From: Escherichia phage LF82-19
Sequence record: PV660457
DNA length: 52,748 bases
Reading direction: 5' to 3' (one strand)
Shown one piece after another: positions 1 to 52,748 of this stretch. The notes beneath the pieces were generated by a model, which worked only from the letters and a program-made list of their open reading frames with translations, did not search any database and had not been told where the DNA came from. How positions within the stretch are numbered: the first letter of the stretch is position 1; each line of letters starts with the position of its first letter. A program made the translations under genes and the position numbers.

Positions 1-555
1 ATGTCACATGAAGAAGATAACGAATGGAAAAGCACGAGCGGCGCAGCCAATGAAGCGATCAAGAAAGGGAACTTTAAAGCACTGTATAACAAGAAGTATG
101 GCGACTTGTTTACGGTTTCAAAAAACCATGCTTTCACGCCTGAGCAGCTTTTTGATATGGCTGTTAAATACTTCACCTGGGCGGAAGAGAACGCGCTTAA
201 AGCAGCGGAAACGGCAAGCTTTCAGGGCATTGTGACTGAGAACCTCGTGCATAAGGTGCGCGTATTCACCCTTAACGGACTGTGCCTATTTTGCGGAATC
301 ACAGCCAACGCGATCCACAACTGGCGCAAGCAACCCGGATTTGGTGACGTGGTGGAGTTTATCGACAACGTGATCTATGAGCAGAAATTCCAGCTTGCGG
401 CTAACGGCATCATCAACGCCAGCTTTATTGGCAAGGAGATCGGCATTGATAAAGCGCCGGAAATTAACGTTGCAGCGACGGCGGCGGCTTCTGTTTCAGC
501 GCCAACCACTGAGGAAGTTAAAGACGCGGTGCGTGATATCCTGGGGGAATTATGA
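1..555 (+). CDS. terminase small subunit (putative)
   Basis: 184 aa ORF directly upstream of and overlapping (ATGA) the large terminase; size and position typical of TerS; no diagnostic motif. Confidence 0.5.
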   Translation: MSHEEDNEWKSTSGAANEAIKKGNFKALYNKKYGDLFTVSKNHAFTPEQLFDMAVKYFTWAEENALKAAETASFQGIVTENLVHKVRVFTLNGLCLFCGITANAIHNWRKQPGFGDVVEFIDNVIYEQKFQLAANGIINASFIGKEIGIDKAPEINVAATAAASVSAPTTEEVKDAVRDILGEL

Positions 556-2141
556 TCCAGTGGGAAGACTTGACGGCGGCGCATAAAGCCGCCATTAAAG
601 CGATGAGTGAAACATCGTTCGAGAAGATGCTGCGGATCTGGTTCCAGTTATGCCAGGCGCAGAAGTTCCAAAGCAACTGGCACTTTACCTATCTGTGCTG
701 GAAGGTTGAGCAGATCATCAAGGGTGAGGCTCAAAACGTGATATTCAACATCACGCCAGGATCGGGCAAAACTGAAATCTTCTCTATCCACATGCCTGTT
801 TACGGAATGCTGAAGAGTCCGAAGGTTAGAAACCTAAACCTTTCGTTTTCCGATAGCCTCGTGAAAGATAACGGCATTCGCACGCGTGAGATCATCGGCT
901 CTGACGAATTCCAGGAGCTATGGCCTTGCAAGATGGCGAAAGCCAGCGGTGGAGATATCACGGCGCTAAACGACAACCAGAAAGCGTGGCTTACGCTAAC
1001 CTCCCGCGCCATTGGTGGGCAGGTAACGGGTAAGCGTGGCGGTTACATGGATGATCCTAACAAGCCGTGGGAGTTTACCGGGATGTTGACGCTTGACGAC
1101 CCGGATAAGCCAAAGGATATGTTTTCCGCGATCAAGCGCAAGGCCGCGCACACCTTGCTGAAGAACACCGTGCGATCGCGGCGAATGACAGACCGCACGC
1201 CATGTGTTGTGGTTCAGCAGCGCCTACACGTCAACGATTCAACATGGTTCTTGATGAATGGCGGTATGGGCGGTATGAAGTTTGAGCAGGTTATTATTCC
1301 GGCTCTCGTAACTGAGGAATATAGAGACACGCTTCCTGACTGGTTGAAAGAAGAGTTTGACAATGACGTTTTATCGTCCGATCCGGTCTATATTGACGGC
1401 GTGGCGCATTACTCGTTTTGGCCTGCAAAGGAAAGCGCTGAAAGCCTGTTAGCTTTGCGCGAAGCTGATCTCTACACGTTTGAATCTCAGTACCAGCAGA
1501 AGCCGATCGCGCTTGGTGGTAACGCGTTTAAAGCGGAATGGTTCAAGTATTACGGAGAAAGCGAGAAAGCTGATTTTCCAGTGCCTGACCGCTTCGAATA
1601 CCTGTTTACAACGGCTGATACCGCTCAGAAGGCCGAAGAGATTCACGACTTTTCAGTTTTCGTGTTGTGGGGTAAATATCGCGATCGAATCTATTTCGTC
1701 GATGGGATTCGCGGGAAGTGGGAGGCACCTGATCTGGAAAAGGCCGCGCTGGGCTTCTACAACGAGTCATTCCTGAAGGCTAAGAAGATGAAGGTTGCGA
1801 TCAGAAAGGTTTACATCGAAGACAAGGCGAGCGGAACGGGATTGATTCAGTCGATTAACAAGAAATTGCCGATCGACATTACGCCAGTTCAGCGAAACAC
1901 GGATAAGGTAACGCGAGCTATGGATGCAGCGCCGATACTCAAGTCCGGGCGAGTTGTATTCCCTGATGATCACCCAATGCTTACAGAAATGGAGGCGGAG
2001 TTGGTGGGGTTCACCTTCGACGATAGTCACCCTCACGACGATATAGTTGATAACGTGGTTGACGCGGCAAACTTCGAAATGAACTTGCTTGATGATCCGG
2101 TAGAGCGCATGAAACGCTTAGCAGGAATGAAGAAACAGTGA
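552..2141 (+). CDS. terL: terminase large subunit
   Basis: 529 aa; ATPase N-terminal half and C-terminal RNaseH-like nuclease region with acidic residues; followed by portal. Confidence 0.85.
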   Translation: MIQWEDLTAAHKAAIKAMSETSFEKMLRIWFQLCQAQKFQSNWHFTYLCWKVEQIIKGEAQNVIFNITPGSGKTEIFSIHMPVYGMLKSPKVRNLNLSFSDSLVKDNGIRTREIIGSDEFQELWPCKMAKASGGDITALNDNQKAWLTLTSRAIGGQVTGKRGGYMDDPNKPWEFTGMLTLDDPDKPKDMFSAIKRKAAHTLLKNTVRSRRMTDRTPCVVVQQRLHVNDSTWFLMNGGMGGMKFEQVIIPALVTEEYRDTLPDWLKEEFDNDVLSSDPVYIDGVAHYSFWPAKESAESLLALREADLYTFESQYQQKPIALGGNAFKAEWFKYYGESEKADFPVPDRFEYLFTTADTAQKAEEIHDFSVFVLWGKYRDRIYFVDGIRGKWEAPDLEKAALGFYNESFLKAKKMKVAIRKVYIEDKASGTGLIQSINKKLPIDITPVQRNTDKVTRAMDAAPILKSGRVVFPDDHPMLTEMEAELVGFTFDDSHPHDDIVDNVVDAANFEMNLLDDPVERMKRLAGMKKQ

Positions 2142-2148
2142 TATAATC

Positions 2149-2177
2149 AGCCGGGCTAATAACCCGGCTTTTTTATT
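2149..2177 (+). terminator. hairpin plus T-run between terL and portal
   Basis: AGCCGGG-ctaataa-CCCGGCT followed by TTTTTTATT. Confidence 0.45.
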
Positions 2178-2189
2178 GAGGAAATCGCT

Positions 2190-3506
2190 ATGACTAAGCA
2201 GAAAAAGCCCGTCAAAATGGACTCGTACAACGAGACATTCAAGGGCGCAGGTACAGACCGCGCGCACAGCGGCCTAAACTATTATTACAACGTCACGCAG
2301 TTCTACATTGACAACCCGCTAGCCCGTAAGATTATCGACGTTATACCGGAGGAAATGGTTTTTCCTGGGTTCGGTATCGACGGCGAAACGGATGAGAAGG
2401 AATTTAAATCCCGATGGGATGCGCTGAAGATGAACGAGCAGATTGTTGAAGCGTTTGCGTGGGAACGCCTTTACGGTGGCTCAGCAATCGTGGCTGTGAT
2501 CAATGACCGCCGCGCGCTCACTTCGCCAGCCAAAGAGGGTGCCCCGCTTGAGTCTATCCGAGTGTACGAAAAGGAGCAGGTCAAGATCCAGACGCGAGAA
2601 ACCAACCCGCGTAATGTTCGCTACGGTATGCCGAAGACGTACACCATCAACCCTGGTGGCTCTATGCCTGAGTACGAGATCCACTATTCGCGAATCTACA
2701 TCAACGATGGTGATCGCGTGCCCGGTTCGGTTCGCCGTCAAAATGAGGGGTGGGGTGCTTCCGTTCTTTCTCGCGGAATGATTGATGCCATCACGGACTA
2801 TGACTACTGCGAAGAGCTTGCAACTCAGCTTTTACGCCGTAAGCAGCAAGCGGTGTGGAAGGCTCGCGGCCTGGCTGATTTATGCGATGATGATGAAGGG
2901 CGCTACGCGGCACGAATCAGGCTTGCTCAGGTTGACGATAACAGCGGCGTTGGGCGTGCGGTTGGTATTGATGCCACGGATGAAGAGTACGAAATCTTGA
3001 ACTCCGATATCAACGGCGTTGACGCTTTTCTTGATAAGAAAATGGATCGCATCGTGAACTATTCCGGCATCCATGAAATCATCCTGAAGAATAAGAACGT
3101 GGGCGGCGTTTCAGCGAGCCAAAACACGGCGCTTGAGACATTCTACAAGATGATTGACCGCCGCCGTAACGAGCGATACAGGCCGCTTCTGGAGTGGTTG
3201 TTGCCGTTCATGATTCAAGAGCAAGAATGGTCTATCCGGTTCGACCCTCTCTCTATGCCGTCAGAGAAAGAACAGGCTGAGACATTCGAGCGTTACACCA
3301 ATGCGGTTGACAAGCTGATCACGAATCAGGCTATTGACACCGAAGAGGCGCGCGATACACTTGAATCTGTTTCTGATGTGCTCAAGCTGAAATCCGGCTT
3401 GCCGAAGTTGCCGCCGCGCGATAAGACTGGCAAAGATCAGCAGGGTAAAGAGAAAGTAACCACACTGCCAAAAGGGGCTACAGATGAAGGTTCAGGGGAT
3501 AGCTAA
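2190..3506 (+). CDS. portal protein
   Basis: 438 aa immediately after terL, RBS GAGGAA; size and position. Confidence 0.8.
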   Translation: MTKQKKPVKMDSYNETFKGAGTDRAHSGLNYYYNVTQFYIDNPLARKIIDVIPEEMVFPGFGIDGETDEKEFKSRWDALKMNEQIVEAFAWERLYGGSAIVAVINDRRALTSPAKEGAPLESIRVYEKEQVKIQTRETNPRNVRYGMPKTYTINPGGSMPEYEIHYSRIYINDGDRVPGSVRRQNEGWGASVLSRGMIDAITDYDYCEELATQLLRRKQQAVWKARGLADLCDDDEGRYAARIRLAQVDDNSGVGRAVGIDATDEEYEILNSDINGVDAFLDKKMDRIVNYSGIHEIILKNKNVGGVSASQNTALETFYKMIDRRRNERYRPLLEWLLPFMIQEQEWSIRFDPLSMPSEKEQAETFERYTNAVDKLITNQAIDTEEARDTLESVSDVLKLKSGLPKLPPRDKTGKDQQGKEKVTTLPKGATDEGSGDS

Positions 3507-4248
3507 ACAGTGGCGCTATCCAGAAGCAAGCGAGCGGGAATTATCCCGCTCTCTGGCAACGTTCGCGGGTGAGCTTATCGTGTTTGCTCGCGATCAACTG
3601 GATAAGATGAAGTTTGACGCTAGCGCCGATGAGATAGATCAGGCAGAAAGCGAGCTTGAAGATTACGCCGCGTATCTGATCGCAGGTCTGATGGCCTTGC
3701 TTCCATCGCTGGCGCTGAAGATTTACCGCTTCAACTCGCAGCAGTTTATTGATGTTGCCAAATCTGCTGGCGGGAAAAAGAATCCGGTTGTGGTTCTGCT
3801 TATCGCTCTGGGATATAACGCTAACGAGCCGTGGTATCGTGAGAAAGAAGATAACTGGCTATCTCTCACAGAGGCAAGTTATCGTAAGCTGGCGAATGAT
3901 ATCATTGCTGACTGGTCTAACACCGTAAGGATGGAAAACGCCAAAGGCAAGAGCCGTGAGTATATCGACGATGTGATTGAGCAGCGTTACAAGGTGTATA
4001 CTGGCTGGACGGTAAACAGATCTCGTGGAATCGTTGCGACTTGGAATAGTTTACTGATGCGCGCGCGCCTGGAAGATTCAGGAGTGACGCATTATTTTTG
4101 GCATGGTAAACTTGACGAACGCGAGCGCCTTAAGCACTTGTTATGGGAGAACAAACGAATCGCCATAAACAGCGATCACGTATTCCCAGGTGAAGAATAC
4201 GGTTGCCGATGCTGGGCAACTCCTGACTTTTACAATATCGAGGAATGA
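3484..4248 (+). CDS. minor head / head morphogenesis protein
   Basis: 254 aa overlapping portal stop; position between portal and scaffold. Confidence 0.5.
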   Translation: MKVQGIAKQWRYPEASERELSRSLATFAGELIVFARDQLDKMKFDASADEIDQAESELEDYAAYLIAGLMALLPSLALKIYRFNSQQFIDVAKSAGGKKNPVVVLLIALGYNANEPWYREKEDNWLSLTEASYRKLANDIIADWSNTVRMENAKGKSREYIDDVIEQRYKVYTGWTVNRSRGIVATWNSLLMRARLEDSGVTHYFWHGKLDERERLKHLLWENKRIAINSDHVFPGEEYGCRCWATPDFYNIEE

Positions 4249-5375
4249 AAATGACCACTAAACAACGCTATGATAGCGCACCAATCAAGGCACGATTCGA
4301 TTCAAACGGATATCTTCATGATGAGCCAATCATCGCGCGAATCGGCATTCAATCGTACATGAAACCAGATGGAACCATGCAGCGTGAATTTCGCCCGGCT
4401 AGCGAGGTATTCAGCGAGAAGTCAATGAAGTCTTTTCAAGGGATGCCGATTGTTGAAGGTCACAAGGAGATCACCGTTAAGAACGCGCGAGGTGAGGTTG
4501 TTGGCGCGGTGAGCGGAGCGGCGCGCCGTGACGGAATCGGCTTGCTGTGCCCGATCGTAATTCACGATGGTGAATCAATCGAAAGCGCCAAACGAGGCGA
4601 TGCTGCTGAATTATCCGTAGGCTACAAAACAAACGATATTCATCGCGCCGGGTGGGGCAACGTGGTTACTGGTGAGTACGTATTCAAAGACGATGCGGAA
4701 ATGATGGAGAAGATTTTCCCCAGCGGAACCACGATGAGTGACGAATGGGAAGAGTTCGACGTGCTTCAAACAAACATCGTGCCCAACCACATCGCGAAGG
4801 TTCACAAAGGCCGCGCCGGAATCGCTCGTTTAAACCTTGACGGCTCCGAGGAAATCAAGTACGATTCAAGCGTTGACAATCAACCATCAAAGGAAAATGT
4901 TATGACCGTTAAAATTAAGATCGACTCCGCAGAAGTGGAAGTAACACAGGATGTGGCAAACCACATCGAAGCGCTGAAGGCAACCGCAACGGCAGCCAAA
5001 ACAAAGGCTGATACTCTGGAAGCAGAGCGCGACTCACTGAAAGTTAAGGTTGACGGCCTCCCGGCACTGATTGAAGCCGCGATCGCCGAAGCGAAAACAA
5101 AAGCCGATGCAGAAAACGAAATCAAAACTTTCGCCACTGAAATTGGCGTTAAGTGTGACGGCCTGGATAACAAAGCGATTAAAGTTGCAGTTATCAAAGA
5201 GGTGTTAGGTATCGACGCAGCAGAGAAAAGCGATGCTTATATTGATCAGTCATTTGAAATCGCGCGCGATTCTGATAAGATGGCGGCTAATCGCGTTAAA
5301 ATCTCCGGCTCTAACGGCAAGGAAGACGGCGCTGATACTGGCATCCCTGATGCTCAGGCTCGTTTCCGCAAGTAA
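4245..5375 (+). CDS. prohead protease / scaffold-like protein
   Basis: 376 aa; globular N-terminal half, C-terminal Ala/Lys/Glu-rich coiled-coil-like region typical of scaffolds; upstream of capsid genes. Confidence 0.45.
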   Translation: MKMTTKQRYDSAPIKARFDSNGYLHDEPIIARIGIQSYMKPDGTMQREFRPASEVFSEKSMKSFQGMPIVEGHKEITVKNARGEVVGAVSGAARRDGIGLLCPIVIHDGESIESAKRGDAAELSVGYKTNDIHRAGWGNVVTGEYVFKDDAEMMEKIFPSGTTMSDEWEEFDVLQTNIVPNHIAKVHKGRAGIARLNLDGSEEIKYDSSVDNQPSKENVMTVKIKIDSAEVEVTQDVANHIEALKATATAAKTKADTLEAERDSLKVKVDGLPALIEAAIAEAKTKADAENEIKTFATEIGVKCDGLDNKAIKVAVIKEVLGIDAAEKSDAYIDQSFEIARDSDKMAANRVKISGSNGKEDGADTGIPDAQARFRK

Positions 5376-5433
5376 TAAAACAAGCGGCTGAAATATGCCG
5401 CTTCACTCTCTCTGAAGAAAAGGAAAAATAATC

Positions 5434-5967
5434 ATGGCACTTATTCAAGCAAGCTACACCGTTCACCGTTCAAAGGCATACGCTGGTATGCACGCCGACA
5501 CCTCAGCTTACAACATCGACGGCACTTGCTGCGCTGGTGTTGACAAACTCCCGGTTGGCGTATTCGTCGCACTCGATCCGGCTGGCGGCGTTGTTGACGG
5601 TCACAAGGTAGTAACCAACGTTATCGACACTGCGGCAAGCAACCCTAATCTGGTTGGCGCAACTCTGATGAGCCACGCTTATTCACCTGAAGGTGTTTAC
5701 GATGAAGGTTCAGCAGTGAACGTAATGACCGCCGGGCGCATTTGGGTGCTGTGTGCTAAGTCTTTGGCTGATGCAAACAAGGCATTCAACGTTCAGGTTA
5801 ACATTAACGCAAAAGGTGAAGTTGTTAACCCTGGCTCCGGCGCAATCGGCACTGTTTACACCACCACTGGCGAATGGCTGAAGACTGACGATCCGAATTA
5901 CGACCTGATCAAGGTTCAGCTTACACAGGCTCAGTTCCAGCTTCCGGCATCCGGTGGCGGCGCGTAA
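5434..5967 (+). CDS. capsid-associated protein (decoration-like)
   Basis: 177 aa Gly/Ala/Val-rich protein immediately before the major capsid gene. Confidence 0.4.
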   Translation: MALIQASYTVHRSKAYAGMHADTSAYNIDGTCCAGVDKLPVGVFVALDPAGGVVDGHKVVTNVIDTAASNPNLVGATLMSHAYSPEGVYDEGSAVNVMTAGRIWVLCAKSLADANKAFNVQVNINAKGEVVNPGSGAIGTVYTTTGEWLKTDDPNYDLIKVQLTQAQFQLPASGGGA

Positions 5968-5974
5968 TTAAACA

Positions 5975-5997
5975 GGGAGCTTCGGCTCCCTTTTTAT
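5975..5997 (+). terminator. rho-independent terminator
   Basis: GGGAGC-ttcg-GCTCCC then TTTTTATTT. Confidence 0.55.
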
Positions 5998-6028
5998 TTA
6001 TGTCTACCACAAAAAGATATTGACCGTT

Positions 6029-6043
6029 TAGCAAAAAGTGCTA
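6029..6043. promoter_or_regulatory. palindrome TAGCAAAAAGTGCTA within major-capsid promoter region
   Basis: lies in the spacer between TTGACC (6020-6025) and TATTAT (6042-6047); followed by hairpin GCGTGA ... TCACGC. Confidence 0.45.
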
Positions 6044-6090
6044 TTATTGACGCGTGACCTAATCACGCATTCAATCAAAAGGAAAATGTT

Positions 6091-7044
6091 ATGACCATGA
6101 AACTTGATTCATTCGAGCAGAACGAAATTACGGTAGGCCTTCGCAAGATGGGTGTTGCGGCAAGCAAAGCGGATCGCCTGGGTATCTGGACTGTAGAGCA
6201 GATGAAGCAGACGCTTAAGCGTCAGTATGAAGCGGCTTATCCCGAAACATCAGCGCTGGCGCTCTTCCCGGTTACAACCGAAATTGCACCAACAACCCGC
6301 ATCTTCGAATACATGAAGATTGACGGCGTGACCATGGCGAAAATCATCGCGGATTATACTGACGATCTGCCTCTGGTTGATGCGACCCATAGCCTGGAAA
6401 CAGGCCGCGTACACCGCCTGGGTAACGCGTGGATGATTTCCATTGACGAAATCAAAACTGGTGCGGCGCTGGGTTCTTCCCTGTCTGACCGCAAGGCAAC
6501 ACTGGCGCGCGAAGCGCACGAAACGCTGGTGAATACTCTGGTGTTCCAGGGTTCCAAGCCTCACAAAATTCTGTCTGTGTTCGACAACCCGAACATCACC
6601 CGCGTAACTTCAGCGGCTGGCGCGTGGGCTGACCCTGAAAAGGCAAGCGACGAACTGACGGATCTGATTGAGAAAATGGAAACCCTGACCAAAGGCAAGC
6701 ACAAGATCACCGATATTGTGATCCCGCCTTCTCAGCGTAAGATCCTGGCTAAGCGCATGCCGGAAACCACGATGAGTTACTTGCAGTGGTTTGAGTCTCA
6801 GAACGGCGGTATCACAATTAGCTCAATCTCTGAGCTTGAAGATATCGACGGCATCGGTACCAAAGGCATTCTTGCCTACGAGAAAGACCCGATGAACATG
6901 AGCATCGAGATCCCGGAAGCATTCAACATGCTCCCAATGCAGCCTAAAGACCTGCATTTCAAAGTGCCTTGTACGTCCAAGACTACTGGCCTGATCGTTT
7001 ATCGTCCTCTGACGATTATCTTGCTGGTTGGCGTAGGTAAGTAA
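6091..7044 (+). CDS. major capsid protein
   Basis: 317 aa, strong RBS, flanked by terminators, position in head module. Confidence 0.6.
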   Translation: MTMKLDSFEQNEITVGLRKMGVAASKADRLGIWTVEQMKQTLKRQYEAAYPETSALALFPVTTEIAPTTRIFEYMKIDGVTMAKIIADYTDDLPLVDATHSLETGRVHRLGNAWMISIDEIKTGAALGSSLSDRKATLAREAHETLVNTLVFQGSKPHKILSVFDNPNITRVTSAAGAWADPEKASDELTDLIEKMETLTKGKHKITDIVIPPSQRKILAKRMPETTMSYLQWFESQNGGITISSISELEDIDGIGTKGILAYEKDPMNMSIEIPEAFNMLPMQPKDLHFKVPCTSKTTGLIVYRPLTIILLVGVGK

Positions 7045-7050
7045 GACGAA

Positions 7051-7079
7051 GCCCCTGATTAATTTCAGGGGCTTTTTTG
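7051..7079 (+). terminator. rho-independent terminator
   Basis: GCCCCTGA-ttaatt-TCAGGGGC then TTTTTTG. Confidence 0.6.
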
Positions 7080-7147
7080 TTGACACGCTGCCGGAAAGTT
7101 TTGTATATTGACGGCTCACAAACAAGTAAACCAAAAGGTGAATTATC

Positions 7148-7414
7148 ATGGCTGCAAAGAAAAACGTAATGAAGAACATTGGCGCTTGCCTGGTGCGTAT
7201 CGGCATGGTGGATGTTAAGCCGAACGAAACGATTGAGCTGACAGACGAACAGCTAAATTCACAGGGTGTTAAATCCCTGCTACACCGTGAGGTTTTGGAG
7301 TTCGAAGATGATCCGAAGCGCACGCGTGAACTTCTCGAAGTGATTCGCAAGAAGGCGAAACCAAAAGAAGAGAAGACCATTGAACAGCGTGAGAAAGCGC
7401 CGGATATCGAATAA
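7148..7414 (+). CDS. hypothetical head-region protein
   Basis: 88 aa, charged C-terminus, between two terminators. Confidence 0.45.
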   Translation: MAAKKNVMKNIGACLVRIGMVDVKPNETIELTDEQLNSQGVKSLLHREVLEFEDDPKRTRELLEVIRKKAKPKEEKTIEQREKAPDIE

Positions 7415-7419
7415 CCGAA

Positions 7420-7446
7420 AGGGGGCGTAATGCTCCCTTTTTTTAT
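7420..7446 (+). terminator. rho-independent terminator
   Basis: GGGGGCG-taat-GCTCCC then TTTTTTTAT. Confidence 0.5.
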
Positions 7447-7460
7447 ACCTGGAGGAAACC

Positions 7461-7868
7461 ATGAACGAAGATGAAATGAAGATCGCAGAGATTATGCGAA
7501 AGCTTGCGCCAGCGCTAAAGAACGTGCCAGATCAGACGATTGTTGTTTGGATTAACCTTGCGGAAATGTTCGTGTGTGCCAATAAGTTTGGCGACAAGTA
7601 TCACCAGGCCGTCGCACTCTATACGATGCACCTGATGTTCCTTGATGGCGCGATGAAGGGCGAGAAAGAAACTCTTGAGAGTTATTCACGTCGTGTAACG
7701 TCATTCACTCTGAGCGGTGAATTTTCCACGAGCTACGGGGCAGTGACCGCCAATAATACCGGGCGATCAATCCATGATACGCCATGGGGCAAAATGTACG
7801 ATATTCTCAACAAGAAAAAAGGCGGCGGGTTCGGCCTGATTTCAGGAATCAGAGGTTGTGGGCGATGA
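7461..7868 (+). CDS. head-tail connector / adaptor (putative)
   Basis: 135 aa, position between capsid and tail genes. Confidence 0.4.
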   Translation: MNEDEMKIAEIMRKLAPALKNVPDQTIVVWINLAEMFVCANKFGDKYHQAVALYTMHLMFLDGAMKGEKETLESYSRRVTSFTLSGEFSTSYGAVTANNTGRSIHDTPWGKMYDILNKKKGGGFGLISGIRGCGR

Positions 7869-8245
7869 TAAATTATGCAGAGATTCAGAATCTGACCGAT
7901 CAGGGGATCAACGCTTTTGCTGGTGATGGCGGAGAGTTCGACGTGATCTTAACTGGTGGCGGCGTGCGGGTTGGCGACGATGGAAAGGAAATTGTCGTGC
8001 CGCCTCGGATGGGCAAAGTGCATGGCGCGGTTCGTGCGATCTCCTATCGCTACATCGACGGCGAAAACATACGGTTCGGTGACAAGCGCGCATTCTTCTC
8101 GAACGTCACGCCGCTTGAGAATGGAATGATCGTAATCATCGACGGCGAGCACTGGCGCATAGTTGACACGCGCCCGGTTAACCCTACACAAACGCACGTT
8201 ATCGCATATCGTCCTATACTGCGAAAGGTTGCGGCTCATGTCTAA
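7865..8245 (+). CDS. head-tail joining protein (putative)
   Basis: ATG at 7865 overlaps previous stop (ATGA); track ORF 7784 is an upstream extension. Confidence 0.4.
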   Translation: MINYAEIQNLTDQGINAFAGDGGEFDVILTGGGVRVGDDGKEIVVPPRMGKVHGAVRAISYRYIDGENIRFGDKRAFFSNVTPLENGMIVIIDGEHWRIVDTRPVNPTQTHVIAYRPILRKVAAHV

Positions 8246-8681
8246 TTACCAGGTGCGCAAGTTTCACGGTGATATTTCTCGTTGGATTCTGCGCACTCAG
8301 AAGGGGCTAGAGGACGTGGTTAGAGAGTTCGTTAAATCGGTTCACGCGGAGCTTGTAAAGACCTCACCAGTAGATACAGGGCGATTCCGAGCTAACTGGC
8401 AGATAACCTATAACCACGTACCGCTATACGCTCTCAATGAGTACGACAAAACCGGAGAGAAAACGATCGCGTCAGGGGTTCGAATTGCAAACGCGTTGCC
8501 GTTGGGCAGAGGTGGCGCGGTTACTTCAATCTACTTTTCGAACATGTTAATCTATGCCAACGCGCTCGAATACGGGCATTCACGGCAAGCGCCAGCGGGT
8601 GTGCTGGGGTTGGTGGCGATACGCTTACGATCTCACATGGCGGCGGCGATTAAACAATCAAGGATTAAAAATGGTTTATGA
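8238..8681 (+). CDS. neck / tail component (putative)
   Basis: internal ATG at 8238 overlapping previous stop; track ORF 8163 extension rejected. Confidence 0.4.
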   Translation: MSNYQVRKFHGDISRWILRTQKGLEDVVREFVKSVHAELVKTSPVDTGRFRANWQITYNHVPLYALNEYDKTGEKTIASGVRIANALPLGRGGAVTSIYFSNMLIYANALEYGHSRQAPAGVLGLVAIRLRSHMAAAIKQSRIKNGL

Positions 8682-9081
8682 TGATCTGGATATGTCAGAG
8701 GCGGCGCGCTCCGCTCTCTTCGCTGAGTTCAGGCCGCGATTCGCCATCATGGCTGAAAACGTGGATTTCACAGAGCCTAGCCAGGGTCAGACCTGGCTAA
8801 AGTTCGACTACATCCCGGCTGATAAGATCTACCGCACTATTGACCGCAAGTGCATTTCTTTGCTTGCCATGGTTCAGATCGGCATAGTGTTTGCGCCGGG
8901 CAAGGGCATGACTGAGGCGCGCACCATTGCGAAAGAGATTGCAAACTTTTTCAGTGATGGTAAAATTCTCAACGTGGGTTATGTTTATGAGGGCGCAAGT
9001 TCTAAACCCGTACAGAAATCAGAGCGCGGCTGGATGTTACCAGTACGCTTCACAATGCGATACGATGAAAAGGAGCAGTAA
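8671..9081 (+). CDS. tail completion / terminator protein (putative)
   Basis: ATG 8671 overlapping previous gene end; immediately precedes major tail protein. Confidence 0.4.
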   Translation: MVYDDLDMSEAARSALFAEFRPRFAIMAENVDFTEPSQGQTWLKFDYIPADKIYRTIDRKCISLLAMVQIGIVFAPGKGMTEARTIAKEIANFFSDGKILNVGYVYEGASSKPVQKSERGWMLPVRFTMRYDEKEQ

Positions 9082-9083
9082 TT

Positions 9084-9764
9084 ATGGCACTTCCTAACGG
9101 TTCACAGGTCTTCATTGAGCAGACACGATCCATAACCGAAGTTGAAGCAACGAGCATCACCAACTCGAAAGAGCCAGTTGCGACGGTTGCCGATATTGGC
9201 GATCTGGTAAATGGTGATTACGTGCTGGTTCTCGAATCAGTATGGGCAGGTCTGAAAAACCGCGTCCTTCGCGTCAAGTCTATTGATGCGCTGAAGGTAA
9301 CTCTTGAGGGTGACGGCAGCACGGACACGAGCAACATCAACAAGTTCCCGGCTGGCGGCGCATCAACGCTGGTGAAGATCACAAGCTGGATTGAAATCCC
9401 ATGTATCAGCGACATCGCCAAAACTGGTGGCGAACAGCAGTTTTACACCAAGCAGTGTTTAGCTGATGAGCGAGAGAAGCAAACGCCAACCTTCAAGTCT
9501 GCAACGTCGATCGGCTACACGTTCGATTTCGACTACGCAAACCCGATTACTCAACTCCTGATCGGTTACGACGAAGACGGCAAAACCCGCGCGATGCGTA
9601 TGTTCGTTCCAAAGGCGAGCTACCCGATCCGCACCTTCTCTGGCGTGCCATCGTTCGACGATGTGCCAAACACGGTGATGAACGAAGACGAAACAACCGT
9701 CCTCAACATTTCCCTTGATGGCAAGTATACGCACATGAAGGAATATGTTGCACCGACACCATAA
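9084..9764 (+). CDS. major tail protein
   Basis: 226 aa, followed by terminator then chaperone pair and tape measure (lambda V-G-T-H order). Confidence 0.6.
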   Translation: MALPNGSQVFIEQTRSITEVEATSITNSKEPVATVADIGDLVNGDYVLVLESVWAGLKNRVLRVKSIDALKVTLEGDGSTDTSNINKFPAGGASTLVKITSWIEIPCISDIAKTGGEQQFYTKQCLADEREKQTPTFKSATSIGYTFDFDYANPITQLLIGYDEDGKTRAMRMFVPKASYPIRTFSGVPSFDDVPNTVMNEDETTVLNISLDGKYTHMKEYVAPTP

Positions 9765-9768
9765 TCCG

Positions 9769-9798
9769 AAGGGGGGCTATTGCTCCCCTTTTTCTTTT
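9769..9798 (+). terminator. rho-independent terminator
   Basis: GGGGGGC-tatt-GCTCCCC then TTTTTCTTTT. Confidence 0.5.
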
Positions 9799-9840
9799 GT
9801 GATTTAATACGCGAAACACAACCAATCAGAGGATTTAATT

Positions 9841-10158
9841 ATGTCATTCAAAGTTAAACTGTCCGAGCGCCTCCCTGACTTCCCGCTTGATGTGAAATTC
9901 AACCTTCCGAACGGCACCGAGGCCGAAATTAAATTCACCGTCAAATCACTGAAGGCAAGCGAAGTTCAGGAGCTTTACACCAAGGCTGGCGAGGGCACTG
10001 GCGCTGAGTTCATTACCGCGCTGGCTACCGGGTGGAACCTGGAGGATGAATTTAACGAAGCCAACCAGAACGAGCTGGTAGACAGCTACCCGGCTGTAGT
10101 TCTTGCGCTGGTTTCCGCATACATGGAAGCGCTAGCGGGGTATCGAGCAAAAAACTAA
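9841..10158 (+). CDS. tail assembly chaperone (G-like)
   Basis: 105 aa acidic protein before tape measure; ends just after slippery heptamer. Confidence 0.6.
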   Translation: MSFKVKLSERLPDFPLDVKFNLPNGTEAEIKFTVKSLKASEVQELYTKAGEGTGAEFITALATGWNLEDEFNEANQNELVDSYPAVVLALVSAYMEALAGYRAKN

Positions 10159-10469
10159 AAAGGGCAGTCGAGCTAATGTATCGACGAGTGCCCACAGAAG
10201 CAGAGCTTGCCGATTACGGCCTGACAATGGAAGATTACCTAAATGAAGACCCTGAGATCTTAGAGTTTGATTCAGAGCTTTATGCGTCATGGGAAATGTT
10301 TTGCGCGATGCAAACACAGTGGCGATCTTCCGGCGTTGGCGCAATTGGCCTTGATTATAACGTGTTGCCTATGTTGTTCCGAATCTATAAAATAGAAGAC
10401 GAAGAACTAGCCTTAAACGACGTGCGAATCATGGAAGCGGAAGCGCTGAAACGTATGCACAAAAAATAA
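9841..10469 (+). CDS. tail assembly chaperone fusion (GT-like) via -1 frameshift at 10149-10155
   Basis: heptamer A_AAA_AAC in frame at 10149-10155; -1 frame continues into ORF 10176-10469 without a stop. Confidence 0.5.
10149..10155 (+). other. programmed -1 ribosomal frameshift slippery site
   Basis: X_XXY_YYZ = A_AAA_AAC in correct phase, 3 nt before the G-like stop codon. Confidence 0.55.
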
Positions 10470-10490
10470 GCGCCTTCGGGCGCTTTTCTT
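10470..10490 (+). terminator. rho-independent terminator
   Basis: GCGCC-ttcg-GGCGC then TTTTCTT. Confidence 0.5.
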
Positions 10491-10503
10491 ATATGGGGGT
10501 TTT

Positions 10504-13203
10504 ATGACCGAACAGTATGCAGGTTTGAGCCTTGAAGTTGACGTGTCGCAGGTTGACAAAGCTGCGGTTTCGCTTGAGAACTTCGCGAAGGCGAATGACA
10601 CGGCTGCGAAGGGTGTTGATAAGTTTATCAACCAGGAGCAGGTTGCACGCCAGAAACAAAAGGAATACGTAGAGGAGATCAAGAAGGGTAACGCCGAGTT
10701 TGCCAGGATCGAGAAGGTCATTGACCCGGCAGTGTCAAAGATCAAGCAATTGCAAACCGCTGGCGCAGATCTCGAAAAGCTATGGCAGAAAGGGCTTGTG
10801 CCTGATGAGCGCTTTTTCCAGTTGGGTGACGTTATCGACACTCAGATCGGGGCGCTGAAGAAGTCACAGCAAGCACTGACTGAGGAAGGCCGCGCAGCAC
10901 TGGAAAACGCGAAGGCGAAAGCACAGGCGCAACGTGACGGCGATCGCTTCATCAAGCAGTTGCAGGAGCAAGCCAACGCCGCAACCATGACCAAGACCGA
11001 GATCTTAGAAATGAAGGCCGCGCAGTTGGGCGTTACGGCACAGGCCGCGCCACTGATCGCAGCCATGAACAAGCAGACTAGCGCCATCAATCTTGCTGGC
11101 ATTTCGGCTGGGCAGTACAACCAGGCAATGCGAATGCTTCCGGCGCAGATCACGGACGTTGTGACTTCATTAGCATCAGGGATGCCTGTTTGGCTTGTTG
11201 CCATCCAGCAGGGCGGCCAGATCAAGGACAGCTTCGGCGGAATCGGTAACACGTTCAAAGTGTTGTTGTCTTACCTCAATCCGCTTAATGTTGGCATTGG
11301 CCTGACGGTTGGCGCGCTGGGCGCTCTCATCTTCCAGGTTGTGAAGGCTCGCGGAGAGATTACGGCAGCGCAGAAAGCCGTTGCAGAGTCATTGGGCATG
11401 ACTGGTGATTACGCCGATAAGCTGGCGTTAAACCTTCGCAACATTGCTGACGCTTCAAAGCAGACAGCAGAGGAGGCGGCTAAGGCTTTCATTTCCACGA
11501 AAGATAAAGCGGCAGAGGCACAGGCCAAACTGATTGATGTTGGTTTCAGCTACGACGAAGCGCGCCAGATGGTTGAGAAGTACAAAGGATCGTCTGATTT
11601 CACTTTCCTTAACACGGAGATTGAGCGCCATCGCCTTGAGGTGCTGGGCATTAAAGATGCGTGGAGTGATGCGGCTGAGGAAGTCAAGAACTACTACACC
11701 GGGGCGAAGGAAGGCAAGCAAAGCGTAGCGCTGGGCGGCGCGATTGACCCTATCATCAAGATCATCGAGCGTGCCAAAAATCTCCAGGTTGAGACTAACA
11801 AGGCGCGAATCGAAGGTAACAAGATCGTAAATGATACCGTCAACCTCGTTGAAAAAGAGTACCTTGCAAGCAACCGCGTTGCTGCGGCTAAGAAGGCTCT
11901 TACTGAGGCCGAGAAGTACGCGAAAACAATCGCGGCATCCGGCAACGCTGAGGCGATCAAGCAGTCGAAAGAGCTGATTGAGATTCGCAAGAAGGAGATC
12001 AAGCAAGCTGAGGAGGCTGAAGCGAAGAAGAACAAGCCTAAGAAAGTTTCACAGGGCGCAATTGTTCGATCGCCTGAAGAGCAGCTTGACAAAGAGCTTT
12101 ACACGCTCAAAGCTCAGTTGAAGGTGTTGCAGGAGCATCAAAACATCGGTGAGCGCATTTCAAGCCAGCGTAAATCATTGTGGAGCGTTGAGGCTCAGAT
12201 CTCAATCCTTCAGGAAGCGCAGAGTAAGCGCCGATTGTCGAATGAGGAAAAGGCGTTGCTGACGAGCCAGCAAAAGGTGCTGGCGATGGCTCAGGAGAAA
12301 GCGGAGTTAGGCGATCAGATTTTGGCTCAAGAGAAGTTAAACGCTCTTAATGACAAATCGCTTGCCTTTGTGATCCAAATGAACCAGTCAGCACAAGCCC
12401 TCAACGAAACACGCGCCATGGGCAACCGTGAGGCAGAGCGTGCGGCGGCGAAGGCTAAGATCACCTCTGATTACATGGCGCAGGGTGGCGGCAAGGATGA
12501 TGCAGCGTTGCAGAAGATGATCAAAGCACAGGACGACTACTACGCGGCTGAAGATGCGAAGCGTGCAGACTGGTTAGCCGGGGCGAAAAACGCCTTTGCC
12601 AACTACGGTGACGCGGCAACGGATATGTACTCCAACGTTGGGCAGATTGCCAGCAGCGCGCTTAACGGAATGTCAGATATGATGGCGGAGTTTCTCATGA
12701 CGGGCAAAGCCAACTTTGAGGACTTCGCGAAGAGCATCATCAGCCAGATCATTAAGATGATCACACAGATGGTAATCTTTAACAGCATTTCCGGCATGAT
12801 GGGCGGCGGCGGTTGGTCATTCGCTGGTGCTGGTTTCTCTGGTGGTGGCTACACTGGCGACGGCGGGAAGTATCAGCCAGCCGGAACGGTTCACCGTGGC
12901 GAGTTTGTCATGACCAAGGAAGCAACAAAGAGGATTGGCGTTGACAACCTGTATCGACTGATGCGAGGCTATGCTAACGGCGGTTATGTTGGCGGCTCAT
13001 CTTCCGGCACTGGTGCTGGCGGTAGCTTCGGCGGCGGATTCTCTCTGACGATTGGCAGCATCCCGGTTGACGTGAACAACGGAGGCGATCCGAAAGGCAT
13101 GGAGCAGGGAATTAAGGCAATCTTCCAGCAGATGATTCAGGAGTCATGCGCGCAGGGAGGAGAGGTTTACAACTTCATTCAACAGAAAACAGGAGCGGGT
13201 TAA
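10504..13203 (+). CDS. tail tape measure protein
   Basis: 899 aa, long coiled-coil Ala/Lys/Glu/Gln-rich region, C-terminal Gly-rich segment, position after chaperones. Confidence 0.85.
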   Translation: MTEQYAGLSLEVDVSQVDKAAVSLENFAKANDTAAKGVDKFINQEQVARQKQKEYVEEIKKGNAEFARIEKVIDPAVSKIKQLQTAGADLEKLWQKGLVPDERFFQLGDVIDTQIGALKKSQQALTEEGRAALENAKAKAQAQRDGDRFIKQLQEQANAATMTKTEILEMKAAQLGVTAQAAPLIAAMNKQTSAINLAGISAGQYNQAMRMLPAQITDVVTSLASGMPVWLVAIQQGGQIKDSFGGIGNTFKVLLSYLNPLNVGIGLTVGALGALIFQVVKARGEITAAQKAVAESLGMTGDYADKLALNLRNIADASKQTAEEAAKAFISTKDKAAEAQAKLIDVGFSYDEARQMVEKYKGSSDFTFLNTEIERHRLEVLGIKDAWSDAAEEVKNYYTGAKEGKQSVALGGAIDPIIKIIERAKNLQVETNKARIEGNKIVNDTVNLVEKEYLASNRVAAAKKALTEAEKYAKTIAASGNAEAIKQSKELIEIRKKEIKQAEEAEAKKNKPKKVSQGAIVRSPEEQLDKELYTLKAQLKVLQEHQNIGERISSQRKSLWSVEAQISILQEAQSKRRLSNEEKALLTSQQKVLAMAQEKAELGDQILAQEKLNALNDKSLAFVIQMNQSAQALNETRAMGNREAERAAAKAKITSDYMAQGGGKDDAALQKMIKAQDDYYAAEDAKRADWLAGAKNAFANYGDAATDMYSNVGQIASSALNGMSDMMAEFLMTGKANFEDFAKSIISQIIKMITQMVIFNSISGMMGGGGWSFAGAGFSGGGYTGDGGKYQPAGTVHRGEFVMTKEATKRIGVDNLYRLMRGYANGGYVGGSSSGTGAGGSFGGGFSLTIGSIPVDVNNGGDPKGMEQGIKAIFQQMIQESCAQGGEVYNFIQQKTGAG

Positions 13204-13550
13204 TGGCACTTGATATTTTTAAATGGTGCGTGCAGTTGCAGAATGGCGGTGGCGTGATGAGCGTCACCAACAATGACAGGCAAGTGCAGTTTGGCAACGG
13301 TTTCCGGCAGGTAGGATCTGCTGGGTTCAACACGGAGCGGCGAGAGTATGCGATCGTCTATTTCGGTGAGGACTGGCGCGAGGTTCGGCAATTCCTGCGA
13401 GATCACCGATTGAAACCTTTCGCATTCACGCCACCAGAGGACACGATCGGAATATTCTTGCTGAAGCCTGACACTCTGGCAACCGCACCAAAGGGTAAAG
13501 GTTTGCTTGAGGTAACTTGCACACTTGTAGAACAATTCACAGCAGCGTAA
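13203..13550 (+). CDS. minor tail protein (lambda M-like)
   Basis: ATG 13203 overlapping TMP stop (TAATG); first of M-L-K-I-J order. Confidence 0.65.
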   Translation: MALDIFKWCVQLQNGGGVMSVTNNDRQVQFGNGFRQVGSAGFNTERREYAIVYFGEDWREVRQFLRDHRLKPFAFTPPEDTIGIFLLKPDTLATAPKGKGLLEVTCTLVEQFTAA

Positions 13551-13555
13551 AATAA

Positions 13556-13581
13556 AGCCTCCTAACGGGGGCTTTTTTATT
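13556..13581 (+). terminator. hairpin plus T-run
   Basis: AGCCTCC-taac-GGGGGCT then TTTTTATT. Confidence 0.45.
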
Positions 13582-13590
13582 GGGGGTAAT

Positions 13591-14337
13591 ATGTCACCAG
13601 CATTTGAGAACGCACTAGCCAGTTTATACCCTGGCGAAATCATCACATTGATAGAGGTTGACGGCACCAAGTTTGGCGCGCAGGTCTACCGCTTCCACGG
13701 CGAAAACATCGCCTTTACTCCTGAAGAGATTCTTGCGGCTACTCAGCCGGGCGGAAGTCTTCAGCCGAAAACAATCACGTTCCAGGGTAACGAATACGGC
13801 GCGCGCCCGTTCGGGATTTCTGGCGTTAACTTCAACGGCAACGGCAAGGCAGGAAAGGTCACGCTCACGCTGTCAAACATTGATAGCCAGGTATCGGCGC
13901 TTATCCGCTCGTATAACGGGATGATGCAAGCGAAGGTCACTATCTGGATAACTCAGAAAGATTTGCTTGCCGACGATGGCACCGTTTCGCCAGGTGACTT
14001 CAGAAAGCTTGTGTACTTCATCGAGCGACCAAATTTTGTGGATCAGAACGTGGCGCGGTTCGAGCTTACCAGCCCATACGATATGGATGGCATCATGATC
14101 CCGGCGCGAATCACTCAGAGCGTTTGCTATTGGGCGCAGCGCGGTTGGTATCGCTCAGGTAAGGGTTGCAGCTACAACGGCAACCGATATTTCGATAAAG
14201 ACAACAATCCGACAGACGACCCAAGCCAGGACGTTTGCGCAGGAACAGCAACGGCGTGCAAGCTTCGCTTCGGCTCAGATCAGGAACTTGATTTCGGCGG
14301 TTGCGCAGTGGCTTCACTTGACAGAAGGAATCAATGA
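13591..14337 (+). CDS. minor tail protein (lambda L-like)
   Basis: 248 aa with C-terminal Cys cluster; gene order. Confidence 0.7.
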   Translation: MSPAFENALASLYPGEIITLIEVDGTKFGAQVYRFHGENIAFTPEEILAATQPGGSLQPKTITFQGNEYGARPFGISGVNFNGNGKAGKVTLTLSNIDSQVSALIRSYNGMMQAKVTIWITQKDLLADDGTVSPGDFRKLVYFIERPNFVDQNVARFELTSPYDMDGIMIPARITQSVCYWAQRGWYRSGKGCSYNGNRYFDKDNNPTDDPSQDVCAGTATACKLRFGSDQELDFGGCAVASLDRRNQ

Positions 14338-15062
14338 TGTTACAGCCAAAAATTAAGATGGCAATCTTCGAACATGCGAAAGAGGTTTACCCGCACGAGT
14401 GTTGCGGCGTGGTGACTCAAAAGGGGCGAGTGCAGAAATATTGGCGAGTGGATAACGTACACTCTGATCCTGAAAATCATTTCCAGATGCATCCTGTGCA
14501 ATACGCCGAAATCGAAGACGACGCGGAGCTAACCACGATCGCCATCGTTCACAGTCACACAGGAGACGGTGCAACAACGCTACCGAGCGCGCACGACAAG
14601 TGCATAATGAATGAAATGCAAGTGCCATGGGTTATCGTTAGCTTGCCGGAGGGTGATTTGAGGGTTGTTAATCCAGAGTCAATCCCTCTGATTGGTAGAC
14701 CCTGGGCGCTTGGATCGTATGATTGCTGGGGGCTGGTGATGGCGTGGCACCGTGAGCAGGGCGTGATCTTGAATGACTTCAGAAAGCCCTACGAGTGGTG
14801 GAAGCCGGAGCATGGAGAAAACCTCTATCAAGAAAACTATCTTGCGGAGGGGTTCGTTGAAACAGGTAAAGATCCAGAGCCAGGGGATATGGTAATATTC
14901 CAGCTACAGGCTAACGTATGGAACCATGCGGGAATCTACGTGGGCAACAACCAAATCCTTCATCACGCATTCGGAAAGCTGTCAAGGCACGATATTTATT
15001 CTGGATGGTATCAGGATCACGCGGTAATGATTTGCAGACATAAGGACTTAAAACCATGCTGA
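14334..15062 (+). CDS. tail assembly protein (lambda K-like; MPN/JAMM + NlpC/P60)
   Basis: E..ECCG and HSHTGDGATTLPSAHD JAMM-like motif; C-terminal YDCWGL ... H ... H NlpC/P60-like Cys-His. Confidence 0.8.
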   Translation: MMLQPKIKMAIFEHAKEVYPHECCGVVTQKGRVQKYWRVDNVHSDPENHFQMHPVQYAEIEDDAELTTIAIVHSHTGDGATTLPSAHDKCIMNEMQVPWVIVSLPEGDLRVVNPESIPLIGRPWALGSYDCWGLVMAWHREQGVILNDFRKPYEWWKPEHGENLYQENYLAEGFVETGKDPEPGDMVIFQLQANVWNHAGIYVGNNQILHHAFGKLSRHDIYSGWYQDHAVMICRHKDLKPC

Positions 15063-15649
15063 AGACGATTAAACTTTCAGGCTCGTTGGGCAAACGCTTT
15101 GGCGTATTCCACAAATTTTGCGTAGACAGCTACCCGGAGGCAATTCGGGCGCTTTCATCCCAGGTTGAAGGATTTAAGGAATACATGCAAAGCGAGGTTG
15201 GATCGCGAATGAGCTACGCAATTTTTGTGGACGGCAAGAACATTGGCGCTACGGATGAGCACGCCTTCGCCATCGCGAAAGAGATTCGCATCATCCCGGT
15301 TCCGACTGGCTCAAAATCTGGCGGACTGTTTCAGATTGTGGTTGGCGCTGTGATCATGGTTGCGGCATTCTATACTGGCGGAGCGTCGCTGGCGCTAATG
15401 GGAACGTTCGCAACGTCAGCTTTCATGATGGGCGGTGCAATGGTGCTGGGCGGCGTGATGCAGATGATCTCACCGCAGCAGGGCGGAATGAAGATGGAAA
15501 TGCAGAGCAGCAAGAACAAGCCATCATACGCATTCGGCGGAGCAGTAAATACCACGGCGGCTGGCTATCCTTTGCCGCTACCATACGGACGACGAACGAA
15601 CGGCGGCGCGGTGTATTCAGCCGCGAGTGTTGCCGAAGATATGAGCTAA
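15056..15649 (+). CDS. tail assembly protein (lambda I-like)
   Basis: 197 aa with hydrophobic Gly/Ala/Met-rich C-terminal half; between K-like and J-like. Confidence 0.65.
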   Translation: MLKTIKLSGSLGKRFGVFHKFCVDSYPEAIRALSSQVEGFKEYMQSEVGSRMSYAIFVDGKNIGATDEHAFAIAKEIRIIPVPTGSKSGGLFQIVVGAVIMVAAFYTGGASLALMGTFATSAFMMGGAMVLGGVMQMISPQQGGMKMEMQSSKNKPSYAFGGAVNTTAAGYPLPLPYGRRTNGGAVYSAASVAEDMS

Positions 15650-15654
15650 CAGAA

Positions 15655-15678
15655 GCCCGCCTTGCGCGGGTTTTTTTT
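15655..15678 (+). terminator. rho-independent terminator
   Basis: GCCCGC-cttg-CGCGGG then TTTTTTTT; TATAAT at 15685-15690 follows. Confidence 0.5.
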
Positions 15679-15726
15679 CGCCTGTATAATGGGTTCTTCT
15701 ATAAACCGCACGAAAAGGTAAACACA

Positions 15727-18700
15727 ATGAATAAAAAAGTGTTAGTGCATGGCTCAAAGGGTGGTTCACCAAAGCCGCACACGCCACAGGAAATGGAAGA
15801 CAACTTAATTTCAATCAACAAAATTAAGGTGCTTCTGGCTATTTCTGACGGTGAGATTGATCCTGATTTCAGCCTTAAAGATCTGTATCTCAATGACGTT
15901 CCTGTGCAGTCGAAAGAAGGAACGATGAACTACGATGGCGTGATTGCCGAGTTTAGACCGGGAACGCAAACGCAATCTTACATTCAGGGTTTTACTGACA
16001 CGGCAAGCGAGGTGACTGTAAACCGAGCGCTGAAGCAAGATAACCCTTTCATCTTCCCGGTAACGAACAAAAGCATTTCAGCGGTACGCGTTAAGATCTT
16101 CATGCCTCGCGGCGTAAAGACAGAATCAAATGGAGATATGGTTGGCGTTAGGGTTGAATACGCGATTGATTTCGCGGTTGATGGTGGATCATACCAGGAG
16201 GTTCTTAAGGACGTAATCGACGGTAAGACGATGAGCGGCTACGACAGAACCAAACGGATTAACCTTCCTGAATTCAACGATCAGGTATTGGTGCGCGTGC
16301 GTCGTGTAACGATGGATTCAACAGACGCAAGATTGATTGATGAGATCAGCGTGCAATCATATGCTCAAGTTGTCGATGCTAAATTCCGTTACCCCCTGAC
16401 CGGGCTGTTATACGTTGAGCTGAACAGCGCAATGTTCCCACAAATGCCAAATATCAGCGTCAAGAAAAAATGGAAGCTGGTGAAGGTTCCGAGCAACTAC
16501 GATCCAGTAGCGCGCGAGTATCACGGCACATGGGATGGCAGTTTTAAACAGGCATGGAGCAATAACCCTGCATGGGTGCTTTACGACTTGATCACCAATC
16601 AGAGATACGGACTCGACCAGCGCGAATTAGGGATTGATGTTGATAAGTGGAGCTTGTACGAAGCCGGGCAGTATTGCGATCAGCTCGTGCCGGACGGCAA
16701 AGGCGGAACAGAACCGCGCTACCTGTGCGACGTTGTGATTCAGTCTCAGATTGAAGCGTACACGCTAGTGCGTGATATTTGCTCTATCTTCCGTGGGATG
16801 AGCTTTTGGAACGGTGAAAGCCTATCTATCGTGATTGACAGGCCGCGTGATGCGTCTTACATCTTCACGAATGATAACGTGGTGGGCGGTTCATTCTCCT
16901 ACACGTTCGCCAGTGAAAAGAGCATGTACACAACATGCAACGTGACGTTTGACGATGAGCTGAACATGTACCAGCAGGACGTTGAAGCTGTGTTTGATCT
17001 GGATGCGTCTATTCGATTCGGGCACAACCCGACAAGCATAACGGCGATCGGATGCACGCGACGGAGTGAGGCAAACCGCCGAGGGCGCTGGATTCTGAAA
17101 ACGAACTTGCGCAGCACGACAGTTAGCTTTGCTACCGGGCTTGAAGGTATGATCCCAATGGTGGGCGATGTGATTGCGGTTGCGGATAACTTCTGGCAAA
17201 GCAATCTGACGCTTTCCCTTTCCGGGCGATTGATGGAGGTTTCAGGCATTCAGTGCTTCACTCACTTCCGAGTTGATGCGCGGCCAGGTGATTTCATTAT
17301 CGTTAACAAGCCTGATGGTAAGCCAGTGCGCCGCACGATTGCTAACGTATCAGCAGACGGAAAGACCATTGAACTAAATATCGGCTTCGGCTTTGCGGTT
17401 CAGCCAAACGCGGTATTCGCGATTGACCGTCAAGATCTGGCGCTTCAGCAGTATGTTGTTACCGGAATCAGCAAGGGTGATGGAGACGAGGAGTTTACTT
17501 ACTCGATCACGGCGGTTGAGTACGACCCGAACAAGTATGACGAGATTGATTACGGCGTTAACATCGACGACAGGCCGACGAGCATCATCGACCCTGACAA
17601 CATGCAGCCGCCAGAAAATATCAGCGTTTCGTCATATTCCAGGATCGTGCAGGGCATGAGCGTTGAGACGATGGTTATCGGGTGGGATAAGGCGCAGTAC
17701 GCGAGCACATACGATGTTCAATGGCGCAAGGATAATGGTAACTGGATTAACACTCCACGCACCGCAAACACAGAGGTTGAGGTTGAAGGCATCTATGCTG
17801 GCGTTTACCACGTCCGAGTAAGATCGACTTCAGCGGCTGGTAACTCTTCGCCATGGTCAAGCGTAGTGACGGTGAGCTTAACTGGCAAGGTTGGAAAGCC
17901 AGGAGCGCCGACGAGCATCACGGCGAGCACGGATGAGGTGTTTGGTATTCGCGTTAAGTGGGGTATGCCAGCAGGATCAGAGGACACGGCCTACATCGAG
18001 CTTCACCAGTCGAAAGACGGAACGCCGGACAATGCAAGCCTGTTAACGATGATTCCTTATCCTCAGTTTGAATACTGGCACGCGGTGCTCCCGGCTGGTT
18101 ATGTGAACTGGTATCGGGCGCGAGCAGTTGACCGAATCGGCAACGTCTCTGATTGGTCTGACTTCGCACGCGGCATGGCTTCGGATGATGTGGATCAGAT
18201 TTTGGACGTTATCAAGATTGACATTGAGGACAGCGAGATTTTCAAAGAGCTTGCCGAAAATGCAGTTGATACCGCCAACAAGATCAAAGACCAGGCGCAG
18301 ACGGATATTCAGAACGCATTAGCGAATGACTACAACCTGCAATGGACTCGCAAGCAGAACGGCGCACGTAAGGCCGAATACGGTCAAGCGGTGATTCTCA
18401 TTGCCAATGAGACAGAAGCTCGTGTAGCGGCGATTGAGGAGCTTAGAGCGTCAATCAATGACGATATCATTGCTCAAATCAAAACGATTCGAGAAGCGGT
18501 AGCAAATGAGGAGGAGGCACGAGTTAAGGCGGTTCAGGAGCTTGACGCTAAGTTTGCCGGGCAGATTGGAGACTTGCAGACAGCAACAGAGGCGAGCGTA
18601 TCGCGTCTGGATGAGGCGATCGCAAATGAGTCAGAGGCAAGAACTCAGGCAATTTCACAACTCGATGCGAAGTTCCAGGGCGTCATTGATGGAGTTAAGG

Positions 18701-19278
18701 CCGACACTGAAGCCAGCATTACGCGAGTTGATAAAGCCATTGCTAGCGAGACTCAAGCCAGGGTTGAGGCAGATACAGCGCTTGGTGTTCGGGTTGGTAA
18801 CACTGAATCCGCCATCACGCAAAAGCTTGATTCATGGATTCAGAACGGGCAGCCGGGAGCGTCGTATAACGTCAAGTTGGGTATCAAGTACAACGGGCAG
18901 GAGTATAGCGCAGGGATGGGGATGCAGTTGGTTAGCGATCAGTATGGCGTTAGATCGCAAATCCTGTTTGACGCTGACCGATTCGCAGTTGGCAAGATTG
19001 AGAATGGCTCTATTCGTCAGTTGCCGTTTGTGATTGAGGGTAATCAGGTATTCATTCGTGATGCGCTGATTAAAAACGGCTCCATCACTAACGCAATGAT
19101 CGGAAACGTCATTCAGTCAAACAACTATGTTGCTGGTTGGGCTGGTTGGAGAATGGACAAGAACGGAAACCTTGAGATTAACGGCAGCGCCGGAAACGGA
19201 AGGCTGACCATTAACAACAACATCATTGCCGTATATGATGGTAACGGTGTGTTAAGAGTTCGAATGGGATTGTTCTAA
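15727..19278 (+). CDS. tail tip / host specificity protein (lambda J-like)
   Basis: 1183 aa after I-like gene; fibronectin-like middle region and C-terminal coiled repeats. Confidence 0.85.
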   Translation: MNKKVLVHGSKGGSPKPHTPQEMEDNLISINKIKVLLAISDGEIDPDFSLKDLYLNDVPVQSKEGTMNYDGVIAEFRPGTQTQSYIQGFTDTASEVTVNRALKQDNPFIFPVTNKSISAVRVKIFMPRGVKTESNGDMVGVRVEYAIDFAVDGGSYQEVLKDVIDGKTMSGYDRTKRINLPEFNDQVLVRVRRVTMDSTDARLIDEISVQSYAQVVDAKFRYPLTGLLYVELNSAMFPQMPNISVKKKWKLVKVPSNYDPVAREYHGTWDGSFKQAWSNNPAWVLYDLITNQRYGLDQRELGIDVDKWSLYEAGQYCDQLVPDGKGGTEPRYLCDVVIQSQIEAYTLVRDICSIFRGMSFWNGESLSIVIDRPRDASYIFTNDNVVGGSFSYTFASEKSMYTTCNVTFDDELNMYQQDVEAVFDLDASIRFGHNPTSITAIGCTRRSEANRRGRWILKTNLRSTTVSFATGLEGMIPMVGDVIAVADNFWQSNLTLSLSGRLMEVSGIQCFTHFRVDARPGDFIIVNKPDGKPVRRTIANVSADGKTIELNIGFGFAVQPNAVFAIDRQDLALQQYVVTGISKGDGDEEFTYSITAVEYDPNKYDEIDYGVNIDDRPTSIIDPDNMQPPENISVSSYSRIVQGMSVETMVIGWDKAQYASTYDVQWRKDNGNWINTPRTANTEVEVEGIYAGVYHVRVRSTSAAGNSSPWSSVVTVSLTGKVGKPGAPTSITASTDEVFGIRVKWGMPAGSEDTAYIELHQSKDGTPDNASLLTMIPYPQFEYWHAVLPAGYVNWYRARAVDRIGNVSDWSDFARGMASDDVDQILDVIKIDIEDSEIFKELAENAVDTANKIKDQAQTDIQNALANDYNLQWTRKQNGARKAEYGQAVILIANETEARVAAIEELRASINDDIIAQIKTIREAVANEEEARVKAVQELDAKFAGQIGDLQTATEASVSRLDEAIANESEARTQAISQLDAKFQGVIDGVKADTEASITRVDKAIASETQARVEADTALGVRVGNTESAITQKLDSWIQNGQPGASYNVKLGIKYNGQEYSAGMGMQLVSDQYGVRSQILFDADRFAVGKIENGSIRQLPFVIEGNQVFIRDALIKNGSITNAMIGNVIQSNNYVAGWAGWRMDKNGNLEINGSAGNGRLTINNNIIAVYDGNGVLRVRMGLF

Positions 19279-19283
19279 TAGAA

Positions 19284-19312
19284 AAGGGAGCCTTGCGGCT
19301 CCCTCTTTTTTT
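19284..19312. terminator. bidirectional terminator between convergent J and minus-strand genes
   Basis: GGGAGCC-ttgc-GGCTCCC flanked by T-run on + and A-run (T on minus). Confidence 0.55.
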
Positions 19313-19643
19313 ACATCACTTTATTGTAGATAACCGGGCTTCGGCTGGTTTGCTGGGTAATCATGTCAAGCTTGTATTCAGCGCCGCGATTCCACTCGAA
19401 GCGTAGCGTATAAGTGTTTACGTCGCCGTAGCACATTACGTGTTTGAACTTGCGCAGGTGCTTATCAAATATCACGTTTGTGCTTTCTTCAATATTCACC
19501 GTCCGATCCTGGCAGTTTACAACCGCCACGGTTGAGCCAGTAAGAGACATTCTGGAAGCGTCAACCGGATATCCGATATTAACGTTCAAAGCCATAGCGT
19601 TTAAAGGAGCTAAGAGAGCCATAGCGAGCATGATTTTTTCCAT
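19311..19643 (-). CDS. secreted small protein (signal peptide)
   Basis: start at MEKIM (RBS GAGGAA 7 nt upstream); N-terminus MLAMALLAPLNAMA looks like a signal peptidase I substrate; track ORF to 19688 is an extension. Confidence 0.45.
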   Translation of the reverse strand: MEKIMLAMALLAPLNAMALNVNIGYPVDASRMSLTGSTVAVVNCQDRTVNIEESTNVIFDKHLRKFKHVMCYGDVNTYTLRFEWNRGAEYKLDMITQQTSRSPVIYNKVM

Positions 19644-19674
19644 TGGTGTTTCCTCGATTCGTTTATTTAAATTG

Positions 19675-19717
19675 ATTATATCCACCAATCAGGGCGCGTG
19701 CTTAGCAATTCGTGCTA
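19675..19717 (-). promoter_or_regulatory. palindrome TAGCA-N5-TGCTA plus -10 TATAAT (22-nt gap)
   Basis: on minus: TAA-TAGCACGAATTGCTA, 22 nt, TATAAT; precedes secreted protein gene. Confidence 0.5.
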
Positions 19718-20368
19718 TTAGTTCCACCCAAGGAATCGAGCCATTGGAATCTTTAGGTTTCCGCGACCGTTGAAAATATCATTAAACCCTCGCTGATTTC
19801 GTCTGATCCATGTAGTCTGCAACTCCGAGCCAGTCCAGCGCATGAGGTTGCCAGAGTAACCAGAGGCAACGCCATCCGTTGACATTTCACCCATGCAGGA
19901 CTCCCACAGAAAGAATGGGTTGTAACCAGGTGATACGCTGGCAACGTTACCCTCAAGAGGCCAATTCCCGGCAACCTCAAGGAAGCCAGTTACACGAGGC
20001 ATTGAGGCAGCGCCCAAAGCAGACCAGATCAGTTGCCCGGAACCGTCGAACACGTCAAGCACGCCAGATGGAAAGTTTGCGTTTCTGGTTGTCCTGATCA
20101 CGCGGATTGAGTTTGGTAGGAACATATCAGATCCCGGAAACCCCCACGCGCCGTTAGAAAGAAATTGCACCCAATGCAAATATCCGTCTTGCTTCCTCGT
20201 GTTTTGGTTTAGGTAAGCCAGTGAGCTTATGTTGCCAAAAGGTGTGTTTAGGTTGTAGTCACCAGTATTTAAATATGACGGGTTGAAAGATGAGTGGTAG
20301 ATCGTGTGTTTCTGATCTGAGTTAATCATCATCGCCCCGGCGTTATTGTATACCTCAAAACCAGGCAT
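19718..20368 (-). CDS. hypothetical protein (MPG-paralog, long)
   Basis: 216 aa; shares MPG(F/L) N-terminus and (F/W)DGSG(Q/N)LI motif with the upstream 99-aa ORF. Confidence 0.45.
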   Translation of the reverse strand: MPGFEVYNNAGAMMINSDQKHTIYHSSFNPSYLNTGDYNLNTPFGNISSLAYLNQNTRKQDGYLHWVQFLSNGAWGFPGSDMFLPNSIRVIRTTRNANFPSGVLDVFDGSGQLIWSALGAASMPRVTGFLEVAGNWPLEGNVASVSPGYNPFFLWESCMGEMSTDGVASGYSGNLMRWTGSELQTTWIRRNQRGFNDIFNGRGNLKIPMARFLGWN

Positions 20369-20377
20369 ATTGCCCCC

Positions 20378-20677
20378 TCAGTTAAATTTGTAAATTTCGA
20401 TATCCATCGTCACATCGTTAAACGGGTTGCTTGTTGGTAGGTAGATAACATCAACAGCATTCTCACGCGTTACGCAAGCGTAAGCACTCCCTATGTAGAT
20501 GTTTGCGTATTTGATGCAAGCAAACGAGTTGTAACCGTTTATTCCGACAACAGCAAAAGACACGATCGAAGTCGAGCGCGGGAACACGATTTGCTGACGA
20601 TGCACAAAGCGAGTGCTGAAATCTCCGAGATCCACAATCAGATTTCCCGACCCATCCCATGCTTGTAAACCAGGCAT
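20378..20677 (-). CDS. hypothetical protein (MPG-paralog, short)
   Basis: 99 aa; RBS GAGGTGG; paralog of 19718-20368. Confidence 0.45.
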   Translation of the reverse strand: MPGLQAWDGSGNLIVDLGDFSTRFVHRQQIVFPRSTSIVSFAVVGINGYNSFACIKYANIYIGSAYACVTRENAVDVIYLPTSNPFNDVTMDIEIYKFN

Positions 20678-20712
20678 AATGCCACCTCGTGAGTTTGTTT
20701 GATTGAGTGCAA

Positions 20713-20741
20713 ATAATACACCAGCGAGCAGACAAAATCAA
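20713..20741 (-). promoter_or_regulatory. sigma70-like promoter for the minus-strand MPG operon
   Basis: on minus: TTGATT - 17 nt - TATTAT. Confidence 0.35.
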
Positions 20742-21115
20742 AGTCAACATGTCGTTCCTGTAGTTAGCTGTTAAGAAAATCACTTTCCGGCGATTTCGAT
20801 ACACGCAACTACAGAAAACTACAGCGTTATACATTGCGTAAGTATATATATAATAAGGGTTTATCTAATATTATTATTATTACTATATTCATGTTGTAGT
20901 TAGTGTAACGGTATCGTTTGGTGATTCCCGGATATCTTTTCGAATAGTTGAGTTAATTGTGTGGTTATTAGGATGCCGATACCTGGCTACCCCTCCGCAA
21001 TCCGCGTTAAAATCGATACACGCAACTACAGTCAGCATTCATGCGGGTTTGAAGGGTGTTTTTTGTAACGAATGCCATTATCGACAAAAAATAACACTAA
21101 CGACACGTTATATAT

Positions 21116-21143
21116 TTGACAAAGCGAATGAACCGCGTATACT
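21116..21143 (+). promoter_or_regulatory. strong sigma70-like early promoter
   Basis: TTGACA - 16 nt - TATACT, about 35 nt upstream of the exonuclease gene. Confidence 0.55.
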
Positions 21144-21176
21144 CAGCCACATCAACCACAACTGAGGAATAAAGTG

Positions 21177-22232
21177 ATGAATCCAACAAGACCTGAATCA
21201 GATTTTTTCTGGTTCACCAGCGATAAAATGCCGAACGATTTTTACCACGACAAAGAGGCATGGACTTTTGATTTCGTATCAGGCTCCAGCCTTTGCGACA
21301 TTCACCAATCGTCACCCGCTTCATGGTTCTTCGCCAAAAACGAGATCACAAAGGCGCTTGAGTTTGGTACTCAGTCACACACCAACTTTGAATCGAAGTC
21401 GCTGTTTGATGCAACGTATCGACGCGCACCAGCCCCGGAAGACTTCGAAAACTTGATTACGTCTCAGGCAGCGCTGGCTACGAAGTTGAAATCATTCGGC
21501 CTGACTGGTACAAGCGGGAAGCAATATCCAGAGCTGATCAAAATGATGGTTGATTGCGGTGAAGATCTTAACGTGTTGTGGCTTATTGATATGATCGCAC
21601 AGTGCCAGGCTTGGGCTGATGGCGTTGAGTTGGTCAAGGCTGAGGATTACGACAAGTGCAAGATGATGCGCGCCGTTCTGGAATCAGTGCCGGAATACGC
21701 AATGATGATGGAAAGCCCAACGGCAATGCACGAGCTTTCATTGTTCGGAAAGATCAGCGGCGTTGACGTAAAAGTCAGACTTGACTACGTTGACACGGTT
21801 ACTGATCCAAACCTCATTCGTCATTTTGGGTACGATCCAGAGCTACACCCTGAAATCATTGTGATTATGGACTACAAAACGACGAGCAGCGCCAACCCGG
21901 CAGATTTTGACCGAAAGGCATTCGATCTTGGGTATTATCTGAAGATGGCATTGCAGCGTGATTTATTCGTCAAAGTGTACGATGAGAAGCGCCCCGTTTG
22001 CTTGGTTCTGCTTACACAGGAAAAGAAAGAGCCATTCTTGCCACTTGGAAGGCCAATGACGCGCGAGCAGCTTCTTTTAGGCCGCAAGCAGTATATGGGT
22101 GTCATTCACACTTACTCGATCTGCAAGGAATCAAACGTTTGGCCTGGCTATGCAAACGGCGCTCCTTTCGTTAGCCTTGAAACGCCTGACTACATCAAGC
22201 GCCAGCATAAGGATATTTTCGGCGGAGAGTAA
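21177..22232 (+). CDS. PD-(D/E)xK-type exonuclease (putative recombination exonuclease)
   Basis: ATG 21177 with RBS GAGGAA; D ... IMDYKTT motif resembles D-(D/E)xK; adjacent to annealase and SSB. Confidence 0.45.
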   Translation: MNPTRPESDFFWFTSDKMPNDFYHDKEAWTFDFVSGSSLCDIHQSSPASWFFAKNEITKALEFGTQSHTNFESKSLFDATYRRAPAPEDFENLITSQAALATKLKSFGLTGTSGKQYPELIKMMVDCGEDLNVLWLIDMIAQCQAWADGVELVKAEDYDKCKMMRAVLESVPEYAMMMESPTAMHELSLFGKISGVDVKVRLDYVDTVTDPNLIRHFGYDPELHPEIIVIMDYKTTSSANPADFDRKAFDLGYYLKMALQRDLFVKVYDEKRPVCLVLLTQEKKEPFLPLGRPMTREQLLLGRKQYMGVIHTYSICKESNVWPGYANGAPFVSLETPDYIKRQHKDIFGGE

Positions 22233-22274
22233 TAGCACTAAAAGCTAAACAAAAGCGGTGATGTTTGGTATAAT
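22233..22274 (+). promoter_or_regulatory. palindrome variant TAGCA-N5-AGCTA plus hairpin with TATAAT
   Basis: TAA-TAGCACTAAAAGCTA, 21 nt, TATAAT inside hairpin AGCGGTGA ... TCACCGCT. Confidence 0.45.
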
Positions 22275-22311
22275 CACCGCTCAATCAAACGAACGAAAAG
22301 AGGCATAAGCA

Positions 22312-22971
22312 ATGCGAACTTCAGAAAGTATTATCAATGTTTCAAAGGCTCTCATCGAGGCGAAAAAGAAATTTGCCATCGCCAAAAAATCCGGTTTTAA
22401 CAAACACCTCAACTCCCATTATTCAAACCTGACGGATGTATTGGAGGCGATCGAGCCAGCGCTGAAAGAGCTTGATTTGATGGTTATTCAGTCAAACCTT
22501 GAAAGCACGACAGATAAGGTTATGCACATCGAAACGCTGATCCTTCATACATCCGGCGAATGGCTTGCATTCCAGTACAACATGCCTATAGAGAAAATCC
22601 AGGCTCAGGCATACGGCTCAACAACATCATACGGGCGACGTTATGCACTTTGTGCCGCGCTCAGCATCACTCAGAGCGACGACGACGCAGAGATCGCGAA
22701 ACGCACCGCGTCGGATTACAAAAAGCTGGTAGCAGATTGCAACGATATCGAGGCGCTTGGAACCATTTACCAAAGTGCCAAGCAATCACTCGGAGCGGCA
22801 GAGTGGAAAATTGCAGAGGAGCATTTGCGCAAACGCAAAGCAGAATTGCAAGCCGGAACGGCGCGAGGATTTAACCCACCTCAAAAGCAGGAAGCGCCAA
22901 AGAAACAAAATCAGGTTGAAGAGAAGCCACAACATCCGGTAGACTCTCAAAACATCGAAGACTTTAACTAA
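22312..22971 (+). CDS. single-strand annealing protein (ERF-like, putative)
   Basis: 219 aa between exonuclease and SSB; YGRRYAL segment; Lys/Gln-rich C-terminus. Confidence 0.45.
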   Translation: MRTSESIINVSKALIEAKKKFAIAKKSGFNKHLNSHYSNLTDVLEAIEPALKELDLMVIQSNLESTTDKVMHIETLILHTSGEWLAFQYNMPIEKIQAQAYGSTTSYGRRYALCAALSITQSDDDAEIAKRTASDYKKLVADCNDIEALGTIYQSAKQSLGAAEWKIAEEHLRKRKAELQAGTARGFNPPQKQEAPKKQNQVEEKPQHPVDSQNIEDFN

Positions 22972-23012
22972 ACCAAAGGGGGCGAAAGCCCCCTCACTAA
23001 CAGGAAATCAAA

Positions 23013-23498
23013 ATGCCGCACATCATCACAGGTGAGATCAAAAAAGCCCCGTACACCAAAGACGGAAGCAACAATAACGGGCGATGGAAAATGTACATTG
23101 TCGATCTGAGTGAGCGCATGAAAGTGCGCAACCCTGACACACAGGCCGATGAAGTTGTTTACACAAACTACAAGGCAACCTTCTTTGCAAAAGAAAACGT
23201 CATGCAGTGGTACGATGAAGCGTTCCAGGTTGGCAAGGTAATCAGCGTAACGTGTGACACGCTGCAAATCACCAGCCGAGATCACAACGGCAATACGTAT
23301 CTTACGGCTGAAATGATCCGGCCTCAACTGACCTTCAGCCAGCGAGAGGCTCAGCAGCAGGGATGGGGGCAACCACAGCAGCCGCAAGGCAATCAGCAAC
23401 AAAGCCAGCACAGACCACCACAGCAGCGACCACAGCAGCGACCACAGCAGCAACAGCCACAGCAGGGAAATCAGTTTGACGATGACATTCCATTCTGA
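23013..23498 (+). CDS. ssb: single-stranded DNA-binding protein
   Basis: C-terminal DDDIPF acidic tip, the E. coli SSB-type tip, preceded by Gln/Pro-rich linker; OB-fold-sized N-terminal domain. Confidence 0.7.
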   Translation: MPHIITGEIKKAPYTKDGSNNNGRWKMYIVDLSERMKVRNPDTQADEVVYTNYKATFFAKENVMQWYDEAFQVGKVISVTCDTLQITSRDHNGNTYLTAEMIRPQLTFSQREAQQQGWGQPQQPQGNQQQSQHRPPQQRPQQRPQQQQPQQGNQFDDDIPF

Positions 23499-23509
23499 CG
23501 GGTAAAAAT

Positions 23510-23535
23510 AAAGGAGCCTTTCGGCTCCTTTTTTA
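23510..23535. terminator. bidirectional terminator between ssb and tail fiber
   Basis: AGGAGCC-tttc-GGCTCCT then TTTTTTATTT. Confidence 0.55.
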
Positions 23536-25752
23536 TTTCAGCAATAACGACTCAAGTTTAGCAAGGCGCTCTTCCATTTCCTCCATTCTGTTACCCATGT
23601 AAACCATAGCACAGGCCATATCAGTAAGCATGACGTTTGAATCAAGAGCTAGCGTATCGTCCTTAAATCCAGTCTCGATCTGCCTGGCAACGTACTCCTC
23701 ACCATTCTCGTTGACTCCGATAACATCTTCAAAGATCGGAGCGCCAGGGACTACTTTCACATACTGACTATCAACTTTATTCAAGTCCTGAGCAATCAGA
23801 CCGAATCTCTGTGTGTCAGATCCCTTATACTTGAACATGGTTGGGAGCCACTGCATTACGCGATCATAGCTCTCCTTTCCTTCGGTGTATTTGATATCCC
23901 ACTTAAGATCCCGGTCAGACGTTGGCGCTTTCTGGAATGTATACCCCCCATCCCATCCTCCACCCTGACCCCATGAGATAATATCTGATGATGGTGCATG
24001 GAATTCAAATCCGCGATGGTACGCACCATCACCAAGCATCTTAATTACTGCGCGAGGCCATCCGTTGTTCCCGCTAGAAATCATACCAAGAGAGGTATTC
24101 ATTCGATACCCGCCAGTTGATGTGGTTGCCCCTGAGATCAATGAAGCATATCCGGCATCATTACCCGTTACATCACCAGCAAAGAACGTACTCCCCATGT
24201 AATCATTTGGCTGCGCCCAACCTCCTTGAGTTAACTTACCAAGAAACCCCCTTGGAGAAGATATGTGACCGCCGTATGAGTTTATGAATTTAAACTCCTT
24301 CCAGTCACTTCCTTGGTTGTTCACTCCGATCTTGAAGTGATCAATATCAGTGCCACTACCGCGAACCCCCCCAATCTGCCAGTAACCAGAGTACCAGTTA
24401 CCTTGAACCAGGTTAACCCAACTATTAACAGAGCCATCACCAGCAGCGTTTTGAATCAGGATGTTTTTGTTTCCGCCACTCTGAGTTGAAACAACGATCG
24501 ATTTACCCTGCTTTGCCTCTACGTTTCCGTTTGTTGCAACCAGAGCGCCGCCGCTAATCGTTCCGACGGCTGTCAGCGATGCAACTCCGGTAATGTTCCC
24601 CGCCTCATCAAACTGATAGTAGTTCCCCTTTCCTCCAGCCGTGTTTGCCGTGTGAATCGTTGTCTTTACAACGCCGCCTTGTAGTTCATTGTAAAATCTT
24701 GAGTTTGATTGCAGCGTTGCGCCGTCAGCAGAAAGCCTTTTACTCTCAATCAGCCCCCCACTAGTTGCTGAGCCAAGTGTTGTAGCCTCCACGCCTCCAA
24801 ATCTCACCGCTTGACCCGAGCCGATACCAAGATTGTTTCTTGCTCCGTCAGCAGTTGTTGATCCAGTGCCACCAGATCCGATAGGGATCGGGATTACATT
24901 TCCGTTACTATCCTGCCACTGGAAAATCCCATCATCGCCAATCGTCAGCCTTTTTGTTCTATCTGGCGTGCTAATGTAGTTACGCGTTCCAATGTGGCGC
25001 AGCCAGTCAAGATCAAGGTTCGTCCTCGCGGCTTGTACGTCAGTAAGATCAGATAGGTTATTTGCCTTCTTTAGCTGTTCGTCAGGGTTAGCCGTTGCTG
25101 CGCGGTCTGCTTCAGCCTTGGCTCGTGCTGCATCGTCACGAGCGGCGGCGGCAGATTGCCCGGCGCTGGTTTCGCTGTTTGCTGCATTCGTCTCGCTTAC
25201 CCTGGCGGCATCCTTGCTGGCTCCGGCTTGGGTTGCGGCAACTTCGGCGGCAACGCGTTGCTGATAAGCTTGCTGGTTCTGGCTTCCGGCCTCGCTTGCA
25301 CTTTGTGCGGCGGCGTTCTTGCTTGCCTCAGCTTCGTTTGCGTTAACTTCAGTACGATCAGCATCAACGCGAACGGCAGACTGAAGATCTTTCAGCTCTT
25401 GCAGGTTAAAGTTCTTGAAGAAATCCATAGCCTCCTCGATCACAGTTTCCTTGCTTTGGTAGTAGCGCAGAGTTTCAGCCACATCTTGAGCAAGGCCATC
25501 AACAGTGATTGAGTCATGCAGCAGGATTACATAGTTCGTACCATCCGGCACAACTGCATCATCCGTTTGGATCGCTCGCATTTCCGTGTCACTCACGATC
25601 GCGGAAATAGTAACCAGCGTTAGTGGTTGAGTTAAAAACACCATCGTTGCCCCAACGCGAATCAGAGACAGCTTGTCTTGCCATTTCGTATCAACGCCAG
25701 TTACAACGCCGTTAGCGGCCAATCCCGCCGTTCCTCTACGATAAATCGCCAT
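23533..25752 (-). CDS. tail fiber with C-terminal peptidase S74 intramolecular chaperone domain
   Basis: C-terminus DRDLKWDIKY ... GLIAQDL ... LAKLESLL typical of the autocleaving chaperone domain of fibers/endosialidases; Gly/Ser/Thr-rich beta-like middle; start at ATG 25752. Confidence 0.75.
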   Translation of the reverse strand: MAIYRRGTAGLAANGVVTGVDTKWQDKLSLIRVGATMVFLTQPLTLVTISAIVSDTEMRAIQTDDAVVPDGTNYVILLHDSITVDGLAQDVAETLRYYQSKETVIEEAMDFFKNFNLQELKDLQSAVRVDADRTEVNANEAEASKNAAAQSASEAGSQNQQAYQQRVAAEVAATQAGASKDAARVSETNAANSETSAGQSAAAARDDAARAKAEADRAATANPDEQLKKANNLSDLTDVQAARTNLDLDWLRHIGTRNYISTPDRTKRLTIGDDGIFQWQDSNGNVIPIPIGSGGTGSTTADGARNNLGIGSGQAVRFGGVEATTLGSATSGGLIESKRLSADGATLQSNSRFYNELQGGVVKTTIHTANTAGGKGNYYQFDEAGNITGVASLTAVGTISGGALVATNGNVEAKQGKSIVVSTQSGGNKNILIQNAAGDGSVNSWVNLVQGNWYSGYWQIGGVRGSGTDIDHFKIGVNNQGSDWKEFKFINSYGGHISSPRGFLGKLTQGGWAQPNDYMGSTFFAGDVTGNDAGYASLISGATTSTGGYRMNTSLGMISSGNNGWPRAVIKMLGDGAYHRGFEFHAPSSDIISWGQGGGWDGGYTFQKAPTSDRDLKWDIKYTEGKESYDRVMQWLPTMFKYKGSDTQRFGLIAQDLNKVDSQYVKVVPGAPIFEDVIGVNENGEEYVARQIETGFKDDTLALDSNVMLTDMACAMVYMGNRMEEMEERLAKLESLLLK

Positions 25753-25775
25753 TGTCAACACCTCTTGTTAGTAAA

Positions 25776-25790
25776 TAGCACGAATTGCTA
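25776..25790. promoter_or_regulatory. palindrome TAGCACGAATTGCTA downstream of tail-fiber -10
   Basis: lies between the extended -10 and the RBS of the tail fiber gene, opposite in orientation to early-promoter copies. Confidence 0.45.
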
Positions 25791-25796
25791 AAACGC

Positions 25797-25805
25797 ATTA
25801 TATCA
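25797..25805 (-). promoter_or_regulatory. extended -10 element (TGATATAAT) for tail fiber gene
   Basis: TGnTATAAT on minus strand about 45 nt upstream of ATG. Confidence 0.4.
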
Positions 25806-25817
25806 GGCATTCAGGCA

Positions 25818-25841
25818 ATAAAAAACCCTCCGAAGAGGGTT
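25818..25841 (-). terminator. rho-independent terminator after primase
   Basis: on minus: AACCCTC-ttcg-GAGGGTT then TTTTTTATT. Confidence 0.5.
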
Positions 25842-25851
25842 GTTGTTCGAT

Positions 25852-26787
25852 TTACTCCAGTCTGTCAATAAGAGATTGCGGATCGTATAGCCTACGCTGC
25901 ATCCCCTGGCGGAAATTGTCATTGTTCGGCAAGATTACCCTCAGATCCCGATCGTCAGCCATGCACAGGGTTTGGTAATCGGTAGACAGGCAAGCAACGC
26001 GAAGCTCACGATCTCCTTTGTATCGCCAAGCCACAATTTCAAGGTTCTCGGGCGTGAAAGTGACCCATACTTCCTGATTGGTTGCCGTCGCTACGCGATG
26101 CCCTTCGATTATGTCGCACACCAGATAAATAGAGCCAGTGCCAGCACCAAGCTTAACAACTGAACCGCGAGAATGATCGCGAGCCATAAAAGAATATTCC
26201 CCACTTTCATTAACAAACAGGATATTACACATTTCATCATCCAATCCTTCCGGTTGAGCGAGATAGCACGGATATGCATGAATAAGCGATTCTCCGCCAT
26301 TCTCGCGAGGTTTTACGCCTACAATGAATGATTCATCCAATAGGCACTCATAAACGCTTAGAGGCGTGCTGGCTCGCAATTCAGTGCGCTCCATAACAGC
26401 CATACAGGCATCGTGATCAACTTGCTTGCCAATATTGGCATCGGTTGTTCTCGCTATGCGCTTGTAAGCCTTCACGCGGTACTCTTGCGGAACCTTGCCC
26501 AAGAAGCGCCCCAGGATGTTAACCGCCTCGCTGTATGGCTCACCAGTCAGCTTCATGACCCAGCCAATGCCTTTATCGTTACCGCATGCGTTACAGATCG
26601 CCCCGCCGTCACCCTTCGACTCAAGGTTATCAGTCCAGCGGAAGCGGTCATTGCCGCCACAGTTTGGGCATGGCTGGTGTTTGCCATTGAATACGGTTGA
26701 GGGAAGAGCGCATATTGACTGCAACGCCTCGCGCCATAATCCTTTCATGTATGGCAAAACTTCCTCTTTCTGGTACATCATCGACAT
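25852..26787 (-). CDS. DNA primase (zinc ribbon + TOPRIM-like)
   Basis: N-terminal CPNCGG ... CNACG four-Cys zinc ribbon; followed by acidic-motif catalytic region. Confidence 0.6.
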   Translation of the reverse strand: MSMMYQKEEVLPYMKGLWREALQSICALPSTVFNGKHQPCPNCGGNDRFRWTDNLESKGDGGAICNACGNDKGIGWVMKLTGEPYSEAVNILGRFLGKVPQEYRVKAYKRIARTTDANIGKQVDHDACMAVMERTELRASTPLSVYECLLDESFIVGVKPRENGGESLIHAYPCYLAQPEGLDDEMCNILFVNESGEYSFMARDHSRGSVVKLGAGTGSIYLVCDIIEGHRVATATNQEVWVTFTPENLEIVAWRYKGDRELRVACLSTDYQTLCMADDRDLRVILPNNDNFRQGMQRRLYDPQSLIDRLE

Positions 26788-26842
26788 CGCAAAAACTCCA
26801 GTATAAAAAAGGGTTGCACCGATTATGGCACAACCCGCGAGA

Positions 26843-27301
26843 TCATTGATTAGCTTTTCGTGCTTTCAGTGTTTTCCAGGATGGTTGCTCCGGCTTGGTT
26901 TCTAACTCTTCCTTTCTCACCACGCGCAGCATGTGACGCTTTTTGCATCGGACTGTTAGCGGCTTGCCGTTGCCGTCGAATGACAGATCAGGGCGGCACC
27001 ACGACGCGCGGAAACCTCCGCCATTTCGTTTATATGCGTTGTGCGCCAGTTGCGCGCCTCGCGCTGAAATCATGCCGCGTTGCCGCCACTCATAAACAAC
27101 CTGAAGCGAAACGCGCAATTCTTTCGCCAGCTTTGCAGGTGAGCCGTAGAATTCAAGGATGGTATCTAATCTAGCCTTAAGCCCGGCCTTTACTTCGTCT
27201 CGTAAAACATAGTAACCTACTGGACGTTTTCGGCGCTTAGCGTCACTTCCGCGCTTCGTTCCATTGTTCCCATTAAGCGTGCGTTTATCTACGGTTTCCA
27301 T
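26843..27301 (-). CDS. HTH DNA-binding protein (Cro/YdaS-like, putative regulator)
   Basis: AKLAKELRVSLQVVYEWRQRG HTH-like segment; basic N- and C-termini; divergent from helicase promoter. Confidence 0.5.
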   Translation of the reverse strand: METVDKRTLNGNNGTKRGSDAKRRKRPVGYYVLRDEVKAGLKARLDTILEFYGSPAKLAKELRVSLQVVYEWRQRGMISARGAQLAHNAYKRNGGGFRASWCRPDLSFDGNGKPLTVRCKKRHMLRVVRKEELETKPEQPSWKTLKARKANQ

Positions 27302-27314
27302 AATTATTCCTCAA

Positions 27315-27356
27315 TAGCATTTTTTGTTAAAACTGGATTGTTGAGGCGTGTATTAT
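27315..27356 (+). promoter_or_regulatory. palindrome TAGCA-N5-TGTTA plus -10 TATTAT
   Basis: TAGCATTTTTTGTTA, 21 nt, TATTAT; upstream of helicase operon. Confidence 0.5.
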
Positions 27357-27393
27357 ATCAATCAAACGAACGAACATCAAAGGCATTAACACG

Positions 27394-29463
27394 ATGAAAA
27401 TCAAGAGCATCAAGAAGCAGATTGAGGAGTTAGGCGAGGATAAGATCGCAGAGCTTCAAAAGAAATTCACTTTTGGTGACATTGTTCCTTATGCGTATCA
27501 GTGCGTCATGTACGACGAGATCGCAAAGCGCATTTCCGCATACAAACACCCATTCTTTGTTAAGGCTTCCGTGTCGGCTGGCAAAACAGTTGGGTTTGCC
27601 ATGGTGGCGGCGCGGTGCAGGGAAATGACTAGCGCAAAGTTTCCAAAGGGTTTATCAATGGCAATCCTCGCTCGCCAGGGTGAGATCGTATCTCAGGATA
27701 GCCAGGAGCTAACAAACTTCGGCGTGCCGAATAGCGTTTACTGCGCCGGGCTTGGTACTAAATCTGCATACTTCCCGATCGTCGTTGGCTCTGAGGGTTC
27801 AGTTGCAAACGGGCTTTTCAAGGCTCTCGGAGACTTCGCGCCAATGGTTGTCGGCATCGACGAATGTCACCAGGTGGATTGGGAAGACCTTGCAGACTCG
27901 ATCGAGAAGAACGAAAGCTATGAGGAAATGAGCAGACCAAAGGATGAGGCTTACATGATCAATGGCGAAGTAGTCGATCGCGGGTTGAAGATATCAAGCC
28001 TCATGGAAACCCTGGGAACAGTTGCACCAGGTGCCGGGCGCTCTCAGTACACGATAATCATTCGTGAGTTGCAGCGTCGATGCCTGGAAGTTCACGGAAA
28101 GGAACTACGCATATTCGGCATGACTGGTTCAGAGTTTCGCGGCACAACTCCGATCCTTGTTGAGAATATGAAACTCAAAGGCTTCTGGCGCGAGCAGGTA
28201 ACGAACATTGATACGAACTACCTCATTGAGTTTGGCTCGGTTGTTCCAACCGTCTTCGGCTCAACTGGCGGGTTAGGCTACGATCTGGAAGAGTTCAAAG
28301 CGTCAAGCGAAGATGGAACAAAAGACTTTGACGCGAAAGTAATGAAGAAGATGGAGGAGAAGATCCACAAGGATGCTTCCATGACGGCAAGAATTATGGC
28401 GGCGGTTGTGGAGGAAGCGAAGAAGCGAAACGGCGTTCTAATTACTTGCTCAGGGCAACGACACTGTAAAGAGGCGGCTAGTTACCTGCCTGAAGGCTCA
28501 ACGTATGCGATCATTACTGAGAAGACCGGAACGAAACAGCGCCAGCAAATCCTTGATGATGCAAACCAGGGAAAGATAAAGTACATCTTCCAGGTTGTGG
28601 CATTGACGACTGGCGTTAACGTGCCGTTTTGGGATTTCTCCGTGATACTCCGTAAGATTGGCTCTCTCACATTGCTGATACAGTTGCTTGGGCGCGGAAT
28701 GCGACTTTTAAAGGCGTGGCAAATCGCAATGGGGATGGTGAAGACAGATCACCTTGTTTGGGATTTTGCCGGAACTATGGACGAATTAGGCCAACTTTAC
28801 TTTGACCCGATTCTTGAGGAAGCTCAGTATCAACGCCGTTTCGACTCGAAGAAGGAGCCTAAAAAATGCCCTATTTGCGGTCATGAAAACAGTTTCTTTG
28901 CTCGTCGCTGTATCAGTCGGGATTTGAACGGAAACAGATGTGAGTATTTCTGGAAGTCGAGAACGTGCGAGGATCAGGTTGACGATCGAACCGGGAAAGT
29001 TATTGTGAAGGGTTGCGGTGTTCAAAATGATGTTGTAGCTCGAATCTGTAGGGGTTGTGATGCTAGCCTAACAGATCCCAACGCCAACTTAACCGGGAAG
29101 GCGTACACAAAAAACGACTGGTGCCAGGTTCTCAGCTTTGAGGTTGGGCTTACCAAAAACCAGACCGGGATCATTTATAAATATCGCTTGCGTGATATGC
29201 TCGGAGAGGAGTTTAACGCATACGAGAAGTTTTTCCCTGAGTCTCAGGCTCAGGTATGCCACACGATATGGAAAACAAAAGGCGTGCTTCCACACGTTCA
29301 CGATTCGAAAGTGGCAAAGCTTATGGCAGCATACAGGAGCGCGCGCCTGATCTTACAAAACGCGCACCACATCGCGCACCCGGTACGGGTTACGCATCGC
29401 AAAAACGCAAAGGGCGAAGATATCATTTCGCGCAAGGACTTCGGTCTTAATGAGGGCTTATGA
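27394..29463 (+). CDS. DExH-box SF2 helicase with C-terminal Cys-rich zinc-ribbon cluster
   Basis: Walker A SVSAGKT, DECH box, helicase C-terminal region, then CPICGH ... C ... C ... GCG ... CRGC cluster. Confidence 0.75.
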   Translation: MKIKSIKKQIEELGEDKIAELQKKFTFGDIVPYAYQCVMYDEIAKRISAYKHPFFVKASVSAGKTVGFAMVAARCREMTSAKFPKGLSMAILARQGEIVSQDSQELTNFGVPNSVYCAGLGTKSAYFPIVVGSEGSVANGLFKALGDFAPMVVGIDECHQVDWEDLADSIEKNESYEEMSRPKDEAYMINGEVVDRGLKISSLMETLGTVAPGAGRSQYTIIIRELQRRCLEVHGKELRIFGMTGSEFRGTTPILVENMKLKGFWREQVTNIDTNYLIEFGSVVPTVFGSTGGLGYDLEEFKASSEDGTKDFDAKVMKKMEEKIHKDASMTARIMAAVVEEAKKRNGVLITCSGQRHCKEAASYLPEGSTYAIITEKTGTKQRQQILDDANQGKIKYIFQVVALTTGVNVPFWDFSVILRKIGSLTLLIQLLGRGMRLLKAWQIAMGMVKTDHLVWDFAGTMDELGQLYFDPILEEAQYQRRFDSKKEPKKCPICGHENSFFARRCISRDLNGNRCEYFWKSRTCEDQVDDRTGKVIVKGCGVQNDVVARICRGCDASLTDPNANLTGKAYTKNDWCQVLSFEVGLTKNQTGIIYKYRLRDMLGEEFNAYEKFFPESQAQVCHTIWKTKGVLPHVHDSKVAKLMAAYRSARLILQNAHHIAHPVRVTHRKNAKGEDIISRKDFGLNEGL

Positions 29464-29879
29464 TTACTGACAAGGGCGATTATCTTGAATATTACACCCC
29501 TGATAAGGGGTGTACCCTGAAGGAAGAGACTCACCAGGTTAACGGCGTTTCGTGGCTAAAGTACCACTACCCAAACCTGATGTTTTGGCACACGGTCAAC
29601 GAGGGGCAGAAGCACATAAACACAGCCCTAAAAGATGAGCAAGCCGGGCTTAAGAAAGGTGTCAGCGACTTCGTATTTCTGATTGGTCATTTCGATCGGA
29701 AATATTGCTTTGGGGCTATTGAGCTGAAGCGCACCAACAAGAGCGGAAAGTACAAGGCATCACCAGTCAGTAAGGAGCAGAAAGCTTTCCTTCTCGGTGT
29801 GCGTGAACGTGGGGGGTTCGCGGCTGTGGCTTACGGATTCGAGGAGTTGAAGAAAGCCGTTGAGGACATGATGAAATAG
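29460..29879 (+). CDS. VRR-NUC-like nuclease
   Basis: 139 aa with D ... SDFVFL ... IELK PD-(D/E)xK-like motif; overlaps helicase stop. Confidence 0.55.
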   Translation: MITDKGDYLEYYTPDKGCTLKEETHQVNGVSWLKYHYPNLMFWHTVNEGQKHINTALKDEQAGLKKGVSDFVFLIGHFDRKYCFGAIELKRTNKSGKYKASPVSKEQKAFLLGVRERGGFAAVAYGFEELKKAVEDMMK

Positions 29880-29919
29880 CACTATTTGCTAAACCTGTGC
29901 CGGAACAATCCGGCATAAT
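29877..29919 (+). promoter_or_regulatory. palindrome TAGCA-N5-TGCTA plus hairpin with CATAAT
   Basis: stop codon TAG is the first half-site; 22-nt gap; upstream of dam. Confidence 0.5.
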
Positions 29920-29949
29920 GCAACTACACAAACAAACAGGAATGAGATC

Positions 29950-30663
29950 ATGATTGACGAGAACGATAAAGACACAATGACGTTTGAAGAAATGGAGCAC
30001 GGCTTGTATTCAACTCGCGCACTGGTTGCCGGGTGCCACTACCAGCCAGTGAAGCCGGAAACGTACTATCGCGTTTCAGGGCATCGTTACGTTGGCAGCA
30101 AAACGCCTGACGTTGTGCGTGACTTGTGGGCAACCGATCGCGAATTGATTTCGTGGATGGAAGAGCGTTACGGAAAGTATGATATCGACGCAGCGGCAAG
30201 CGCGAATAATGCCGTGTGCGAAAAGTTCTACGACGAGCAACGTAACTGCCTGAAAATCTGGTGGGGAAAGAATAAGCACATCTGGCTTAACCCTCCGTAC
30301 TCACATCCTGATCCATTCGTGAAGAAGGCCATTGAGCAGATGGAGCATGACAACCAGATTGATATGCTTCTTCCTGGCGACAACTCAACGGCATGGTTTG
30401 CAGAGGCGCGCAAAAACGCTGCTGAGATCATCTGGATTGAGGCTGAGATCACAGAGATTGACCAGCAGGAATATTGCCGAACCGGGCGACTCGCTTTTAT
30501 TTCCGGCCTAACCGGAAAGCCAGTTGACGGCAACAACAAAGGGAGTGTGATTTTCATCATGCGCAAACTGAAAGAGGGTGAGACGCAACAAACACACTAT
30601 GTGAGCGTTTCTGAGATCTGCCCAGGCGTAAGCCGCAAGAAACCACGTAAACGGAGCGTTTAA
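29950..30663 (+). CDS. dam: DNA N6-adenine methyltransferase (phage Dam-type)
   Basis: NPPYS catalytic motif; 237 aa. Confidence 0.75.
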   Translation: MIDENDKDTMTFEEMEHGLYSTRALVAGCHYQPVKPETYYRVSGHRYVGSKTPDVVRDLWATDRELISWMEERYGKYDIDAAASANNAVCEKFYDEQRNCLKIWWGKNKHIWLNPPYSHPDPFVKKAIEQMEHDNQIDMLLPGDNSTAWFAEARKNAAEIIWIEAEITEIDQQEYCRTGRLAFISGLTGKPVDGNNKGSVIFIMRKLKEGETQQTHYVSVSEICPGVSRKKPRKRSV

Positions 30664-30665
30664 AA

Positions 30666-30878
30666 ATGGCTACTGCATTCGGACTGTATAAGGCAAAAGT
30701 TATTCGCGCTCTGATGGCGGCTGGATTCAAGCACAACGCGGAGGAATTCGCTGATTGCCTTGATATGAGCTTTGACGAGATCAAGCATCTTCACCACACG
30801 CAATGGGGAGAATCAATCAAGCGCGATCTCGAAGAGTACCGGAAAGAGAATCCGCACGAATTCGCAACACAGCACTAA
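30666..30878 (+). CDS. hypothetical protein
   Basis: 70 aa ORF, 2 nt after dam stop. Confidence 0.4.
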   Translation: MATAFGLYKAKVIRALMAAGFKHNAEEFADCLDMSFDEIKHLHHTQWGESIKRDLEEYRKENPHEFATQH

Positions 30879-30912
30879 TTGCTAAACGTACCCGGCGAAA
30901 GTCGGGTATTAT
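30870..30912 (+). promoter_or_regulatory. palindrome cAGCA-N5-TGCTA plus -10 TATTAT
   Basis: stop TAA inside spacer; 22-nt gap. Confidence 0.45.
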
Positions 30913-30940
30913 TATTTTACACCAACAAGAGGAATCACCC

Positions 30941-31189
30941 ATGAAAACCAAACTCACCATCAAAGACACCATGAGCACTTACAACTTTACTGAGTCTCGC
31001 GGTAAAGTGCTGATGCCTCACATGCTGAAGCTTGCACAGCAGACCGCGCGCGAGTCCATTGAGCTTGGATCTGATGGCGGCCTTCATGAGGTGATTTCAG
31101 TTGTATACCTCCGCGCAGCGTATGGTCACTTGGAGGTTTCCACCCTTGAGCAAATGGCGGAGGCGTTCGATCTGTATGGTAATAGTTGA
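30941..31189 (+). CDS. hypothetical protein
   Basis: start MKTKL with RBS AAGAGGAA; track ORF 30803 runs through the promoter and is rejected. Confidence 0.4.
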   Translation: MKTKLTIKDTMSTYNFTESRGKVLMPHMLKLAQQTARESIELGSDGGLHEVISVVYLRAAYGHLEVSTLEQMAEAFDLYGNS

Positions 31190-31409
31190 AGAGGGTAAAC
31201 GCGCCGTTTGGGAGCACTGCAAAGAGGCTGGCATTGACGGCGACATAGCGCTAATCGCAAAGTATTTCGATATCAAGGATATTTGCCTGATCTACAATGG
31301 CAAAATGACCTACATCGAAGATAGGCCGCGAAAGATGGTTAGGATCGCGGTAGCCACCAAGCCGGATAAAGACGTAGCGGCGTACATCAAGGAAACAAAG
31401 AAAAAATGA
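31176..31409 (+). CDS. hypothetical protein
   Basis: internal ATG overlapping previous gene end. Confidence 0.35.
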   Translation: MVIVEEGKRAVWEHCKEAGIDGDIALIAKYFDIKDICLIYNGKMTYIEDRPRKMVRIAVATKPDKDVAAYIKETKKK

Positions 31410-31663
31410 ACCTCCCGCACCTGGATTTCAACCCGCATGATTACGATGAATACTCAGGGCAGGTAACAGACGGCGATTACCGAATGATTCCGTTCGCTGA
31501 CTGGTTGCCTCCTGACTTTGAAGACGTTCTATGCAGTCGAGGCGGCGCGTTCAAACTGATGTACTTTAGCCCGGCTACTGGTATGATGGTTCCCAGCGAA
31601 ACAGAATGCGCAAGCGAAGCGCTTGAACCTTCACAGCTCACTATATGGTTGAAAAAGATTTGA
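31406..31663 (+). CDS. hypothetical protein
   Basis: 85 aa, ATGA overlap with previous gene. Confidence 0.4.
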   Translation: MNLPHLDFNPHDYDEYSGQVTDGDYRMIPFADWLPPDFEDVLCSRGGAFKLMYFSPATGMMVPSETECASEALEPSQLTIWLKKI

Positions 31664-31746
31664 TGCGCTGTTTAATTCCTGTATTATTACCGCCGATTAT
31701 CGGTTTTATTATTATCTATCAACTAATTATGAGTTAAGGATTTGTT

Positions 31747-32883
31747 ATGTCACTGAAGAAAATCACCGACGAGCAGTTAAACGCCGAGCGAGAGTCGGGT
31801 AAAACTTACCGCCAGATCGCGGAAGAGTACGGAATGAACATACGCACCGTCGAGGCTCGCGGCGCACGCCTGGCTAAGAAAGGTTTCGGTCACGGTAACG
31901 GCGATGCATCGCGATTTGTTCCAGAAGGCTTCATGGTTAAGGGCACATCAACCATGCACCGCGCGAACGGAGAGGTTATCGTTAGCTGGACGAAAACCAA
32001 TCAGGATCATGAGAAGTTAGCCGCCATGCTTGAGCACGCGATCGAGGCGTTTTGCGTTGAGCTTCCACGCGCAGCCGCTACACCTTCCAACGTTGGTGAG
32101 GTGATGGAGAACCAGCTCGCGCTTTATCCTGTATTCGATCTGCATATCGGTGCAATGGCTCATAAGCATGAGTGCGGCGAGAACTACTCAACCGATATTG
32201 CCGAGAAGGTTTTGGGCGATTTCTTCAAGTACGCTGTGAACGTTGCGCCGAAGGCGAAGAAGGCGGTTGTGCTGGTTGGCGGTGACTACCTCCACTCTGA
32301 CGGCCTGGACGCTGTAACACCCGCAAGCGGTCACGTTCTGGATCAGGACTCACGTTACGCTAAGCTGGTTCACGTTGCCATTCGCTCACTCCGTCGCGGC
32401 GTTGCGCTTCTGCTTGATAAGCATGAAGAGATTGAGATCCAGATTATCGAAGGCAACCACGATCAGGCGGGTATGATTTGGCTACGCGCTGCAATGGCGG
32501 CATACTTCGAAGATGAGCCGCGCGTCACGGTTGACACATCGCCTATGATCCTTCACCGTACCAAGTGGGGCAAAACGCTGTTAGGCTACACTCACGGTCA
32601 CACGATGAAGAAAGCAGAAACCCGCCTCCAGGCGCTGGCTACTGACTTCCGTTCTGAGTTCGGCACGAGTGAATTCGTTTATACTCACTCAGGGCATTGG
32701 CATCACCAGACGCTTACAGAGCACACCTTAGGCATTGACGAGGTTCACGGTCAGTTAGGTGCCAAAGATGCGTATGCGGCTCGCGGTGGATGGCGCTCAT
32801 ATCGCCAGGCGGCGGTAATTGTCTATGATAAAGAATTTGGCGAGGTAGGCCGATTCGTTTATCGTCCTCAGATGAGCAAATAG
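31747..32883 (+). CDS. HTH domain fused to calcineurin-like metallophosphoesterase
   Basis: N-terminal TYRQIAEEYGMNIRTVEARGARL HTH; then DLHIG, GGDYLHSDG, EGNHD, GHTH, GHWHH metallophosphatase motifs. Confidence 0.6.
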   Translation: MSLKKITDEQLNAERESGKTYRQIAEEYGMNIRTVEARGARLAKKGFGHGNGDASRFVPEGFMVKGTSTMHRANGEVIVSWTKTNQDHEKLAAMLEHAIEAFCVELPRAAATPSNVGEVMENQLALYPVFDLHIGAMAHKHECGENYSTDIAEKVLGDFFKYAVNVAPKAKKAVVLVGGDYLHSDGLDAVTPASGHVLDQDSRYAKLVHVAIRSLRRGVALLLDKHEEIEIQIIEGNHDQAGMIWLRAAMAAYFEDEPRVTVDTSPMILHRTKWGKTLLGYTHGHTMKKAETRLQALATDFRSEFGTSEFVYTHSGHWHHQTLTEHTLGIDEVHGQLGAKDAYAARGGWRSYRQAAVIVYDKEFGEVGRFVYRPQMSK

Positions 32884-32923
32884 CACTTTTTGTTAAAAGC
32901 CGATCGCGTTGGTCGGCTATACT
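32881..32923 (+). promoter_or_regulatory. palindrome TAGCA-N5-TGTTA plus hairpin with TATACT
   Basis: TAG stop is the first half-site; 22-nt gap. Confidence 0.5.
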
Positions 32924-32952
32924 CATTTCATCAACTCAGAGGAGTAACGGAA

Positions 32953-33057
32953 ATGAAATCTATCTTAATCAACGTGGTCTGTTTTGCATTGGGCGCTGGC
33001 GTAGTTGCTTCCAGCCTTTGGGTTATCAATCTCGCTTCAGTATTCAAGGGCTTCTAA
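32953..33057 (+). CDS. small membrane peptide (34 aa)
   Basis: MKSILINVVCFALGAGVVASSLWVINLASVFKGF, one TM helix; RBS GAGGAG; not in ORF track. Confidence 0.3.
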   Translation: MKSILINVVCFALGAGVVASSLWVINLASVFKGF

Positions 33058-33231
33058 ATGAAAGTTAAATGTATTCGCAATGACTCTAAATCGCTCCCGT
33101 TCCATGTGAACCAGTTTTACTCTATCGGGTTCGATCACGGCGGCGGGAACTTCGAAATTTATGACGGTTGCGGCTCCTGTATTATTGCCCCGCTAAATGG
33201 GCATTATCTGGAATTCGTTATCGTCAAATAA
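33058..33231 (+). CDS. small protein, member of MKVKC family
   Basis: 57 aa starting MKVKCI ... FYSIG; not in ORF track. Confidence 0.4.
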   Translation: MKVKCIRNDSKSLPFHVNQFYSIGFDHGGGNFEIYDGCGSCIIAPLNGHYLEFVIVK

Positions 33232-33256
33232 AGCAACACATTCATCACCTTACCTA

Positions 33257-33286
33257 TCGGGAGCCTTTTACGGCTCCCTTTTTTGC
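33257..33286 (+). terminator. rho-independent terminator
   Basis: GGGAGCC-tttta-CGGCTCCC then TTTTTTG. Confidence 0.5.
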
Positions 33287-33363
33287 TTCTTTTTTATTCC
33301 GAGCCGGGTTACAATCCTTTTACTAACTAAATATTGACATTCAAAGAGTTTAAGGATCTGATC

Positions 33364-33582
33364 ATGAGGGAAGTAATCAATGCAGTAACCAGCGCCACAG
33401 GCGGCGCGTCACTAACCGGAGCGGCTACAGGTCAGTTAGTTATTGCTGGCGCAACGTTCGTGCTATTCGTTGGCTTCGGTGTTTGGGGTGCTTACTGGAA
33501 ATACCAGGACAGCAAAGCAATTCGTGAAGCCCTCAAATCCGGCAATCTGGAAGAGGCGATCAAACTAAACGGGAAAAAGTAA
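33364..33582 (+). CDS. holin (putative)
   Basis: 72 aa with Gly/Ala-rich TM segments and charged C-terminus; immediately upstream of endolysin. Confidence 0.5.
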
Positions 33583-33583
33583 C

Positions 33584-34069
33584 ATGAAGAGATTAGTAGC
33601 CGGGGCTGCATTCGGTGCAGCTCTCGCCTTAACGCCTCCCCTGGTGGAGCAGGTTGAAGGCATTCATTACGATCCATACAAAGACATTGCCGGGATCTGG
33701 ACGGTGTGCGCTGGCATTACCGGGAGCGATGTAGTGCTAGGGAAGCGATATACTCAGCGCGAGTGCGATGCGTTGCTTTTCAAGCATATCGAGATCGCAA
33801 GGAAGGAAGTTGACAAGCGCGTAAACTATCCGATCCCGGACACGATGCGCGCAGCAATGTACAGCTTCACGTTTAACGCTGGCACTGGCGCTTTTCGTGG
33901 CTCTACAATGCTGAAGCTTATCAATCAGGGCAAGTTGCCTGAGGCATGTAATCAGCTTTGGAGCTGGACTTACTACACCAACCCGAAGACCGGGAAAAAA
34001 GAGAAGTCGAAGGGGTTGAAGAACCGCCGCGCCTTTGAATACAACTACTGCATGAAGGAATTAAAATGA
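33584..34069 (+). CDS. endolysin, lysozyme-like with SAR-type N-terminus
   Basis: E-x8-D-x5-T catalytic triad spacing ([16 protein letters not shown]); N-terminal Gly/Ala-rich weakly hydrophobic segment. Confidence 0.75.
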
Positions 34070-34497
34070 AACGCGTAAGCAACTCAATGCTGATCTTCGT
34101 AACCATCCTCGTGTTCGTTGCAGTGACTTCGCTATCTGGTTGCTCAACGGCTGGCGCTCTGACTGGTTTGATCGGCAGCAAGCCGGAAATCTCAGCACAG
34201 GCCGGAGCGGAAAACACGAAACAGACGGTTGGCCTAAACAACAAAGTGGATCAGTCAAGCGAGGTGGAAACCACGATTCGTGATTCAAAGGTTGGAAAGG
34301 TTGACAGCTCTAACGGAAAGAAGACCAGCGCATCAAGCATCACGGCTGAAACCATCAAGGCCGACAAGATCGAGATTCGCAATAGTGATGGAGAGGCGTT
34401 TGGTATTGCGGCTGGTTTCTTCGTCGCTGGTCTGATTGCAGGTTCAAGCGCCGTTGCATACTTAGCAACGAGACGCAGAAACAACAAAGGAGCCTAA
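34066..34497 (+). CDS. unimolecular spanin (lipoprotein with C-terminal TM domain)
   Basis: lipobox LSGC after signal sequence plus C-terminal hydrophobic helix; same architecture as T1 gp11. Confidence 0.65.
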
Positions 34498-34514
34498 CGG
34501 CTCCTTTTTTATTT
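34487..34514. terminator. bidirectional terminator after lysis cassette
   Basis: AGGAGCC-taac-GGCTCCT then TTTTTTATTT. Confidence 0.55.
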
Positions 34515-34721
34515 GTAACGCTTTGCCAGTATCAGAAGTTCACCAGCATCATTGCACAACGTGTGCTCATCCTTCTTCCCGGCTCGCATCGAACTATTCA
34601 GCAGTGACAGCAGGGCGTAATTTAACTCGTCCTCCGTCACCCCTTGAGAGGCGCAAGCCTCAATAATCGCGTTGATTAGGTTTTGAGCAACCAAAAAGTT
34701 CATCGTCGCTGAGCTTGTCAA
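34509..34721 (-). CDS. hypothetical protein (uncertain)
   Basis: 70 aa ORF overlapping terminator and next ORF in another frame. Confidence 0.3.
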   Translation of the reverse strand: MTSSATMNFLVAQNLINAIIEACASQGVTEDELNYALLSLLNSSMRAGKKDEHTLCNDAGELLILAKRYK

Positions 34722-35022
34722 TATTCATCATCTCCCATGTGTAACGATCCTCTTCACCGCCGTAACAGTTGAAATCAAATTCAAAGGGGCGCTTCTGCGC
34801 CCCCTTGCTCCAGTACCAGAGGTTTACGCCGTCAAGGTAGCCCAACCCCATCATCCTTGCAACAAACTCCTTAGAAGCGCTTGAGGCGAAGTAACGAGGG
34901 GTTACGTTAGCGGCCTTTGCAAGCCGCTCGCACTCGTGATGCTTGAAAATGAATTGCGCCAAGTGTTGGCGGTTGAATTTCGTGTAACTCTCACAGAACT
35001 TATACAGATCCAGAAGGAACAT
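34660..35022 (-). CDS. hypothetical protein
   Basis: 120 aa, Trp/Tyr-rich; overlaps downstream ORF by about 60 nt. Confidence 0.4.
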   Translation of the reverse strand: MFLLDLYKFCESYTKFNRQHLAQFIFKHHECERLAKAANVTPRYFASSASKEFVARMMGLGYLDGVNLWYWSKGAQKRPFEFDFNCYGGEEDRYTWEMMNIDKLSDDELFGCSKPNQRDY

Positions 35023-35024
35023 GA

Positions 35025-36611
35025 TTACCCCAGCAAGCGTGGATTAACGTAAATCTTATCACCGATCAGGCAAGTGTAATTCTTCTCGTCAAGCATCGGC
35101 AGCAAGTGATCTTTGATTCGTGTCATTGTTCCGGCCTGGCCTTCGAATGGTCGAACCTTGCGCGCGGCCTCGTAAAGCGCCCGAAGACCAACAACGCCCT
35201 TCCCCTGCTTTCCGCTCTTGATCAGCAAGTCAATAAGCTTGTTCATTTCTGCTGAATCGCCAGCGTGCCCGGCAGACGACGCGGAAGAAAGATAGGTCTT
35301 GCTCAGCTCGTTAAACATGATCACGGCCTCCTGCATTGTGTCAAGCTCAATCTCTCGACTCTTCGGCGCATTGCTTCCGTTTGGTGAGAACCAGTTACGG
35401 ATCACATGCAGAACCGACGCGATACGAATCGCCTGTTTATCGAACTTGCCCAGCGCACCGCGTAACATGGTGTGCGAGTATTTCCCGCCGTCTGCCAAGT
35501 GTGGCTCCATCGCCTGGCGTGCGTTGTTAAGGTACTTCATCGCGCTCTTGCTCACCGTGAGCTTAACGTCAACCTCACTCATGATGGCGTGTATCAGCTT
35601 GAAGTAATCAGCTTTCAGGCCGCCGTCAATAGGCTCGTAAGTTGACTCGCCATTGTCATTCACGAAAACACGCTCACCAAGGAATGACTTCTCACGAACC
35701 AGCAAGAAACGCTCAGAAACACCGATACCGCGCGCACCTGCATTCATGATCGCGTTGATTGTCTCGTCCTGCGCGATAACCGAAATACAACCCATAGCCA
35801 CGAATGACATGTTGTTATCAGCGTTCGCACGAGCGATAGACACGTTCCCTGCATCCCATGCTTTCAGCACAAGCTCGCTGTTTGTCTTCTTCGAACCGTC
35901 ACCATACGTCATGCCCAACAGGCTGTTAACGGATGTCGCTTCGTCCGAGATCACAGCGAAGTTGCCTTGACGGTTGTTAATGCGTGCCAAGCCTTCAGGC
36001 GTGGTATCTGAAACAGGGAAAACGATATCGCAAAGGCGCTCAAGCTTCTCTTCAAGATCCTCTTTCTCCTCAAACAGCGAGGCCATTTCAGATGGCGCTT
36101 TCTCCTGTTTCATTTCCTTCGCCAGCGCAGACAGTTTGGCGAGAATCTTTTTACGCTCACGCTTACGAGCCTCGTTGAGTCGCTCAGTCTCCGCGATCAT
36201 TGGCGCGATGGATAGCGAGTTGATTGCGGATTTCCCCGTTGATGGTGGCTGACTGGTTACAACGTAGAGCGCAGTTGGTTGTTGCGTTCCGTGATAGTCA
36301 ACCGTGAACCTACCCAGCATGGCGGCAGACACGCAACCTACAAAGTGCATATAGGCTGAAGACTCAGGGAATTGAACCGATCTCGCGGCGTTGCGTGAGA
36401 GCTTGCCGACCACATCACTATCGTTGCCCAGGGAAATAACAGGATATTTATCATTACCTGAATCAATCTCTACCGGAGCCTTCCAGAAGGATTGGGATTG
36501 ACGATATCCATTCGCATTTATGGCAACGCGGAGCGGCGGCAACCCTTCGGCCTTTGCAACCTCGATCACTTGTTCCGGCGAAAGTTTATCATCATTGAAA
36601 ATATCGAACAT
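35025..36611 (-). CDS. P-loop NTPase, putative replication helicase/initiator
   Basis: Walker A-like PPSTGKS; 528 aa; in replication gene neighbourhood. Confidence 0.45.
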   Translation of the reverse strand: MFDIFNDDKLSPEQVIEVAKAEGLPPLRVAINANGYRQSQSFWKAPVEIDSGNDKYPVISLGNDSDVVGKLSRNAARSVQFPESSAYMHFVGCVSAAMLGRFTVDYHGTQQPTALYVVTSQPPSTGKSAINSLSIAPMIAETERLNEARKRERKKILAKLSALAKEMKQEKAPSEMASLFEEKEDLEEKLERLCDIVFPVSDTTPEGLARINNRQGNFAVISDEATSVNSLLGMTYGDGSKKTNSELVLKAWDAGNVSIARANADNNMSFVAMGCISVIAQDETINAIMNAGARGIGVSERFLLVREKSFLGERVFVNDNGESTYEPIDGGLKADYFKLIHAIMSEVDVKLTVSKSAMKYLNNARQAMEPHLADGGKYSHTMLRGALGKFDKQAIRIASVLHVIRNWFSPNGSNAPKSREIELDTMQEAVIMFNELSKTYLSSASSAGHAGDSAEMNKLIDLLIKSGKQGKGVVGLRALYEAARKVRPFEGQAGTMTRIKDHLLPMLDEKNYTCLIGDKIYVNPRLLG

Positions 36612-36638
36612 GTTAAAAACTCCTTGTTTGGTTGCTCA

Positions 36639-36682
36639 ATGATAGAGCAACCAATGATAGTGCGTTTTGGCAAAAAGTGCTA
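36639..36682 (-). promoter_or_regulatory. palindrome TAGCA-N5-TGCCA plus long hairpin with TATCAT
   Basis: 23-nt gap; 10-bp stem TTGGTTGCTC/GAGCAACCAA with TATCAT in loop. Confidence 0.45.
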
Positions 36683-36686
36683 TTGG

Positions 36687-37103
36687 TTATAAATATTTTG
36701 CTTCAAATGTTGTGCCGTCTGCGATCGAAAATCCAACCTCCTCGCGGTAAAGGTTCCACGGTGAGCCGTCCTCGTCAAAGATAAGCCCGGCAACCCCACC
36801 AAGCGCCCTGCCTGAATCCACCTGGTAGCGCTTGCCAACCTTAAAGGATTTCTTCATTGGGTTCTTGTGATCCAGCGTCATGCACTTCAGGGTTTTAGTT
36901 TTCATCTCAACGAATGTTGCAGCAACGACGCCATCCGATGAAACGAAAATATCACCGCTTACGCCAACCGAAAGCACGATCTTAGCCTTGCCCTTGCCGA
37001 TTGAAATGTTGCCTTCATCGTCAACTTTCGCCTTATACATGTGGTTAGCGTTGAAGGTTTTAGTTAATGACATGGTGCATTTGATCTTGATTGACTTTGA
37101 CAT
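36687..37103 (-). CDS. hypothetical protein (possible MKVKC-family relative)
   Basis: start MSKSIKIKCT with RBS GAGGAA; track ORF to 37166 runs through promoter. Confidence 0.4.
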   Translation of the reverse strand: MSKSIKIKCTMSLTKTFNANHMYKAKVDDEGNISIGKGKAKIVLSVGVSGDIFVSSDGVVAATFVEMKTKTLKCMTLDHKNPMKKSFKVGKRYQVDSGRALGGVAGLIFDEDGSPWNLYREEVGFSIADGTTFEAKYL

Positions 37104-37132
37104 TTTTAGTTCCTCGTTGTTGGTGTGAATGA

Positions 37133-37175
37133 ATAATAACAAAACCCGCCGAAGCGGGTTTAACAAAAAGTGCTA
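37133..37175 (-). promoter_or_regulatory. palindrome plus terminator-like hairpin plus -10 TATTAT
   Basis: on minus: TAGCACTTTTTGTTA-AACCCGCTTCGGCGGGTTTTG-TTATTAT; same 40-nt element as 48965-49007. Confidence 0.5.
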
Positions 37176-37865
37176 TTTGTAACGGTTGTACTGGAAGACG
37201 GCGCGAGCGAATCCGCGCGGAGTTAGGGAGCGGAGTTGCTTAGTCTTCGCAGACTTTCCGCCGAGGAACTTCCAGCCCCAAAAGAAATGCAAGCCTTCCT
37301 CTTTTGGTAATGGTGCCTTCTCTGGCTCGCGGAAACCGTTGCCATGCCAGATGCAAGTTTTTTTCGTGTAGCCGTCTCGCAGTGGCATTTTGGGGTGCCA
37401 GGAGCCTTCACGCGCATCGACGTATTGCCCGAAGTCACGAGGATGGAAATAGAATTTAGGCTTGCCCAGGTTTTCCGGCTTTGACATTGCCCCTACCGGG
37501 TTTTCAATCATCCACGGGATCTGGTAGCGTTCGCCAATCTCAATGACAACCTTTGCACACTCAAGCGCATATTTCATTTCGGCGTCGTCTCTCTCGTGCT
37601 GCGCGCCAGATTGGGCAAACAGAGTGCAATCCGGGAAGCCAAAAACGATATCAGGCTTGGGCAACCCCAGGATCTCAGCCTTTGTGATGAAATCCTTATC
37701 AATCCACGTATTCACATATCGGATATTTGGGTGATTCATCTTCACGGCGTACTCGCCATGATTGCCGGAGTCAGCGTTGAAGCATATCACCTGACAACCA
37801 ACCTCAGCCCAAGGCAATCCCATAATGCCGGAGCCGTCAAACAGCGACCATACAACACGCTTCAT
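37173..37865 (-). CDS. C5-cytosine methyltransferase-like protein (short)
   Basis: motif I LFDGSG, motif IV FPDCTLF (PC), motif VI ENP (ENV-like); only 230 aa, no obvious target-recognition domain. Confidence 0.55.
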   Translation of the reverse strand: MKRVVWSLFDGSGIMGLPWAEVGCQVICFNADSGNHGEYAVKMNHPNIRYVNTWIDKDFITKAEILGLPKPDIVFGFPDCTLFAQSGAQHERDDAEMKYALECAKVVIEIGERYQIPWMIENPVGAMSKPENLGKPKFYFHPRDFGQYVDAREGSWHPKMPLRDGYTKKTCIWHGNGFREPEKAPLPKEEGLHFFWGWKFLGGKSAKTKQLRSLTPRGFARAVFQYNRYK

Positions 37866-38083
37866 TCTGCCACCTCTTCAAATTTAGCCACGCCCAGGAT
37901 TACCCATCCTTTATGGTGCATAGTAACCGCTTGCCACTCGAATGAGCCGTTGCGGCGCTTCTCATCGCCAGTGATCACAGCATCACCGCCAACCTTCACG
38001 GCATCGTAGATTTTACCTTTCGTGAAGTGTGGCTTTTGCTTCTTATCGGTTGGCGAAACAGCGCCAGTACATTTCAGTTTCAT
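37862..38083 (-). CDS. small protein, MKLKC family member
   Basis: MKLKCTG ... FTKGKIY N-terminal motif. Confidence 0.45.
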   Translation of the reverse strand: MKLKCTGAVSPTDKKQKPHFTKGKIYDAVKVGGDAVITGDEKRRNGSFEWQAVTMHHKGWVILGVAKFEEVAE

Positions 38084-38092
38084 TGCAGATCC

Positions 38093-38332
38093 TTAAAATG
38101 GAATTTCATCTTTGCAAGCTTGACATACTTTCTCAGGCGTGCATGAGCAGTTATAAGCGCAAACAGAAACCGGATTATTGCCGATAACCTTGCTTTCTGA
38201 TTGGTGATCCATTCCACCAAGAGCATCATCAAGCTCTATGCACCCATAGGCAACCATCATTGCCCACTCGTCGTTAAGCCCGGCATCCTTAGCCGCGCGG
38301 TGGCGGCTCCAGAAGTTATTGACGTTCTTCAT
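38093..38332 (-). CDS. hypothetical Cys-containing small protein
   Basis: start MKNVNN with RBS GGGAG; N-terminal part of track ORF 38093-38623 is low-complexity overlap and rejected. Confidence 0.35.
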   Translation of the reverse strand: MKNVNNFWSRHRAAKDAGLNDEWAMMVAYGCIELDDALGGMDHQSESKVIGNNPVSVCAYNCSCTPEKVCQACKDEIPF

Positions 38333-38558
38333 TCTCGCGCTCCCGATCCTGATAGCCGATTTCAACGAGCGCGGAGCCAGCAGCCTCGACGAATTCCATG
38401 TTGCAGCACATAAAGAAAAGTTCCTTGTATTGCTGAGGAACATCAAGCGCATCGATAATCTCTCTTGCGCGATCTTCATCGATATCGTTGCGATATAGCC
38501 CGATCTGGCGCGAATGCATACGGAACGTCGCGCCAGCTTCAATCTTGTTGATAGCCAT
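38316..38558 (-). CDS. hypothetical acidic protein
   Basis: 80 aa. Confidence 0.4.
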   Translation of the reverse strand: MAINKIEAGATFRMHSRQIGLYRNDIDEDRAREIIDALDVPQQYKELFFMCCNMEFVEAAGSALVEIGYQDRERENEERQ

Positions 38559-38561
38559 TTA

Positions 38562-38786
38562 TTAGCTCCAGGAGTTGATAAACATTGCGTTACCTTCAAG
38601 AACCTGAATAACTTCAAACTCACTGTATTTCGTCAGGCCGGAACCTGGGGTTTTGCCAACCACAAAGGAGCCATCACGGCGAGCGGTAATGCAAATCTGA
38701 GTCAGGCCGGATGCGCGATCCAATTTCACGCGAACGGAGCCAGTTTTATCCAGGTGTGCCATGATATTTGCGGTTTTAACTTTCAT
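38562..38786 (-). CDS. hypothetical protein
   Basis: start MKVKT with RBS AAGGAA; track extension to 38831 overlaps promoter. Confidence 0.4.
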   Translation of the reverse strand: MKVKTANIMAHLDKTGSVRVKLDRASGLTQICITARRDGSFVVGKTPGSGLTKYSEFEVIQVLEGNAMFINSWS

Positions 38787-38816
38787 CTTCATTTCCTTGT
38801 TTGTTGGTGTAACTGC

Positions 38817-38859
38817 ATTATTGCAGATCACGCCGATTTAGTTTTAACAAAAAGTGCTA
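38817..38859 (-). promoter_or_regulatory. palindrome TAGCA-N5-TGTTA plus hairpin with AATAAT
   Basis: TAG stop of upstream gene is the first half-site; 22-nt gap. Confidence 0.5.
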
Positions 38860-39204
38860 TTTGATGCCGTCAAAGGTTGTGTATTTCAGGTTCACACTGA
38901 CCTTGCCATCATCGAAATGGAAAGCGGGAGCCTCAAAGCGGATGATGTTATTCATCGTTCCGGCCTCTACGTAGCGTCGTGCGCCATTTCTCATGGGGAT
39001 AACGCTGACTCTCTTTGCCGCATCGAATGGATTTGAAACGCCAAAGTATCGACATACAGCGCCGCGCAACGCCTCATCTTCATGCTTATGCATATCACGG
39101 ATGAGGCGATTTTTAGCGTCCATCATCACATCATAGCTTGCACAGCTAGAGCCGATGTTGCTATATTCGCGCATTCCGCCAACCTTGAATTGATTGTTGT
39201 TCAT
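38857..39204 (-). CDS. hypothetical protein
   Basis: 115 aa. Confidence 0.45.
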   Translation of the reverse strand: MNNNQFKVGGMREYSNIGSSCASYDVMMDAKNRLIRDMHKHEDEALRGAVCRYFGVSNPFDAAKRVSVIPMRNGARRYVEAGTMNNIIRFEAPAFHFDDGKVSVNLKYTTFDGIK

Positions 39205-39449
39205 GGTAACTTTACCTCGTTGTATTCACAGAATTCGATTACATATTCACAGCTATCGGTTGACTCAGTGCCGCGCAGAACATCACAGCCGCCATCACTA
39301 CCCAAGAAGGCCGGGCATGAAGCGCACAGCGCGCCGCCGCAATTCGATTCGACGATTGACATTCCGTTACACCTTCCGCCGCCGAATCGGTGCGGAAAGT
39401 CATAGGCGCGGCAGTCGCACGTAACCTGGTGTCGCTTACGCTTTTGCAT
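39201..39449 (-). CDS. cysteine-rich small protein (putative metal-binding)
   Basis: 12 Cys in 82 aa, including CDC and CxxC-like spacings. Confidence 0.45.
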   Translation of the reverse strand: MQKRKRHQVTCDCRAYDFPHRFGGGRCNGMSIVESNCGGALCASCPAFLGSDGGCDVLRGTESTDSCEYVIEFCEYNEVKLP

Positions 39450-39660
39450 CTGCCAGCCACTTAGCGTATTTTGCGCGCTGATTCATTGAGCAGGTGATCC
39501 CCTCTTCCTTCATGTTGCTCGCGCGGTAGATCTCAACCTGTGATTCCGTGTTTAACTTGCCATCACGAACGTAAACGGAGCCACGGAAGGTGTGGAAAAC
39601 TACATCTTTCATGGTTGCAGCCAGCGCCAGGAATTCAGACTTTTTCATCATATGTGCCAT
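39436..39660 (-). CDS. hypothetical protein
   Basis: 74 aa. Confidence 0.4.
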   Translation of the reverse strand: MAHMMKKSEFLALAATMKDVVFHTFRGSVYVRDGKLNTESQVEIYRASNMKEEGITCSMNQRAKYAKWLADAKA

Positions 39661-39691
39661 TTGCTTATCTCCGTTTCGTTTTAGTGGTTAC

Positions 39692-39734
39692 ATTATGCCG
39701 GGTTTCCGCCCGGCACGTTTAGCAATTAGTGCTA
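39692..39734 (-). promoter_or_regulatory. palindrome TAGCA-N5-TGCTA plus hairpin with CATAAT
   Basis: on minus: TAGCACTAATTGCTA, 22 nt (GTGCCGGG ... CCCGGC hairpin), CATAAT. Confidence 0.5.
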
Positions 39735-39941
39735 TCAGATTGATTCGATTACCGCGTGGAAATCTTTGCGGGTTTTGCAGTCTGCCAGGCGTGCATAACA
39801 TGCTTTAGCGTAGTCAGTATCGGCCTGAGTTTCGAAGATGCCACACTCTTTGGCGATAGCTTTTAATGTACGCTTTCCGCTTTCGATATCAGCCTTGATG
39901 CCGTTGATGGTGTTGATGTCGATGATGTTAAGAGTTGTCAT
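39735..39941 (-). CDS. hypothetical protein
   Basis: 68 aa. Confidence 0.4.
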   Translation of the reverse strand: MTTLNIIDINTINGIKADIESGKRTLKAIAKECGIFETQADTDYAKACYARLADCKTRKDFHAVIESI

Positions 39942-39978
39942 TTTGCTATCCTTTTGTGTGCTTCGTTTCGATGGAGTA

Positions 39979-40021
39979 ATAATAGCAAAAGCCAGATCGG
40001 GAGTTTTAGCAAAAAGTGCTA
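39979..40021 (-). promoter_or_regulatory. palindrome TAGCA-N5-TGCTA plus -10 TATTAT
   Basis: 22-nt gap; palindrome itself flanked by inverted repeat CCGGATCGGGA / TCCCGATCTGG. Confidence 0.5.
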
Positions 40022-40083
40022 TTTTCCCGATCCGGCGCGCGGAACATCTGCCCCATGGTTTGGGGTGTTAACCAGTCAGAGCG

Positions 40084-40512
40084 TCATGCGTAATAAAGCC
40101 CTGATGTTAGTTTCTCAACGTCAACCTTCGCCTTGTACGGCTTATCACACCCAAGGCACCAGGCTATATAATCAGCGCCATGATCACAAGACGAAATCCA
40201 GACGCGCCATTGCTTTGACCCGGCGTGCCAGCGATACAGAACCTTGTAATCCTCACTATGGAAGTAAACGCCATCATCATCATCGCGGATGATATGCCCA
40301 CGCTCAAACAGCTTGAAGCGCTTCACGGTTTCGATGATGTAGCGCGCCTGAGGGTTAGCGCTCCCGGTTTTGTACACGCGCCCGGCTGACATTTTGCCTT
40401 CACTATCACTGATGCGAACCATCGTCATTCCACCATCGACGTGCTGACGGGTAACAGTGGCACCACGGCTTTTGGCGAACTCCAGCGCCTTGATCAGATG
40501 TTTGTTTTTCAC
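40084..40512 (-). CDS. hypothetical protein
   Basis: 142 aa. Confidence 0.45.
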   Translation of the reverse strand: MKNKHLIKALEFAKSRGATVTRQHVDGGMTMVRISDSEGKMSAGRVYKTGSANPQARYIIETVKRFKLFERGHIIRDDDDGVYFHSEDYKVLYRWHAGSKQWRVWISSCDHGADYIAWCLGCDKPYKAKVDVEKLTSGLYYA

Positions 40513-40724
40513 GCTTTATTCCTCGTTAATTTGAAAGTCAATTCAACCTCGCCCACAACCTCCGCCATCCCATGATTTACCATGTAACGAAACTCTTCAT
40601 AGGTAAATGCGGTTTGCGCTGGCAGGCCATCCATGATGCGCATACAAGGCAACTCACTGTAGCGCGTCATTGGGATCGCGTACTCGCGCCCGGTTGTCTT
40701 AATGCGGATAAGTTTCATTTTCAT
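40509..40724 (-). CDS. hypothetical protein
   Basis: 71 aa, overlapping neighbours by 4 nt. Confidence 0.4.
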   Translation of the reverse strand: MKMKLIRIKTTGREYAIPMTRYSELPCMRIMDGLPAQTAFTYEEFRYMVNHGMAEVVGEVELTFKLTRNKA

Positions 40725-40906
40725 TGCGCCTCCATCTCCTCAACTGAACCACAGTACCCTTTCTCATTGTTGATCTCATCCTCACGAGCAACCGCATCAC
40801 TCTCTTTAAGCCATACGCTATCAACCTCTGAGTCTCCGCCACTAAAGAACTCGTGACGCATCACAACGTATACGATCATAACCACTCCATTGCTTTGATG
40901 ATGCAC
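40721..40906 (-). CDS. hypothetical acidic protein
   Basis: 61 aa. Confidence 0.35.
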   Translation of the reverse strand: MHHQSNGVVMIVYVVMRHEFFSGGDSEVDSVWLKESDAVAREDEINNEKGYCGSVEEMEAQ

Positions 40907-41124
40907 TCTGCCTGTGAGCCGATAAACGAGTTGTCTTTGGTATCAGCTCTCCACTGACGCGATCCTTTTGCCACCTGGGTGCACGTAATCATAACGCCAC
41001 CACGATAACCAACCTTGAACGCGTTTGATGTCTTGCCATTACTGCGCTTACGGAAATGGTCAGTAACGATTACTCCGTTGTCAGTTGCAGCGTCGATTGC
41101 TTGCTGAATGGTTAACTTGCTCAT
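40876..41124 (-). CDS. hypothetical protein
   Basis: 82 aa. Confidence 0.4.
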   Translation of the reverse strand: MSKLTIQQAIDAATDNGVIVTDHFRKRSNGKTSNAFKVGYRGGVMITCTQVAKGSRQWRADTKDNSFIGSQAECIIKAMEWL

Positions 41125-41127
41125 AAA

Positions 41128-41367
41128 TTACCCCTTGATAGTCAGGCCGAAAGCCTCAACCAGAATGTCACTTGCAGCGTGCATTTCGCAACGAGCAACC
41201 TCACGGTCATCAAAATTCTCTACAGCGTACATCACAACACCACGAGCCTGATCAGCTTCTACAAACTGGTTGCAACGGTCATTCAGTTCTTTCGCTAACT
41301 CAGCGTCAAAATCAGCCGTTACGCCTTCGATAAACTCCGCCTCGGTGATGATGTTCATGTAGCGCAT
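41128..41367 (-). CDS. hypothetical protein (first gene of minus-strand early operon)
   Basis: 79 aa, RBS GAGGAA. Confidence 0.45.
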   Translation of the reverse strand: MRYMNIITEAEFIEGVTADFDAELAKELNDRCNQFVEADQARGVVMYAVENFDDREVARCEMHAASDILVEAFGLTIKG

Positions 41368-41398
41368 TGCTGTTTCCTCAGTTCGTTTCGTTGAGATA

Positions 41399-41441
41399 AC
41401 TATAGCCGAAACATCCTGAGTGGTTTTAGCAAAAAGTGCTA
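41399..41441 (-). promoter_or_regulatory. palindrome TAGCA-N5-TGCTA plus -10 TATAGT
   Basis: 22-nt gap; leftmost promoter of the minus-strand early operon. Confidence 0.5.
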
Positions 41442-41562
41442 TTGATTCGATTTATCCAATTATTCCATTATTCCAACTATTCTGGAATATTCCTGAATAA
41501 CCGAATATCTGGAATAGTCAAAATGACTATGGCTCTCCGTTCGTTTTAGCGAACAAACGTTC

Positions 41563-41582
41563 GATGTGATGTGATGTGATGT
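41563..41582. repeat. (GATGT)x4 tandem repeat
   Basis: GATGTGATGTGATGTGATGT in divergent control region. Confidence 0.6.
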
Positions 41583-42015
41583 GAATGAGGGTGAGGAGGC
41601 GATCAGATCTGATCCCGAAACTTTTTCCCTCACCGCACGATTTGCTAATGAATTGTCGTGCCTGTAGTTGTATGTTGTGTTTTACGTTTTCCGTGGAAAT
41701 CGGTACGCGCTACTACGCGGAATAACAATGTTATGCTTTATATATAGATATATAAGTATATATAAAATAAAGGTTTTTTATTATATATATTATCTAATTT
41801 CATAACACTTTATAACGTGTTGTGTTTGTTCCGCCGGACGCGGAGTGATTGATATGTTTCGCGGCCTATTTATGCCTATATTGTGAAATATGGGTAGGGG
41901 GATATATACCCCTCCGAAATCCGCAACAAACGCTTAATACGCACTACAACCCAGCAGGAATGCACCATGTAGAGGAGATTTTGTTGATAATGGCAATAAT
42001 CGACACAAATTAATC

Positions 42016-42044
42016 TTGACTACAATTAAGCTTTTCCGCATTAT
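42016..42044 (+). promoter_or_regulatory. strong sigma70-like early promoter
   Basis: TTGACT - 17 nt - CATTAT, about 30 nt upstream of first plus-strand early gene. Confidence 0.55.
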
Positions 42045-42076
42045 GGCGGCTCAACCAATCAGATGAGGTATCACCC

Positions 42077-42574
42077 ATGACACTTGCAGAAGTATTGCGC
42101 TATATGGCAACCGAAGCCATGAAATCCCCTGAGAAGGAGATCACCGTGCCAGTGTGGCAAATCCTGGTTCAGGCACACAATCTGGACGCTGACGAGCGCC
42201 GCGCATTACAGGCAGACTTTGACAAGCGCGTTGAGCTGGTAGCAAGTGAGAAGCGCCTGACCAACTCGTACATCACCAACACCTGCAACCGCATGAAGGA
42301 AATGATCGCGGCTGACCTATCCATCACCACAAAGCGTGGCGAGGACGACGGCGGGAATCGGACGCTCACCCTGGGCGTTAAGCCCGGCGCAATGAAGCTG
42401 GGCAGTCGGAGCAAGTCGGAGAACATCGCGGCGAAGAATGCAGTGCAGGATTTTGCCCGGCGCATCATGGAGATTGCCCCAGCACTAGATAGCCTGAGCG
42501 ATGATCGCGTTGCTGGTGCCGTCGATGGCGTGCGCATGATGAAAGAGCTGATTGCCAGGGAGGCCGGACTATGA
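42077..42574 (+). CDS. hypothetical protein (first plus-strand early gene)
   Basis: 165 aa. Confidence 0.5.
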   Translation: MTLAEVLRYMATEAMKSPEKEITVPVWQILVQAHNLDADERRALQADFDKRVELVASEKRLTNSYITNTCNRMKEMIAADLSITTKRGEDDGGNRTLTLGVKPGAMKLGSRSKSENIAAKNAVQDFARRIMEIAPALDSLSDDRVAGAVDGVRMMKELIAREAGL

Positions 42575-42783
42575 AGCTTCGAATAGCTATCGTTTCCGTT
42601 GTGCTGCCATTCAGCGGCGAGCGCAAAAACACATACGCCGTTCAAAAGCGGATCGGCTTCTTCTGGTGGCAGACGCTTACCCTGTGTGACAGCTTGCCCC
42701 AGGCGCGCCACTATGTACGCCACACCCTGGAAGATCGCAGTGGTGAAAAGCTGGTCAAGGTTCTGAATCGTTATTCCTCTTGA
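42571..42783 (+). CDS. hypothetical protein
   Basis: 70 aa, ATGA overlap. Confidence 0.35.
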   Translation: MKLRIAIVSVVLPFSGERKNTYAVQKRIGFFWWQTLTLCDSLPQARHYVRHTLEDRSGEKLVKVLNRYSS

Positions 42784-42798
42784 ATGGAATAATTGGAA

Positions 42799-42841
42799 TA
42801 GCACGAACTGCTAAAACACCAGATCGGGGCTATGCCATAAT
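42799..42841 (+). promoter_or_regulatory. palindrome TAGCA-N5-TGCTA plus hairpin with CATAAT
   Basis: 22-nt gap; hairpin GGGGCTA ... TAGCCCC. Confidence 0.5.
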
Positions 42842-42872
42842 AGCCCTACACCAACAAAACGAGGTTAGCACA

Positions 42873-43088
42873 ATGGAAACTGTAACAATCGGCGCTAAGC
42901 CGCCATCATTTGACAACTTCCCGTCGCAATTCGTTGAGGATGAATACGGTGACGAAACAGAGGTGTCTTTAATTCACTCGTCAGGCAACAAGTCTGTACT
43001 CATGGAAAGCGGCAACATGATTTTCACGCCAGATCAGGCGCGCGAACTGGCTGCGGCTCTCATCAAGGCGGCTGAGGTGTGCGAATGA
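42873..43088 (+). CDS. hypothetical protein
   Basis: start METVT; track extension from 42780 covers the promoter. Confidence 0.4.
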   Translation: METVTIGAKPPSFDNFPSQFVEDEYGDETEVSLIHSSGNKSVLMESGNMIFTPDQARELAAALIKAAEVCE

Positions 43089-43294
43089 AGTTCAAAACTA
43101 CATACGTATCACCGCGCGCTCGCGTTGCATTCAACCTGCGCAAGGGTATGACATACGACGCTGAGAAGATTGGCAATCAGATTTCGGTGCGCGTGCCTAT
43201 CGGTAGGCTCATCATCAAGCTCCAGGGAGAGAGGTTCATGAGTCGCTCAATGACGGGCGAATTACTCGCGGCATGGGAGGAAGTGAAAAAATGA
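43085..43294 (+). CDS. hypothetical protein
   Basis: ATG overlapping previous stop (ATGA). Confidence 0.4.
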   Translation: MKFKTTYVSPRARVAFNLRKGMTYDAEKIGNQISVRVPIGRLIIKLQGERFMSRSMTGELLAAWEEVKK

Positions 43295-43599
43295 TGATTT
43301 TGAATGACCGAGAGGAGCTACAGGAAGCCGTGAGACTGGCGCTAAAATCAGACGTGCCATTTATCGAAGTTGTGCTTTGCGTGGCTGCCAGCCTCGATGT
43401 ACGGCCCCGTGTGGCTGCTTTCATGGTTCACTCTAACACCTTCGATATGGCTGGCACATTCCAGGGTGATAAATTCCTTGAATTCTTGATGCAGCTAACC
43501 GATAAGTTCGAAGCCATGCATCCTGACCGGATAAGCGCCAGTGGGCAGATCCTGATCGAGGAGTTCACCAACTTTGTGATTCGCGGTACATGGCGATAG
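43291..43599 (+). CDS. hypothetical protein
   Basis: ATGATG start overlapping previous stop. Confidence 0.45.
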   Translation: MMILNDREELQEAVRLALKSDVPFIEVVLCVAASLDVRPRVAAFMVHSNTFDMAGTFQGDKFLEFLMQLTDKFEAMHPDRISASGQILIEEFTNFVIRGTWR

Positions 43600-43639
43600 C
43601 ACTTTTTGTTAAACGTGTGCCGGGCTAATCCGGCATACT
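43597..43639 (+). promoter_or_regulatory. palindrome TAGCA-N5-TGTTA plus hairpin with CATACT
   Basis: TAG stop is the first half-site; hairpin TGCCGG ... CCGGCA; 22-nt gap. Confidence 0.5.
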
Positions 43640-43669
43640 GTCACCACACCAACCAATCAAGAAGTCAAC

Positions 43670-43948
43670 ATGAAGACGTTAAAAGAGATTTTGGCAGAAA
43701 TTGACGAGGCTGCGCTCAAGGATAATGACGACGAGGCCACAACAAGCAAGAAGATCCTGACTTGCGGAGCCACTCACATTGCGCAAGATGCAGACGGCGC
43801 AGTATTCGCATTCAGGGGTAAGCCAACCGCCACGAAAATTGAGGATATGACGGAGTGGTTTAGCGGCGAAAAAGGTGAAGTGCTGTTATTCTGCGCAGAC
43901 CTGGAAAAGCCAGAAGATTGGACGCAGTGCATTTGGGAGCTGCCATAA
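43670..43948 (+). CDS. hypothetical acidic protein
   Basis: 92 aa. Confidence 0.45.
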   Translation: MKTLKEILAEIDEAALKDNDDEATTSKKILTCGATHIAQDADGAVFAFRGKPTATKIEDMTEWFSGEKGEVLLFCADLEKPEDWTQCIWELP

Positions 43949-44268
43949 TGAAAAAGTTTGTCGGATCGTGTTTGCTGGTTTCTGTCCTGGCGCTGGCGTT
44001 CATCGCTCTCGCAGGGTGTGACGACTCAACCCGCGTGCCTCGTGAGCAGCGTAGCAAGGTGCGGGTCACAACGGCTGAATCCGGGCGCGTGCAGGTGCGC
44101 AAGATCAGCGAATTCCGTGACGACCTGGCTTATGACAGCTATCGAGGCGTGTACATCATCACGGACACTGAAACCGGGCAGGAGTTCATAGGCGTTAGCG
44201 GTGTTGGTATCAGTGCTATCGGGCAACACAATTGCGGCAAAAACTGCTGGAAGAAAGATGAGAGATAG
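43948..44268 (+). CDS. lipoprotein (early-expressed)
   Basis: MKKFVGSCLLVSVLALAFIALAGC: signal peptide with lipobox LAGC. Confidence 0.55.
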   Translation: MKKFVGSCLLVSVLALAFIALAGCDDSTRVPREQRSKVRVTTAESGRVQVRKISEFRDDLAYDSYRGVYIITDTETGQEFIGVSGVGISAIGQHNCGKNCWKKDER

Positions 44269-44308
44269 CACTTTTTGTTAAAACTGCCCGGAGCGATTCG
44301 GGCATAAT
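44266..44308 (+). promoter_or_regulatory. palindrome TAGCA-N5-TGTTA plus hairpin with CATAAT
   Basis: hairpin GCCCG ... CGGGC; 22-nt gap. Confidence 0.5.
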
Positions 44309-44337
44309 GATTTCACACCAAACGAGAGGAAGTGAAA

Positions 44338-44952
44338 ATGTTTAAATTAGTTCGCGGCGTAACAACTCCAAATGACATTCTTATCCATGTTGCATCCGGC
44401 GCACGCTATGACGTTCCTGACAACACCAAACAGGTTGCAGTAGATCAGGATGGAGAAATATACGCCTATGAATCCGGCATGGCTAAAGTAGAGCACGGGC
44501 ACACCGGATGGAGTGATAACGGATATGATGGTTTTGTCAAGTGCATCGGTAAGATTCCGAGCGATCAGGAAAACATGCCGAAAGGTGTATTCCCTGGATG
44601 GCTGGACTCATTGACAAGCATCGACGCGCTTAAGCTTTCGCCGGAATACGCCCCGCTAGGCAGTAAGAAAAAGATTGAGATCGCAACACCCGTTCGCATT
44701 GGCGGCTCACAACTCCGCGCTCGTGTCACGGAATATCTTGACCGCAAGATGAAGGATAACGTTGTCGGATCTGTTCGGGCGCGCCACTTCCTTTCTGACA
44801 TTCGAAGCGAGGGCTTCACGTTCGAGAACTACCGCACAGCCGATCTCGTCCTGGCTCTGGTTACTATCGGGTGCGATCTCAAGCTGGCTCGTGACTATGC
44901 AGCATTCCGCGCCATTGATGATGCGGTTCACTTTGTGCGAGGTGAGGCATGA
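44338..44952 (+). CDS. hypothetical protein
   Basis: 204 aa; ATG 44338 preferred over GTG 44332. Confidence 0.5.
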   Translation: MFKLVRGVTTPNDILIHVASGARYDVPDNTKQVAVDQDGEIYAYESGMAKVEHGHTGWSDNGYDGFVKCIGKIPSDQENMPKGVFPGWLDSLTSIDALKLSPEYAPLGSKKKIEIATPVRIGGSQLRARVTEYLDRKMKDNVVGSVRARHFLSDIRSEGFTFENYRTADLVLALVTIGCDLKLARDYAAFRAIDDAVHFVRGEA

Positions 44953-45080
44953 ACCTAACAACTCTTGAGGCGATCATTGTCGCTACCGCTGGCTTACTCG
45001 TTGCTGGCATCATCATTGAGCAAATTGCCTATACCTGGTTGCAGATTGTTAAGCGCCGGAAGGAGAAAGGTGATGATTAA
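44949..45080 (+). CDS. small membrane peptide (43 aa)
   Basis: MNLTTLEAIIVATAGLLVAGIII ... single TM helix; overlapped by a second 34-aa TM ORF at 45073-45177. Confidence 0.3.
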   Translation: MNLTTLEAIIVATAGLLVAGIIIEQIAYTWLQIVKRRKEKGDD

Positions 45081-45174
45081 TGCAATCGGCGCGGCATGTC
45101 TTCTTGCTTCCGTCACTGTGGTTGCGGTTGGCGCTGTTTGGCTAATGGCAAAAATATTGCGTGAGATTGACGAA

Positions 45175-45217
45175 TAGCACGAATTGCTAAAACGGCATGG
45201 CTCCTGAGTGGTATCAT
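45175..45217 (+). promoter_or_regulatory. palindrome TAGCA-N5-TGCTA plus hairpin with TATCAT
   Basis: hairpin ACGGCATG ... CATGCCGT; 22-nt gap. Confidence 0.5.
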
Positions 45218-45249
45218 GCCGTTACACCAAACAAACAGGAGTCACCCAA

Positions 45250-45615
45250 ATGAAAGTTAAATGCATTAGTTCAGACGTTTTGCTTGATGGTTACTACACC
45301 CCAGGTAGAGTCTACCGATTAAGGCGAGAAAGGGGCAAAAGCTATAGAACCGTTAAATCAAACAGAGGCGTTGATCTTGGTGTTATCCACGACCCATTAA
45401 AAAGAGGTCGGTTTTTCGTTGCTGGATTTGAACGTTGTGTGTTTGATTCGGCTCCGCACCGATTCGTGAAGCGCAACCAAAGCGCCGCGCTGGGGCAGAT
45501 TGAGATCGACTATACGCGATGCAAGCGCAGCATTCGCAATCAGGCTCGCAACATCGCAAAAGAGCACTTCTCGTGCGGCAAGCTTGAGAAGATTGCGCGA
45601 GGCTATAAGCGATAG
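45250..45615 (+). CDS. small basic protein, MKVKC family member
   Basis: MKVKCI ... YYTPGRVY; Arg/Lys-rich. Confidence 0.5.
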   Translation: MKVKCISSDVLLDGYYTPGRVYRLRRERGKSYRTVKSNRGVDLGVIHDPLKRGRFFVAGFERCVFDSAPHRFVKRNQSAALGQIEIDYTRCKRSIRNQARNIAKEHFSCGKLEKIARGYKR

Positions 45616-45655
45616 CACTTTTTGCTAAAACTTCCGCAAGGGCATTTGATATAGT
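45613..45655 (+). promoter_or_regulatory. palindrome TAGCA-N5-TGCTA plus hairpin with TATAGT
   Basis: hairpin AAGGGCA ... TGCCCTT; 22-nt gap. Confidence 0.5.
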
Positions 45656-45695
45656 GCCCTTATTGAAGCAGAGCAAACCAATCAGAGGATTCAAC

Positions 45696-45905
45696 ATGGC
45701 AATACCAACATTTACCCGTAAGCAGTTTACCGAGTTCTTCCGCCTGGTTAACATGAGCGGCAGCCCGCACCAGATGGATCGCATCACTAGCCGCCTTGAA
45801 ATGCCCAAGTTCGTTGAGGCAGTCGGGCGCAAGAATTGCAATAGCATGTGGGCGCTGATTAATGGCGGCGTTACACCATCAACCTTAGACCCGGAGATCA
45901 AATAA
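45696..45905 (+). CDS. hypothetical protein
   Basis: start MAIPTF; track ORF 45654 overlaps promoter. Confidence 0.45.
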   Translation: MAIPTFTRKQFTEFFRLVNMSGSPHQMDRITSRLEMPKFVEAVGRKNCNSMWALINGGVTPSTLDPEIK

Positions 45906-46270
45906 TGCGCATTCGTTTATTAAACCCGTCAATCTATACCGGAATGGAGCTGAGCAAATACAACTCAGATCCTATGCACGACGAAAGCAACTACCCGGTT
46001 ATTGTTGAAGCGTCAGAGAAGGATCACAACGGCTTTGAATTCACAGGCCGGGCGCATGTAAGCTACAAGGAGCTTGATCGCGTATTCCCATACGGATTCG
46101 AGCGCGACAAGTGCGAACCTGGGAAGGGCATTGGCTGGTGGAATAACCCGGTAAAACGAGACGCTAAAACGCCTCAAATCTCATGGGAGCCAGTATCACC
46201 GTTTGACTACTGGAACAAGCTGAAATCATCCCGCCCGGTTGGTGACGTGGTTCCGGCGGGGTACTTATGA
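45905..46270 (+). CDS. hypothetical protein
   Basis: 121 aa, Trp-rich. Confidence 0.45.
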   Translation: MRIRLLNPSIYTGMELSKYNSDPMHDESNYPVIVEASEKDHNGFEFTGRAHVSYKELDRVFPYGFERDKCEPGKGIGWWNNPVKRDAKTPQISWEPVSPFDYWNKLKSSRPVGDVVPAGYL

Positions 46271-46518
46271 GAAAATTAACCCGCGATGAGGAGCGTTTTA
46301 AATCGTGCCTCAAGAAGTCAAAGCAGAAGGCTATCATCATGGATCGCAACTCATCCGGTCAAGCCTTCTGGCATTTCCCGGACGTTGAGCAAACGGGATG
46401 GCACCCGGACACTATACGAGATCTCATGCGTGATGATCTTGTTGAGTTCGGGTTAATGGATAGTGGGCACCCTAACGGACAGCCGCGATACAGTAACGCA
46501 AAGTGGATAGGGGGTTGA
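46267..46518 (+). CDS. hypothetical protein
   Basis: 83 aa. Confidence 0.4.
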   Translation: MRKLTRDEERFKSCLKKSKQKAIIMDRNSSGQAFWHFPDVEQTGWHPDTIRDLMRDDLVEFGLMDSGHPNGQPRYSNAKWIGG

Positions 46519-46519
46519 T

Positions 46520-46708
46520 ATGCAGATCTACAAATCGCCAGGCGGAGCAAGATATGTCGTTGTTGATGGCGTTGTTTACTGCAAGCCAGCAGATGGAAGC
46601 ATGGTTTACAGGCCGCGCATGACGGTTGAGCGATATCTTGAGCTTATCGCTGGCGGTCTTCTGACATTCCATTGCGTTATTCGCCCGGTAATGTTCAAAA
46701 AGCACTAA
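46520..46708 (+). CDS. hypothetical protein
   Basis: 62 aa. Confidence 0.4.
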   Translation: MQIYKSPGGARYVVVDGVVYCKPADGSMVYRPRMTVERYLELIAGGLLTFHCVIRPVMFKKH

Positions 46709-46742
46709 TTGCTAAAACTTGCTAAGAGGCATTTGTTATAGT
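46700..46742 (+). promoter_or_regulatory. palindrome aAGCA-N5-TGCTA plus hairpin with TATAGT
   Basis: stop TAA inside spacer; hairpin AAGAGGCA ... TGCCTCTT; 22-nt gap. Confidence 0.5.
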
Positions 46743-46780
46743 GCCTCTTGTCGAGTTAACACAAATACAGAGGATTTGAA

Positions 46781-47485
46781 ATGAGCATTCAACGCTACTA
46801 CCCTGAAGTGAAGTACACAGTGCGGGAAACTCGCGTTAATATGGCTCCACACGAGCGCGGAAGCTATGTGACCTATGAATCACACATCGAAGAATTGCGC
46901 CGCGTACAGGCCGAATTAGACGCCTTAAAAGCGATGCAAAAAAGCGATTTTTTCTATCACCTAAAGCCAGTCTTCGAAAAGGCGCTTGAAGAGGCGATTG
47001 CTATCGTCGTGAAGCAAGCCAGCCAATCAGTTTTCAAGGTTGACGCTGAGGCGCTAATTGCTGCTGACGTTGGCCGTTGGATGGAGAAGCACATGAACGA
47101 GCGCGCCGGATTTGCAACTGGCAGCCTGTTTGTGGGTGATGTAGAGGTTGATTTCGACAACAACAAAGTCAAGATCACCGATGCGCTAATCAAGAGCGGC
47201 GTTGTGACTGAAAGCGAATTATTCTCTTTCCCTAAGGCACGAAAGAACATTGTCGTTTGCACAAGCGCCGATGAAGGTAGCGGTTTCACTATTGGAAAGA
47301 AATACGCATTCGATCGCAATGAAGGGAACATTATCCGAATCTGCCAGGATGATTTTGTTTCAGATCTCGCAGAGGATGATTGCTGGATTGCAAGCCGCCG
47401 CCGAAACCTGGTAAGCGGTGAATTCAGATACTTCTTACAGGGGCATACAGAAGGCAAGCGCGCATCTTTCGAGATCGTTGAATAG
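46781..47485 (+). CDS. hypothetical protein with C-terminal MKVKC-family-like segment
   Basis: 234 aa; internal VVCTSADEGSGFTIGKKY matches the family motif. Confidence 0.5.
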   Translation: MSIQRYYPEVKYTVRETRVNMAPHERGSYVTYESHIEELRRVQAELDALKAMQKSDFFYHLKPVFEKALEEAIAIVVKQASQSVFKVDAEALIAADVGRWMEKHMNERAGFATGSLFVGDVEVDFDNNKVKITDALIKSGVVTESELFSFPKARKNIVVCTSADEGSGFTIGKKYAFDRNEGNIIRICQDDFVSDLAEDDCWIASRRRNLVSGEFRYFLQGHTEGKRASFEIVE

Positions 47486-47525
47486 CACGAATTGTTAAAC
47501 GGGCATGTGTTCCGACTGGTATCAT
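47483..47525 (+). promoter_or_regulatory. palindrome TAGCA-N5-TGTTA plus -10 TATCAT
   Basis: 22-nt gap; CCGACTGGTATCAT resembles 45175 and 49742 copies. Confidence 0.5.
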
Positions 47526-47555
47526 GTGCCAACACAAACAAGCAAGGGGCTTTAA

Positions 47556-47723
47556 ATGTTCGAAGAAAAGAAACACAGGCCGGAACAAGCTTACTCAAGG
47601 GTATCACGCACCGTTAAAGAGCGTAGGCGCTGGGTTAAGTATTTCATGAATCAAGGCCACACCAGATCGGTTGCGATTGGCCTGGCTAAGTGGGCAACAA
47701 ACAACTACAACGGGAAAAACTGA
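47556..47723 (+). CDS. small basic protein (55 aa)
   Basis: MFEEKKHR ... ; stop overlaps next ATG (TGATG); not listed separately in track. Confidence 0.35.
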   Translation: MFEEKKHRPEQAYSRVSRTVKERRRWVKYFMNQGHTRSVAIGLAKWATNNYNGKN

Positions 47724-48355
47724 TGAACTTTCAAATGTACACTATGATCAAGCATCACTTACTTACTCATCCAGATCAGCCAGTCTACATCTTCGACTAT
47801 GACGGCACGCTTTCGGATGGCTCTCACCGACTGGACAAGTTGCCAACAAAAGATTTGCACCTCACCGAAAGCTGGGAAGAGTTCAATCGCCTTGCTTCAT
47901 TCGATGAGCCGATCGAAACAACCATTCAGGTGATGAATTCACTTTATAAGGCTGGCGCTTTCGTTATCGTGTTAACCGGGCGCGCCGATAGCGTTGTTGA
48001 AGAGTCAACACAATGGCTGCATGATGCTGGGGCGAAATATACAGTGATGGTGATGCGTGGGCGTGACGACAATCGCAAGGACACGATCATCAAGGAGGAA
48101 TTCTTGCGCTACATCGGACTTGAGCGAATTACAGCGGCGTGGGATGATAGCCCAAAAGTGATCGAGCATTTCCGATCGCTGGGCATCACAACCTACCAGG
48201 TTTGTGATTATGGCGATAAGACTCACGCGCATCTACAGTCACACGGCGTGAAAGATGCTGGCGGAGAGTGTGAGCATATTTGGGAGCGTCACAGTATTGG
48301 TGACGATTATTATGAATGCTGTGTTTCATGCGGCAGATCAAGAGGCATTAAGTAA
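47723..48355 (+). CDS. HAD-family phosphatase (polynucleotide 3'-phosphatase-like)
   Basis: FDYDGTL (DxDGT) motif I near N-terminus; start at 47723 not 47690. Confidence 0.6.
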   Translation: MNFQMYTMIKHHLLTHPDQPVYIFDYDGTLSDGSHRLDKLPTKDLHLTESWEEFNRLASFDEPIETTIQVMNSLYKAGAFVIVLTGRADSVVEESTQWLHDAGAKYTVMVMRGRDDNRKDTIIKEEFLRYIGLERITAAWDDSPKVIEHFRSLGITTYQVCDYGDKTHAHLQSHGVKDAGGECEHIWERHSIGDDYYECCVSCGRSRGIK

Positions 48356-48963
48356 TGGCAACTATCATCATTCTGAATGCGCCGCCGCGCGCCGGGAAAG
48401 ACACGATCGCGAAAATCATCGACGAGCAATACGGCTTGCCAGTTGTGAGCTTCAAAACTCCGATGTTCAACATTGCTCGCGGCATCTTGGGCGAAGCGGA
48501 TTTTAAAGAGTTCATGGCGGTTTACGAAACAGACCGCAAGGACACACAGCCGTTAAGTATTCTGCATGGCAGCACTTGCCGCGAGTTTATGATCTGGATT
48601 AGCGAATCCGTGATTAAGCCTCATTTCGGCAAGAAGCATTTCGGCTGGCTTATGGCTGATTTGCTCAGCGAAATGGAGGATGATGTTGATCTCACAATTT
48701 GCAGCGATGGCGGGTTCCCGGATGAGGTAGAGGCGTTGATTGACTTCGGGCACCGTGTCAAGCTGGTTCGTATGCACCGTGAAGGCTTCGACTTCTCGAA
48801 AGATAGCCGTGACTACATCTACCTTTCCGAAGAGTACAAGAGCAAGCCTGGTGTTGTTGAGTTCGATCTGACATTGCAGGACGGTTGCCCTAATCTGGCT
48901 GCTGAGACTATCGCGTCATTGTTCATTGCCCATCATAAACCAGATAACGAGATCCCTTGGTAA
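48355..48963 (+). CDS. P-loop kinase (polynucleotide or nucleotide kinase-like)
   Basis: Walker A-like NAPPRAGKDT; ATGA-coupled to the phosphatase. Confidence 0.55.
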   Translation: MATIIILNAPPRAGKDTIAKIIDEQYGLPVVSFKTPMFNIARGILGEADFKEFMAVYETDRKDTQPLSILHGSTCREFMIWISESVIKPHFGKKHFGWLMADLLSEMEDDVDLTICSDGGFPDEVEALIDFGHRVKLVRMHREGFDFSKDSRDYIYLSEEYKSKPGVVEFDLTLQDGCPNLAAETIASLFIAHHKPDNEIPW

Positions 48964-48964
48964 A

Positions 48965-49007
48965 TAGCACTTTTTGTTAAACCCGCTTCGGCGGGTTTTG
49001 TTATTCT
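48965..49007 (+). promoter_or_regulatory. palindrome plus terminator-like hairpin plus -10 TATTCT
   Basis: TAGCACTTTTTGTTA-AACCCGCTTCGGCGGGTTTTG-TTATTCT; inverted duplicate of 37133-37175. Confidence 0.5.
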
Positions 49008-49036
49008 TGCTTTAACGAAACGAAATGGAGTGAAGA

Positions 49037-49267
49037 ATGAAAACTTTATCAGAGCTGAAGTCGATCGCGGCTGACTTGCAGGAGCGAATGAAGCCACTAA
49101 ACCACAAGCTGGAAAACTCGCGCATTACTATAGCCTCAAGAATGTCTATCGAGTGCTCACTGCGCGAACTTAAAATCATGTGGCATGATGCCATGTGCGA
49201 CGTTCACGCTCACCCTGAGTACGAAGGTGAGTTTAAATTCCAGAAAGAAAACAACCCATACCGATAA
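49037..49267 (+). CDS. hypothetical protein
   Basis: 76 aa. Confidence 0.4.
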   Translation: MKTLSELKSIAADLQERMKPLNHKLENSRITIASRMSIECSLRELKIMWHDAMCDVHAHPEYEGEFKFQKENNPYR

Positions 49268-49277
49268 GGATTCAATA

Positions 49278-49574
49278 ATGAACACTATCAAAAAGTTGAC
49301 TCCAAACATGGCAACCAAAATCAAGTACGAGATCCCGGAGGATGGCACATTCTTAGCCGTCTGGACTTATCGCGAGATCCCGTACTCCGGTACTTATCAA
49401 TGGCGAAACGGCGAGCTTGCCGTGTGGGTTGATGGCGTTGGCTGGGAAATTGCCGGGCATGGAGCGGCGGAGGACTATTACGATTTCAACTGCCTCGTGT
49501 CTATGGCTAGTGGTGAGAATTACGGCGGTGCTTGTCACTTTGTTGCGGTTGTAGTGGTTGAGGAAACAGCGTGA
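49278..49574 (+). CDS. hypothetical protein
   Basis: start MNTIKK with RBS TAAGGA; track ORF 49185 is an extension. Confidence 0.4.
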   Translation: MNTIKKLTPNMATKIKYEIPEDGTFLAVWTYREIPYSGTYQWRNGELAVWVDGVGWEIAGHGAAEDYYDFNCLVSMASGENYGGACHFVAVVVVEETA

Positions 49575-49744
49575 AGACTTTTATTATTTTCCTAGTTGGC
49601 GCTTGCATGGTTAGCGTTTCTGATAACTTCACAGTTTTCGTTGGCGCTGCGATGGTGTCGTGGGCTTACTACCGATGCGGAAAGGCTGACGGAATAGCGG
49701 AAGGTAAACGCCAGGCGCTGGCATCCGGCACTAAGTTAAAGTAG
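49571..49744 (+). CDS. small membrane peptide (GTG start, 57 aa; uncertain)
   Basis: GTGA overlap with previous stop; two hydrophobic segments; ends at TAG that forms the next palindrome half-site. Confidence 0.25.
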   Translation: MKTFIIFLVGACMVSVSDNFTVFVGAAMVSWAYYRCGKADGIAEGKRQALASGTKLK

Positions 49745-49784
49745 CACGATTTGTTAAAAGGGGATTCGTCCTGACTGGTATAAT
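49742..49784 (+). promoter_or_regulatory. palindrome TAGCA-N5-TGTTA plus hairpin with TATAAT
   Basis: hairpin GGGGATT ... AATCCCC; 22-nt gap. Confidence 0.5.
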
Positions 49785-49814
49785 CCCCACATCAACCAAG
49801 CAGAGGAAACGATC

Positions 49815-50267
49815 ATGAAATTAGTTTGCACATCATCACGCGTCAAAAGCTTCACCGTTGGAAAGAAATATGAAAGCCGCACAGTCGAGCATTACGGAAT
49901 TGTTACGCACGAGGTGGACGGAGACACCGCTTGCGGCTGGGTGATTAACGATGGCCTGAGCATTTGCGGAGCTGATCACTCAAACCCAATGGCAACTTTC
50001 CGCAAGGATAAGAGCATGATGAAGATGCTTGTTCGCGCATTCGTATTGGTTGCAAAGGCTCGCGGTTGGGGTGATAGCAAGAGCGGGGCTTACAAATCCT
50101 GGAGCGGCACACCTTACAAAAACTCCAGAGATTGGGCGCGAGCTATTGCCTTCAGCTACGATGTTGGGAGTGTTGCGCGCGAGATAATTGATGAAGATCC
50201 TAACGTGAAACTCATCGACCAGGAAGCGGTAAACCTGTTTGCCGAAAACGAGATCGACAACTGGTAA
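49815..50267 (+). CDS. MKLVC family protein
   Basis: MKLVCTSSRVKSFTVGKKY N-terminal motif; 150 aa. Confidence 0.5.
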   Translation: MKLVCTSSRVKSFTVGKKYESRTVEHYGIVTHEVDGDTACGWVINDGLSICGADHSNPMATFRKDKSMMKMLVRAFVLVAKARGWGDSKSGAYKSWSGTPYKNSRDWARAIAFSYDVGSVAREIIDEDPNVKLIDQEAVNLFAENEIDNW

Positions 50268-50329
50268 TTTGCGCAAGGCCGTTTATAATAGCGGCCTTAC
50301 TCAGACAAACCAATCAGAAGGAAATCACC

Positions 50330-50758
50330 ATGAAATTACGTTGCACATTCCTTGAGCCAGCTTTCGCAAAAGCTCTGGCTGAGTTCTACACCATCGGCAA
50401 AACTTACGCCGCATCCATCAAGCCGGGATCAAAGGTTGGCGCTGTGCTGGTGGAGTCAAACGAAGGCAATGAAGGCGATCAGCTTGCAGCAGTTCCGAGC
50501 CGCTCAGGGTTCGAGGTTCAAATTAAGAACCAAATTCCGATCGCAAAGTTCGAGGTTGTTGGCAAGCGTGCGGTGAAGCTTGTTAAGACTGAGAAGCGCG
50601 TAACGCTGAAACTTGATGGCGTGGGGAAATCAGATAAGCGCCGATTCCGCCGTGTTTGCCGCCAGTATCGAAAGTTGAAATTCATCAACCCTGGATTCTA
50701 TTATGATCTGGAATCCGATCGCCACATGGCTAAACTTGCGCGACATCACCGCCGATAG
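50330..50758 (+). CDS. MKLRC family protein
   Basis: MKLRCT ... FYTIGKTY; basic C-terminus; preceded by hairpin AAGGCCG-tttataatag-CGGCCTT. Confidence 0.5.
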   Translation: MKLRCTFLEPAFAKALAEFYTIGKTYAASIKPGSKVGAVLVESNEGNEGDQLAAVPSRSGFEVQIKNQIPIAKFEVVGKRAVKLVKTEKRVTLKLDGVGKSDKRRFRRVCRQYRKLKFINPGFYYDLESDRHMAKLARHHRR

Positions 50759-50798
50759 CACTTTTTGCTAAAACTCGAAATCGGGGTTGCGATATAGT
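50756..50798 (+). promoter_or_regulatory. palindrome TAGCA-N5-TGCTA plus hairpin with TATAGT
   Basis: hairpin GGGGTT ... AACCCC; 22-nt gap. Confidence 0.5.
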
Positions 50799-50831
50799 AA
50801 CCCCATCGAAACGCAACGGAGCAAACGAAAA

Positions 50832-51062
50832 ATGAAAAAGTACCCAACTGCGATGATTATCCGCACCACTAACCGCGTAGAAGCCGATGCACTCACCCTG
50901 GCCGAATGTGGTTTCAAGGTTGGTGATATCATCGAGCTTGACGGATGCTACTGCGACGGCACAGCAAGTGCAAAAGCGATTCGCGAAGGGCTTGGGATTC
51001 GCGTAGGCGATAACGTCAGCCTTGAGGCTTGCGAATATGTTGTTGTGGAGGGTTCTATATGA
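50832..51062 (+). CDS. hypothetical protein
   Basis: start MKKYP; track ORF 50787 starts inside the promoter -10. Confidence 0.4.
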   Translation: MKKYPTAMIIRTTNRVEADALTLAECGFKVGDIIELDGCYCDGTASAKAIREGLGIRVGDNVSLEACEYVVVEGSI

Positions 51063-51364
51063 TTTGGGTTCACACTTACGGCGTGGGCAAGTTCGGCAAG
51101 CGCATTATAAAAACCATCCACGAGAGCGCCGAAAGCGCTGAGGACTCACAAAAAGTCCTTGGTGGAACGGTTGAGCAGTTCATGAGCACAGAAGAGGTTG
51201 CGATCGAGAAATACCATATCGCCAACGCTGCGCGCCAGGAAGTTAGCGATATCATTGACGACTTCAGCAAGCACGATCCGGCATCCTACGGTTCGCCGGG
51301 ATGGGATGCGAAAAAGCTGAAGGCGTGCAACATGATCAACCAGATTATCGAAGGGGATTTTTGA
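51059..51364 (+). CDS. hypothetical protein
   Basis: ATGA overlap start; 101 aa. Confidence 0.4.
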   Translation: MIWVHTYGVGKFGKRIIKTIHESAESAEDSQKVLGGTVEQFMSTEEVAIEKYHIANAARQEVSDIIDDFSKHDPASYGSPGWDAKKLKACNMINQIIEGDF

Positions 51365-51598
51365 ATGTTCGGACTGAGTGAGCCGCACTGGAACATAGTT
51401 AAGAGCCAGGCGCGAAAGCTGAATGAAGCGGTTAAAGCAATGCCGGAGAAAGATCGCAAAAATGACCGCCTGATGATTCAGGTTATCGACAAGCATCACC
51501 AGCCGATCGCCACCATCATTGAGCGCTTGAAATTCACTTGGACGGCTGGATATTTAGCCGGGCGCGTGGGAAATAAAACTAACGGAGATTATGAGTAA
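51365..51598 (+). CDS. hypothetical protein
   Basis: 77 aa. Confidence 0.4.
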   Translation: MFGLSEPHWNIVKSQARKLNEAVKAMPEKDRKNDRLMIQVIDKHHQPIATIIERLKFTWTAGYLAGRVGNKTNGDYE

Positions 51599-51780
51599 TG
51601 GCAGGATTTGACAGCACGAAAAAAGACGCTACGCAAGAAGAGTGGAAGGAACAGCTTGATTGCATCGTCGAACTAAACGGCTACAACCCTGATTTCATCC
51701 CTGATTCATGGCTTGATGCATATGATGGCGGCGCTGAAGTGGCTGATTTCTTTTACGATAACTATGACTCGGAGGAATAA
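51598..51780 (+). CDS. hypothetical acidic protein
   Basis: 60 aa. Confidence 0.35.
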   Translation: MAGFDSTKKDATQEEWKEQLDCIVELNGYNPDFIPDSWLDAYDGGAEVADFFYDNYDSEE

Positions 51781-51986
51781 TGTTTAAGCATCTGCCAAAG
51801 AAAGGCGAAATCATTCGCTGTGATTCAGTAGTTGGAGCCGCGCCGTTTATGGTTGGCGTTGAGTACACCGTTGAACATGTTGATCGCAAAGTTGGTCACA
51901 TCTACGTTTACGGTGACGAAGGCAACCTCGAGGCGATCGACTACCCGCAAGACGCTGTACACGGAAAGTTTTCAAAAGTTGATTGA
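51780..51986 (+). CDS. small protein, possible MKVKC-family relative
   Basis: IIRCDSVVGAAPFMVGVEY segment. Confidence 0.4.
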   Translation: MFKHLPKKGEIIRCDSVVGAAPFMVGVEYTVEHVDRKVGHIYVYGDEGNLEAIDYPQDAVHGKFSKVD

Positions 51987-52150
51987 CGACACCTTCGCTG
52001 AGTGGTAAATTAAAAAGCGTAGACAGAAGAGGCGCTTAGAGCGCAACGGGCATCACGTTTGATGCAACTTAGTTTACAGCGTCATTGATGGCGCTTTCAT
52101 TCGGTGCATAGTGGTAAGCACGCCGTAGACCCGTAAGCGGCACAAATTCA

Positions 52151-52238
52151 GGAAGGTTGGCAGAGTGGACGATCGCGCACGGTTGCTAACCGTCAAGCCG
52201 GAAACGGCTCAAGGGTTCGAATCCCTTACCTTCCACCA
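52151..52238 (+). tRNA. tRNA-Ser (anticodon GCU), class II with long variable arm
   Basis: acceptor GGAAGGT/ACCTTCC, anticodon loop TTGCTAA, variable stem GCCG-gaaa-CGGC, T-arm AAGGG-TTCGAAT-CCCTT, encoded ACCA end; D-stem and anticodon stem slightly imperfect. Confidence 0.6.
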
Positions 52239-52252
52239 ATCAAAGAGGTTTG

Positions 52253-52432
52253 CATGTTTGATGTTAAACTCACTATCTTGTTAATGGGGCGCTCATGCGC
52301 ATCATGCAAGCAACACTTCGAGTGCACCGTTGAGGCGGAAACATCCGAAGATGCCGTGTCAAAGGCAAAGGCAATGGCGGGAGCCGATCCCACTACTCAC
52401 AAGTTTTTAGTTAACTACGTAAGGAAAAAGTA
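52253..52432 (+). CDS. small Cys-containing protein (59 aa)
   Basis: RBS AAGAGG; CASCKQHFEC segment; not in ORF track. Confidence 0.35.
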
Positions 52433-52434
52433 AA

Positions 52435-52668
52435 ATGCTGAATTCAATTTTGTTTATCGTCCTGGGTGTGATTATTGGCGTTATCGTCGTTGTTGCGTGG
52501 GCTGGCCTGTGGTCGCGAAAGCTACTGGCAAAGAACCAATTCGCCTCAGCGCGCTTCGATACGAAATCAAAAGAATGGCGCATTTGCGGCAAGTACGCAA
52601 AGATCGCACAGGAGTTGGTAGACATTCGCGAAGGACGAAAGCCTGGCGCGATTAAGTACATCGACTGA
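52435..52668 (+). CDS. small membrane protein
   Basis: N-terminal TM helix LFIVLGVIIGVIVVVAWAGLW; 77 aa. Confidence 0.4.
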   Translation: MLNSILFIVLGVIIGVIVVVAWAGLWSRKLLAKNQFASARFDTKSKEWRICGKYAKIAQELVDIREGRKPGAIKYID

Positions 52669-52674
52669 TAAACA

Positions 52675-52697
52675 ACCCGCTTCGGCGGGTTTTTTTG
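52675..52697 (+). terminator. rho-independent terminator
   Basis: ACCCGC-ttcg-GCGGGT then TTTTTTTG; third copy of this hairpin. Confidence 0.5.
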
Positions 52698-52708
52698 CGT
52701 CTGCAATC

Positions 52709-52717
52709 TGGTATAAT
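52709..52717 (+). promoter_or_regulatory. extended -10 promoter (TGgTATAAT) reading toward window end and terS
   Basis: followed by RBS AGGAGG at 52734-52739, 9 nt before the window end, which abuts the ATG at position 1. Confidence 0.45.
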
Positions 52718-52748
52718 CGAACCTCATCAACAAAGGAGGGAAGGAACA

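Follow-up and report, generated by a model that had tools for sequence, protein, structure and literature searches.

A candidate replication origin combined with early promoters in a paralogous non-coding module of a T1-like Escherichia phage

The window analysed here is the whole 52,748-nucleotide sequence of Escherichia phage LF82-19 (record PV660457), a T1-like phage of the Drexlerviridae with 99.9% identity to Escherichia phage LF82-10. Based on the open reading frame list and the LF82-10 annotation, a non-coding gap at 20678..21176, referred to here as hub A, separates a leftward three-gene operon (19311-20677) from the rightward recE-erf-ssb operon (21177-23498). The gap measures 499 bp, not the 480 bp given in an earlier note on this DNA. 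The RecE-type exonuclease of T1 is encoded in >1,000 phage records of the collection searched, and hub A was linked to recE-erf-ssb in every case seen. It moves with recE in phage Sushi, where the module, an imperfect palindrome of ~300 bp, lies between a terminator and the recE promoter, P(recE).

P(recE) is a plus-strand sigma-70 promoter (TTGACA-16-TATACT, 21116..21143) that agrees with the consensus at 11 of 12 positions, as the earlier note had proposed; 33 bp separate its end from the recE start codon. Its hexamers and the downstream CCACATCAACCACAA are kept in KLB19, NBD2, ESCO41, L011 and L012, and ETEP102 matches the same region under an annotated promoter. The divergent minus-strand promoter of the earlier note held up in part: a candidate is present (TTGATT-17-TATTAT, 20713..20741, minus strand), and both of its hexamers are kept in HazelMika and nearly so in KLB19, but the predicted site matches only 9/12 consensus positions. 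The hub A module is placed between these divergent promoters.

Short repeats populate the gap. Their unit is (A)ACTACA, a 6-7-mer consensus, rather than the 12-mer proposed previously, for which seven occurrences were found when allowing two mismatches against 3.8 expected, that is, no enrichment. The 8-mer AACTACAG has six copies in 52.7 kb where 0.95 would be expected, a count reached by 0/100 shuffles, with four of the six in hub A and one in hub B, the second locus described below. Hub A has five copies of ACTACA itself, where shuffles average 0.37 and reach at most 3, and none of 500 shuffles reached the counts observed in the hubs. At the left, the inverted core copy CCTGTAGTTAGC was recovered at 20757-20768, and the outer-left iteron (20758..20765, minus strand) is an exact AACTACAG, the plus strand reading CTGTAGTT; it is intact in L011, with substitutions at the flanking positions 20756 and 20769, and its positional homologue in hub B lies at 41662-41669. 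The 19-bp direct repeat TCGATACACGCAACTACAG is present in exact plus-strand copies at 20796..20814 and 21013..21031, in agreement with the earlier note, and each copy ends in an iteron. A second tandem iteron, AACTACAG (20817..20824, plus strand), follows 10 bp past the first and lies directly left of the AT core, whereas the iteron at the right edge of the core (20894..20901, minus strand; plus strand TTGTAGTT) is in the opposite orientation. The core (20839-20899) is thus bracketed by plus copies at 20807 and 20817 on the left and a minus copy at 20894 on the right.

This layout recurs in diverged metagenomic relatives, L011 being 90% identical, and L012 and L014 strongly diverged outside the sites. 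Loss of the repeats in related phages had been put forward as part of the grounds for abandoning the earlier reading; their positions are kept in L011, L012 and L014. Specifically, 20792-20824 has zero substitutions relative to L011, the tandem pair (spacing 10-11 bp) occupies the same place in all three relatives, and the position of the right-edge iteron is kept in L011 and L012 and taken in L014 by a cluster of copies (+, + and -). The left pair with a right copy is therefore found in L011 and L012, and L014 keeps the left pair. L014 has two iterons at the position of the second direct repeat copy; the homologue of this copy in hub B, ACGCACTACAACC, carries ACTACA at 41943-41948. Counts of ACTACA in hub A are 5 (LF82-19), 6 (L011), 7 (L012) and 11 (L014), against shuffle means of 0.4-0.6. 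Closer to the promoter, a degenerate iteron (AACGACA, 21099..21105, plus strand), 10 nt upstream of the -35 hexamer, reads AACTACA in L011 (G21102T). Just upstream of the -35 hexamer, L012 carries two exact direct iterons and a one-mismatch copy (AGCTACAG), and L014 one iteron copy and a palindrome. When examined as an operator cluster, hub A has only the degenerate copy near the -35 hexamer, whereas copies in L012 and L014 abut it; most hub A iterons lie 90-360 bp upstream of P(recE), arranged around the AT core and not the promoters.

The very AT-rich block of the earlier note was borne out, with 84% A+T at 20839..20899. Conserved GTAAGTATATATATAATAAGGGTTTA and TATAAT-like hexamers occur in this TA-rich core, which may be a DNA-unwinding element and whose sequence is kept in Vilniusvirus hubs and in L012. 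The core is the second least stable 60-bp duplex window genome-wide (z = 5.5), the hub B core being the first, and all 14 ATATATA heptamers of the genome fall in the two hubs. To its right, a conserved box, TACCCCTCCGCAATCCGCG (20988..21006, plus strand), has related boxes in the hubs of HazelMika, KLB19, NBD2, JLB, L012, L014 and Sushi; within the window, exact TACCCCTCCG is found only in this box and at 41907. An imperfect palindrome read from the sequence, TTTTTTGTAACGAATGCCATTATCGACAAAAAA (21059..21091), lies ~25 bp upstream of the -35 hexamer and is 94% identical over 17 nt to the reverse strand of hub B at 41979-41995. The segment 21054-21101 has zero substitutions relative to L011.

Hub B contains a paralogue of this module (41654..42024, plus strand), delineated by blastn, alignment, promoter scan, stability profile and k-mer positions. 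The earlier note had pointed to a 43-bp block common to the two hubs with ~75% identity; the block matches at 30/44 columns (68%), and the kinship is more extensive than was claimed. Positions 20750-21105 are colinear with 41654-42024, at 60% identity over 382 columns (blastn E 9e-15), so that the whole ~360-nt module, rather than one 43-bp block, is paralogous between the hubs. Hub B comprises an AT core (41739-41799), the box (41907-41923) and ACTACA at 41663(-), 41943(+) and 42019(+), its core-flanking iteron copies being weaker than those of hub A. The promoter scan placed a promoter (TTGACT-17-CATTAT) at 42016-42044, reaching just past the paralogous range, with TTGACTACA overlapping the -35 hexamer. 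The orientation of each hub relative to its own rightward operon is unchanged across the genomes compared, and the AT-core regions of the two hubs are paralogous also in T1, JLB and Sushi.

The two-hub design was found in 5/5 Drexlerviridae genomes examined, and in each of them no 60-bp duplex window is less stable than those of the two hub cores (z 5.1-6.5, against 3.0-4.1 for the next in rank). The enriched short motif is common to the two hubs of a genome but changes from lineage to lineage, the different motifs occupying corresponding places: TGTTACA in T1 (6/6 genome copies in hubs), TGTTAT in Vilniusvirus (13/30) and GTAAGAT in Sushi (12/17, including 16-bp palindromes). ACTACA is not present in the hubs of four other lineages. 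Sampling of further relatives was bounded by the contigs recovered, since those of the primase homologues P0243, P0245 and P0247 stop before recE, and so do not cover hub A, and that of the helicase homologue P0002 stops before hub B. A RecE-anchored search of IMG/VR gave no relative when a single protein was used and two loci only when an alignment was used. The exact 17-mer AACTACAGAAAACTACA had 36 matches in IMG/VR and at least 120 in metagenomes, and none of the matches listed was T1-like by tblastn.

Among the encoded replication proteins, two are candidate partners of the hubs. A DUF3987 helicase (35025..36611, minus strand) has a predicted MCM-like AAA+ fold with a C-terminal winged helix, placed by the model at residues 451-521, and may act as an initiator-helicase. 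A T7 gp4/DnaG-type primase (25852..26787, minus strand) has zinc-binding and TOPRIM domains, is without a dsDNA-binding domain, and may be the second partner. Hub A is 4.7 kb from the primase gene and ~14 kb from the helicase gene, and hub B is 4.8 kb upstream of the helicase gene. The primase is the replication protein whose similarity best follows the ACTACA motif group, with identities of 96, 85 and 74% in ACTACA-group phages against 65% in HazelMika and 52-61% in others with different motifs; this signal is weak, coming from three semi-independent lineages only, and L015, whose motif is not known, stands at 70%. The primases diverge throughout the TOPRIM and C-terminal part, and they are best conserved in the zinc domain. 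Identities of the SNF2 helicase, VRR-NUC, Dam, RecE and HTH proteins do not separate the motif groups.

Two proteins were considered as readers of the repeats. Between LF82-19 and HazelMika, which differ in motif, the presumed recognition helix of the helicase winged helix is identical and its wing nearly so; the winged helix is therefore not obviously the repeat reader, and co-variation lends that role no support. The HTH regulator (26843-27301), the only annotated HTH candidate and the one protein to which the co-variation comparison of HTH proteins was limited, does not co-vary with the motif and was rejected as the reader. It retains ~70% identity across genera with different motifs (L012, same motif, 67%; HazelMika, different motif, 71%), and its recognition helix varies inside the ACTACA group. 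Searches of PDB sequences with the helicase and the HTH protein returned no significant match, and no DNA-binding candidate emerged among the genes next to either hub in Pfam and PHROGs scans.

Signals of well-characterized initiation systems were also sought. Neither hub contains a DnaA box (TTWTNCACA), nor was WATCAANNNNTTR found in either hub in the DnaA box/IHF consensus search; GATC is absent from hub A and forms no clusters. The hub lies between genes, in contrast to origins whose iterons are within an O-type initiator gene, and neither an O- nor a P-type protein came up when the replication genes and those flanking the hubs were scanned against Pfam. With DnaA boxes, IHF sites and clustered GATC all missing, only mechanisms of the oriC or lambda kind are excluded. 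GC skew tracks gene orientation and is therefore uninformative on replication.

The earlier note had read this locus as a replication origin and/or an early control region. Comparative evidence carries that reading part of the way, in that it supports the repeats being selected, probably protein-binding, sites around an AT-rich core beside promoters. We tentatively favor a replication origin combined with early promoters, an interpretation of sequence features to which we would assign a little less than an even chance. The module is to date the best origin candidate for T1-like phages, and it could instead be a gene-control region only. The module joins the strong host-type early promoter of recE-erf-ssb to ~370 bp of non-coding DNA lying upstream of it, which is of origin-like build: a TA core of ~60 bp, predicted to be the easiest-melting DNA of the genome besides its hub B twin, is flanked by (A)ACTACA repeats, two tandem copies one helical turn apart on the left, one inverted copy on the right, and others farther out and on the promoter side. 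A phage-encoded protein would bind the repeats on both sides of the core, the TA-rich core would then open, the MCM-like helicase and the T7-type primase would be loaded, and host polymerase III would extend. The promoter-proximal copies may allow the same repeat-binding protein to modulate P(recE).

The main rival is that the locus is purely a transcriptional control region with no origin function. A phage regulator would use the repeats as operators or activator sites and in this way coordinate early promoters at the two hubs, and the TA core would act as bent or UP-like DNA or as a target of nucleoid proteins. Several observations suit this rival. P(recE) is near-consensus and conserved, and some repeats lie just upstream of or overlap -35 hexamers (in L012, L014 and hub B), an operator-like position that counts against an origin. 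Palindromic sites such as ACTACATGTAGT and GTAAGATnnATCTTAC would suit dimeric HTH proteins, and two loci with one site specificity recall lambda OL/OR. The module also stands upstream of an operon in the same orientation throughout and moves with recE in Sushi; given this fixed orientation and the linkage of hub A to recE, an upstream control region fits equally well. However, most copies are 90-360 bp upstream of P(recE) and centered on the AT core, family-wide selection for the two least stable duplexes would be unneeded for operators, the sole annotated HTH protein does not co-vary with the motif, and no other DNA-binding protein was found beside the hubs. We consider control without replication a real possibility, albeit on balance a doubtful one.

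How the lineage-specific motifs would be read admits variants of the origin interpretation. Zinc-binding and TOPRIM primases recognize short template sequences, T7 primase reading GTC and DnaG reading CTG. There may be two paralogous origins per genome, the first upstream of recE and the second in the early divergent region, with specificity set by the T7-type primase together with a self-loading MCM-like helicase, rather than by a dsDNA-binding initiator domain, which we judge unlikely; if true, the family would consist of replication specificity groups defined by pairs of primase and iterons. A narrower version, in which a T7/DnaG-type primase would recognize the lineage hexamers as template sites, located on both strands where the unwinding element meets its flanks, such that leading-strand primers would start into the core from either side, seems to us more improbable again. 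The primase alone among replication proteins separates the motif groups by identity and has the appropriate zinc-binding and TOPRIM architecture, the copies on the two sides of the core are in opposite orientation, and the complementary strand of the motif, CTGTAGTT, includes CTG. Against these points, the primase differences are diffuse with the zinc domain the most conserved region, the lineages are only three and semi-independent, known primase sites span 3-5 nt and the repeats here 7 nt, and palindromic and promoter-proximal copies are unaccounted for.

The remaining explanations have little probability. Position 1 of the T1 GenBank record (the terminal repeat start) lies inside the equivalent of hub B, which, with the constant linkage of hub A to recE-erf-ssb, would suit a pac-like packaging site or a point of breakage or entry for the neighbouring RecE/Erf system. 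The T1 end, however, is in GATGTGAT repeats in the left part of hub B, outside the segment in common with hub A, RecE does not follow the motif, and no terminase-related logic accounts for lineage-specific repeats around an AT core in two places, leaving such a site highly improbable. Scarcely more credit, and indeed slightly less, goes to a small RNA or small protein encoded in the hub with the repeats incidental. TATAAT-like hexamers in the AT core, tiny ORFs annotated in the HazelMika hub B and folding of the left-arm inverted repeat (z = -2.3) point that way, but Rfam gave no hub match (the single match in the whole 52.7 kb was a tRNA at 52151-52235), and, when both halves of hub A and hub B were folded, the right halves were not significant (z -0.4 and -1.5). 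In addition, no ORF in the hub is conserved among LF82-19, L011, L012 and L014, and the reading frames of hub A and hub B, read from the sequence, differ across the conserved box. That the repeats have no function, being chance repeats in an AT-rich spacer or part of a decaying duplication, could draw on the lack of genome-wide enrichment of the mismatched 12-mer. Shuffles never reached the counts of AACTACAG (n = 100) or of ACTACA in the hubs (n = 500), making this very unlikely, the least probable of the readings; repeat positions are also kept in diverged relatives, and the architecture recurs across the family genomes examined (5/5).

The closest known architecture is that of the replication origins of SaPIs, Staphylococcus aureus islands to which the SCCmec Cch system is related. 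An AT-rich centre is surrounded in the SaPI origin by 6-12 penta- or hexanucleotide iterons, no fewer than two per side and oppositely oriented; a self-loading helicase with a cognate primase binds them through its winged helix (PMC9371898). Similarly, hub A has clustered short (6-7 bp) non-coding repeats, and this phage encodes a separate primase and what is modelled as a winged-helix MCM-like helicase. In contrast to the two or more copies per side in SaPIs, the right side of hub A has one exact copy; the SaPI origin is directly downstream of rep, whereas 4.7-14 kb separate the hubs from the primase and helicase genes; and the present module is found twice per genome, joined each time to an early promoter, with a winged helix that shows no visible co-variation with the motif.

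Other phages offer partial parallels. Bacillus phage SPP1 (oriL/oriR) and satellite phage P4 (ori/crr) each have two separated loci with the same initiator-binding repeats beside AT-rich DNA, recognized by G38P in SPP1 and by the C-terminal domain of the alpha protein in P4, and the phage studied here likewise has two separated repeat loci next to AT-rich DNA, although SPP1 oriL sits inside a gene and the hubs are intergenic. Like the two hubs, lambda OL and OR border divergent early operons and have a single site specificity in common, one that varies among related phages. Lambda operators, however, are 17-bp sites that overlap promoters and are without an AT-rich core, whereas most sites here lie well upstream and surround an unwinding-type element, and they show no co-variation with the one HTH candidate. 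T4 oriF/oriG and the T7 primary origin combine a promoter with a downstream AT-rich unwinding element and have no iterons. Hub A resembles these origins in coupling a host-RNA-polymerase promoter to very AT-rich DNA in a virulent phage relying on recombination proteins, but its AT core is between divergent promoters and bracketed by repeats. T1-like phages have one other conserved intergenic repeat, the 21-nt direct repeat of T1/TLS (aaATAGCACnnnTTGnTAAAA; PMC11447400), which differs in sequence from those of the hubs. In LF82-19, this repeat (ATAGCACnnnTTGnTAAAA) has 24 copies, none within 20678-21176, which stand singly upstream of genes, followed by a -10-like hexamer, and form no cluster about an AT core.

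T1 is one of the seven classical T phages. Nevertheless, no origin has been identified for T1-like phages (PMC11447400, PMC7718038), and our search of the literature found neither a mapped T1 origin nor a transcription-start map. The present analysis provides two conserved candidate loci per genome with a defined AT core, 7-bp repeats and box, together with candidate protein partners, which makes the question of the T1-like origin directly testable. If the hubs are operators only, they would nonetheless mark out the family's early regulatory circuit. If they are origins, the lineage motifs would define replication specificity groups among Drexlerviridae, which, if true, would be relevant to recombination between co-infecting phages and to the engineering of therapy phages.

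The window comprises the entire genome of a T1-like siphophage and has 99.9% identity to Escherichia phages LF82-10, -11, -12 and -40. Its main difference from LF82-10 is 147 bp (49 codons) missing from the tail-fibre gene at 25251-25307, the rest aligning at 99.996-100% identity, so that window coordinates beyond 25307 equal LF82-10 coordinates minus 147. Hub A fills the 499-bp non-coding gap (20678-21176) between a leftward operon of three genes (19311-20677) and the rightward operon of recE (exonuclease VIII), erf and ssb, and all the elements reported there in the earlier note were confirmed. The 19-nt direct repeat TCGATACACGCAACTACAG is present as exact copies at 20796-20814 and 21013-21031, an inverted copy, CCTGTAGTTAGC, lies at 20757-20768, the recE promoter TTGACA-16-TATACT (21116-21143, plus strand) matches 11 of 12 consensus positions, and the duplex-stability profile places the core of the AT block (20839-20899) among the two least stable 60-bp windows of the genome. 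Candidates for the divergent minus-strand promoter match only 9 of 12 positions; one of them, at 20741-20713, has hexamers that HazelMika keeps and KLB19 almost keeps. Hub A also sits in the longest GATC-free interval of the genome (715 bp, 20629-21344); the genome encodes a Dam methylase and carries 348 GATC sites (6.6 per kb), for which such a gap is within expectation, and it is thus probably a by-product of base composition.

When mismatches were allowed, the 12-mer repeat was not enriched over the whole genome. Its core, AACTACAG, occurs six times against 0.95 expected, a number reached in none of 100 shuffles; hub A holds four of the copies and hub B one. ACTACA is found five times in hub A (shuffle mean 0.37, shuffle maximum 3), chance being a very unlikely explanation of the repeats, and alignment of 26 sites from four hubs gives (A)ACTACA as the repeat unit, with weak flanks. 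A 43-bp block common to both hubs, previously put at about 75% identity, is real, but its identity is 68%, and the likeness extends beyond it: 20750-21105 and 41654-42024 are colinear (60% identity over 382 columns, E 9e-15), the sole such match in the genome. Judged by this alignment, hubs A and B are paralogues. Both contain, in the same order, an outer-left inverted repeat copy, a DR-like element (resembling the direct repeat), the TA-rich core, the box TACCCCTCCG(C/A)AATCCGC (whose exact 10-mer is confined to the two hubs within the window), a second DR-like element, an imperfect palindrome and a rightward sigma-70-type promoter, and three of the ACTACA sites in hub B have positional homologues in hub A. 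The two paralogous copies per genome, and the lineage specificity of their motifs, had not been seen in the earlier note.

Conservation of the repeats in related phages had been set beforehand as the refuting test, and three relatives found in metagenomes via RecE and primase homologues (L011, L012 and L014) all carry ACTACA at the same positions. The hub of L011 (RecE 93% identical) is 90% identical and retains all copies, and its G21102T change turns the degenerate promoter-proximal copy of the window into AACTACA. L012 and L014 (RecE 70% and 68%) have 7 and 11 ACTACA sites in hubs that are otherwise strongly diverged. These lie left of the core, with a tandem pair spaced 10-11 bp, at the right edge of the core as a copy or palindrome (ACTACATGTAGT in L014, the same palindrome being located left of the core in L012), after the conserved box, and directly upstream of the -35 hexamer of the recE promoter. 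Retention of these positions in diverged hubs argues that the repeats are under selection within the ACTACA specificity group. Other specificity groups carry different motifs at the equivalent places, and this overall pattern points to a phage-encoded, co-evolving factor, rather than a host factor, as the putative reader.

The same architecture was followed in HazelMika, KLB19 and NBD2 (Vilniusvirus), T1, JohannLBurckhardt (Henuseptimavirus) and Sushi (Webervirus). Duplex stability was compared over five complete genomes (the window, HazelMika, T1, JohannLBurckhardt and Sushi), and in every one the two 60-bp windows of lowest stability are the hub cores (z 5.1-6.5, next best 3.0-4.1). Nearly all (TA)n heptamers fall inside hubs (14/14, 18/20 and 5/5), and the short motif enriched in both hubs is a different one in each lineage compared: the hubs hold all six genome copies of TGTTACA in T1, 12 of the 17 of GTAAGAT in Sushi (16-bp palindromes among them), 13/30 of TGTTAT in Vilniusvirus and 8/28 of ACTACA in the window. 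Paralogy of the hub A and hub B AT-core regions is detectable in T1, JohannLBurckhardt and Sushi, all eight hub A sequences have the core centre 178-190 bp in from their left edge, and the AT-core sequence GTAAGTATATATAwAATAArGGTTT and the box CCnCCG-AAATCCGCG are conserved across genera. In Sushi (23595-26350), where the recE-erf-ssb operon is inverted and relocated beside the primase gene, hub A has moved along and lies between a terminator and the recE promoter as an imperfect palindrome of ~300 bp with the AT core in the middle; the primase terminator stem is built from two motif copies. A further lineage with the same flank motif in both hub classes is represented by a metagenomic phage (4502-5203, ENA ERZ28615363), whose hub B carries ACGCAATGGTTACAT and the AT-core sequence near-verbatim as in hub A of an ESCO41-type contig.

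The 21-nt T1/TLS repeat ATAGCACnnnTTGnTAAAA, listed without known function in the TLS paper (PMC11447400), has 24 copies in the window against 0.17 expected (for example 25775-25793(+), 32880-32898(+), 41424-41442(-) and 50755-50773(+)), none of them inside hub A. All 23 copies inspected, a set including all sites with at most one mismatch, are oriented with the genes; most have a -10-like hexamer ~22 nt downstream, and in many the interval holds a GC hairpin and T-run. The repeat thus resembles a promoter class specific to the phage, or a terminator-promoter junction. The left part of hub B (41455-41516 and 41563-41584) contains a four-copy TATTCCA/TGGAATA cluster and a (GATGT)4.4 tandem array. 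Both lie outside the hub A paralogy, and T1 and HazelMika also have them in their hub B. In T1 (NC_005833, position 1 and 48675-48836), the GenBank record opens, with its 2.8-kb terminal repeat, inside the hub B equivalent; this point falls within GATGTGAT repeats, at a distance of 162 bp from where gene ST1 starts, and a link between hub B's left part and the pac end is thus possible.

The anatomy of hub A is a close match to that of SaPI origins, where 6-12 penta- or hexanucleotide iterons lie in opposite orientation on both sides of an AT-rich centre and serve as binding sites for a self-loading helicase, which contacts them through its winged helix and has a cognate primase (PMC9371898). 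This likeness favours a replication origin, and hub A could well be one, placed between early promoters and with the promoter-proximal repeats serving regulatory coupling, a reading that we hold tentatively. The main rival, somewhat less likely, is that hub A acts in transcription alone, as an operator or enhancer region like lambda OL/OR; it draws support from repeats abutting -35 hexamers, from the constant direction in which the module faces its downstream operon and from the linkage of hub A to recE. The origin and operator readings are mutually compatible, and the sequence by itself is consistent with either. Searches for DnaA boxes, IHF consensus sites and GATC clusters came back empty, and an origin of the DnaA/IHF type was rejected. 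Minor alternatives are a site for packaging or recombination and a hidden RNA or ORF; as to the latter, no ORF is conserved among the window, L011, L012 and L014, folding is not significant and hub A has no Rfam match, the tRNA gene at 52151-52235(+) being the only one in the window.

Among the candidate protein partners is the DUF3987 protein annotated 'DNA helicase' (35025-36611, minus strand), for which a high-confidence prediction gives an MCM-like AAA+ helicase carrying a winged-helix domain at its C terminus; SCCmec Cch and SaPI5 PriRep are among its structural relatives. In the winged helix of this protein, the presumed recognition helix is identical, and the wing nearly so, between the window and HazelMika despite their differing motifs. 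The replication gene set also includes an SNF2-type helicase, a VRR-NUC nuclease and a Cro/YdaS-like HTH protein (26843-27301), the last rejected as reader because it does not track the motif. The primase (25852-26787), of T7 gp4/DnaG type without an extra DNA-binding domain, has 96, 85 and 74% identity to that of the window within the ACTACA group, 65% in HazelMika and 52-61% in T1, JohannLBurckhardt and Sushi. It is the sole replication protein separating the ACTACA group from genomes with other known motifs, in a comparison of few lineages with three further contigs at 66-70% lacking an assigned motif. This co-variation offers a weak lead to the repeat reader; that the repeats are primase recognition sites is a minor possibility.

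An AT-rich core flanked by iterons and next to promoters is an element kind already known; what is new is its occurrence in the classical T1-like family. Two genome papers report that no origin was found for T1-like phages (PMC11447400, PMC7718038), and the interest of the hubs is that they turn this origin question into specific experiments.

Follow-up and report, generated by a model that had tools for sequence, protein, structure and literature searches.

[quoted passage not shown] The region from 22000 to 24500 shows 100% identity to Escherichia phages LF82-10, -11, -12 and -40. A sigma-70-like promoter candidate lies upstream of the exo-erf-ssb block, and the block is followed by a convergent tail-fibre gene and a primase gene. 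The erf gene is directly upstream of ssb, and Erf is a likely phage partner of the SSB. At the site that matches the hairpin between ssb and the tail-fibre gene, phage T1 has annotated terminators. The features are summarized in Table 1.

Table 1. Features of the ssb locus and replication genes of LF82-19 (window coordinates).
Feature	Position	Strand	Basis or remark
Sigma-70-like promoter candidate, TTGACA-16-TATACT	21116..21143	+	11/12 consensus matches; consensus match only
PD-(D/E)XK "exonuclease VIII"-like exonuclease	21174..22232 (annotated start 21177)	+	PF12684 E=9e-10; PHROG 412 E=1.9e-85; annotation
Erf-family single-strand annealing protein	22312..22971	+	PF04404 E=2.3e-23; PHROG 155
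AGGA, Shine-Dalgarno-like	23002..23005	+	7 nt 5' of the ssb ATG; read from sequence
ssb gene	23013..23498	+	CDS 100% identical to XUQ13361.1 (Escherichia phage LF82-10)
N-terminal OB-fold ssDNA-binding domain (aa 1-111), predicted	23013..23345	+	family motif Y50-T51-N52-Y53, F57/F58
Gln/Pro-rich linker (aa 112-155), predicted disordered	23346..23477	+	tail pLDDT, composition, likeness to E. coli linker
GWGQPQQPQG motif (aa 117-126)	23361..23390	+	identical to E. coli SSB residues 135-144
Perfect 12-bp tandem repeat ACCACAGCAGCG x2.9	23417..23451	+	encodes (P)PQQR-PQQR-PQQ
C-terminal tip DDDIPF (aa 156-161)	23478..23495	+	identical to host SSB-Ct
Bidirectional intrinsic-terminator-like hairpin	23510..23531	none	between ssb and convergent tail-fibre gene
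Primase (zinc-ribbon)	25852-26787	-	
SF2 helicase (Helicase_C/ResIII)	27394-29463	+	"hypothetical protein" in GenBank
DUF3987 helicase	35025-36611	-	

Several further observations were made around the gene. A strong GC hairpin, GGGGGCGAAAGCCCCC, occupies positions 22976-22995 within the 41-nt gap between erf and ssb and has a T-run on the minus strand only; it could terminate minus-strand transcription or, within the exo-erf-ssb transcript, act in mRNA processing or stability. An antisense ORF of 161 aa (22968-23453, minus strand), rich in Leu, Trp and Ser as the complement of a CAG/CAA-rich strand, was rejected as a gene and is regarded as a shadow ORF opposite the CAG-rich coding strand. Compared with LF82-10 (PV660453.1), the LF82-19 genome has one mismatch in the first 25.2 kb and none in the other 24.5 kb that align. 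The minus-strand tail-fibre gene has 55 nt (25252-25306) in place of 202 nt (PV660453.1 25252-25453), an in-frame difference of 147 nt in the 5' part of the gene, which may reflect a change in repeat copy number or in receptor binding.

Class of the N-terminal domain

The original prediction described a phage SSB whose N-terminal domain is not obviously similar to that of E. coli SSB. At the level of pairwise comparison and curated models, this description holds. In a BLASTP comparison with E. coli SSB, the tail alone aligns (E=0.19) and the N-terminal domain is left unaligned, and the matches of a single-sequence phmmer search of the PDB are likewise confined to the tail. A Pfam search with the LF82-19 protein and 39 family members gave zero matches to PF00436 at E<=1. 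The NCBIfam SSB models TIGR00621 and PRK09010 match only the tail (aa 89/110-161), far under their cut-offs.

Profile and fold comparisons, on the other hand, place the protein among the SSBs. The PHROG 44 (phage SSB) profile matches aa 2-161 with E=7e-18. A whole-length family profile searched against the PDB finds the SSBs of Klebsiella (7f2n, E=2e-12) and E. coli (1eqq, E=2e-9), and these matches span both the OB domain and the tail. With a profile of the N-terminal domain only, SSBs alone are found, and weakly so (yeast mitochondrial RIM1, E=0.006; Bartonella SSB, E=0.13). An AlphaFold2 model, built as a monomer from a 39-sequence alignment, has pLDDT values of 90-97 for aa 1-110 and the topology b1-b3, helix 61-70, b4-b5, which is that of SSB/PriB-type OB folds, a barrel of five strands whose b3 and b4 are separated by a helix. 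In the PDB, every one of the best 40 Foldseek matches is a bacterial SSB or PriB (E about 1e-4, target TM 0.41-0.56), and the named matches in BFVD are almost all viral SSBs. No gp2.5-type structure is among the top structural matches listed, and the extended OB fold of the gp2.5 type is not what the domain resembles.

The sequence of the domain has nonetheless drifted far, with identities of about 13-16% to E. coli SSB chains and up to 22% to other top SSB matches. In the HMM alignment, aromatic residues occupy two of the four positions at which E. coli SSB stacks bases (W40, W54, F60, W88): the family-invariant Y53 faces W54 and F58 faces F60. M36 faces W40, a position where some relatives have W or F, and S88 faces W88. 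On the basis of the predicted model and the profile matches, the N-terminal domain belongs to the SSB/PriB class of OB folds, though strongly diverged. The assignment as a phage SSB is in agreement with the GenBank annotation, and the dissimilarity to E. coli SSB that had been described does not extend to profile and fold.

Linker, tip and ortholog family

The C-terminal part of the protein (...QQQGWGQPQQPQGNQQQSQHRPPQQRPQQRPQQQQPQQGNQFDDDIPF; in longer form ...REAQQQGWGQPQQPQGNQQQSQHRPPQQRPQQRPQQQQPQQGNQFDDDIPF) consists of a linker and an acidic tip ending in Pro-Phe. Half of the 44 linker residues are Gln (22) and seven are Pro, and the AlphaFold model gives the ten-residue blocks of the tail mean pLDDT values of 52-59 and no secondary structure, as expected of the disordered Gly/Gln/Pro-rich linkers of bacterial SSBs. 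The last six residues, DDDIPF, are the last six of E. coli K-12 SSB (read from NC_000913.3), so the tip was correctly recognised as the host type. The linker had been described as a low-complexity QQ/PQQRPQQ tract; its Gln content and its 12-bp tandem repeat bear this out, but the tract is more than filler, for it also carries GWGQPQQPQG. Alignment with the E. coli C-terminus thus extends the likeness beyond the tip to this motif and to the order of residues in the linker. When the last six residues are removed, the linker scores z=6.3 against the E. coli linker relative to composition-preserving shuffles.

The DNA beneath these shared peptides differs from that of the host at silent sites. 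For GWGQPQQPQG, 24 of 30 nt are identical between phage and E. coli, and all six differences fall at third codon positions, so that six of the ten codons differ synonymously from E. coli ssb. For the block encoding FDDDIPF and the stop codon, 22 of 24 nt are identical and the two differing sites are synonymous. Identity of the peptides together with synonymous differences in the DNA indicates that the peptide is under selection and makes recent copying unlikely.

The N-terminal domain was found by tblastn in 1059 phage records; nearly all of the genomes listed are of about 44-52 kb and belong mostly to Klebsiella, Escherichia and Vibrio phages. A phmmer search with aa 1-110 among 1.84 billion cluster representatives found only 43 clusters at E<=0.001, which marks a narrow family. 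Across the 120 best-scoring homolog clusters, the protein ends in IPF in every case, in DDDIPF in 113, and has Phe at position -7 in 117, with a linker of 27 to 43 residues. FDDDIPF is near-invariant across proteins whose OB domains are merely 40-60% identical. Repeat length varies among relatives as had been anticipated: four close homologs (P0001-P0004; 88-91% identical to the LF82-19 SSB and 151-157 aa long compared with 161) have indels essentially confined to the QQR/PQQ tract, and the OB domain, GWGQPQQPQG and QQGNQFDDDIPF carry single substitutions at most. The tract therefore acts as a slippage-prone spacer.

The LF82-19 SSB is an ortholog of T1 ST27 by similarity (43% identity, E=1e-28) as well as by position, and a member of a widespread T1-like family (Drexlerviridae and relatives). 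ST27 likewise follows exoVIII and Erf, precedes a convergent tail fibre and primase, and has a Q-rich linker and an FDDDIPF end. In contrast to the LF82-19 SSB, it has 140 aa, was deposited as "hypothetical protein", and has a linker without GWGQPQQP, whose residue order is not similar to that of host linkers (z about 0). The conservation of the tip in the best 120 clusters, together with its presence in the T1 ortholog, argues that the host-type tip is not a product of chance. A literature search for the SSB of T1 and the Drexlerviridae, or for their dependence on host polymerase, yielded nothing usable.

Some members of the family end differently or are built differently. The ssb of Vibrio phage K371a (OZ196355.1; L006, about 880-930) stops after ...ADFDDD; 10 extra nt (TAGCCTCGGC) follow the DDD codons and precede a ATCCCATTTTAA (IPF-stop) that is itself intact. 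Either the tip is naturally absent from this SSB or the assembly is in error. Three distant relatives (P0145, P0155, P0162) lack the acidic IPF tip and share a C-terminal module of about 30 residues, W-V/I-x2-I-...-I-x-D-x2-Y-x-A-x-I-x2-L-L, which suggests that the same OB domain can carry a different C-terminus for partner binding. Residues 41-95 of the OB domain are matched repeatedly in two other, long proteins, in 11 stretches of P0123 (1344 aa) and in 7 of P0138 (299 aa), and both carry repeated YHDHEYLFGKVLSVEC-like units.

Proposed roles and origins of the tail

The LF82-19 protein is quite probably a phage SSB of three-part bacterial build that makes use of its host-identical tip. It would be expressed together with the exonuclease and the annealing protein Erf, whose genes lie upstream, and would coat phage ssDNA at replication forks and recombination intermediates, where its tip could dock onto the usual readers of the host SSB-Ct. 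At least 17 partners are documented for the tip of E. coli SSB (PMC7145534). No DNA polymerase is found among the annotated genes of the LF82-19 genome, in which no unassigned ORF is big enough to encode one. Because the phage has a primase and helicases and lacks a polymerase, chi, a subunit of host DNA polymerase III, is probably the key docking partner. From gene content and older T1 genetics, T1-like phages probably depend on host Pol III, and this dependence would be a direct reason to keep a tip that fits chi and other readers of the SSB-Ct. The linker would drift in length by repeat slippage while the host-linker motif GWGQPQQPQG is kept. The original prediction that the phage SSB recruits host SSB partners or competes for them is plausible on these sequence grounds; it fits the near-invariant tip, the missing polymerase gene and the precedents of SPP1 G36P and HK620.

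The tip could instead serve mainly phage-encoded clients, e.g. Erf, the exonuclease, the primase and the helicases, in which case identity with the host tip would be inherited and not needed for host contacts. This is possible, although doubtful as the main explanation. In its favour, ssb stands third in the exo-erf-ssb block, the HK620 SSB needs its last six residues to bring the phage annealase Sak4 to SSB-coated ssDNA (PMC5928155), and the tail of T7 gp2.5 binds the phage polymerase and helicase (PMC13402713). However, SSB tips that serve phage clients drift from the host sequence, as NDYPPF in HK620 does, whereas FDDDIPF has stayed near-invariant over OB domains of much lower identity, as conserved host pockets would impose. 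The two uses are not exclusive of each other. Gene position and the HK620 precedent make it likely that the SSB docks onto the phage's own recombination and replication proteins as well as onto host proteins.

A different question is where the tail came from, and the tails of relatives bear on it. The SSB terminus QYNEPPMDFDDDIPF, searched in genomes as a degenerate DNA pattern, occurs in at least 120 genome stretches. Among the matches listed, almost all are from Vibrionaceae, the few others including two Psychromonas MAGs and three MAGs or isolates that lack a genus name, so that the terminus is essentially a Vibrionaceae signature among these matches and SSB linker ends may serve as lineage markers. 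In the same search, QYNEPP before the tip emerged as a Vibrionaceae hallmark. QYNxP is found in the tails of three Vibrio phages of the family and of two uncultured relatives whose N-termini match, and in none of the 120 best-scoring (enterobacterial-type) clusters; two of the three Vibrio phages also carry MGGQ...QQQQGWGQPQQPQQ blocks. The three Vibrio phage tails score z 5-9 against Vibrio SSB linkers and 0.5-4.3 against the E. coli linker. A metagenomic relative on a 757-bp contig (P0128) has an exact 14-residue block, PAQQAAPQMAPAYQ, in common with Psychromonas SSBs (z=11). Tails in relatives therefore appear, with moderate confidence and as judged from sequence comparison, to track host lineage, a pattern that fits old or recurrent exchange with host ssb and selection for mimicry alike.

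Two tentative proposals follow this pattern. The first, for which the odds are rather against, holds that linker and tip form a separate module that tracks the host SSB tail as the OB domain diverges freely. Vibrio phage tails carry the Vibrionaceae-type GWGQPQQPQQ...QPQYNxP, the marine relative a Psychromonas-type block of 14 residues, and LF82-19 an enterobacterial GWGQPQQPQG(G)NQ that on this view is under purifying selection. If true, this would mean recurrent capture of host ssb tails or selection for linker mimicry, and SSB linker motifs, usually seen as mere spacers, would hold a sequence-specific function that a virus must copy.

The second, also somewhat unlikely, is that the phage OB domain took linker and tip from a host ssb by recombination and that such swaps recur with host change. 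The tail resembles the host protein more than the folded domain does, whereas the opposite is usual, and the preference of the Vibrio phage tails for Vibrio linkers, the distribution of QYNxP and the Psychromonas block of P0128 all speak for an exchange. Against it, LF82-19 has no sign of recent transfer, with only short ssb matches and the synonymous codon differences described above. Its linker scores about alike against E. coli and V. splendidus (z 6.3 and 6.0), DNA identity between Vibrio phages and hosts is merely 70-89% over 40-170 nt of CAG/CAA-rich sequence, and convergence under shared constraints is an alternative source of the likeness. Recent capture of the tail from the host was considered separately and rejected. 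The tail region has zero blastn matches in 5,426 E. coli genomes with the low-complexity filter on, and unfiltered blastn against K-12 ssb finds a 24-nt match at the tip, one 11-mer and nothing longer.

A role mainly as competitor or decoy is improbable. Host-type tips, displayed in large number on phage DNA or free in solution, would in that case titrate host SSB-interacting proteins and so shut down host replication and repair or protect phage DNA ends. Identity of the tip would permit such competition, and SPP1 G36P inhibits the host replisome even at saturating host SsbA (PMC3561973); since a phage SSB is able to poison a host replisome, competition is a conceivable alternative. A decoy, however, would not require a conserved OB domain with retained ssDNA-contact aromatics, and nothing at the ssb locus points to one in a family that is syntenic with recombination and replication genes. 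Finally, that the ssb ORF is spurious, or a compositional artefact of CAG-rich DNA, is refuted by the homologs in phage records, the confident fold prediction, the Shine-Dalgarno sequence, the terminator and the conserved synteny, although the opposite strand holds a mirror ORF of equal length.

Significance and comparison with known systems

The ssb of LF82-19 is an ordinary phage SSB homolog that keeps the host SSB-Ct, already named SSB in GenBank and with well-studied analogues. What is less ordinary is that the folded domain has diverged past curated detection while the disordered tail stays host-like, and that tails of Vibrio and Psychromonas-type relatives seem to go with the SSB linkers of those hosts. 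For annotation, T1 ST27 (still "hypothetical") and the LF82-19 protein are bona fide SSB-class proteins even though Pfam is blind to their OB domain. A phage that lacks a polymerase and has its own SSB with the exact host docking tip provides a compact example of plugging into the host replisome. The tail can serve as a handle for pull-downs, and ssb may be a trigger or a target of defence systems that sense SSBs. The presence of GWGQPQQPQG in both host and phage, together with the lineage-specific linker blocks, offers a natural experiment on linker sequence versus composition.

The closest comparison is with the SSBs of E. coli and other gammaproteobacteria (1EQQ, 1EYG; Klebsiella 7F2N), which have the same build of OB fold, Gly/Gln/Pro-rich disordered linker and acidic tip. 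GWGQPQQPQG and the FDDDIPF terminus are identical in the E. coli and LF82-19 proteins, and aromatic residues stand opposite W54 and F60. The differences lie in the linker of LF82-19, which has much more Gln, less Gly and no PSNEPPM before the tip, and in its OB domain, which PF00436 and TIGR00621 do not recognise.

Among phage systems, the gene for G36P of the Bacillus phage SPP1 likewise follows those for a 5'-3' exonuclease and an annealing protein, and G36P has a host-like C-terminal tail. The SSB of this exo-SSAP-SSB operon works with host polymerases, and SPP1 replication reconstituted in vitro needs an SSB with its C-terminal tail (PMC3561973). G36P is 48% identical to host SsbA throughout and is therefore an obvious canonical SSB, whereas in the LF82-19 SSB only the tail is recognisably host-like. 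The HK620 SSB, like that of LF82-19, is a distant SSB homolog encoded beside a phage annealase; its tip has drifted, and its partner is RecA-like Sak4 instead of Erf. SSBs of the T7 gp2.5/SECphi4 type share with the LF82-19 SSB an OB fold and an acidic tail ending in Phe, and their tail mediates protein contacts, as that of LF82-19 probably does. The SECphi4 SSB used in Retron-Eco8 trigger studies has at least 186 aa and is of the gp2.5 type, a different family, so the Retron-Eco8 trigger results are not directly transferable to the LF82-19 SSB.

Follow-up and report, generated by a model that had tools for sequence, protein, structure and literature searches.

Why would LF82-19 encode a tail fibre between its recombination and replication genes, on the strand opposite to its tail genes, and what would such a fibre do for the phage? 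LF82-19 is one of five virulent phages of Escherichia coli LF82, about 53 kb in size, that match a Drexlerviridae phage best among reference genomes (Steczynska et al. 2025, Table 1; PMC12509680). The window referred to below is the whole stretch of 52,748 nucleotides that was analysed (PV660457). Outside the fibre gene, the four sister isolates are practically identical to it (100.0% over 23 kb and 24.9 kb), and the closest reference phage, vB_EcoS_NBD2, matches at about 75% over 79% of the left arm. The closest relative is a metagenomic contig, L085, which has the same synteny and flanks that are about 98% identical to the window. LF82-19 is a T1-like siphophage related to the Drexlerviridae.

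Reading from the ATG at 25752, which has the sequence AAGAGG upstream at 25766..25761, the gene encodes 739 amino acids; a program-made list of open reading frames starts it three codons earlier, at the GTG at 25761, giving 742. The annotation of the sister genomes calls it "tail fiber protein," as do all the top PHROG families, and 20 of the 22 PHROG matches fall in the tail category, the other two having no assigned function. Antisense open reading frames in the Ala-rich region (24992..25512, plus strand) were dismissed as by-products of GCN-rich codons. The neighbours are a single-stranded DNA-binding protein (SSB) gene (23013..23498, plus strand) and a primase gene (25852..26787, minus strand), and the stop codon lies 4,255 nt from that of the J-like gene (19278), the J homologue being 1,183 aa long. 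An earlier note on this DNA had described a 739-aa tail fibre on the minus strand between recombination and replication modules, some 4 kb from the J-like gene, and in these respects it was accurate. It had also called the gene relocated, a view that must be dropped, since the position of the fibre gene is conserved across T1-like phages.

The evidence for this conservation comes from several sides. In T1 and mar001J1, the regulator, primase, and fibre genes are followed by SSB, Erf, and exonuclease genes in convergent orientation, and J comes after these; the fibre gene has the same position and orientation in T1, mar001J1, NBD2, and two close metagenomic relatives. The regulator and primase genes precede the fibre gene in 60 of the 63 IMG/VR loci with full flanks; SSB and Erf are convergent downstream of it in 36 of these (the T1 type, as in LF82-19) and co-oriented upstream of it in 27 (the Webervirus type). 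Consistent with this, the recombination and primase/helicase genes that flank the Drexlerviridae fibre locus have been described as fully syntenic, with a fibre gene conserved at its 5' end only (Maffei 2021, S1C Fig; PMC8594841), and the LF82-19 gene lies just there, between primase/regulator and Erf/SSB genes. The opposite strand, the distance of 4.2 kb from J, and the gene's own terminators and promoter could suggest a whole-gene cassette that was recently relocated or horizontally acquired in LF82-19 in particular. We regard this as very improbable, given the shared position in relatives, the published synteny, a GC content of 0.49-0.52 that resembles that of the flanks and shows no composition anomaly, and exchange breakpoints that lie inside the gene. 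Thus, by gene order, placement beside primase and recombination genes and away from the tail module is a conserved arrangement of T1-like phages.

The gene and its product are divided as follows.

23533..25752, minus strand: putative lateral tail fibre gene, 739 codons plus a stop codon at 23533-23535.
25378..25752, minus strand: anchor domain at the N terminus, aa 1-125, through which Drexlerviridae fibres attach to the virion.
25084..25368, minus strand: shaft of heptad repeats rich in Ala, Ser, and Gln, aa ~129-223, which presumably forms a trimeric alpha-helical coiled coil.
25247..25251, minus strand: deletion junction with the microhomology GCCGC, where 231 nt (77 aa, 11 heptads) are missing in frame compared with LF82-11, -12, and -40.
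24493..25083, minus strand: beta-rich proximal section of the distal half, aa 224-420, with 86-99% nucleotide identity to L085 in 150-nt windows.
23920..24492, minus strand: variable distal tip, aa 421-611, presumed glycan-binding domain.
23536..23919, minus strand: Peptidase_S74 intramolecular chaperone domain, aa 612-739, with PF13884 above cut-off.
23917-23919 and 23902-23904, minus strand: codons of Ser612 and Lys617, with predicted cleavage between Thr611 and Ser612.

The protein matches 1,153 phage records, mostly through the anchor segment, which is typically about 55-67% identical to the N termini of fibres and depolymerases in other phage records. The T1 fibre is 61% identical over aa 1-123, the anchor domain finds 142 related stretches in IMG/VR, and the protein thus carries the conserved N-terminal anchor of Drexlerviridae lateral tail fibres. 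The shaft that follows has strong periodicity at 7 and 3.5 residues, as calculated on the 816-aa sister form, and the fibre profile aligns with the shaft of T7 gp17 (7boz, E 6e-8) and with the helical-bundle segment of the depolymerase Depo32, suggesting that the shaft is a trimeric coiled coil. The distal half (aa 224-611) is beta-rich in a predicted model. Over aa ~300-737, the protein is 40-45% identical to the L-shaped fibres of several T5-like phages, and its distal half is 44-55% identical to some Drexlerviridae fibres. Moreover, the full-protein profile matches DT57C LtfA (8HQZ_d, E 8e-16), and the fold matches in BFVD are all S74 or L-shaped tail fibres. The homologous distal receptor-binding region and the chaperone are therefore those of a T5-type L-shaped fibre, but the N terminus and the genomic context are of the Drexlerviridae type, in place of a T5-type attachment region in a Demerecviridae genome. 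The fibre is accordingly best described, in terms of its sequence, as one that works like a T5-type fibre yet lies outside that fibre lineage over its full length.

Our preferred reading, with a probability of roughly 0.87, is that the gene encodes a lateral (side) tail fibre of a T1-like siphophage with a self-cleaving S74 chaperone. Depo32 of Klebsiella phage GH-K3 (PDB 7VYV/7VZ3) shares the genomic locus and the anchor plus helical bundle, its PDB chains matching aa 1-177 (E 3e-46); the Depo32 anchor and bundle, to residue 185, were not resolved in the map (PMC10581125). Beyond the bundle, the two proteins differ entirely: Depo32 continues with a catalytic beta-helix and a CBM, and it lacks an S74 domain. 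This shared anchor, together with the depolymerases often found at this locus in relatives and a Pertactin-like (beta-helix) match at aa 392-452 that stays below threshold (20.5 bits; cut-off 22), would fit an enzymatic tailspike, that is, a capsule or O-antigen depolymerase instead of a purely binding fibre. Such an enzyme seems unlikely here, as no hydrolase or lyase family, and hence no catalytic domain, was matched in the Pfam search, the distal half is homologous to T5-like L-shaped fibres and DT57C LtfA and not to spikes, and a distal part of about 385 aa leaves little room for both a catalytic beta-helix and a binding module.

A lateral fibre has its nearest counterparts in the Drexlerviridae fibres of T1, mar001J1 ("stf"), and FritzSarasin (Bas04), which have the same anchor and the same locus beside primase and SSB/Erf genes. 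Overall identity to mar001J1 "stf" is 54.7%, and FritzSarasin is 54% identical over 85% of the distal half. What sets LF82-19 apart from them is its tip (aa ~421-611), a different allele with at most about 55% identity to any cultured phage. T5 pb1 and DT57C LtfA (8HQZ chain d) share with it the coiled-coil shaft, the beta-rich distal receptor-binding part, and the C-terminal S74 chaperone; in contrast to these T5-like fibres, the LF82-19 fibre is about half as long and has the attachment domain of the T1 family, and the "bullet" domain of T5 pb1 is undetectable in it by sequence.

The chaperone assignment is well supported. PF13884 (Peptidase_S74) matches aa 612-665 over model positions 1-57 of 58, scoring 31.1 bits where the gathering threshold is 22 (E 3e-7), so the C-terminal S74 domain claimed by the earlier note withstood the profile search that the note itself had named as a refutation test. 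The domain begins T611-S612-D-R-D-L-K617, a Ser-x4-Lys motif preceded by Thr, in which S612, D613, R614, and K617 are invariant across 44 homologues, all of which have PF13884. The spacing is that of T5 pb1, where cleavage occurs at Thr1263|Ser1264 with Lys1269 and is blocked by the substitution S1264A (PMC4690869). By analogy, the LF82-19 fibre probably cleaves itself at Thr611|Ser612, which would give a mature chain of 64.1 kDa and release a domain of 14.8 kDa. The chaperone-domain profile matches that of DT57C LtfA (8HQZ_d, E 2.7e-6); a sequence search of the PDB found DT57C LtfA and, weakly, S16 gp37, and did not retrieve T5 pb1 or K1F endosialidase. The fold of this domain family, which the LF82-19 domain may share, comprises a mixed alpha/beta unit, a long beta-hairpin "tentacle," and a C-terminal trimeric coiled-coil helix. 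K1F endosialidase, the founder of PF13884, belongs to the same Pfam family with the same Ser-Lys dyad logic, a common fold and mechanism being set out in PMC4690869; the passenger in LF82-19 is a fibre tip and not a sialidase.

Taken together, these features suggest how the fibre would be made and used. Three chains would assemble into one fibre, with trimer folding nucleated by the C-terminal 128 aa. The S74 domain would then use Ser612 and Lys617 as a dyad to cut itself off at the predicted site, and the tip of the mature chain, now of 64 kDa, would be unmasked. The conserved N-terminal domain (aa 1-125) would dock the fibre on the tail, the coiled-coil shaft (aa ~129-223) would serve as a spacer, and the variable tip (aa ~421-611) would bind a host surface glycan reversibly, most likely the O-antigen, before the J-associated tip protein engages the outer-membrane receptor. 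The L-shaped fibres of T5 bind O-antigen, and adsorption through T5-type fibres is reversible and dispensable (PMC4690869). In the Drexlerviridae, O-antigen binding has been proposed for the fibres, although neither this binding nor the lateral-fibre role has been directly demonstrated for the family (Maffei 2021, PMC8594841); at this locus in Webervirus, O-antigen binding has been shown for nonenzymatic proteins (PMC13463945).

The earlier note had seen in the gene a receptor-binding protein, and the product is probably not the terminal one. As the most variable structural gene, with a tip exchanged between close relatives, it might be thought to decide host range alone and to trigger DNA ejection. 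There is very little chance of this, as terminal specificity in the family maps to the small genes that come right after the J homologue (PMC8594841), such small genes are present in that position in LF82-19 (19311..20677), and the homologous T5-type fibres mediate reversible, dispensable adsorption (PMC4690869).

Relative to L085, aa 1-400 are mostly 95-99% identical at the nucleotide level, with one 150-nt window at 86%. Identity then falls to 54-68% over aa 450-600, is 62-80% in the chaperone domain, and is above 90% beyond aa ~700; at the protein level, the variable tip is 39-68% identical. Another relative, P0006, has the opposite pattern, with a conserved C-terminal 200 aa and a divergent middle. 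These two patterns suggest exchange in sub-gene modules, namely, the tip, partly with its chaperone, and the breakpoints lie inside the fibre gene, away from its borders. A comparison with relatives to detect mosaic breakpoints had been proposed in advance, and the drop in identity over the tip and part of the chaperone domain is what it yielded. Modular host-range exchange, as suggested before, is thus supported by sequence in the form of distal-tip exchange within the gene, but it is not new: such exchange has already been described for Drexlerviridae, and in Webervirus a gene swap at this locus switches receptor use (PMC13463945).

A second kind of variation concerns the length of the shaft. 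The fibre has 816 aa in LF82-11, -12, and -40, 788 aa in LF82-10, and 739 aa in LF82-19, and since the fibres of close relatives have 813-819 aa, the long form is ancestral. LF82-19 has lost 231 nt between two imperfect AAE(A/V)AAT repeats with 5 bp in common, and LF82-10 lacks 84 nt (28 aa, 4 heptads) at another site with 7 bp of microhomology. Both losses comprise whole heptads (11 and 4) and would make a coiled coil shorter by about 11.5 nm in LF82-19 and 4.2 nm in LF82-10, and the shaft indels explain exactly the genome-size differences in the published table (Steczynska et al. 2025, PMC12509680). An assembly artefact is unlikely, because the repeats share only 5-7 bp and all three lengths recur in independent Logan assemblies, made by an independent pipeline. 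The heptad shaft may be a hot spot for register-preserving deletions that tune the reach of the fibre.

The gene also appears to be transcribed separately, as suggested by the following signals around it.

25824..25841, minus strand: intrinsic terminator closing the regulator-primase transcript, a 7-bp stem followed by TTTTTAT, just upstream of the putative fibre promoter.
25797..25805, minus strand: extended -10 promoter element TGATATAAT, without a -35 match.
25776..25790, minus strand: reversed copy of the palindrome, TAGCAATTCGTGCTA, 6 nt after the -10 and near +1 of the putative fibre promoter.
25761..25766, minus strand: ribosome-binding site AAGAGG, 8 nt before the ATG.
23510..23531, both strands: bidirectional intrinsic terminator common to the convergent SSB (plus strand) and fibre (minus strand) genes, with a 9-bp stem, AAAGGAGCC..GGCTCCTTT, and T-runs on both strands.

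A scanner for paired -35/-10 elements did not pick up the fibre promoter. The exact sequence TGnTATAAT occurs only six times in the window, counting both strands, and 67 of 78 related loci have TGnTAnnnT ahead of the ATG of the fibre gene. In 29-30 of the 78, including those of T1, NBD2, and mar001J1, a palindrome follows the extended -10, always reversed and 6, 7, or 12 nt later, and T1 and mar001J1 share the entire arrangement of terminator, extended -10, and palindrome. This conservation makes it plausible that the fibre gene is a separate transcription unit, in which the signals upstream, the gene, and the bidirectional terminator would act together and the extended -10 element would be an active promoter. 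The fibre gene's own extended -10 promoter, with a copy of the palindrome immediately downstream, had been pointed out before; both elements were found (TGATATAAT, read from 25805 to 25797, with TAGCAATTCGTGCTA 6 nt later).

The palindrome is not confined to this gene. There are 11 instances of the pattern TAGCA-N5-TGCTA, where 0.05 would be expected, and as an oriented motif, TAGCAC-N3-TTG(C/T)TA, mostly followed by AAAC, it has 24 copies when up to one mismatch in the arms is allowed. Of these, 22 lie 21-23 nt (22 nt in 19 of the 22) upstream of a -10-like hexamer before early or replication genes, which places the motif centre near -42. The same spacing rules out TTGCTA as a sigma-70 -35 hexamer. 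The other two copies, at the fibre gene and at the major-head gene (6029; phrog_264), have the reverse orientation and come shortly after a -10. The helicase promoter (27315) has a forward copy that, seen from the divergent gene for a 152-aa Cro/HTH-like regulator (26843..27301), is a reversed copy in that gene's leader. As RNA, the palindrome by itself reaches only -3 kcal/mol, and the minimum-energy fold of the fibre leader does not contain it; given this weak folding, a stabilizing hairpin at the 5' end of the mRNA is less likely than a site bound by a protein at the DNA level. We favour a protein site used in two geometries, near -42 and, at the fibre and major-head promoters, reversed at about +1. 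The larger proposal is that the palindrome is the operator of an early/late switch of the T1 family, in which one regulator would activate the promoters with the motif near -42, in class-II activator geometry, and gate the fibre and major-head promoters. This proposal, taken together with a heptad shaft that undergoes register-preserving deletions to tune reach, is at this point speculative and rather doubtful. A literature search found no paper on this motif or on T1-type transcriptional control, and the promoter motif is for this reason the part that could open something new.

By sequence, the fibre gene of LF82-19 is a new allele of the well-described hypervariable fibre locus of Drexlerviridae, with a T5-type tip and an S74 chaperone. 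Its domain make-up, position, modular exchange, and separate regulation are family traits that are already in the literature. The three natural shaft lengths (816, 788, and 739 aa) in an isogenic background are a ready-made test of the effect of fibre length on adsorption. The practical value lies in phage-therapy work on the Crohn's-associated strain LF82, for which the tip (aa ~421-611) and its chaperone would be the cassette to swap or mutate in host-range engineering.

The fibre locus of T1-like phages, mapped across related IMG/VR loci (L005-L084), has two layouts. In the T1 type, found in 36 loci, SSB/Erf are convergent with the fibre gene; in the Klebsiella Webervirus type, found in 27, SSB/Erf are co-oriented with it and lie between primase and fibre. 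Using the C-terminal domain of the LF82-19 fibre, we could detect the chaperone domain in only 12 of the 80 IMG/VR fibres. In T1 isolate 22 (MN153797; L003 9001-11172), the annotation splits the fibre gene into two coding sequences of 456 and 1,617 nt, suggesting either a sequencing error or a frameshift or stop in this isolate.

The five 53-kb LF82 phages, which are isogenic, differ in length only by two independent in-frame deletions in the fibre heptad shaft, of 77 aa and 28 aa, both multiples of 7 residues and both located at 5-7 bp microhomologies. The positions concerned are:

25247-25251, LF82-19 window
9134-11584, sister-isolate locus L001
1634-4000, sister-isolate locus L002

Near the fibre gene, SSB carries at its 3' end (23406-23465) tandem 12-15-nt repeats encoding a Gln/Pro-rich tail, and these repeats could be another slippage site. 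Directly downstream of J, on the opposite strand, three small function-unassigned genes (19311-20677, minus strand) occupy the candidate terminal-receptor locus of the family. The last of them (110 aa) encodes a signal peptide (MEKIMLAMALLAPLNAMA) and is served by a separate motif promoter at 19703.

This oriented 15-bp motif, with the consensus TAGCAC-N3-TTG(C/T)TA(AAAC) in the window, stands in forward orientation in front of 22 early or replication genes, and a literature search for it found no paper.

Copies of the oriented motif
Forward: 19703, 22233, 27315, 29877, 30870, 32881, 36668, 37161, 38845, 39720, 40007, 41427, 42799, 43597, 44266, 45175, 45613, 46700, 47483, 48965, 49742, 50756
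Reverse only: 6029, 25776

A -10-like hexamer, with a TGn extension in about half of the cases, lies 21-23 nt 3' of the forward motif, the spacing being 22 nt in 19 of the 22 copies. With its centre near -42 and at this distance from the hexamer, the motif was rejected as a -35 element. GC hairpins are frequent in the spacers, and two motif promoters share an identical complete terminator hairpin (cccgcttcggcgggtttt) within the 22-nt spacer, so that the terminator of the upstream gene overlaps the next promoter:

37161-37200, motif promoter with terminator hairpin in spacer
48965-49005, motif promoter with the same hairpin in spacer

Ahead of the terminase operon (52700-52748 / 1) lie a terminator and an extended -10 (TGGTATAAT, 52709) that is not accompanied by the motif; this putative promoter represents a third class.

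At the major head gene (6091..7044), the motif (6029-6043) is reversed and directly 3' of a -10, as at the fibre gene. The leader of a Cro/HTH-like regulator gene (26843..27301) also contains a reversed motif (27315-27329), which doubles as the forward motif of the putative promoter of the divergent helicase gene. This shared placement suggests that the regulator gene may be autoregulated.

Follow-up and report, generated by a model that had tools for sequence, protein, structure and literature searches.

What do two overlapping genes, one for a large helicase and one for a small nuclease, do for the phage that carries them, and do their products act as a pair? The question was raised by positions 27,394 to 29,879 of Escherichia phage LF82-19 (sequence record PV660457), the window being the whole stretch of DNA that was analysed, 52,748 nucleotides in length. 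This DNA is the genome of a T1-like (Drexlerviridae) phage, and Escherichia phages LF82-10, LF82-11, LF82-12 and LF82-40 are 100% identical to it across the helicase-nuclease region; in their GenBank records both genes are labelled "hypothetical protein". Homologues were found in hundreds, with E values of 0 to 1e-214, and nothing here is thus a chance feature. The two genes are a standard pair of T1-like phages, real but ordinary. Both open reading frames, encoding 689 and 139 aa, have exact coordinates in the sequence. The features referred to below are as follows.

26843-27301, - strand: HTH regulator gene, divergent from the helicase gene
27302-27393, no single strand: intergenic region from which the HTH regulator gene and the helicase gene diverge; promoter-like hexamers occur on each strand
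27394-29463, + strand: RadD-like SF2 (DExH) helicase/translocase, 689 aa, called from sequence, profile and predicted fold
27565-27588, + strand: Walker A (motif I), ASVSAGKT, aa 58-65, read from the sequence
27859-27870, + strand: motif II, DECH, aa 156-159, read from the sequence
27883-28041, + strand: insertion of about 50 aa specific to the clade, within RecA-like domain 1 (aa 164-216), a BLASTP gap opposite RadD
28408-28704, + strand: Helicase_C (RecA-like domain 2), aa 339-437, Pfam PF00271
28867-28941, + strand: predicted zinc ribbon 1 (C492, C495, C506, C516), equivalent in the family alignment to RadD C384, C387, C411 and C425
28966-29058, + strand: predicted zinc ribbon 2 (C525, C541, C552, C555), equivalent in the family alignment to RadD C434, C437, C448 and C451
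29080-29460, + strand: RadD-type C-terminal domain, aa 563-689, aligned to RadD 457-559
29452-29463, + strand: putative coupling junction, with a Shine-Dalgarno GAGGG at 29452-29456 and an ATGA overlap at 29460-29463, read from the sequence
29460-29879, + strand: stand-alone VRR-NUC nuclease, 139 aa, called from Pfam PF08774, conserved residues and predicted fold

The earlier note on this DNA had described a DExH helicase with Walker A, DECH and helicase-C motifs, and all of these were found to be present. The Helicase_C match lies above the Pfam cutoff (E 1.1e-10), and within that region motif V reads LTTGVNVP and motif VI reads QLLGRGMR. Residues G63, K64 and T65 of Walker A are invariant in the T1-like alignment, as are D156, E157, C158 and H159 of the DECH motif, and in the distant alignment G63 and K64 still reach at least 90% conservation, while G407, Q430, G433, R434 and R437 are invariant even there. 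Further invariant motif residues are Q36 and T244-G245-S246. The protein therefore carries SF2 motifs 0, I, Ia and II to VI in two RecA-like domains, as is expected of the RadD family. Its best match among PDB sequences by phmmer was RadD (6jde, E 2.3e-34), the NCBIfam heli_RadD_YejH profile matched it with an E value of 3.4e-53, and BLASTP against E. coli RadD gave 24% identity over RadD residues 7-559 (E 3e-41); it also falls in PHROG 16, "DNA helicase". An AF2 model (pLDDT 83) submitted to Foldseek returned RadD 7r7j first (E 1e-31, with the next family at 2e-11), in an alignment spanning about 700 columns and twenty orders ahead of XPB or any other SF2 helicase. The RadD C-terminal domain was recovered as well, since the alignment runs to residue 559 of the 586 of RadD and to position 565 of the 573 of the NCBIfam RadD profile. 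Judged by sequence, the phage protein is thus a full-length RadD (YejH) homologue of the same architecture. It is not an equivalog or orthologue, because it reached 181 bits on NF053632 against an equivalog cutoff of 720, and it may have diverged in function from RadD; other phage versions scored 197-420 bits on that profile. The insertion behind the DECH motif is folded in the AF2 model (pLDDT about 76-90) and was found in the relative P0124 but is missing from P0136, P0150, P0164 and E. coli RadD, and no Pfam family matched the fragment aa 163-262, which covers most of it.

The ResIII model gave 19.7 bits against the whole helicase, below its cutoff of 22.5, and 23.0 bits against the N-terminal 189 aa alone. 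This weak match could be taken to mean that the pair is aimed at the host, breaking down its DNA or overcoming a defence system, the more so as some homologues are labelled "type III restriction endonuclease / res subunit", those in a Brucella phage and in IME_EC2 being annotated "type III restriction endonuclease", and as VRR-NUC domains serve as toxins in T6SS effectors (PMC9635880). ResIII, however, is a generic model of the SF2 N-terminal domain, the full-length architecture is that of RadD, no restriction-type specificity or methylase partner is linked to the genes, and these sit in a replication/recombination module and not among early host-takeover genes. We consider such a host-directed function to be highly improbable.

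It was also claimed that a zinc-ribbon cluster of at least eight cysteines in CxxC-type pairs had been appended to the helicase. The number was right, there being exactly eight clustered cysteines in the C-terminal region, but the pairing was not, as only 492/495 and 552/555 form a true CxxC and the remaining four are single. The conservation that the earlier note had called for as a check was found: the eight cysteines are invariant in 41 T1-like homologues (50-92% identity), and each of them is kept in 50-54 of 55 distant full-length relatives plus E. coli RadD. In family alignments of 55 and 47 sequences they share columns, one to one, with all eight RadD zinc ligands, which were assigned from the 7R7J crystal structure (PMC9049331). 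Because of this correspondence the cluster, on the alignments, is the double zinc-ribbon module integral to RadD, is predicted to bind zinc, and cannot be called appended, being a tandem ribbon with the RadD-type C-terminal domain behind it. When the protein was aligned to RadD pairwise by HMMER and BLAST, ribbon 2 looked one ligand short and C506 looked extra; this reading was rejected, since the 55- and 47-sequence alignments show all eight cysteines corresponding, and it reflects a register error around lineage-specific inserts. One such insert, of 13-15 aa, lies between C525 and C541, so that the first knuckle of ribbon 2 is C-EDQVDDRTGKVIVKG-C here, as opposed to CPxC in RadD and many relatives.

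As to what the ribbons are for, the earlier note had offered a primase-like or a DNA-recognition module. The first did not hold up: PF08273 (Zn_Ribbon_Prim) had no match to the helicase at E <= 0.01 and hit only the true primase, a separate gene at 25852-26787 that is divergent from the helicase gene (E 1.7e-13). The second gains support from homology, as the zinc-finger and C-terminal domains of E. coli RadD bind branched DNA (PMC9821108), and a mutation of a single zinc ligand, C437A, abolishes RadD function in vivo (PMC9821108; PMC9049331). Nor did the C-terminal region behave as a separate module in a domain search of the kind then proposed. When aa 470-689 were run by phmmer against 1.84 billion representatives, 86 proteins were matched at E <= 0.001, in every full-length case at the C-terminal end of a protein of 500-930 aa, the rest being short fragments; a search of genome contigs with the C-terminal region alone found nothing, and the divergent family alignment contains no stretch conserved well enough for such a search.

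The second gene was also correctly recognised at the outset as a 139-aa VRR-NUC nuclease overlapping the helicase gene by ATGA. It scored 36.6 bits against Pfam VRR_NUC (PF08774; cutoff 23.8, E 5.4e-9), and its predicted catalytic residues E22, D70, E88, K90 and Q107 are invariant in 35 homologues, giving it the E-PD-ExK motif with the stabilising glutamine that has been described for VRR-NUC resolvases (PMC4103454). Since a phmmer search of the nuclease against PDB sequences gave noise only, its link to solved VRR-NUC structures was found by fold comparison. The AF2 model (pLDDT 85) adopts a restriction-endonuclease-like alpha/beta fold, and its best Foldseek match was psNUC (4QBL), with a target-normalised TM score of 0.71-0.75 and an rmsd of 2.0-2.8 A; 4QBN and 4QBO were matched as well. 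psNUC is a dimer that cleaves Holliday junctions (PMC4103454), and all three stand-alone VRR-NUC proteins tested (psNUC, stNUC and saNUC) are dimeric resolvases. The phage enzyme would thus belong with psNUC among the stand-alone VRR-NUC nucleases, and by analogy with these three proteins we infer that it forms a dimer and cuts four-way junctions.

[quoted passage not shown] The two products might form a stable complex like XPB-Bax1 or FAN1, in which the ATPase opens flaps, forks or bubbles, a monomeric VRR-NUC cuts them and Holliday junctions are not resolved. The repair of damaged phage DNA and the restart of stalled forks are examples of what such a complex could do. The gene overlap would suit an equimolar output of two partners, and the nuclease model has a 26-residue linker between beta1 and beta2, containing a helix, at the place where FAN1 has a dimer-blocking insertion. 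Dimeric psNUC, however, has a similar beta1-beta2 extension and still cuts Holliday junctions, the FAN1 matches to the nuclease model are far weaker (E about 0.2), and the uniform behaviour of the three tested stand-alone proteins argues in the same direction. A complex of this kind seems to us improbable, and dimeric junction cutting of the psNUC type is preferred.

At the junction of the two genes the letters run GGC TTA TGA, the nuclease ATG lying at 29460, and the scan gave no convincing terminator-like site on the + strand before it. Related loci were searched for with the T1-like alignment and E. coli RadD as seeds. In 78 of 80 T1-like IMG/VR loci the helicase gene is followed by the VRR-NUC gene, and among these 78 the spacing is -4 in 20, -1 in seven and +1 or +2 in 21; the remaining 30 junctions have less certain or larger spacings, two of them with an HNH gene inserted. 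In those two of the 80 T1-like relatives an HNH homing endonuclease gene splits the pair, and strict co-translation is therefore dispensable. It is thus plausible, judging from the ATGA and the GAGGG, that the two genes are translationally coupled here, as was claimed, but coupling is not a fixed feature of the family.

Gene order was more constant. The order helicase then VRR-NUC was also found in Murrayvirus and in Brucella Tb-like, Yersinia and Vibrio phages, while no such nuclease was found within 3 kb of cellular radD in any of 80 loci, or alongside radD of E. coli K-12. The linkage of nuclease and helicase is conserved across five phage lineages and is phage-specific. In related phages the pair has been annotated "DNA repair helicase" and "Holliday junction resolvase" (PMC11447400; KLB19).

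Upstream of the pair, the intergenic region contains TTAAAA-18-TATTAT at 27327-27356 on the + strand and promoter-like sites at 27380-27352 and 27330-27303 on the - strand, all of them as consensus matches only, and the same divergent regulator/helicase layout appears in the annotation of Klebsiella phage KLB19. This neighbourhood bears on another possible role, in which the SF2 protein is an initiation or fork helicase that works with the divergent primase, in origin opening or at forks, and the nuclease is an unrelated neighbour. A paper on TLS (PMC11447400) proposed such a role for Gp56/Gp58 of that phage, with lambda O/P as the analogy, and T1-like phages encode no DNA polymerase. Primase and helicase genes are adjacent and divergent here, in KLB19 and in Murrayvirus IME_EC2, and are not far apart in a Vibrio phage. 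Against this, RadD, the closest characterised relative, has shown no detectable unwinding or stand-alone branch migration (PMC8887467, PMC9821108). The idea that the protein is replicative as the only helicase of the phage is weakened by a separate gene at 35025-36611 for a DUF3987 helicase-like protein, which is a better replicative candidate than the RadD-like helicase, and in Yersinia phage vB_YenM_25 a "replicative DNA helicase" is present besides the RadD-like gene. Linkage to the nuclease in five phage lineages would also be unexpected of a chance neighbour. We regard the replication role as unlikely. An origin inside the helicase gene, an idea with precedents in the GATC clustering of TLS and the iterons of lambda, was considered and rejected, which counts against that role too: GATC occurs at 8.2 per kb in the gene compared with 6.6 per kb genome-wide and is no outlier, and no iteron-like repeats or unusual GATC clustering were seen in or beside it.

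Homology, architecture, conserved zinc ligands and catalytic residues, the shared operon and the phage-specific pairing together lead us to the reading that we favour, namely that the two genes probably form a branched-DNA processing module, with a RadD-like motor and a junction nuclease acting on recombination or replication intermediates. The likeness to replication-fork processing systems drawn by the earlier note is consistent with this, since a role in branched-DNA processing is the best reading of the pair. Elsewhere the genome encodes a RecE-like exonuclease, Erf and an SSB (23013-23498) whose product ends in DDDIPF. In the proposed scheme, joint molecules would be made by the exonuclease, Erf and SSB as the DNA replicates by way of recombination and forms concatemers, and the zinc-ribbon and C-terminal module would attach the RadD-like ATPase to the branch point. 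The DDDIPF tail of phage or host SSB may recruit the ATPase, which would spend ATP to move or remodel the branch, after which a VRR-NUC dimer would cut the junction and leave unbranched concatemers to be packaged. Of this scheme we infer the substrates, the order of action, the SSB recruitment, the nuclease dimer and any physical contact between the two proteins. RadD itself binds the SSB C-terminal tail and its ATPase is stimulated by SSB, although published accounts disagree on whether the RD1 pocket or the C-terminal domain is used. The RD1 residues of RadD proposed to bind SSB found no convincing counterparts in the phage protein: judged by eye on the BLASTP alignment, R21 falls opposite S48 and R49 opposite R76, and R76 is not conserved in the T1-like alignment.

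Several observations speak against the branched-DNA module. The help that RadD gives to strand exchange requires RecA (PMC8887467, PMC9821108), and the phage has Erf and no RecA-like recombinase; the helicase carries the 50-aa insertion and a 30-aa N-terminal extension; and divergent pairing with the primase gene fits a replication role equally well. A narrower version, in which the pair is a dedicated RecA-independent machine for branch migration and resolution, brought in by the SSB tail and partnered by an annealing protein of the Erf type, is offered only tentatively. If it were true, the pair could show what the RadD family natively acts on and what its motor does, both long sought, since the motor has a nuclease partner in at least five phage lineages and none beside cellular radD. 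With its conserved nuclease partner and a self-contained recombination toolkit of exonuclease, Erf and DDDIPF-tailed SSB, the phage could serve as a simpler system for studying RadD-type motors at DNA branch points. The practical value lies mainly in annotation: the first gene can confidently be called a RadD-like helicase and the second a VRR-NUC junction nuclease, and the zinc ligands of the one and the catalytic residues of the other have been assigned.

Compared with E. coli RadD (6JDE, 7R7J, 8H5Y/Z), the phage helicase has the same architecture from end to end, with RecA-like domains 1 and 2 (motifs 0-VI), two four-cysteine ribbons and the RadD-specific C-terminal domain. Unlike RadD, it has an N-terminal extension of about 30 aa, the insertion of about 50 aa after DECH and the insert of 13-15 aa that splits the first knuckle of zinc ribbon 2, and it does not have the 13-aa insert that RadD carries in zinc ribbon 1. 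Its gene shares an operon with a VRR-NUC gene, whereas cellular radD does not, and lies in a genome that encodes Erf and not RecA. RadD acts on recombination intermediates and speeds strand exchange (PMC8887467, PMC10238739). The nuclease resembles psNUC (4QBL), saNUC (4QBN) and stNUC (4QBO) of Pennell et al. 2014 in being single-domain and in its E-(P)D-ExK-Q site, and its model superposes on psNUC with the structured beta1-beta2 linker included, but identity to psNUC is only about 20% and the phage enzyme has an extra N-terminal beta-hairpin of about 20 aa. Drexlerviridae core genes such as TLS Gp58/Gp59 and KLB19 MVRG_030/031 are direct orthologues (50-92% identity) with the same gene order and neighbourhood and nothing substantive different. 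Drexlerviridae annotations for the two products read "DNA helicase / putative DNA repair helicase RadD" and "VRR-NUC / Holliday junction resolvase". RuvAB-RuvC, RecG, and T4 UvsW with endonuclease VII can be likened to the phage pair by functional analogy only, since RuvB is an AAA+ protein, RuvC is RNase H-like and endonuclease VII has an HNH-type (beta-beta-alpha-Me) site, families unrelated to those of the pair. The logic proposed here would nevertheless be the same as theirs, in which an ATP-driven motor acts at the branch point and a structure-specific resolvase then clears the branches before packaging.

The helicase and nuclease genes of Escherichia phage LF82-19 were found in the ORF listing of the window exactly where an earlier note had placed them, and the ATGA overlap claimed for them is real, the helicase gene ending in ...GGC TTA TGA and the nuclease ATG lying at 29460. 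The basic observation on the pair was correct.

27302-27393, divergent intergenic region upstream of the helicase gene, promoter-like hexamers (scan)
27394-29463, + strand, helicase ORF, 689 aa
29452-29456, + strand, Shine-Dalgarno GAGGG of the nuclease gene (from the sequence)
29460-29879, + strand, nuclease ORF, 139 aa

No convincing + strand terminator-like site was found in a scan upstream of the helicase/nuclease junction. The gene content of the 52.7-kb window is that of a T1-like siphophage. The 2.5-kb helicase-nuclease region has 100% identity with Escherichia phages LF82-10, -11, -12 and -40, in whose GenBank records both genes are labelled only 'hypothetical protein', and is ~75% identical in Klebsiella Drexlerviridae phages.

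The reported helicase motifs, Walker A (ASVSAGKT, aa 58-65), DECH (aa 156-159) and Helicase_C, are all present. Helicase_C scored above the Pfam cutoff on the protein and ResIII reached it only with an N-terminal fragment; generic 'ResIII' labels are the sole support for the view that the pair may have a host-directed, restriction-like function. In a sequence search the DNA repair ATPase RadD (YejH) of E. coli was the top PDB match (E 2.3e-34; runner-up 4e-4), and heli_RadD_YejH was the sole strong NCBIfam match (E 3.4e-53), its 181 bits being well below the equivalog cutoff of 720. With RadD taken from the E. coli K-12 chromosome, BLASTP gave an alignment over RadD residues 7-559 (24% identity, E 3e-41). 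An AlphaFold2 model built from 41 homologues (pLDDT 83) retrieved crystal structures of RadD (E 1e-31 to 1e-27, ~700 aligned columns), the next families (XPB, CSB, DEAD-box) being at ~1e-11.

Eight cysteines are clustered in the helicase (C492, C495, C506, C516, C525, C541, C552 and C555); they had been described as CxxC-type pairs, which is true of two pairs, the other four being single. The RadD-ADP crystal structure contains two zinc sites, ZF1 (C384, C387, C411, C425) and ZF2 (C434, C437, C448, C451), and a C437A mutant has no function in vivo (PMC9049331). Pairwise alignments of the helicase with RadD put the middle cysteines in the wrong register. A phmmer search of 1.84 billion representatives with the C-terminal 220 aa matched 86 proteins; those of full length were 500-930 aa long and always carried the match at the C-terminus, and the rest were short fragments. 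When the 53 full-length matches, the query and RadD were aligned, the eight phage cysteines and the eight RadD ligands fell in the same columns, and their flanks could be recognised (ARRC/GRRC, RCEYFW/QCDFRF, NDVVARICRGCD/NDIAARRCRECD). An independent MAFFT alignment with RadD gave C492, C506, C525, C552 and C555 as invariant and C495, C516 and C541 as at least 90% conserved. The earlier note had staked its proposal on conservation in homologues, and all eight were invariant in 41 T1-like proteins of 50-92% identity. Together, the column matches and the conservation point to C492/495/506/516 as ZF1 and C525/541/552/555 as ZF2. Since these ligands map to the RadD zinc sites, and since RadD binds branched DNA through its zinc-finger and C-terminal domains, not its motor domains (PMC9821108), the cluster would, judged by sequence, be RadD's own branched-DNA-binding module. 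Of the roles suggested earlier, DNA recognition is thus favoured. The domain is integral to the RadD architecture, not 'appended', and a primase-like element was rejected, as the primase zinc-ribbon model matched only the separate primase gene (25852-26787).

The 139-aa protein scored above the Pfam VRR_NUC gathering score, in agreement with its proposed family. [quoted passage not shown] Superposition of its AF2 model (pLDDT 85) on psNUC (4QBL) gave a target-normalised TM of 0.71-0.75 at an rmsd of 2.0-2.8 A; the fit to saNUC (4QBN), stNUC (4QBO) and FAN1 was weaker. psNUC, stNUC and saNUC are dimeric and cut four-way junctions, and the phage nuclease may likewise be a dimer. On a rival, less likely reading, the two phage proteins may instead form an XPB-Bax1-like or FAN1-like complex that cuts flaps or forks.

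A VRR-NUC homologue lies directly 3' of the helicase in 78 of 80 T1-like IMG/VR loci, the two exceptions being a truncated contig and one without VRR-NUC within ~1 kb; 20 loci have a -4 junction, 7 a -1 junction and 21 one of +1 or +2. Two contigs carry an HNH homing-endonuclease ORF (motif ...DHINHIRDDNRIENLRLV...) exactly between the genes (L067, ~4939-5405; L085, ~4987-5432), and the junction therefore tolerates interruption. RadD-like helicases followed by a small nuclease were also found in Murrayvirus IME_EC2, a Brucella Tb-like phage and Yersinia vB_YenM_25, and, with one small ORF between, in Vibrio phage 1.173.O. In these four distant phages RadD was the best NCBIfam match of the helicase (197-420 bits), and the small proteins matched Pfam VRR_NUC or the T1-like VRR-NUC profile. 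That T1-like profile matched all four distant loci, while a control set of 80 cellular radD loci, each from a different species of Enterobacterales, gave no match within 3 kb; the E. coli K-12 radD neighbours are rsuA and rplY. Conservation of the pair, and its restriction to phages when set against enterobacterial radD, argue for a shared pathway.

The surrounding genes include the following.

21174-22232, + strand, RecE-like PDDEXK exonuclease (DUF3799)
22312-22971, + strand, Erf-family annealing protein
23013-23498, + strand, SSB, ending ...QFDDDIPF
23533-25761, - strand, tail-fibre-like ORF, 742 aa
29950-30663, Dam methylase
31747-32883, + strand, SbcD/Mre11-like exonuclease, 378 aa (PHROG 704, 'DNA repair exonuclease')
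35025-36611, - strand, second helicase-like gene, DUF3987 type (PHROG 2373, 'DNA helicase'; Pfam DUF3987, E 3e-39)
37173-37865, - strand, second methyltransferase

The exonuclease and Erf genes, a recombination pair that the phage itself encodes, immediately precede the SSB gene, for which Pfam gave no match at E <= 0.001. The phage SSB contains a long Q/P-rich linker and has the same DDDIPF end as the E. coli SSB acidic tip, which RadD binds. Because of this identity it could draw in SSB-client proteins of the host and perhaps also the RadD-like helicase. The tail-fibre-like ORF separates the SSB gene from the primase gene and is on the strand opposite to the recombination genes; a tail-fibre ORF in the same region of a relative has a Pfam 'chaperone of endosialidase' domain, according to that relative's paper. 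The PHROG 704 protein has a weak N-terminal match to a sigma-70 region 4-like helix-turn-helix (E 0.007).

It was already proposed for the related T1-like phage TLS that the helicase acts with the adjacent primase in replication initiation. This is less likely, because the helicase is kin to RadD, its nuclease partner is conserved and the genome has a second helicase, the DUF3987 protein, which is the likelier replicative or primase-associated one. Neither iterons nor exceptional GATC clustering was found within the helicase gene. Genome-wide, GATC is commoner than expected (6.6 against 3.9 per kb), and three sites lie 5 nt apart at 41601, 41606 and 41611. RadD works on branched recombination intermediates and speeds strand exchange, but unwinding by RadD alone has not been detected. 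On the best-supported reading, the phage recombination system would make branch points, which the RadD-like motor would bind and move or remodel and a VRR-NUC dimer would then resolve before packaging.

Related phages were already annotated with a 'DNA repair helicase' or 'putative DNA repair helicase RadD', and with a 'VRR-NUC domain-containing protein' or 'Holliday junction resolvase'. To this we add the one-to-one match between the eight cysteines and the ligands of both RadD zinc sites, the pairing across several phage lineages that is missing beside enterobacterial radD, the phage SSB with its DDDIPF tail, and inserts specific to the phage lineage. Compared with E. coli RadD, the phage helicase has a ~30-aa N-terminal extension, a ~50-aa insertion after motif II (aa 164-216; 27883-28041, + strand) and, where RadD has CPQC, a lineage insert of 13-15 aa between C525 and C541. 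The aa 164-216 insertion is clade-specific, predicted to be confidently folded in RecA-like domain 1, and missing from E. coli RadD and many phage relatives; a Pfam search with a fragment spanning most of it gave no family match. Like psNUC, the phage nuclease has a predicted structured beta1-beta2 linker (aa 45-70).

Follow-up and report, generated by a model that had tools for sequence, protein, structure and literature searches.

The open reading frame at 37173..37865 (minus strand) of the window, a stretch of 52,748 nucleotides from Escherichia phage LF82-19 (PV660457), encodes a compact C5-cytosine DNA methyltransferase of 230 amino acids that belongs to the phrog_757 family. Judging from homology, motifs and fold, the protein is likely to be an active SAM-dependent enzyme that forms 5-methylcytosine (5mC) in DNA. 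Its target site is CCWGG with roughly even probability, and its role in the phage would be anti-restriction. The phage family to which the gene belongs is very large and has been annotated and in part characterised before; the protein is typical of it, and the novelty implied by the initial annotation of this DNA is not borne out.

The reading frame itself, for which the initial annotation had named no strand, is real according to the ORF listing, with an ATG start on the minus strand. In the start region (37862..37879, minus strand), the ATG overlaps the TGA of an upstream ORF of 73 amino acids (ATGA), and a Shine-Dalgarno-like stretch, GAGGTGG, lies upstream. This arrangement suggests translational coupling of the methyltransferase gene to the upstream ORF. 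A consensus scan finds a GC-rich hairpin with a T-rich tail 12 nt past the stop codon (37142..37161, minus strand), which is terminator-like as a pattern match only. The gene is set in a leftward module that also holds a DNA helicase and several small early genes. Downstream of it in the same module (35025..37103) are a protein without known function (phrog_2684, 36687-37103, minus strand) and the helicase (phrog_2373, 35025-36611, minus strand). The order of methyltransferase, small ORF(s) and helicase recurs in Warwickvirus tonijn. The whole stretch is essentially Escherichia phage LF82-10, a 9NA-like siphovirus, and the methyltransferase region is 100% identical in Escherichia phages LF82-10, -11, -12 and -40 (~52.9 kb; host E. 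coli LF82). In the LF82-10 record, the 100% identical coding sequence is already labelled "DNA methyltransferase". Remoter relatives of the region include 9NA-like phages of Klebsiella, Enterobacter and Salmonella.

The phrog_757 profile ("DNA methyltransferase") matches the protein over residues 1-228 with E=3.6e-77. Homologues were detected by tblastn in 1,489 deposited phage genomes, including Drexlerviridae, ~48-51 kb Klebsiella phages, Vequintavirinae, 9NA and even Arthrobacter phages; many of them carry the label "Dcm-like C5 cytosine methyltransferase". A large protein collection holds 1,971 homologous clusters at 90% identity, and nearly all of the 120 clusters listed among them are 215-250 amino acids long. 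A library clustered at 50% identity yields 836 clusters at E<=1e-3, of which 266 reach E<=1e-10, with full-length matches of ~200-260 amino acids. Since the short length spans the whole family, it is a stable family trait rather than a truncation, and a truncated gene or an assembly artefact is thereby ruled out. The statement of the initial annotation that the protein is about 100 residues shorter than typical C5-methyltransferases is accurate with respect to M.HhaI (327 residues) and M.HaeIII (chains of 324-331 residues); compared with E. coli Dcm (472 residues), it is 242 residues shorter. Several members of the phrog_757 type adjoin Dam-type or other methylases, or share a genome with them.

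Conservation was read from an alignment of 52 sequences of the close family, and the entropy per position was computed from an alignment of 121 sequences that takes in members down to ~31% identity. The catalytic and SAM motifs, namely the motif I, catalytic cysteine and ENP that had been pointed out beforehand, are invariant in the former and conserved in the latter. Motif I, F9-D10-G11-S12-G13 (37827..37841, minus strand), is the SAM-binding loop after beta-1 and follows the strand E4-8 in the AF2 model. Within it, D10, G11 and S12 never vary, at least 90% of the sequences keep F9 and G13, and the stretch aligns with 'SLFSGAGG' of M.HaeIII by phmmer and with 'SLFDG' of DNMT3A by hhalign. Motif IV, F77-P78-D79-C80-T81 (37623..37637, minus strand; codons checked in the sequence), contains the predicted catalytic C80, with F77, P78 and C80 invariant. 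It was described initially as a PC motif, of which the catalytic cysteine stands, within an invariant P-x-C, and the strict PC dipeptide does not: the sequence is FPDC, and 'fpdc' is aligned to 'GPPC' of M.HaeIII by phmmer. Family members have D, S or P just before the catalytic cysteine, and the enzyme of the K42 type discussed below has PPC. Motif VI, E121-N122-P123-V124-G125 (37491..37505, minus strand), is a variant of 'ENV' in which V is replaced by P; the alignment shows no change at N122, P123 or V124, and at least 90% of its sequences have E121. This motif aligns with ENV of M.HaeIII by phmmer and with ENVV of DNMT3A by hhalign. Conservation of the three motifs to this degree goes far beyond chance.

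A motif-VIII-like strand, Y166-T-K168-K169-T170-C-I-W173-H-G-N-G-F178 (37332..37370, minus strand), is among the two segments that the family conserves best, judged by the entropy of the 121-sequence alignment (0.52 bits). It is set by hhalign on 'HRARYFWGNLPG' of DNMT3A, where K168 and T170 are paired at low confidence with R790 and R792, so that K and T would stand in place of the arginines of the motif VIII QxRxR. Further invariant positions among the 52 sequences are Y166, K168, T170, W173, W196, W198, G202, T208 and K209, as well as L211, R212, S213, T215, P216 and G218. Generic profiles recover little of this pattern. PF00145 scores 18.3 bits on residues 6-109 only, below its gathering threshold of 22 bits; of nine other family members, eight give no match to PF00145 and one a match below the threshold. 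The NCBIfam scan of the protein returned no match. In the phmmer search of PDB sequences, residues 7-138 are aligned to M.HaeIII with E=0.0038.

The activity of the family is illustrated by K42, a KarlJaspers-like Drexlerviridae phage: mutants that escaped retron Ec86 were altered in a "dcm" gene of 711 bp (bioRxiv 10.1101/2023.08.16.553469). Expression of K42 Dcm was toxic to retron-carrying cells, and toxicity of the phage Dcm itself was also remarked. LC-MS revealed high 5mC in the msDNA with wild-type K42 Dcm and low 5mC with the C82A/E128A/K175A/K176A mutant or the empty vector (bioRxiv 10.1101/2023.08.16.553469). This study later appeared as Wang et al., Cell Rep 2024;43:114857, according to its citation in PMC12673091. 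A full-length alignment of the 230-residue protein with its counterpart in Warwickvirus tonijn (236 residues, 711 bp) gives 45% identity (E=1e-62), and every motif residue is conserved. The tonijn protein has C82, E128, K175 and K176 exactly at the positions of the K42 Dcm mutant, and its gene is 99.7% identical at the DNA level to that of BASEL phage FritzSarasin, labelled "Dcm-like C5 cytosine methyltransferase". In the K42/tonijn-type enzyme, the counterpart of C80 is C82, which is among the four residues altered in the inactive quadruple mutant; E121 corresponds to E128, and K168/K169 to K175/K176, which are likewise mutated in the inactive K42 Dcm. The full-length identity of 45% and the retention of the motif residues therefore place the LF82-19 protein in a family with an experimentally supported 5mC-forming member.

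One could still suppose that the protein is a catalytically dead methyltransferase remnant with a structural or regulatory role. The Pfam score below threshold, the P-D-C sequence in place of PC and the K/T in place of the motif VIII arginines would fit such a remnant, as would the degenerate motif I of some distant relatives, e.g. 'YDYTSVM' in VIK251 and 'FNRSRHM' in phiKp14. However, the Cys, ENP(V) and DGSG motifs are invariant across the close family, which comprises ~1,970 clusters at 90% identity, and the homologue, which shares this motif set, shows activity and loses it on mutation of those residues. We consider the loss of catalysis the least probable of all the readings weighed here.

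The K42-type Dcm resembles the LF82-19 protein in length class, phrog_757 membership, helicase neighbourhood and motif set, including GGKSxxTKxxRSLTPRGFARAVF. It differs in coming from a T1-like lineage (Drexlerviridae, Warwickvirus) rather than a 9NA-like one, in being only 45% identical, and around W196-L201, where it has NPGWAKT and the LF82-19 protein FFWGWKFL. Since the C-terminal block thus differs in part, the specificities of the two enzymes need not be identical. Formation of 5mC and triggering of the retron are reported for K42 Dcm, whereas the LF82-19 protein is known here from its sequence and a structural model.

In the AF2 model (mean pLDDT 91.4, pTM 0.89), the protein is predicted to form one alpha/beta domain, whose strand order fits the large domain of C5-methyltransferases and which ends in short helices at 196-200, 206-212 and 217-227. 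The top 40 PDB matches of the model in Foldseek are C5-methyltransferases, mostly DNMT3A/B (E ~3e-8), and the model thus points to a C5-methyltransferase catalytic-domain fold. A diverse profile of the family matches the DNMT3A catalytic domain by hhalign with E=3.9e-5 and a probability of 70%, the elements common to both being SLFDG, ENxV and the (Y/I)(F/W)WGN-like motif VIII strand. The same profile reaches a probability of 2.8% against the M.HhaI family alignment, for which no homologue less than 71% identical was retrieved, a range too narrow for a useful profile; hhalign of the family against this alignment was weak in both global and local modes. The close-family profile searched against PDB sequences gave nothing relevant. 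The reference sequences of M.HhaI and DNMT3A were verified to be identical to the PDB chains. Sequence identity between the catalytic domain of DNMT3A/DNMT3B and the phage protein is only 14-17%, and nothing points to direct ancestry. DNMT3 catalytic domains are ~285 residues long, with a TRD loop, motif IX and motif X, and act as DNMT3L-assisted tetramers inside large multidomain proteins.

No separate small domain or target-recognition domain (TRD) is present in the single-domain AF2 model, in agreement with the suspicion that an obvious TRD is lacking; only ~40 residues lie between the motif-VIII-like strand (residues 166-178) and the C-terminal helix. Residues 176-216 precede this single helix, and only one IX- or X-like element is seen in the protein. 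The profile check that had been proposed for motifs VIII to X and a TRD hence recovers a motif-VIII-like strand and one IX/X-like element, and no TRD. The place of the TRD and of motifs IX and X in canonical enzymes is filled by a conserved C-terminal block, W196...V223 (WGWKFLGGKSAKTKQLRSLTPRGFARAV; 37197..37280, minus strand), whose entropy is lower than anywhere else in the protein. Residues 195-216 have 0.5-0.7 bits, and the variable stretches are residues 57-72, 94-113 and 179-194. M.HhaI and M.HaeIII, type II enzymes of PF00145, have a small domain/TRD of 80-100 residues that is absent here, and the region at the TRD position is hypervariable in them and invariant in the phage family, which PF00145, in contrast to canonical C5-methyltransferases, mostly misses. 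Because the C-terminal segment is the most conserved one, unlike a canonical TRD, it argues for one DNA-recognition mode throughout the family rather than a diversifying specificity module.

The signature GGKSxxTKxxRSxTPRGFAxAV at residues 202-223 is invariant or nearly so in the family and is also found in the tonijn/K42-type, VIK251, Skarpretter and phiKp14 proteins; in Arthrobacter phage Polka, just its C-terminal part, RSATPKGFARAVF, is present. By sequence, the block "KTKQLRSLTPRGFARAVF" resembles motif IX (RxLTPRExAR) of M.HhaI and E. coli Dcm, with 'LRSLTPRGFAR' paired with motif IX of each. The hhalign of the diverse profile instead pairs the 'LRSLTPRGFAR' block, at low confidence, with the DNMT3A TRD loop 'KFSKVRTITTR'. 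The C-terminal block thus has three candidate equivalents: motif IX of HhaI/Dcm, the TRD loop of DNMT3A and motif X of DNMT3A. By position, the C-terminal helix should play the role of motif X, given that the protein starts directly at beta-1.

From these features, the enzyme would be a compact single-domain methyltransferase of ~25 kDa, from a family widespread in phages of enterobacteria and beyond. Cys80 is expected to attack C6 of the flipped-out cytosine, Glu121 of the ENP(V) motif to protonate N3, and the methyl group to move from SAM held by the FDGSG loop. Without a separate target-recognition or small domain, the DNA contacts must come from loops of the catalytic domain and the invariant block W196-V223, an arrangement like that of the TRD-poor DNMT3 enzymes, and the protein may oligomerise. 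The gene is presumably expressed from the leftward replication/early module along with the helicase, and the replicating phage DNA is most likely methylated alongside the action of the phage Dam on GATC. Irrespective of how the host is methylated, this would shield the phage DNA from methylation-sensitive restriction; CCWGG or a closely related CC-containing site is the probable target. A known cost is that abortive infection can be set off when enzymes of this kind write 5mC onto the msDNA of retron Ec86.

The identity of the target site deserves particular caution. Changing CCTGG in the msDNA stem to AATGG, ACTGG or CATGG abolished defence against K42 (bioRxiv 10.1101/2023.08.16.553469), consistent with CCTGG as the target, and no direct data favour any other motif. 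However, the CCWGG assignment for K42 Dcm stems from the 'Dcm' label and this site mutagenesis, not from methylome mapping, and msDNA 5mC stayed low when the phage enzyme was missing, even though the MG1655 host was dcm+ (bioRxiv 10.1101/2023.08.16.553469). The latter observation, together with the toxicity of the phage Dcm itself, speaks for a specificity different from that of the host enzyme. So do the missing TRD with an invariant rather than variable region in its place, the DNMT3 enzymes as nearest structural relatives, which read only CpG, and the lack of similarity to E. coli Dcm. CCSGG is likewise not avoided in the genome (101 observed, against 61 from the Markov model and 99 from base composition). 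Therefore, we regard it as possible, though clearly less probable than not, that the protein is an active 5mC DNA methyltransferase acting elsewhere than on the inner C of CCWGG recognised by Dcm, e.g. on CCNGG, on the outer C, on a motif of 2-3 bp, or on hairpin or single-stranded DNA, and that its main role could differ from blocking EcoRII-type enzymes. More tentatively still, these proteins may be true minimal C5-methyltransferases that lack a TRD and differ from Dcm in their real specificity. The catalytic loops and the invariant WGW...KTKQLRSLTPRGF block, perhaps in a DNMT3-like dimer, could then read a CC-type motif that is very short or relaxed, or could favour DNA that is replicating or forms hairpins. 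If this were true, the name 'Dcm' would be wrong or incomplete, and so would the assumption of CCWGG on which the retron-trigger model rests.

Many records call the phage protein 'Dcm', and a putative 5mC product and possibly the target site are common to it and to E. coli Dcm/M.EcoRII. BLASTP against E. coli Dcm nevertheless finds no significant similarity (best E=1.4), and E. coli Dcm has PF00145 at 260 bits and PF18284 (DNA_meth_N), whereas the phage protein has neither, its PF00145 score being below threshold. The possibility of an orthologue of the host Dcm was rejected on the basis of this E value, the lengths (230 vs 472 residues) and the absence of a DNA_meth_N domain; the phage family and E. 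coli Dcm share no more than the generic fold. A Vsr-coupled system was also rejected, since no vsr homologue is found in the window to serve as a partner.

The initial annotation had left room for a different cytosine modification or another substrate, and neither is favoured by our results. The relevant precedent for the former is CmoX (PDB 8yf3), a phage DNA cytosine C5-carboxymethyltransferase of 333 residues with CmoA/CmoY partners, which is recognised by an SPPC motif, by Arg350 at the position of M.HhaI Asn304 and, usually, by a phage cmoA and a ligase nearby (PMC12783734). By analogy, the LF82-19 protein might transfer a group other than methyl, such as carboxymethyl from Cx-SAM, to give a hypermodified cytosine. 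We consider this highly improbable. The protein has FPDC rather than the SPPC of CmoX (PMC12783734), no such partners were found, with no cmoA homologue in the window by tblastn (best E=2.2), and none of the other mid-sized ORFs tested there yielded a methyltransferase domain. Moreover, the homologue with the same LRSLTPRGFARAVF block produced 5mC. An arginine in motif X is no mark of carboxymethyl transfer either, as DNMT3A, a plain methyltransferase, also has it (GRSWSVP, sequence verified), at what we take to be the position equivalent to M.HhaI Asn304. A carboxymethyltransferase of the CmoX type was consequently rejected, for FPDC instead of SPPC and for the lack of cmoA in the window.

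As for another substrate, the enzyme might act physiologically on RNA, as DNMT2 does on tRNA, or on host nucleic acid, in the service of host takeover rather than self-protection. DNA C5-methyltransferases, however, outrank DNMT2 in both structure searches, and the msDNA substrate of the homologue is DNA. In addition, unrelated groups of phages keep the gene in synteny with replication genes (helicase), and a Dam DNA methylase often accompanies it. A role of this kind is therefore improbable, if slightly less so than the transfer of another group.

DNA self-methylation is consistent with the restriction-site content of the genome. Of the 64 six-base palindromes, 20 are fully absent, versus 2.7% of the non-palindromic hexamers. 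GGNCC occurs once, against ~199 occurrences expected from base composition and 111 from trinucleotide-preserving simulations, and GGWCC, RCCGGY and GRGCYC each have zero occurrences. GATC, by comparison with its expectation, is not avoided (348 observed vs ~205 from base composition), and neither is CCWGG (126 observed vs 101 from base composition, 129 from the maximal-order Markov model and 85 from simulation). The retention of GATC and CCWGG in a genome that purges palindromic sites is as self-methylation would predict. It is supportive rather than decisive, since host Dam and Dcm could yield the same retention, and that of CCWGG could equally reflect protection by host Dcm. Literature searches for methylome data on these phages found nothing relevant.

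The co-resident Dam reported initially at 29950..30663 is confirmed as a T1-type Dam N6-adenine DNA methyltransferase of 237 amino acids on the plus strand (PF05869, E=4.9e-59; phrog_111, E=5.4e-76; ORF listing). Of the two alternatives proposed at the outset, dual Dam and C5 methylation against restriction is the better supported one, by the fold, the catalytic residues, the 5mC-making homologue and the retained GATC and CCWGG. The other alternative, a divergent cytosine modification or substrate, is disfavoured by the lack of a CmoA-like gene and of an SPPC/CmoX signature, and by a characterised homologue that acts on DNA.

An enzyme of this family is a liability for the phage in that retron Ec86 senses its product. 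The family is the smallest widespread class of DNA C5-methyltransferases, a possible minimal scaffold for engineering, and would form part of a dual Dam and C5 self-methylation strategy that complements extensive restriction-site avoidance.

Avoidance of restriction-site palindromes is extreme and selective across the whole window (1-52748). As many as 20 of the 64 six-base palindromes are absent from the stretch, versus 2.7% of the non-palindromic hexamers. GGNCC occurs once, against about 199 occurrences expected from base composition, and GGWCC, RCCGGY and GRGCYC are not found at all over the same length. The avoidance does not extend to GATC, GCGC, CGCG or CCNGG. GGATCC is absent, whereas the other GATC-containing palindromes CGATCG (40), TGATCA (24) and AGATCT (17) are kept in the window.

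In the retron Ec86 study (bioRxiv 10.1101/2023.08.16.553469), msDNA from dcm+ MG1655 carried little 5mC unless the phage enzyme, the 'Dcm' of phage K42 and a homologue of our compact methyltransferase, was expressed. Either the host Dcm is inefficient at the CCTGG site of the msDNA, or the phage enzyme has another target.

The Dam gene is immediately preceded by genes for an SNF2/ResIII-type helicase and a VRR-NUC nuclease (27394-29879, + strand). The helicase comprises 689 aa with Helicase_C and ResIII domains, and the nuclease 139 aa with a VRR-NUC match (PF08774, E=5.4e-9), and the helicase, nuclease and Dam may constitute a single module. Nearer the right end, a PNKP-type HAD phosphatase annotated as 'polynucleotide kinase' adjoins a gene annotated as deoxynucleoside monophosphate kinase (47723-48963, + strand), with no more than a weak AAA_17 match in favour of the kinase. 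dNMP kinases can occur alongside the metabolism of modified nucleotides; no genes of such a pathway were seen in the window. A tRNA-Ser is also annotated at about 52151-52238 (+ strand), as transferred from the near-identical LF82-10 record (52298-52385, minus 147).

Distant members of the compact methyltransferase family, from VIK251 (L004:1501-2280), phiKp14 (L005:1501-2193), Escherichia phage Skarpretter (L006:1501-2229) and Arthrobacter phage Polka (L003:1492-2142), have a degenerate motif I, reading 'YDYTSVM', 'FNRSRHM', 'FDRTGIM' and 'CDITGHM', respectively, although their catalytic Cys, their ENP motif and their C-terminal block are conserved. In phiKp14 and Skarpretter, 'AEC' also replaces P-x-C. 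The branches with a degenerate motif I may bind SAM differently.

In two of these relatives, other methylase genes lie close by. The Polka enzyme, gp46, directly follows gp45, a 467-aa 'DNA methylase' (L003:92-2142 region). In Skarpretter (L006:1-2229), about 1.1 kb lies between the compact methyltransferase and a Dam gene, and a separate 78-aa ORF, likewise annotated 'putative Dcm methylase', precedes the former. Moreover, the BFVD matches A0A6J5SE15 (1397 aa) and A0A6J5NPY6 (1126 aa) place the compact domain inside very large uncultured-phage proteins, with 27% identity and a TM of about 0.65. One of the two is named 'Helicase/UvrB, N-terminal', and the occurrence of the methyltransferase domain within such a protein echoes the methyltransferase-helicase synteny of the window.
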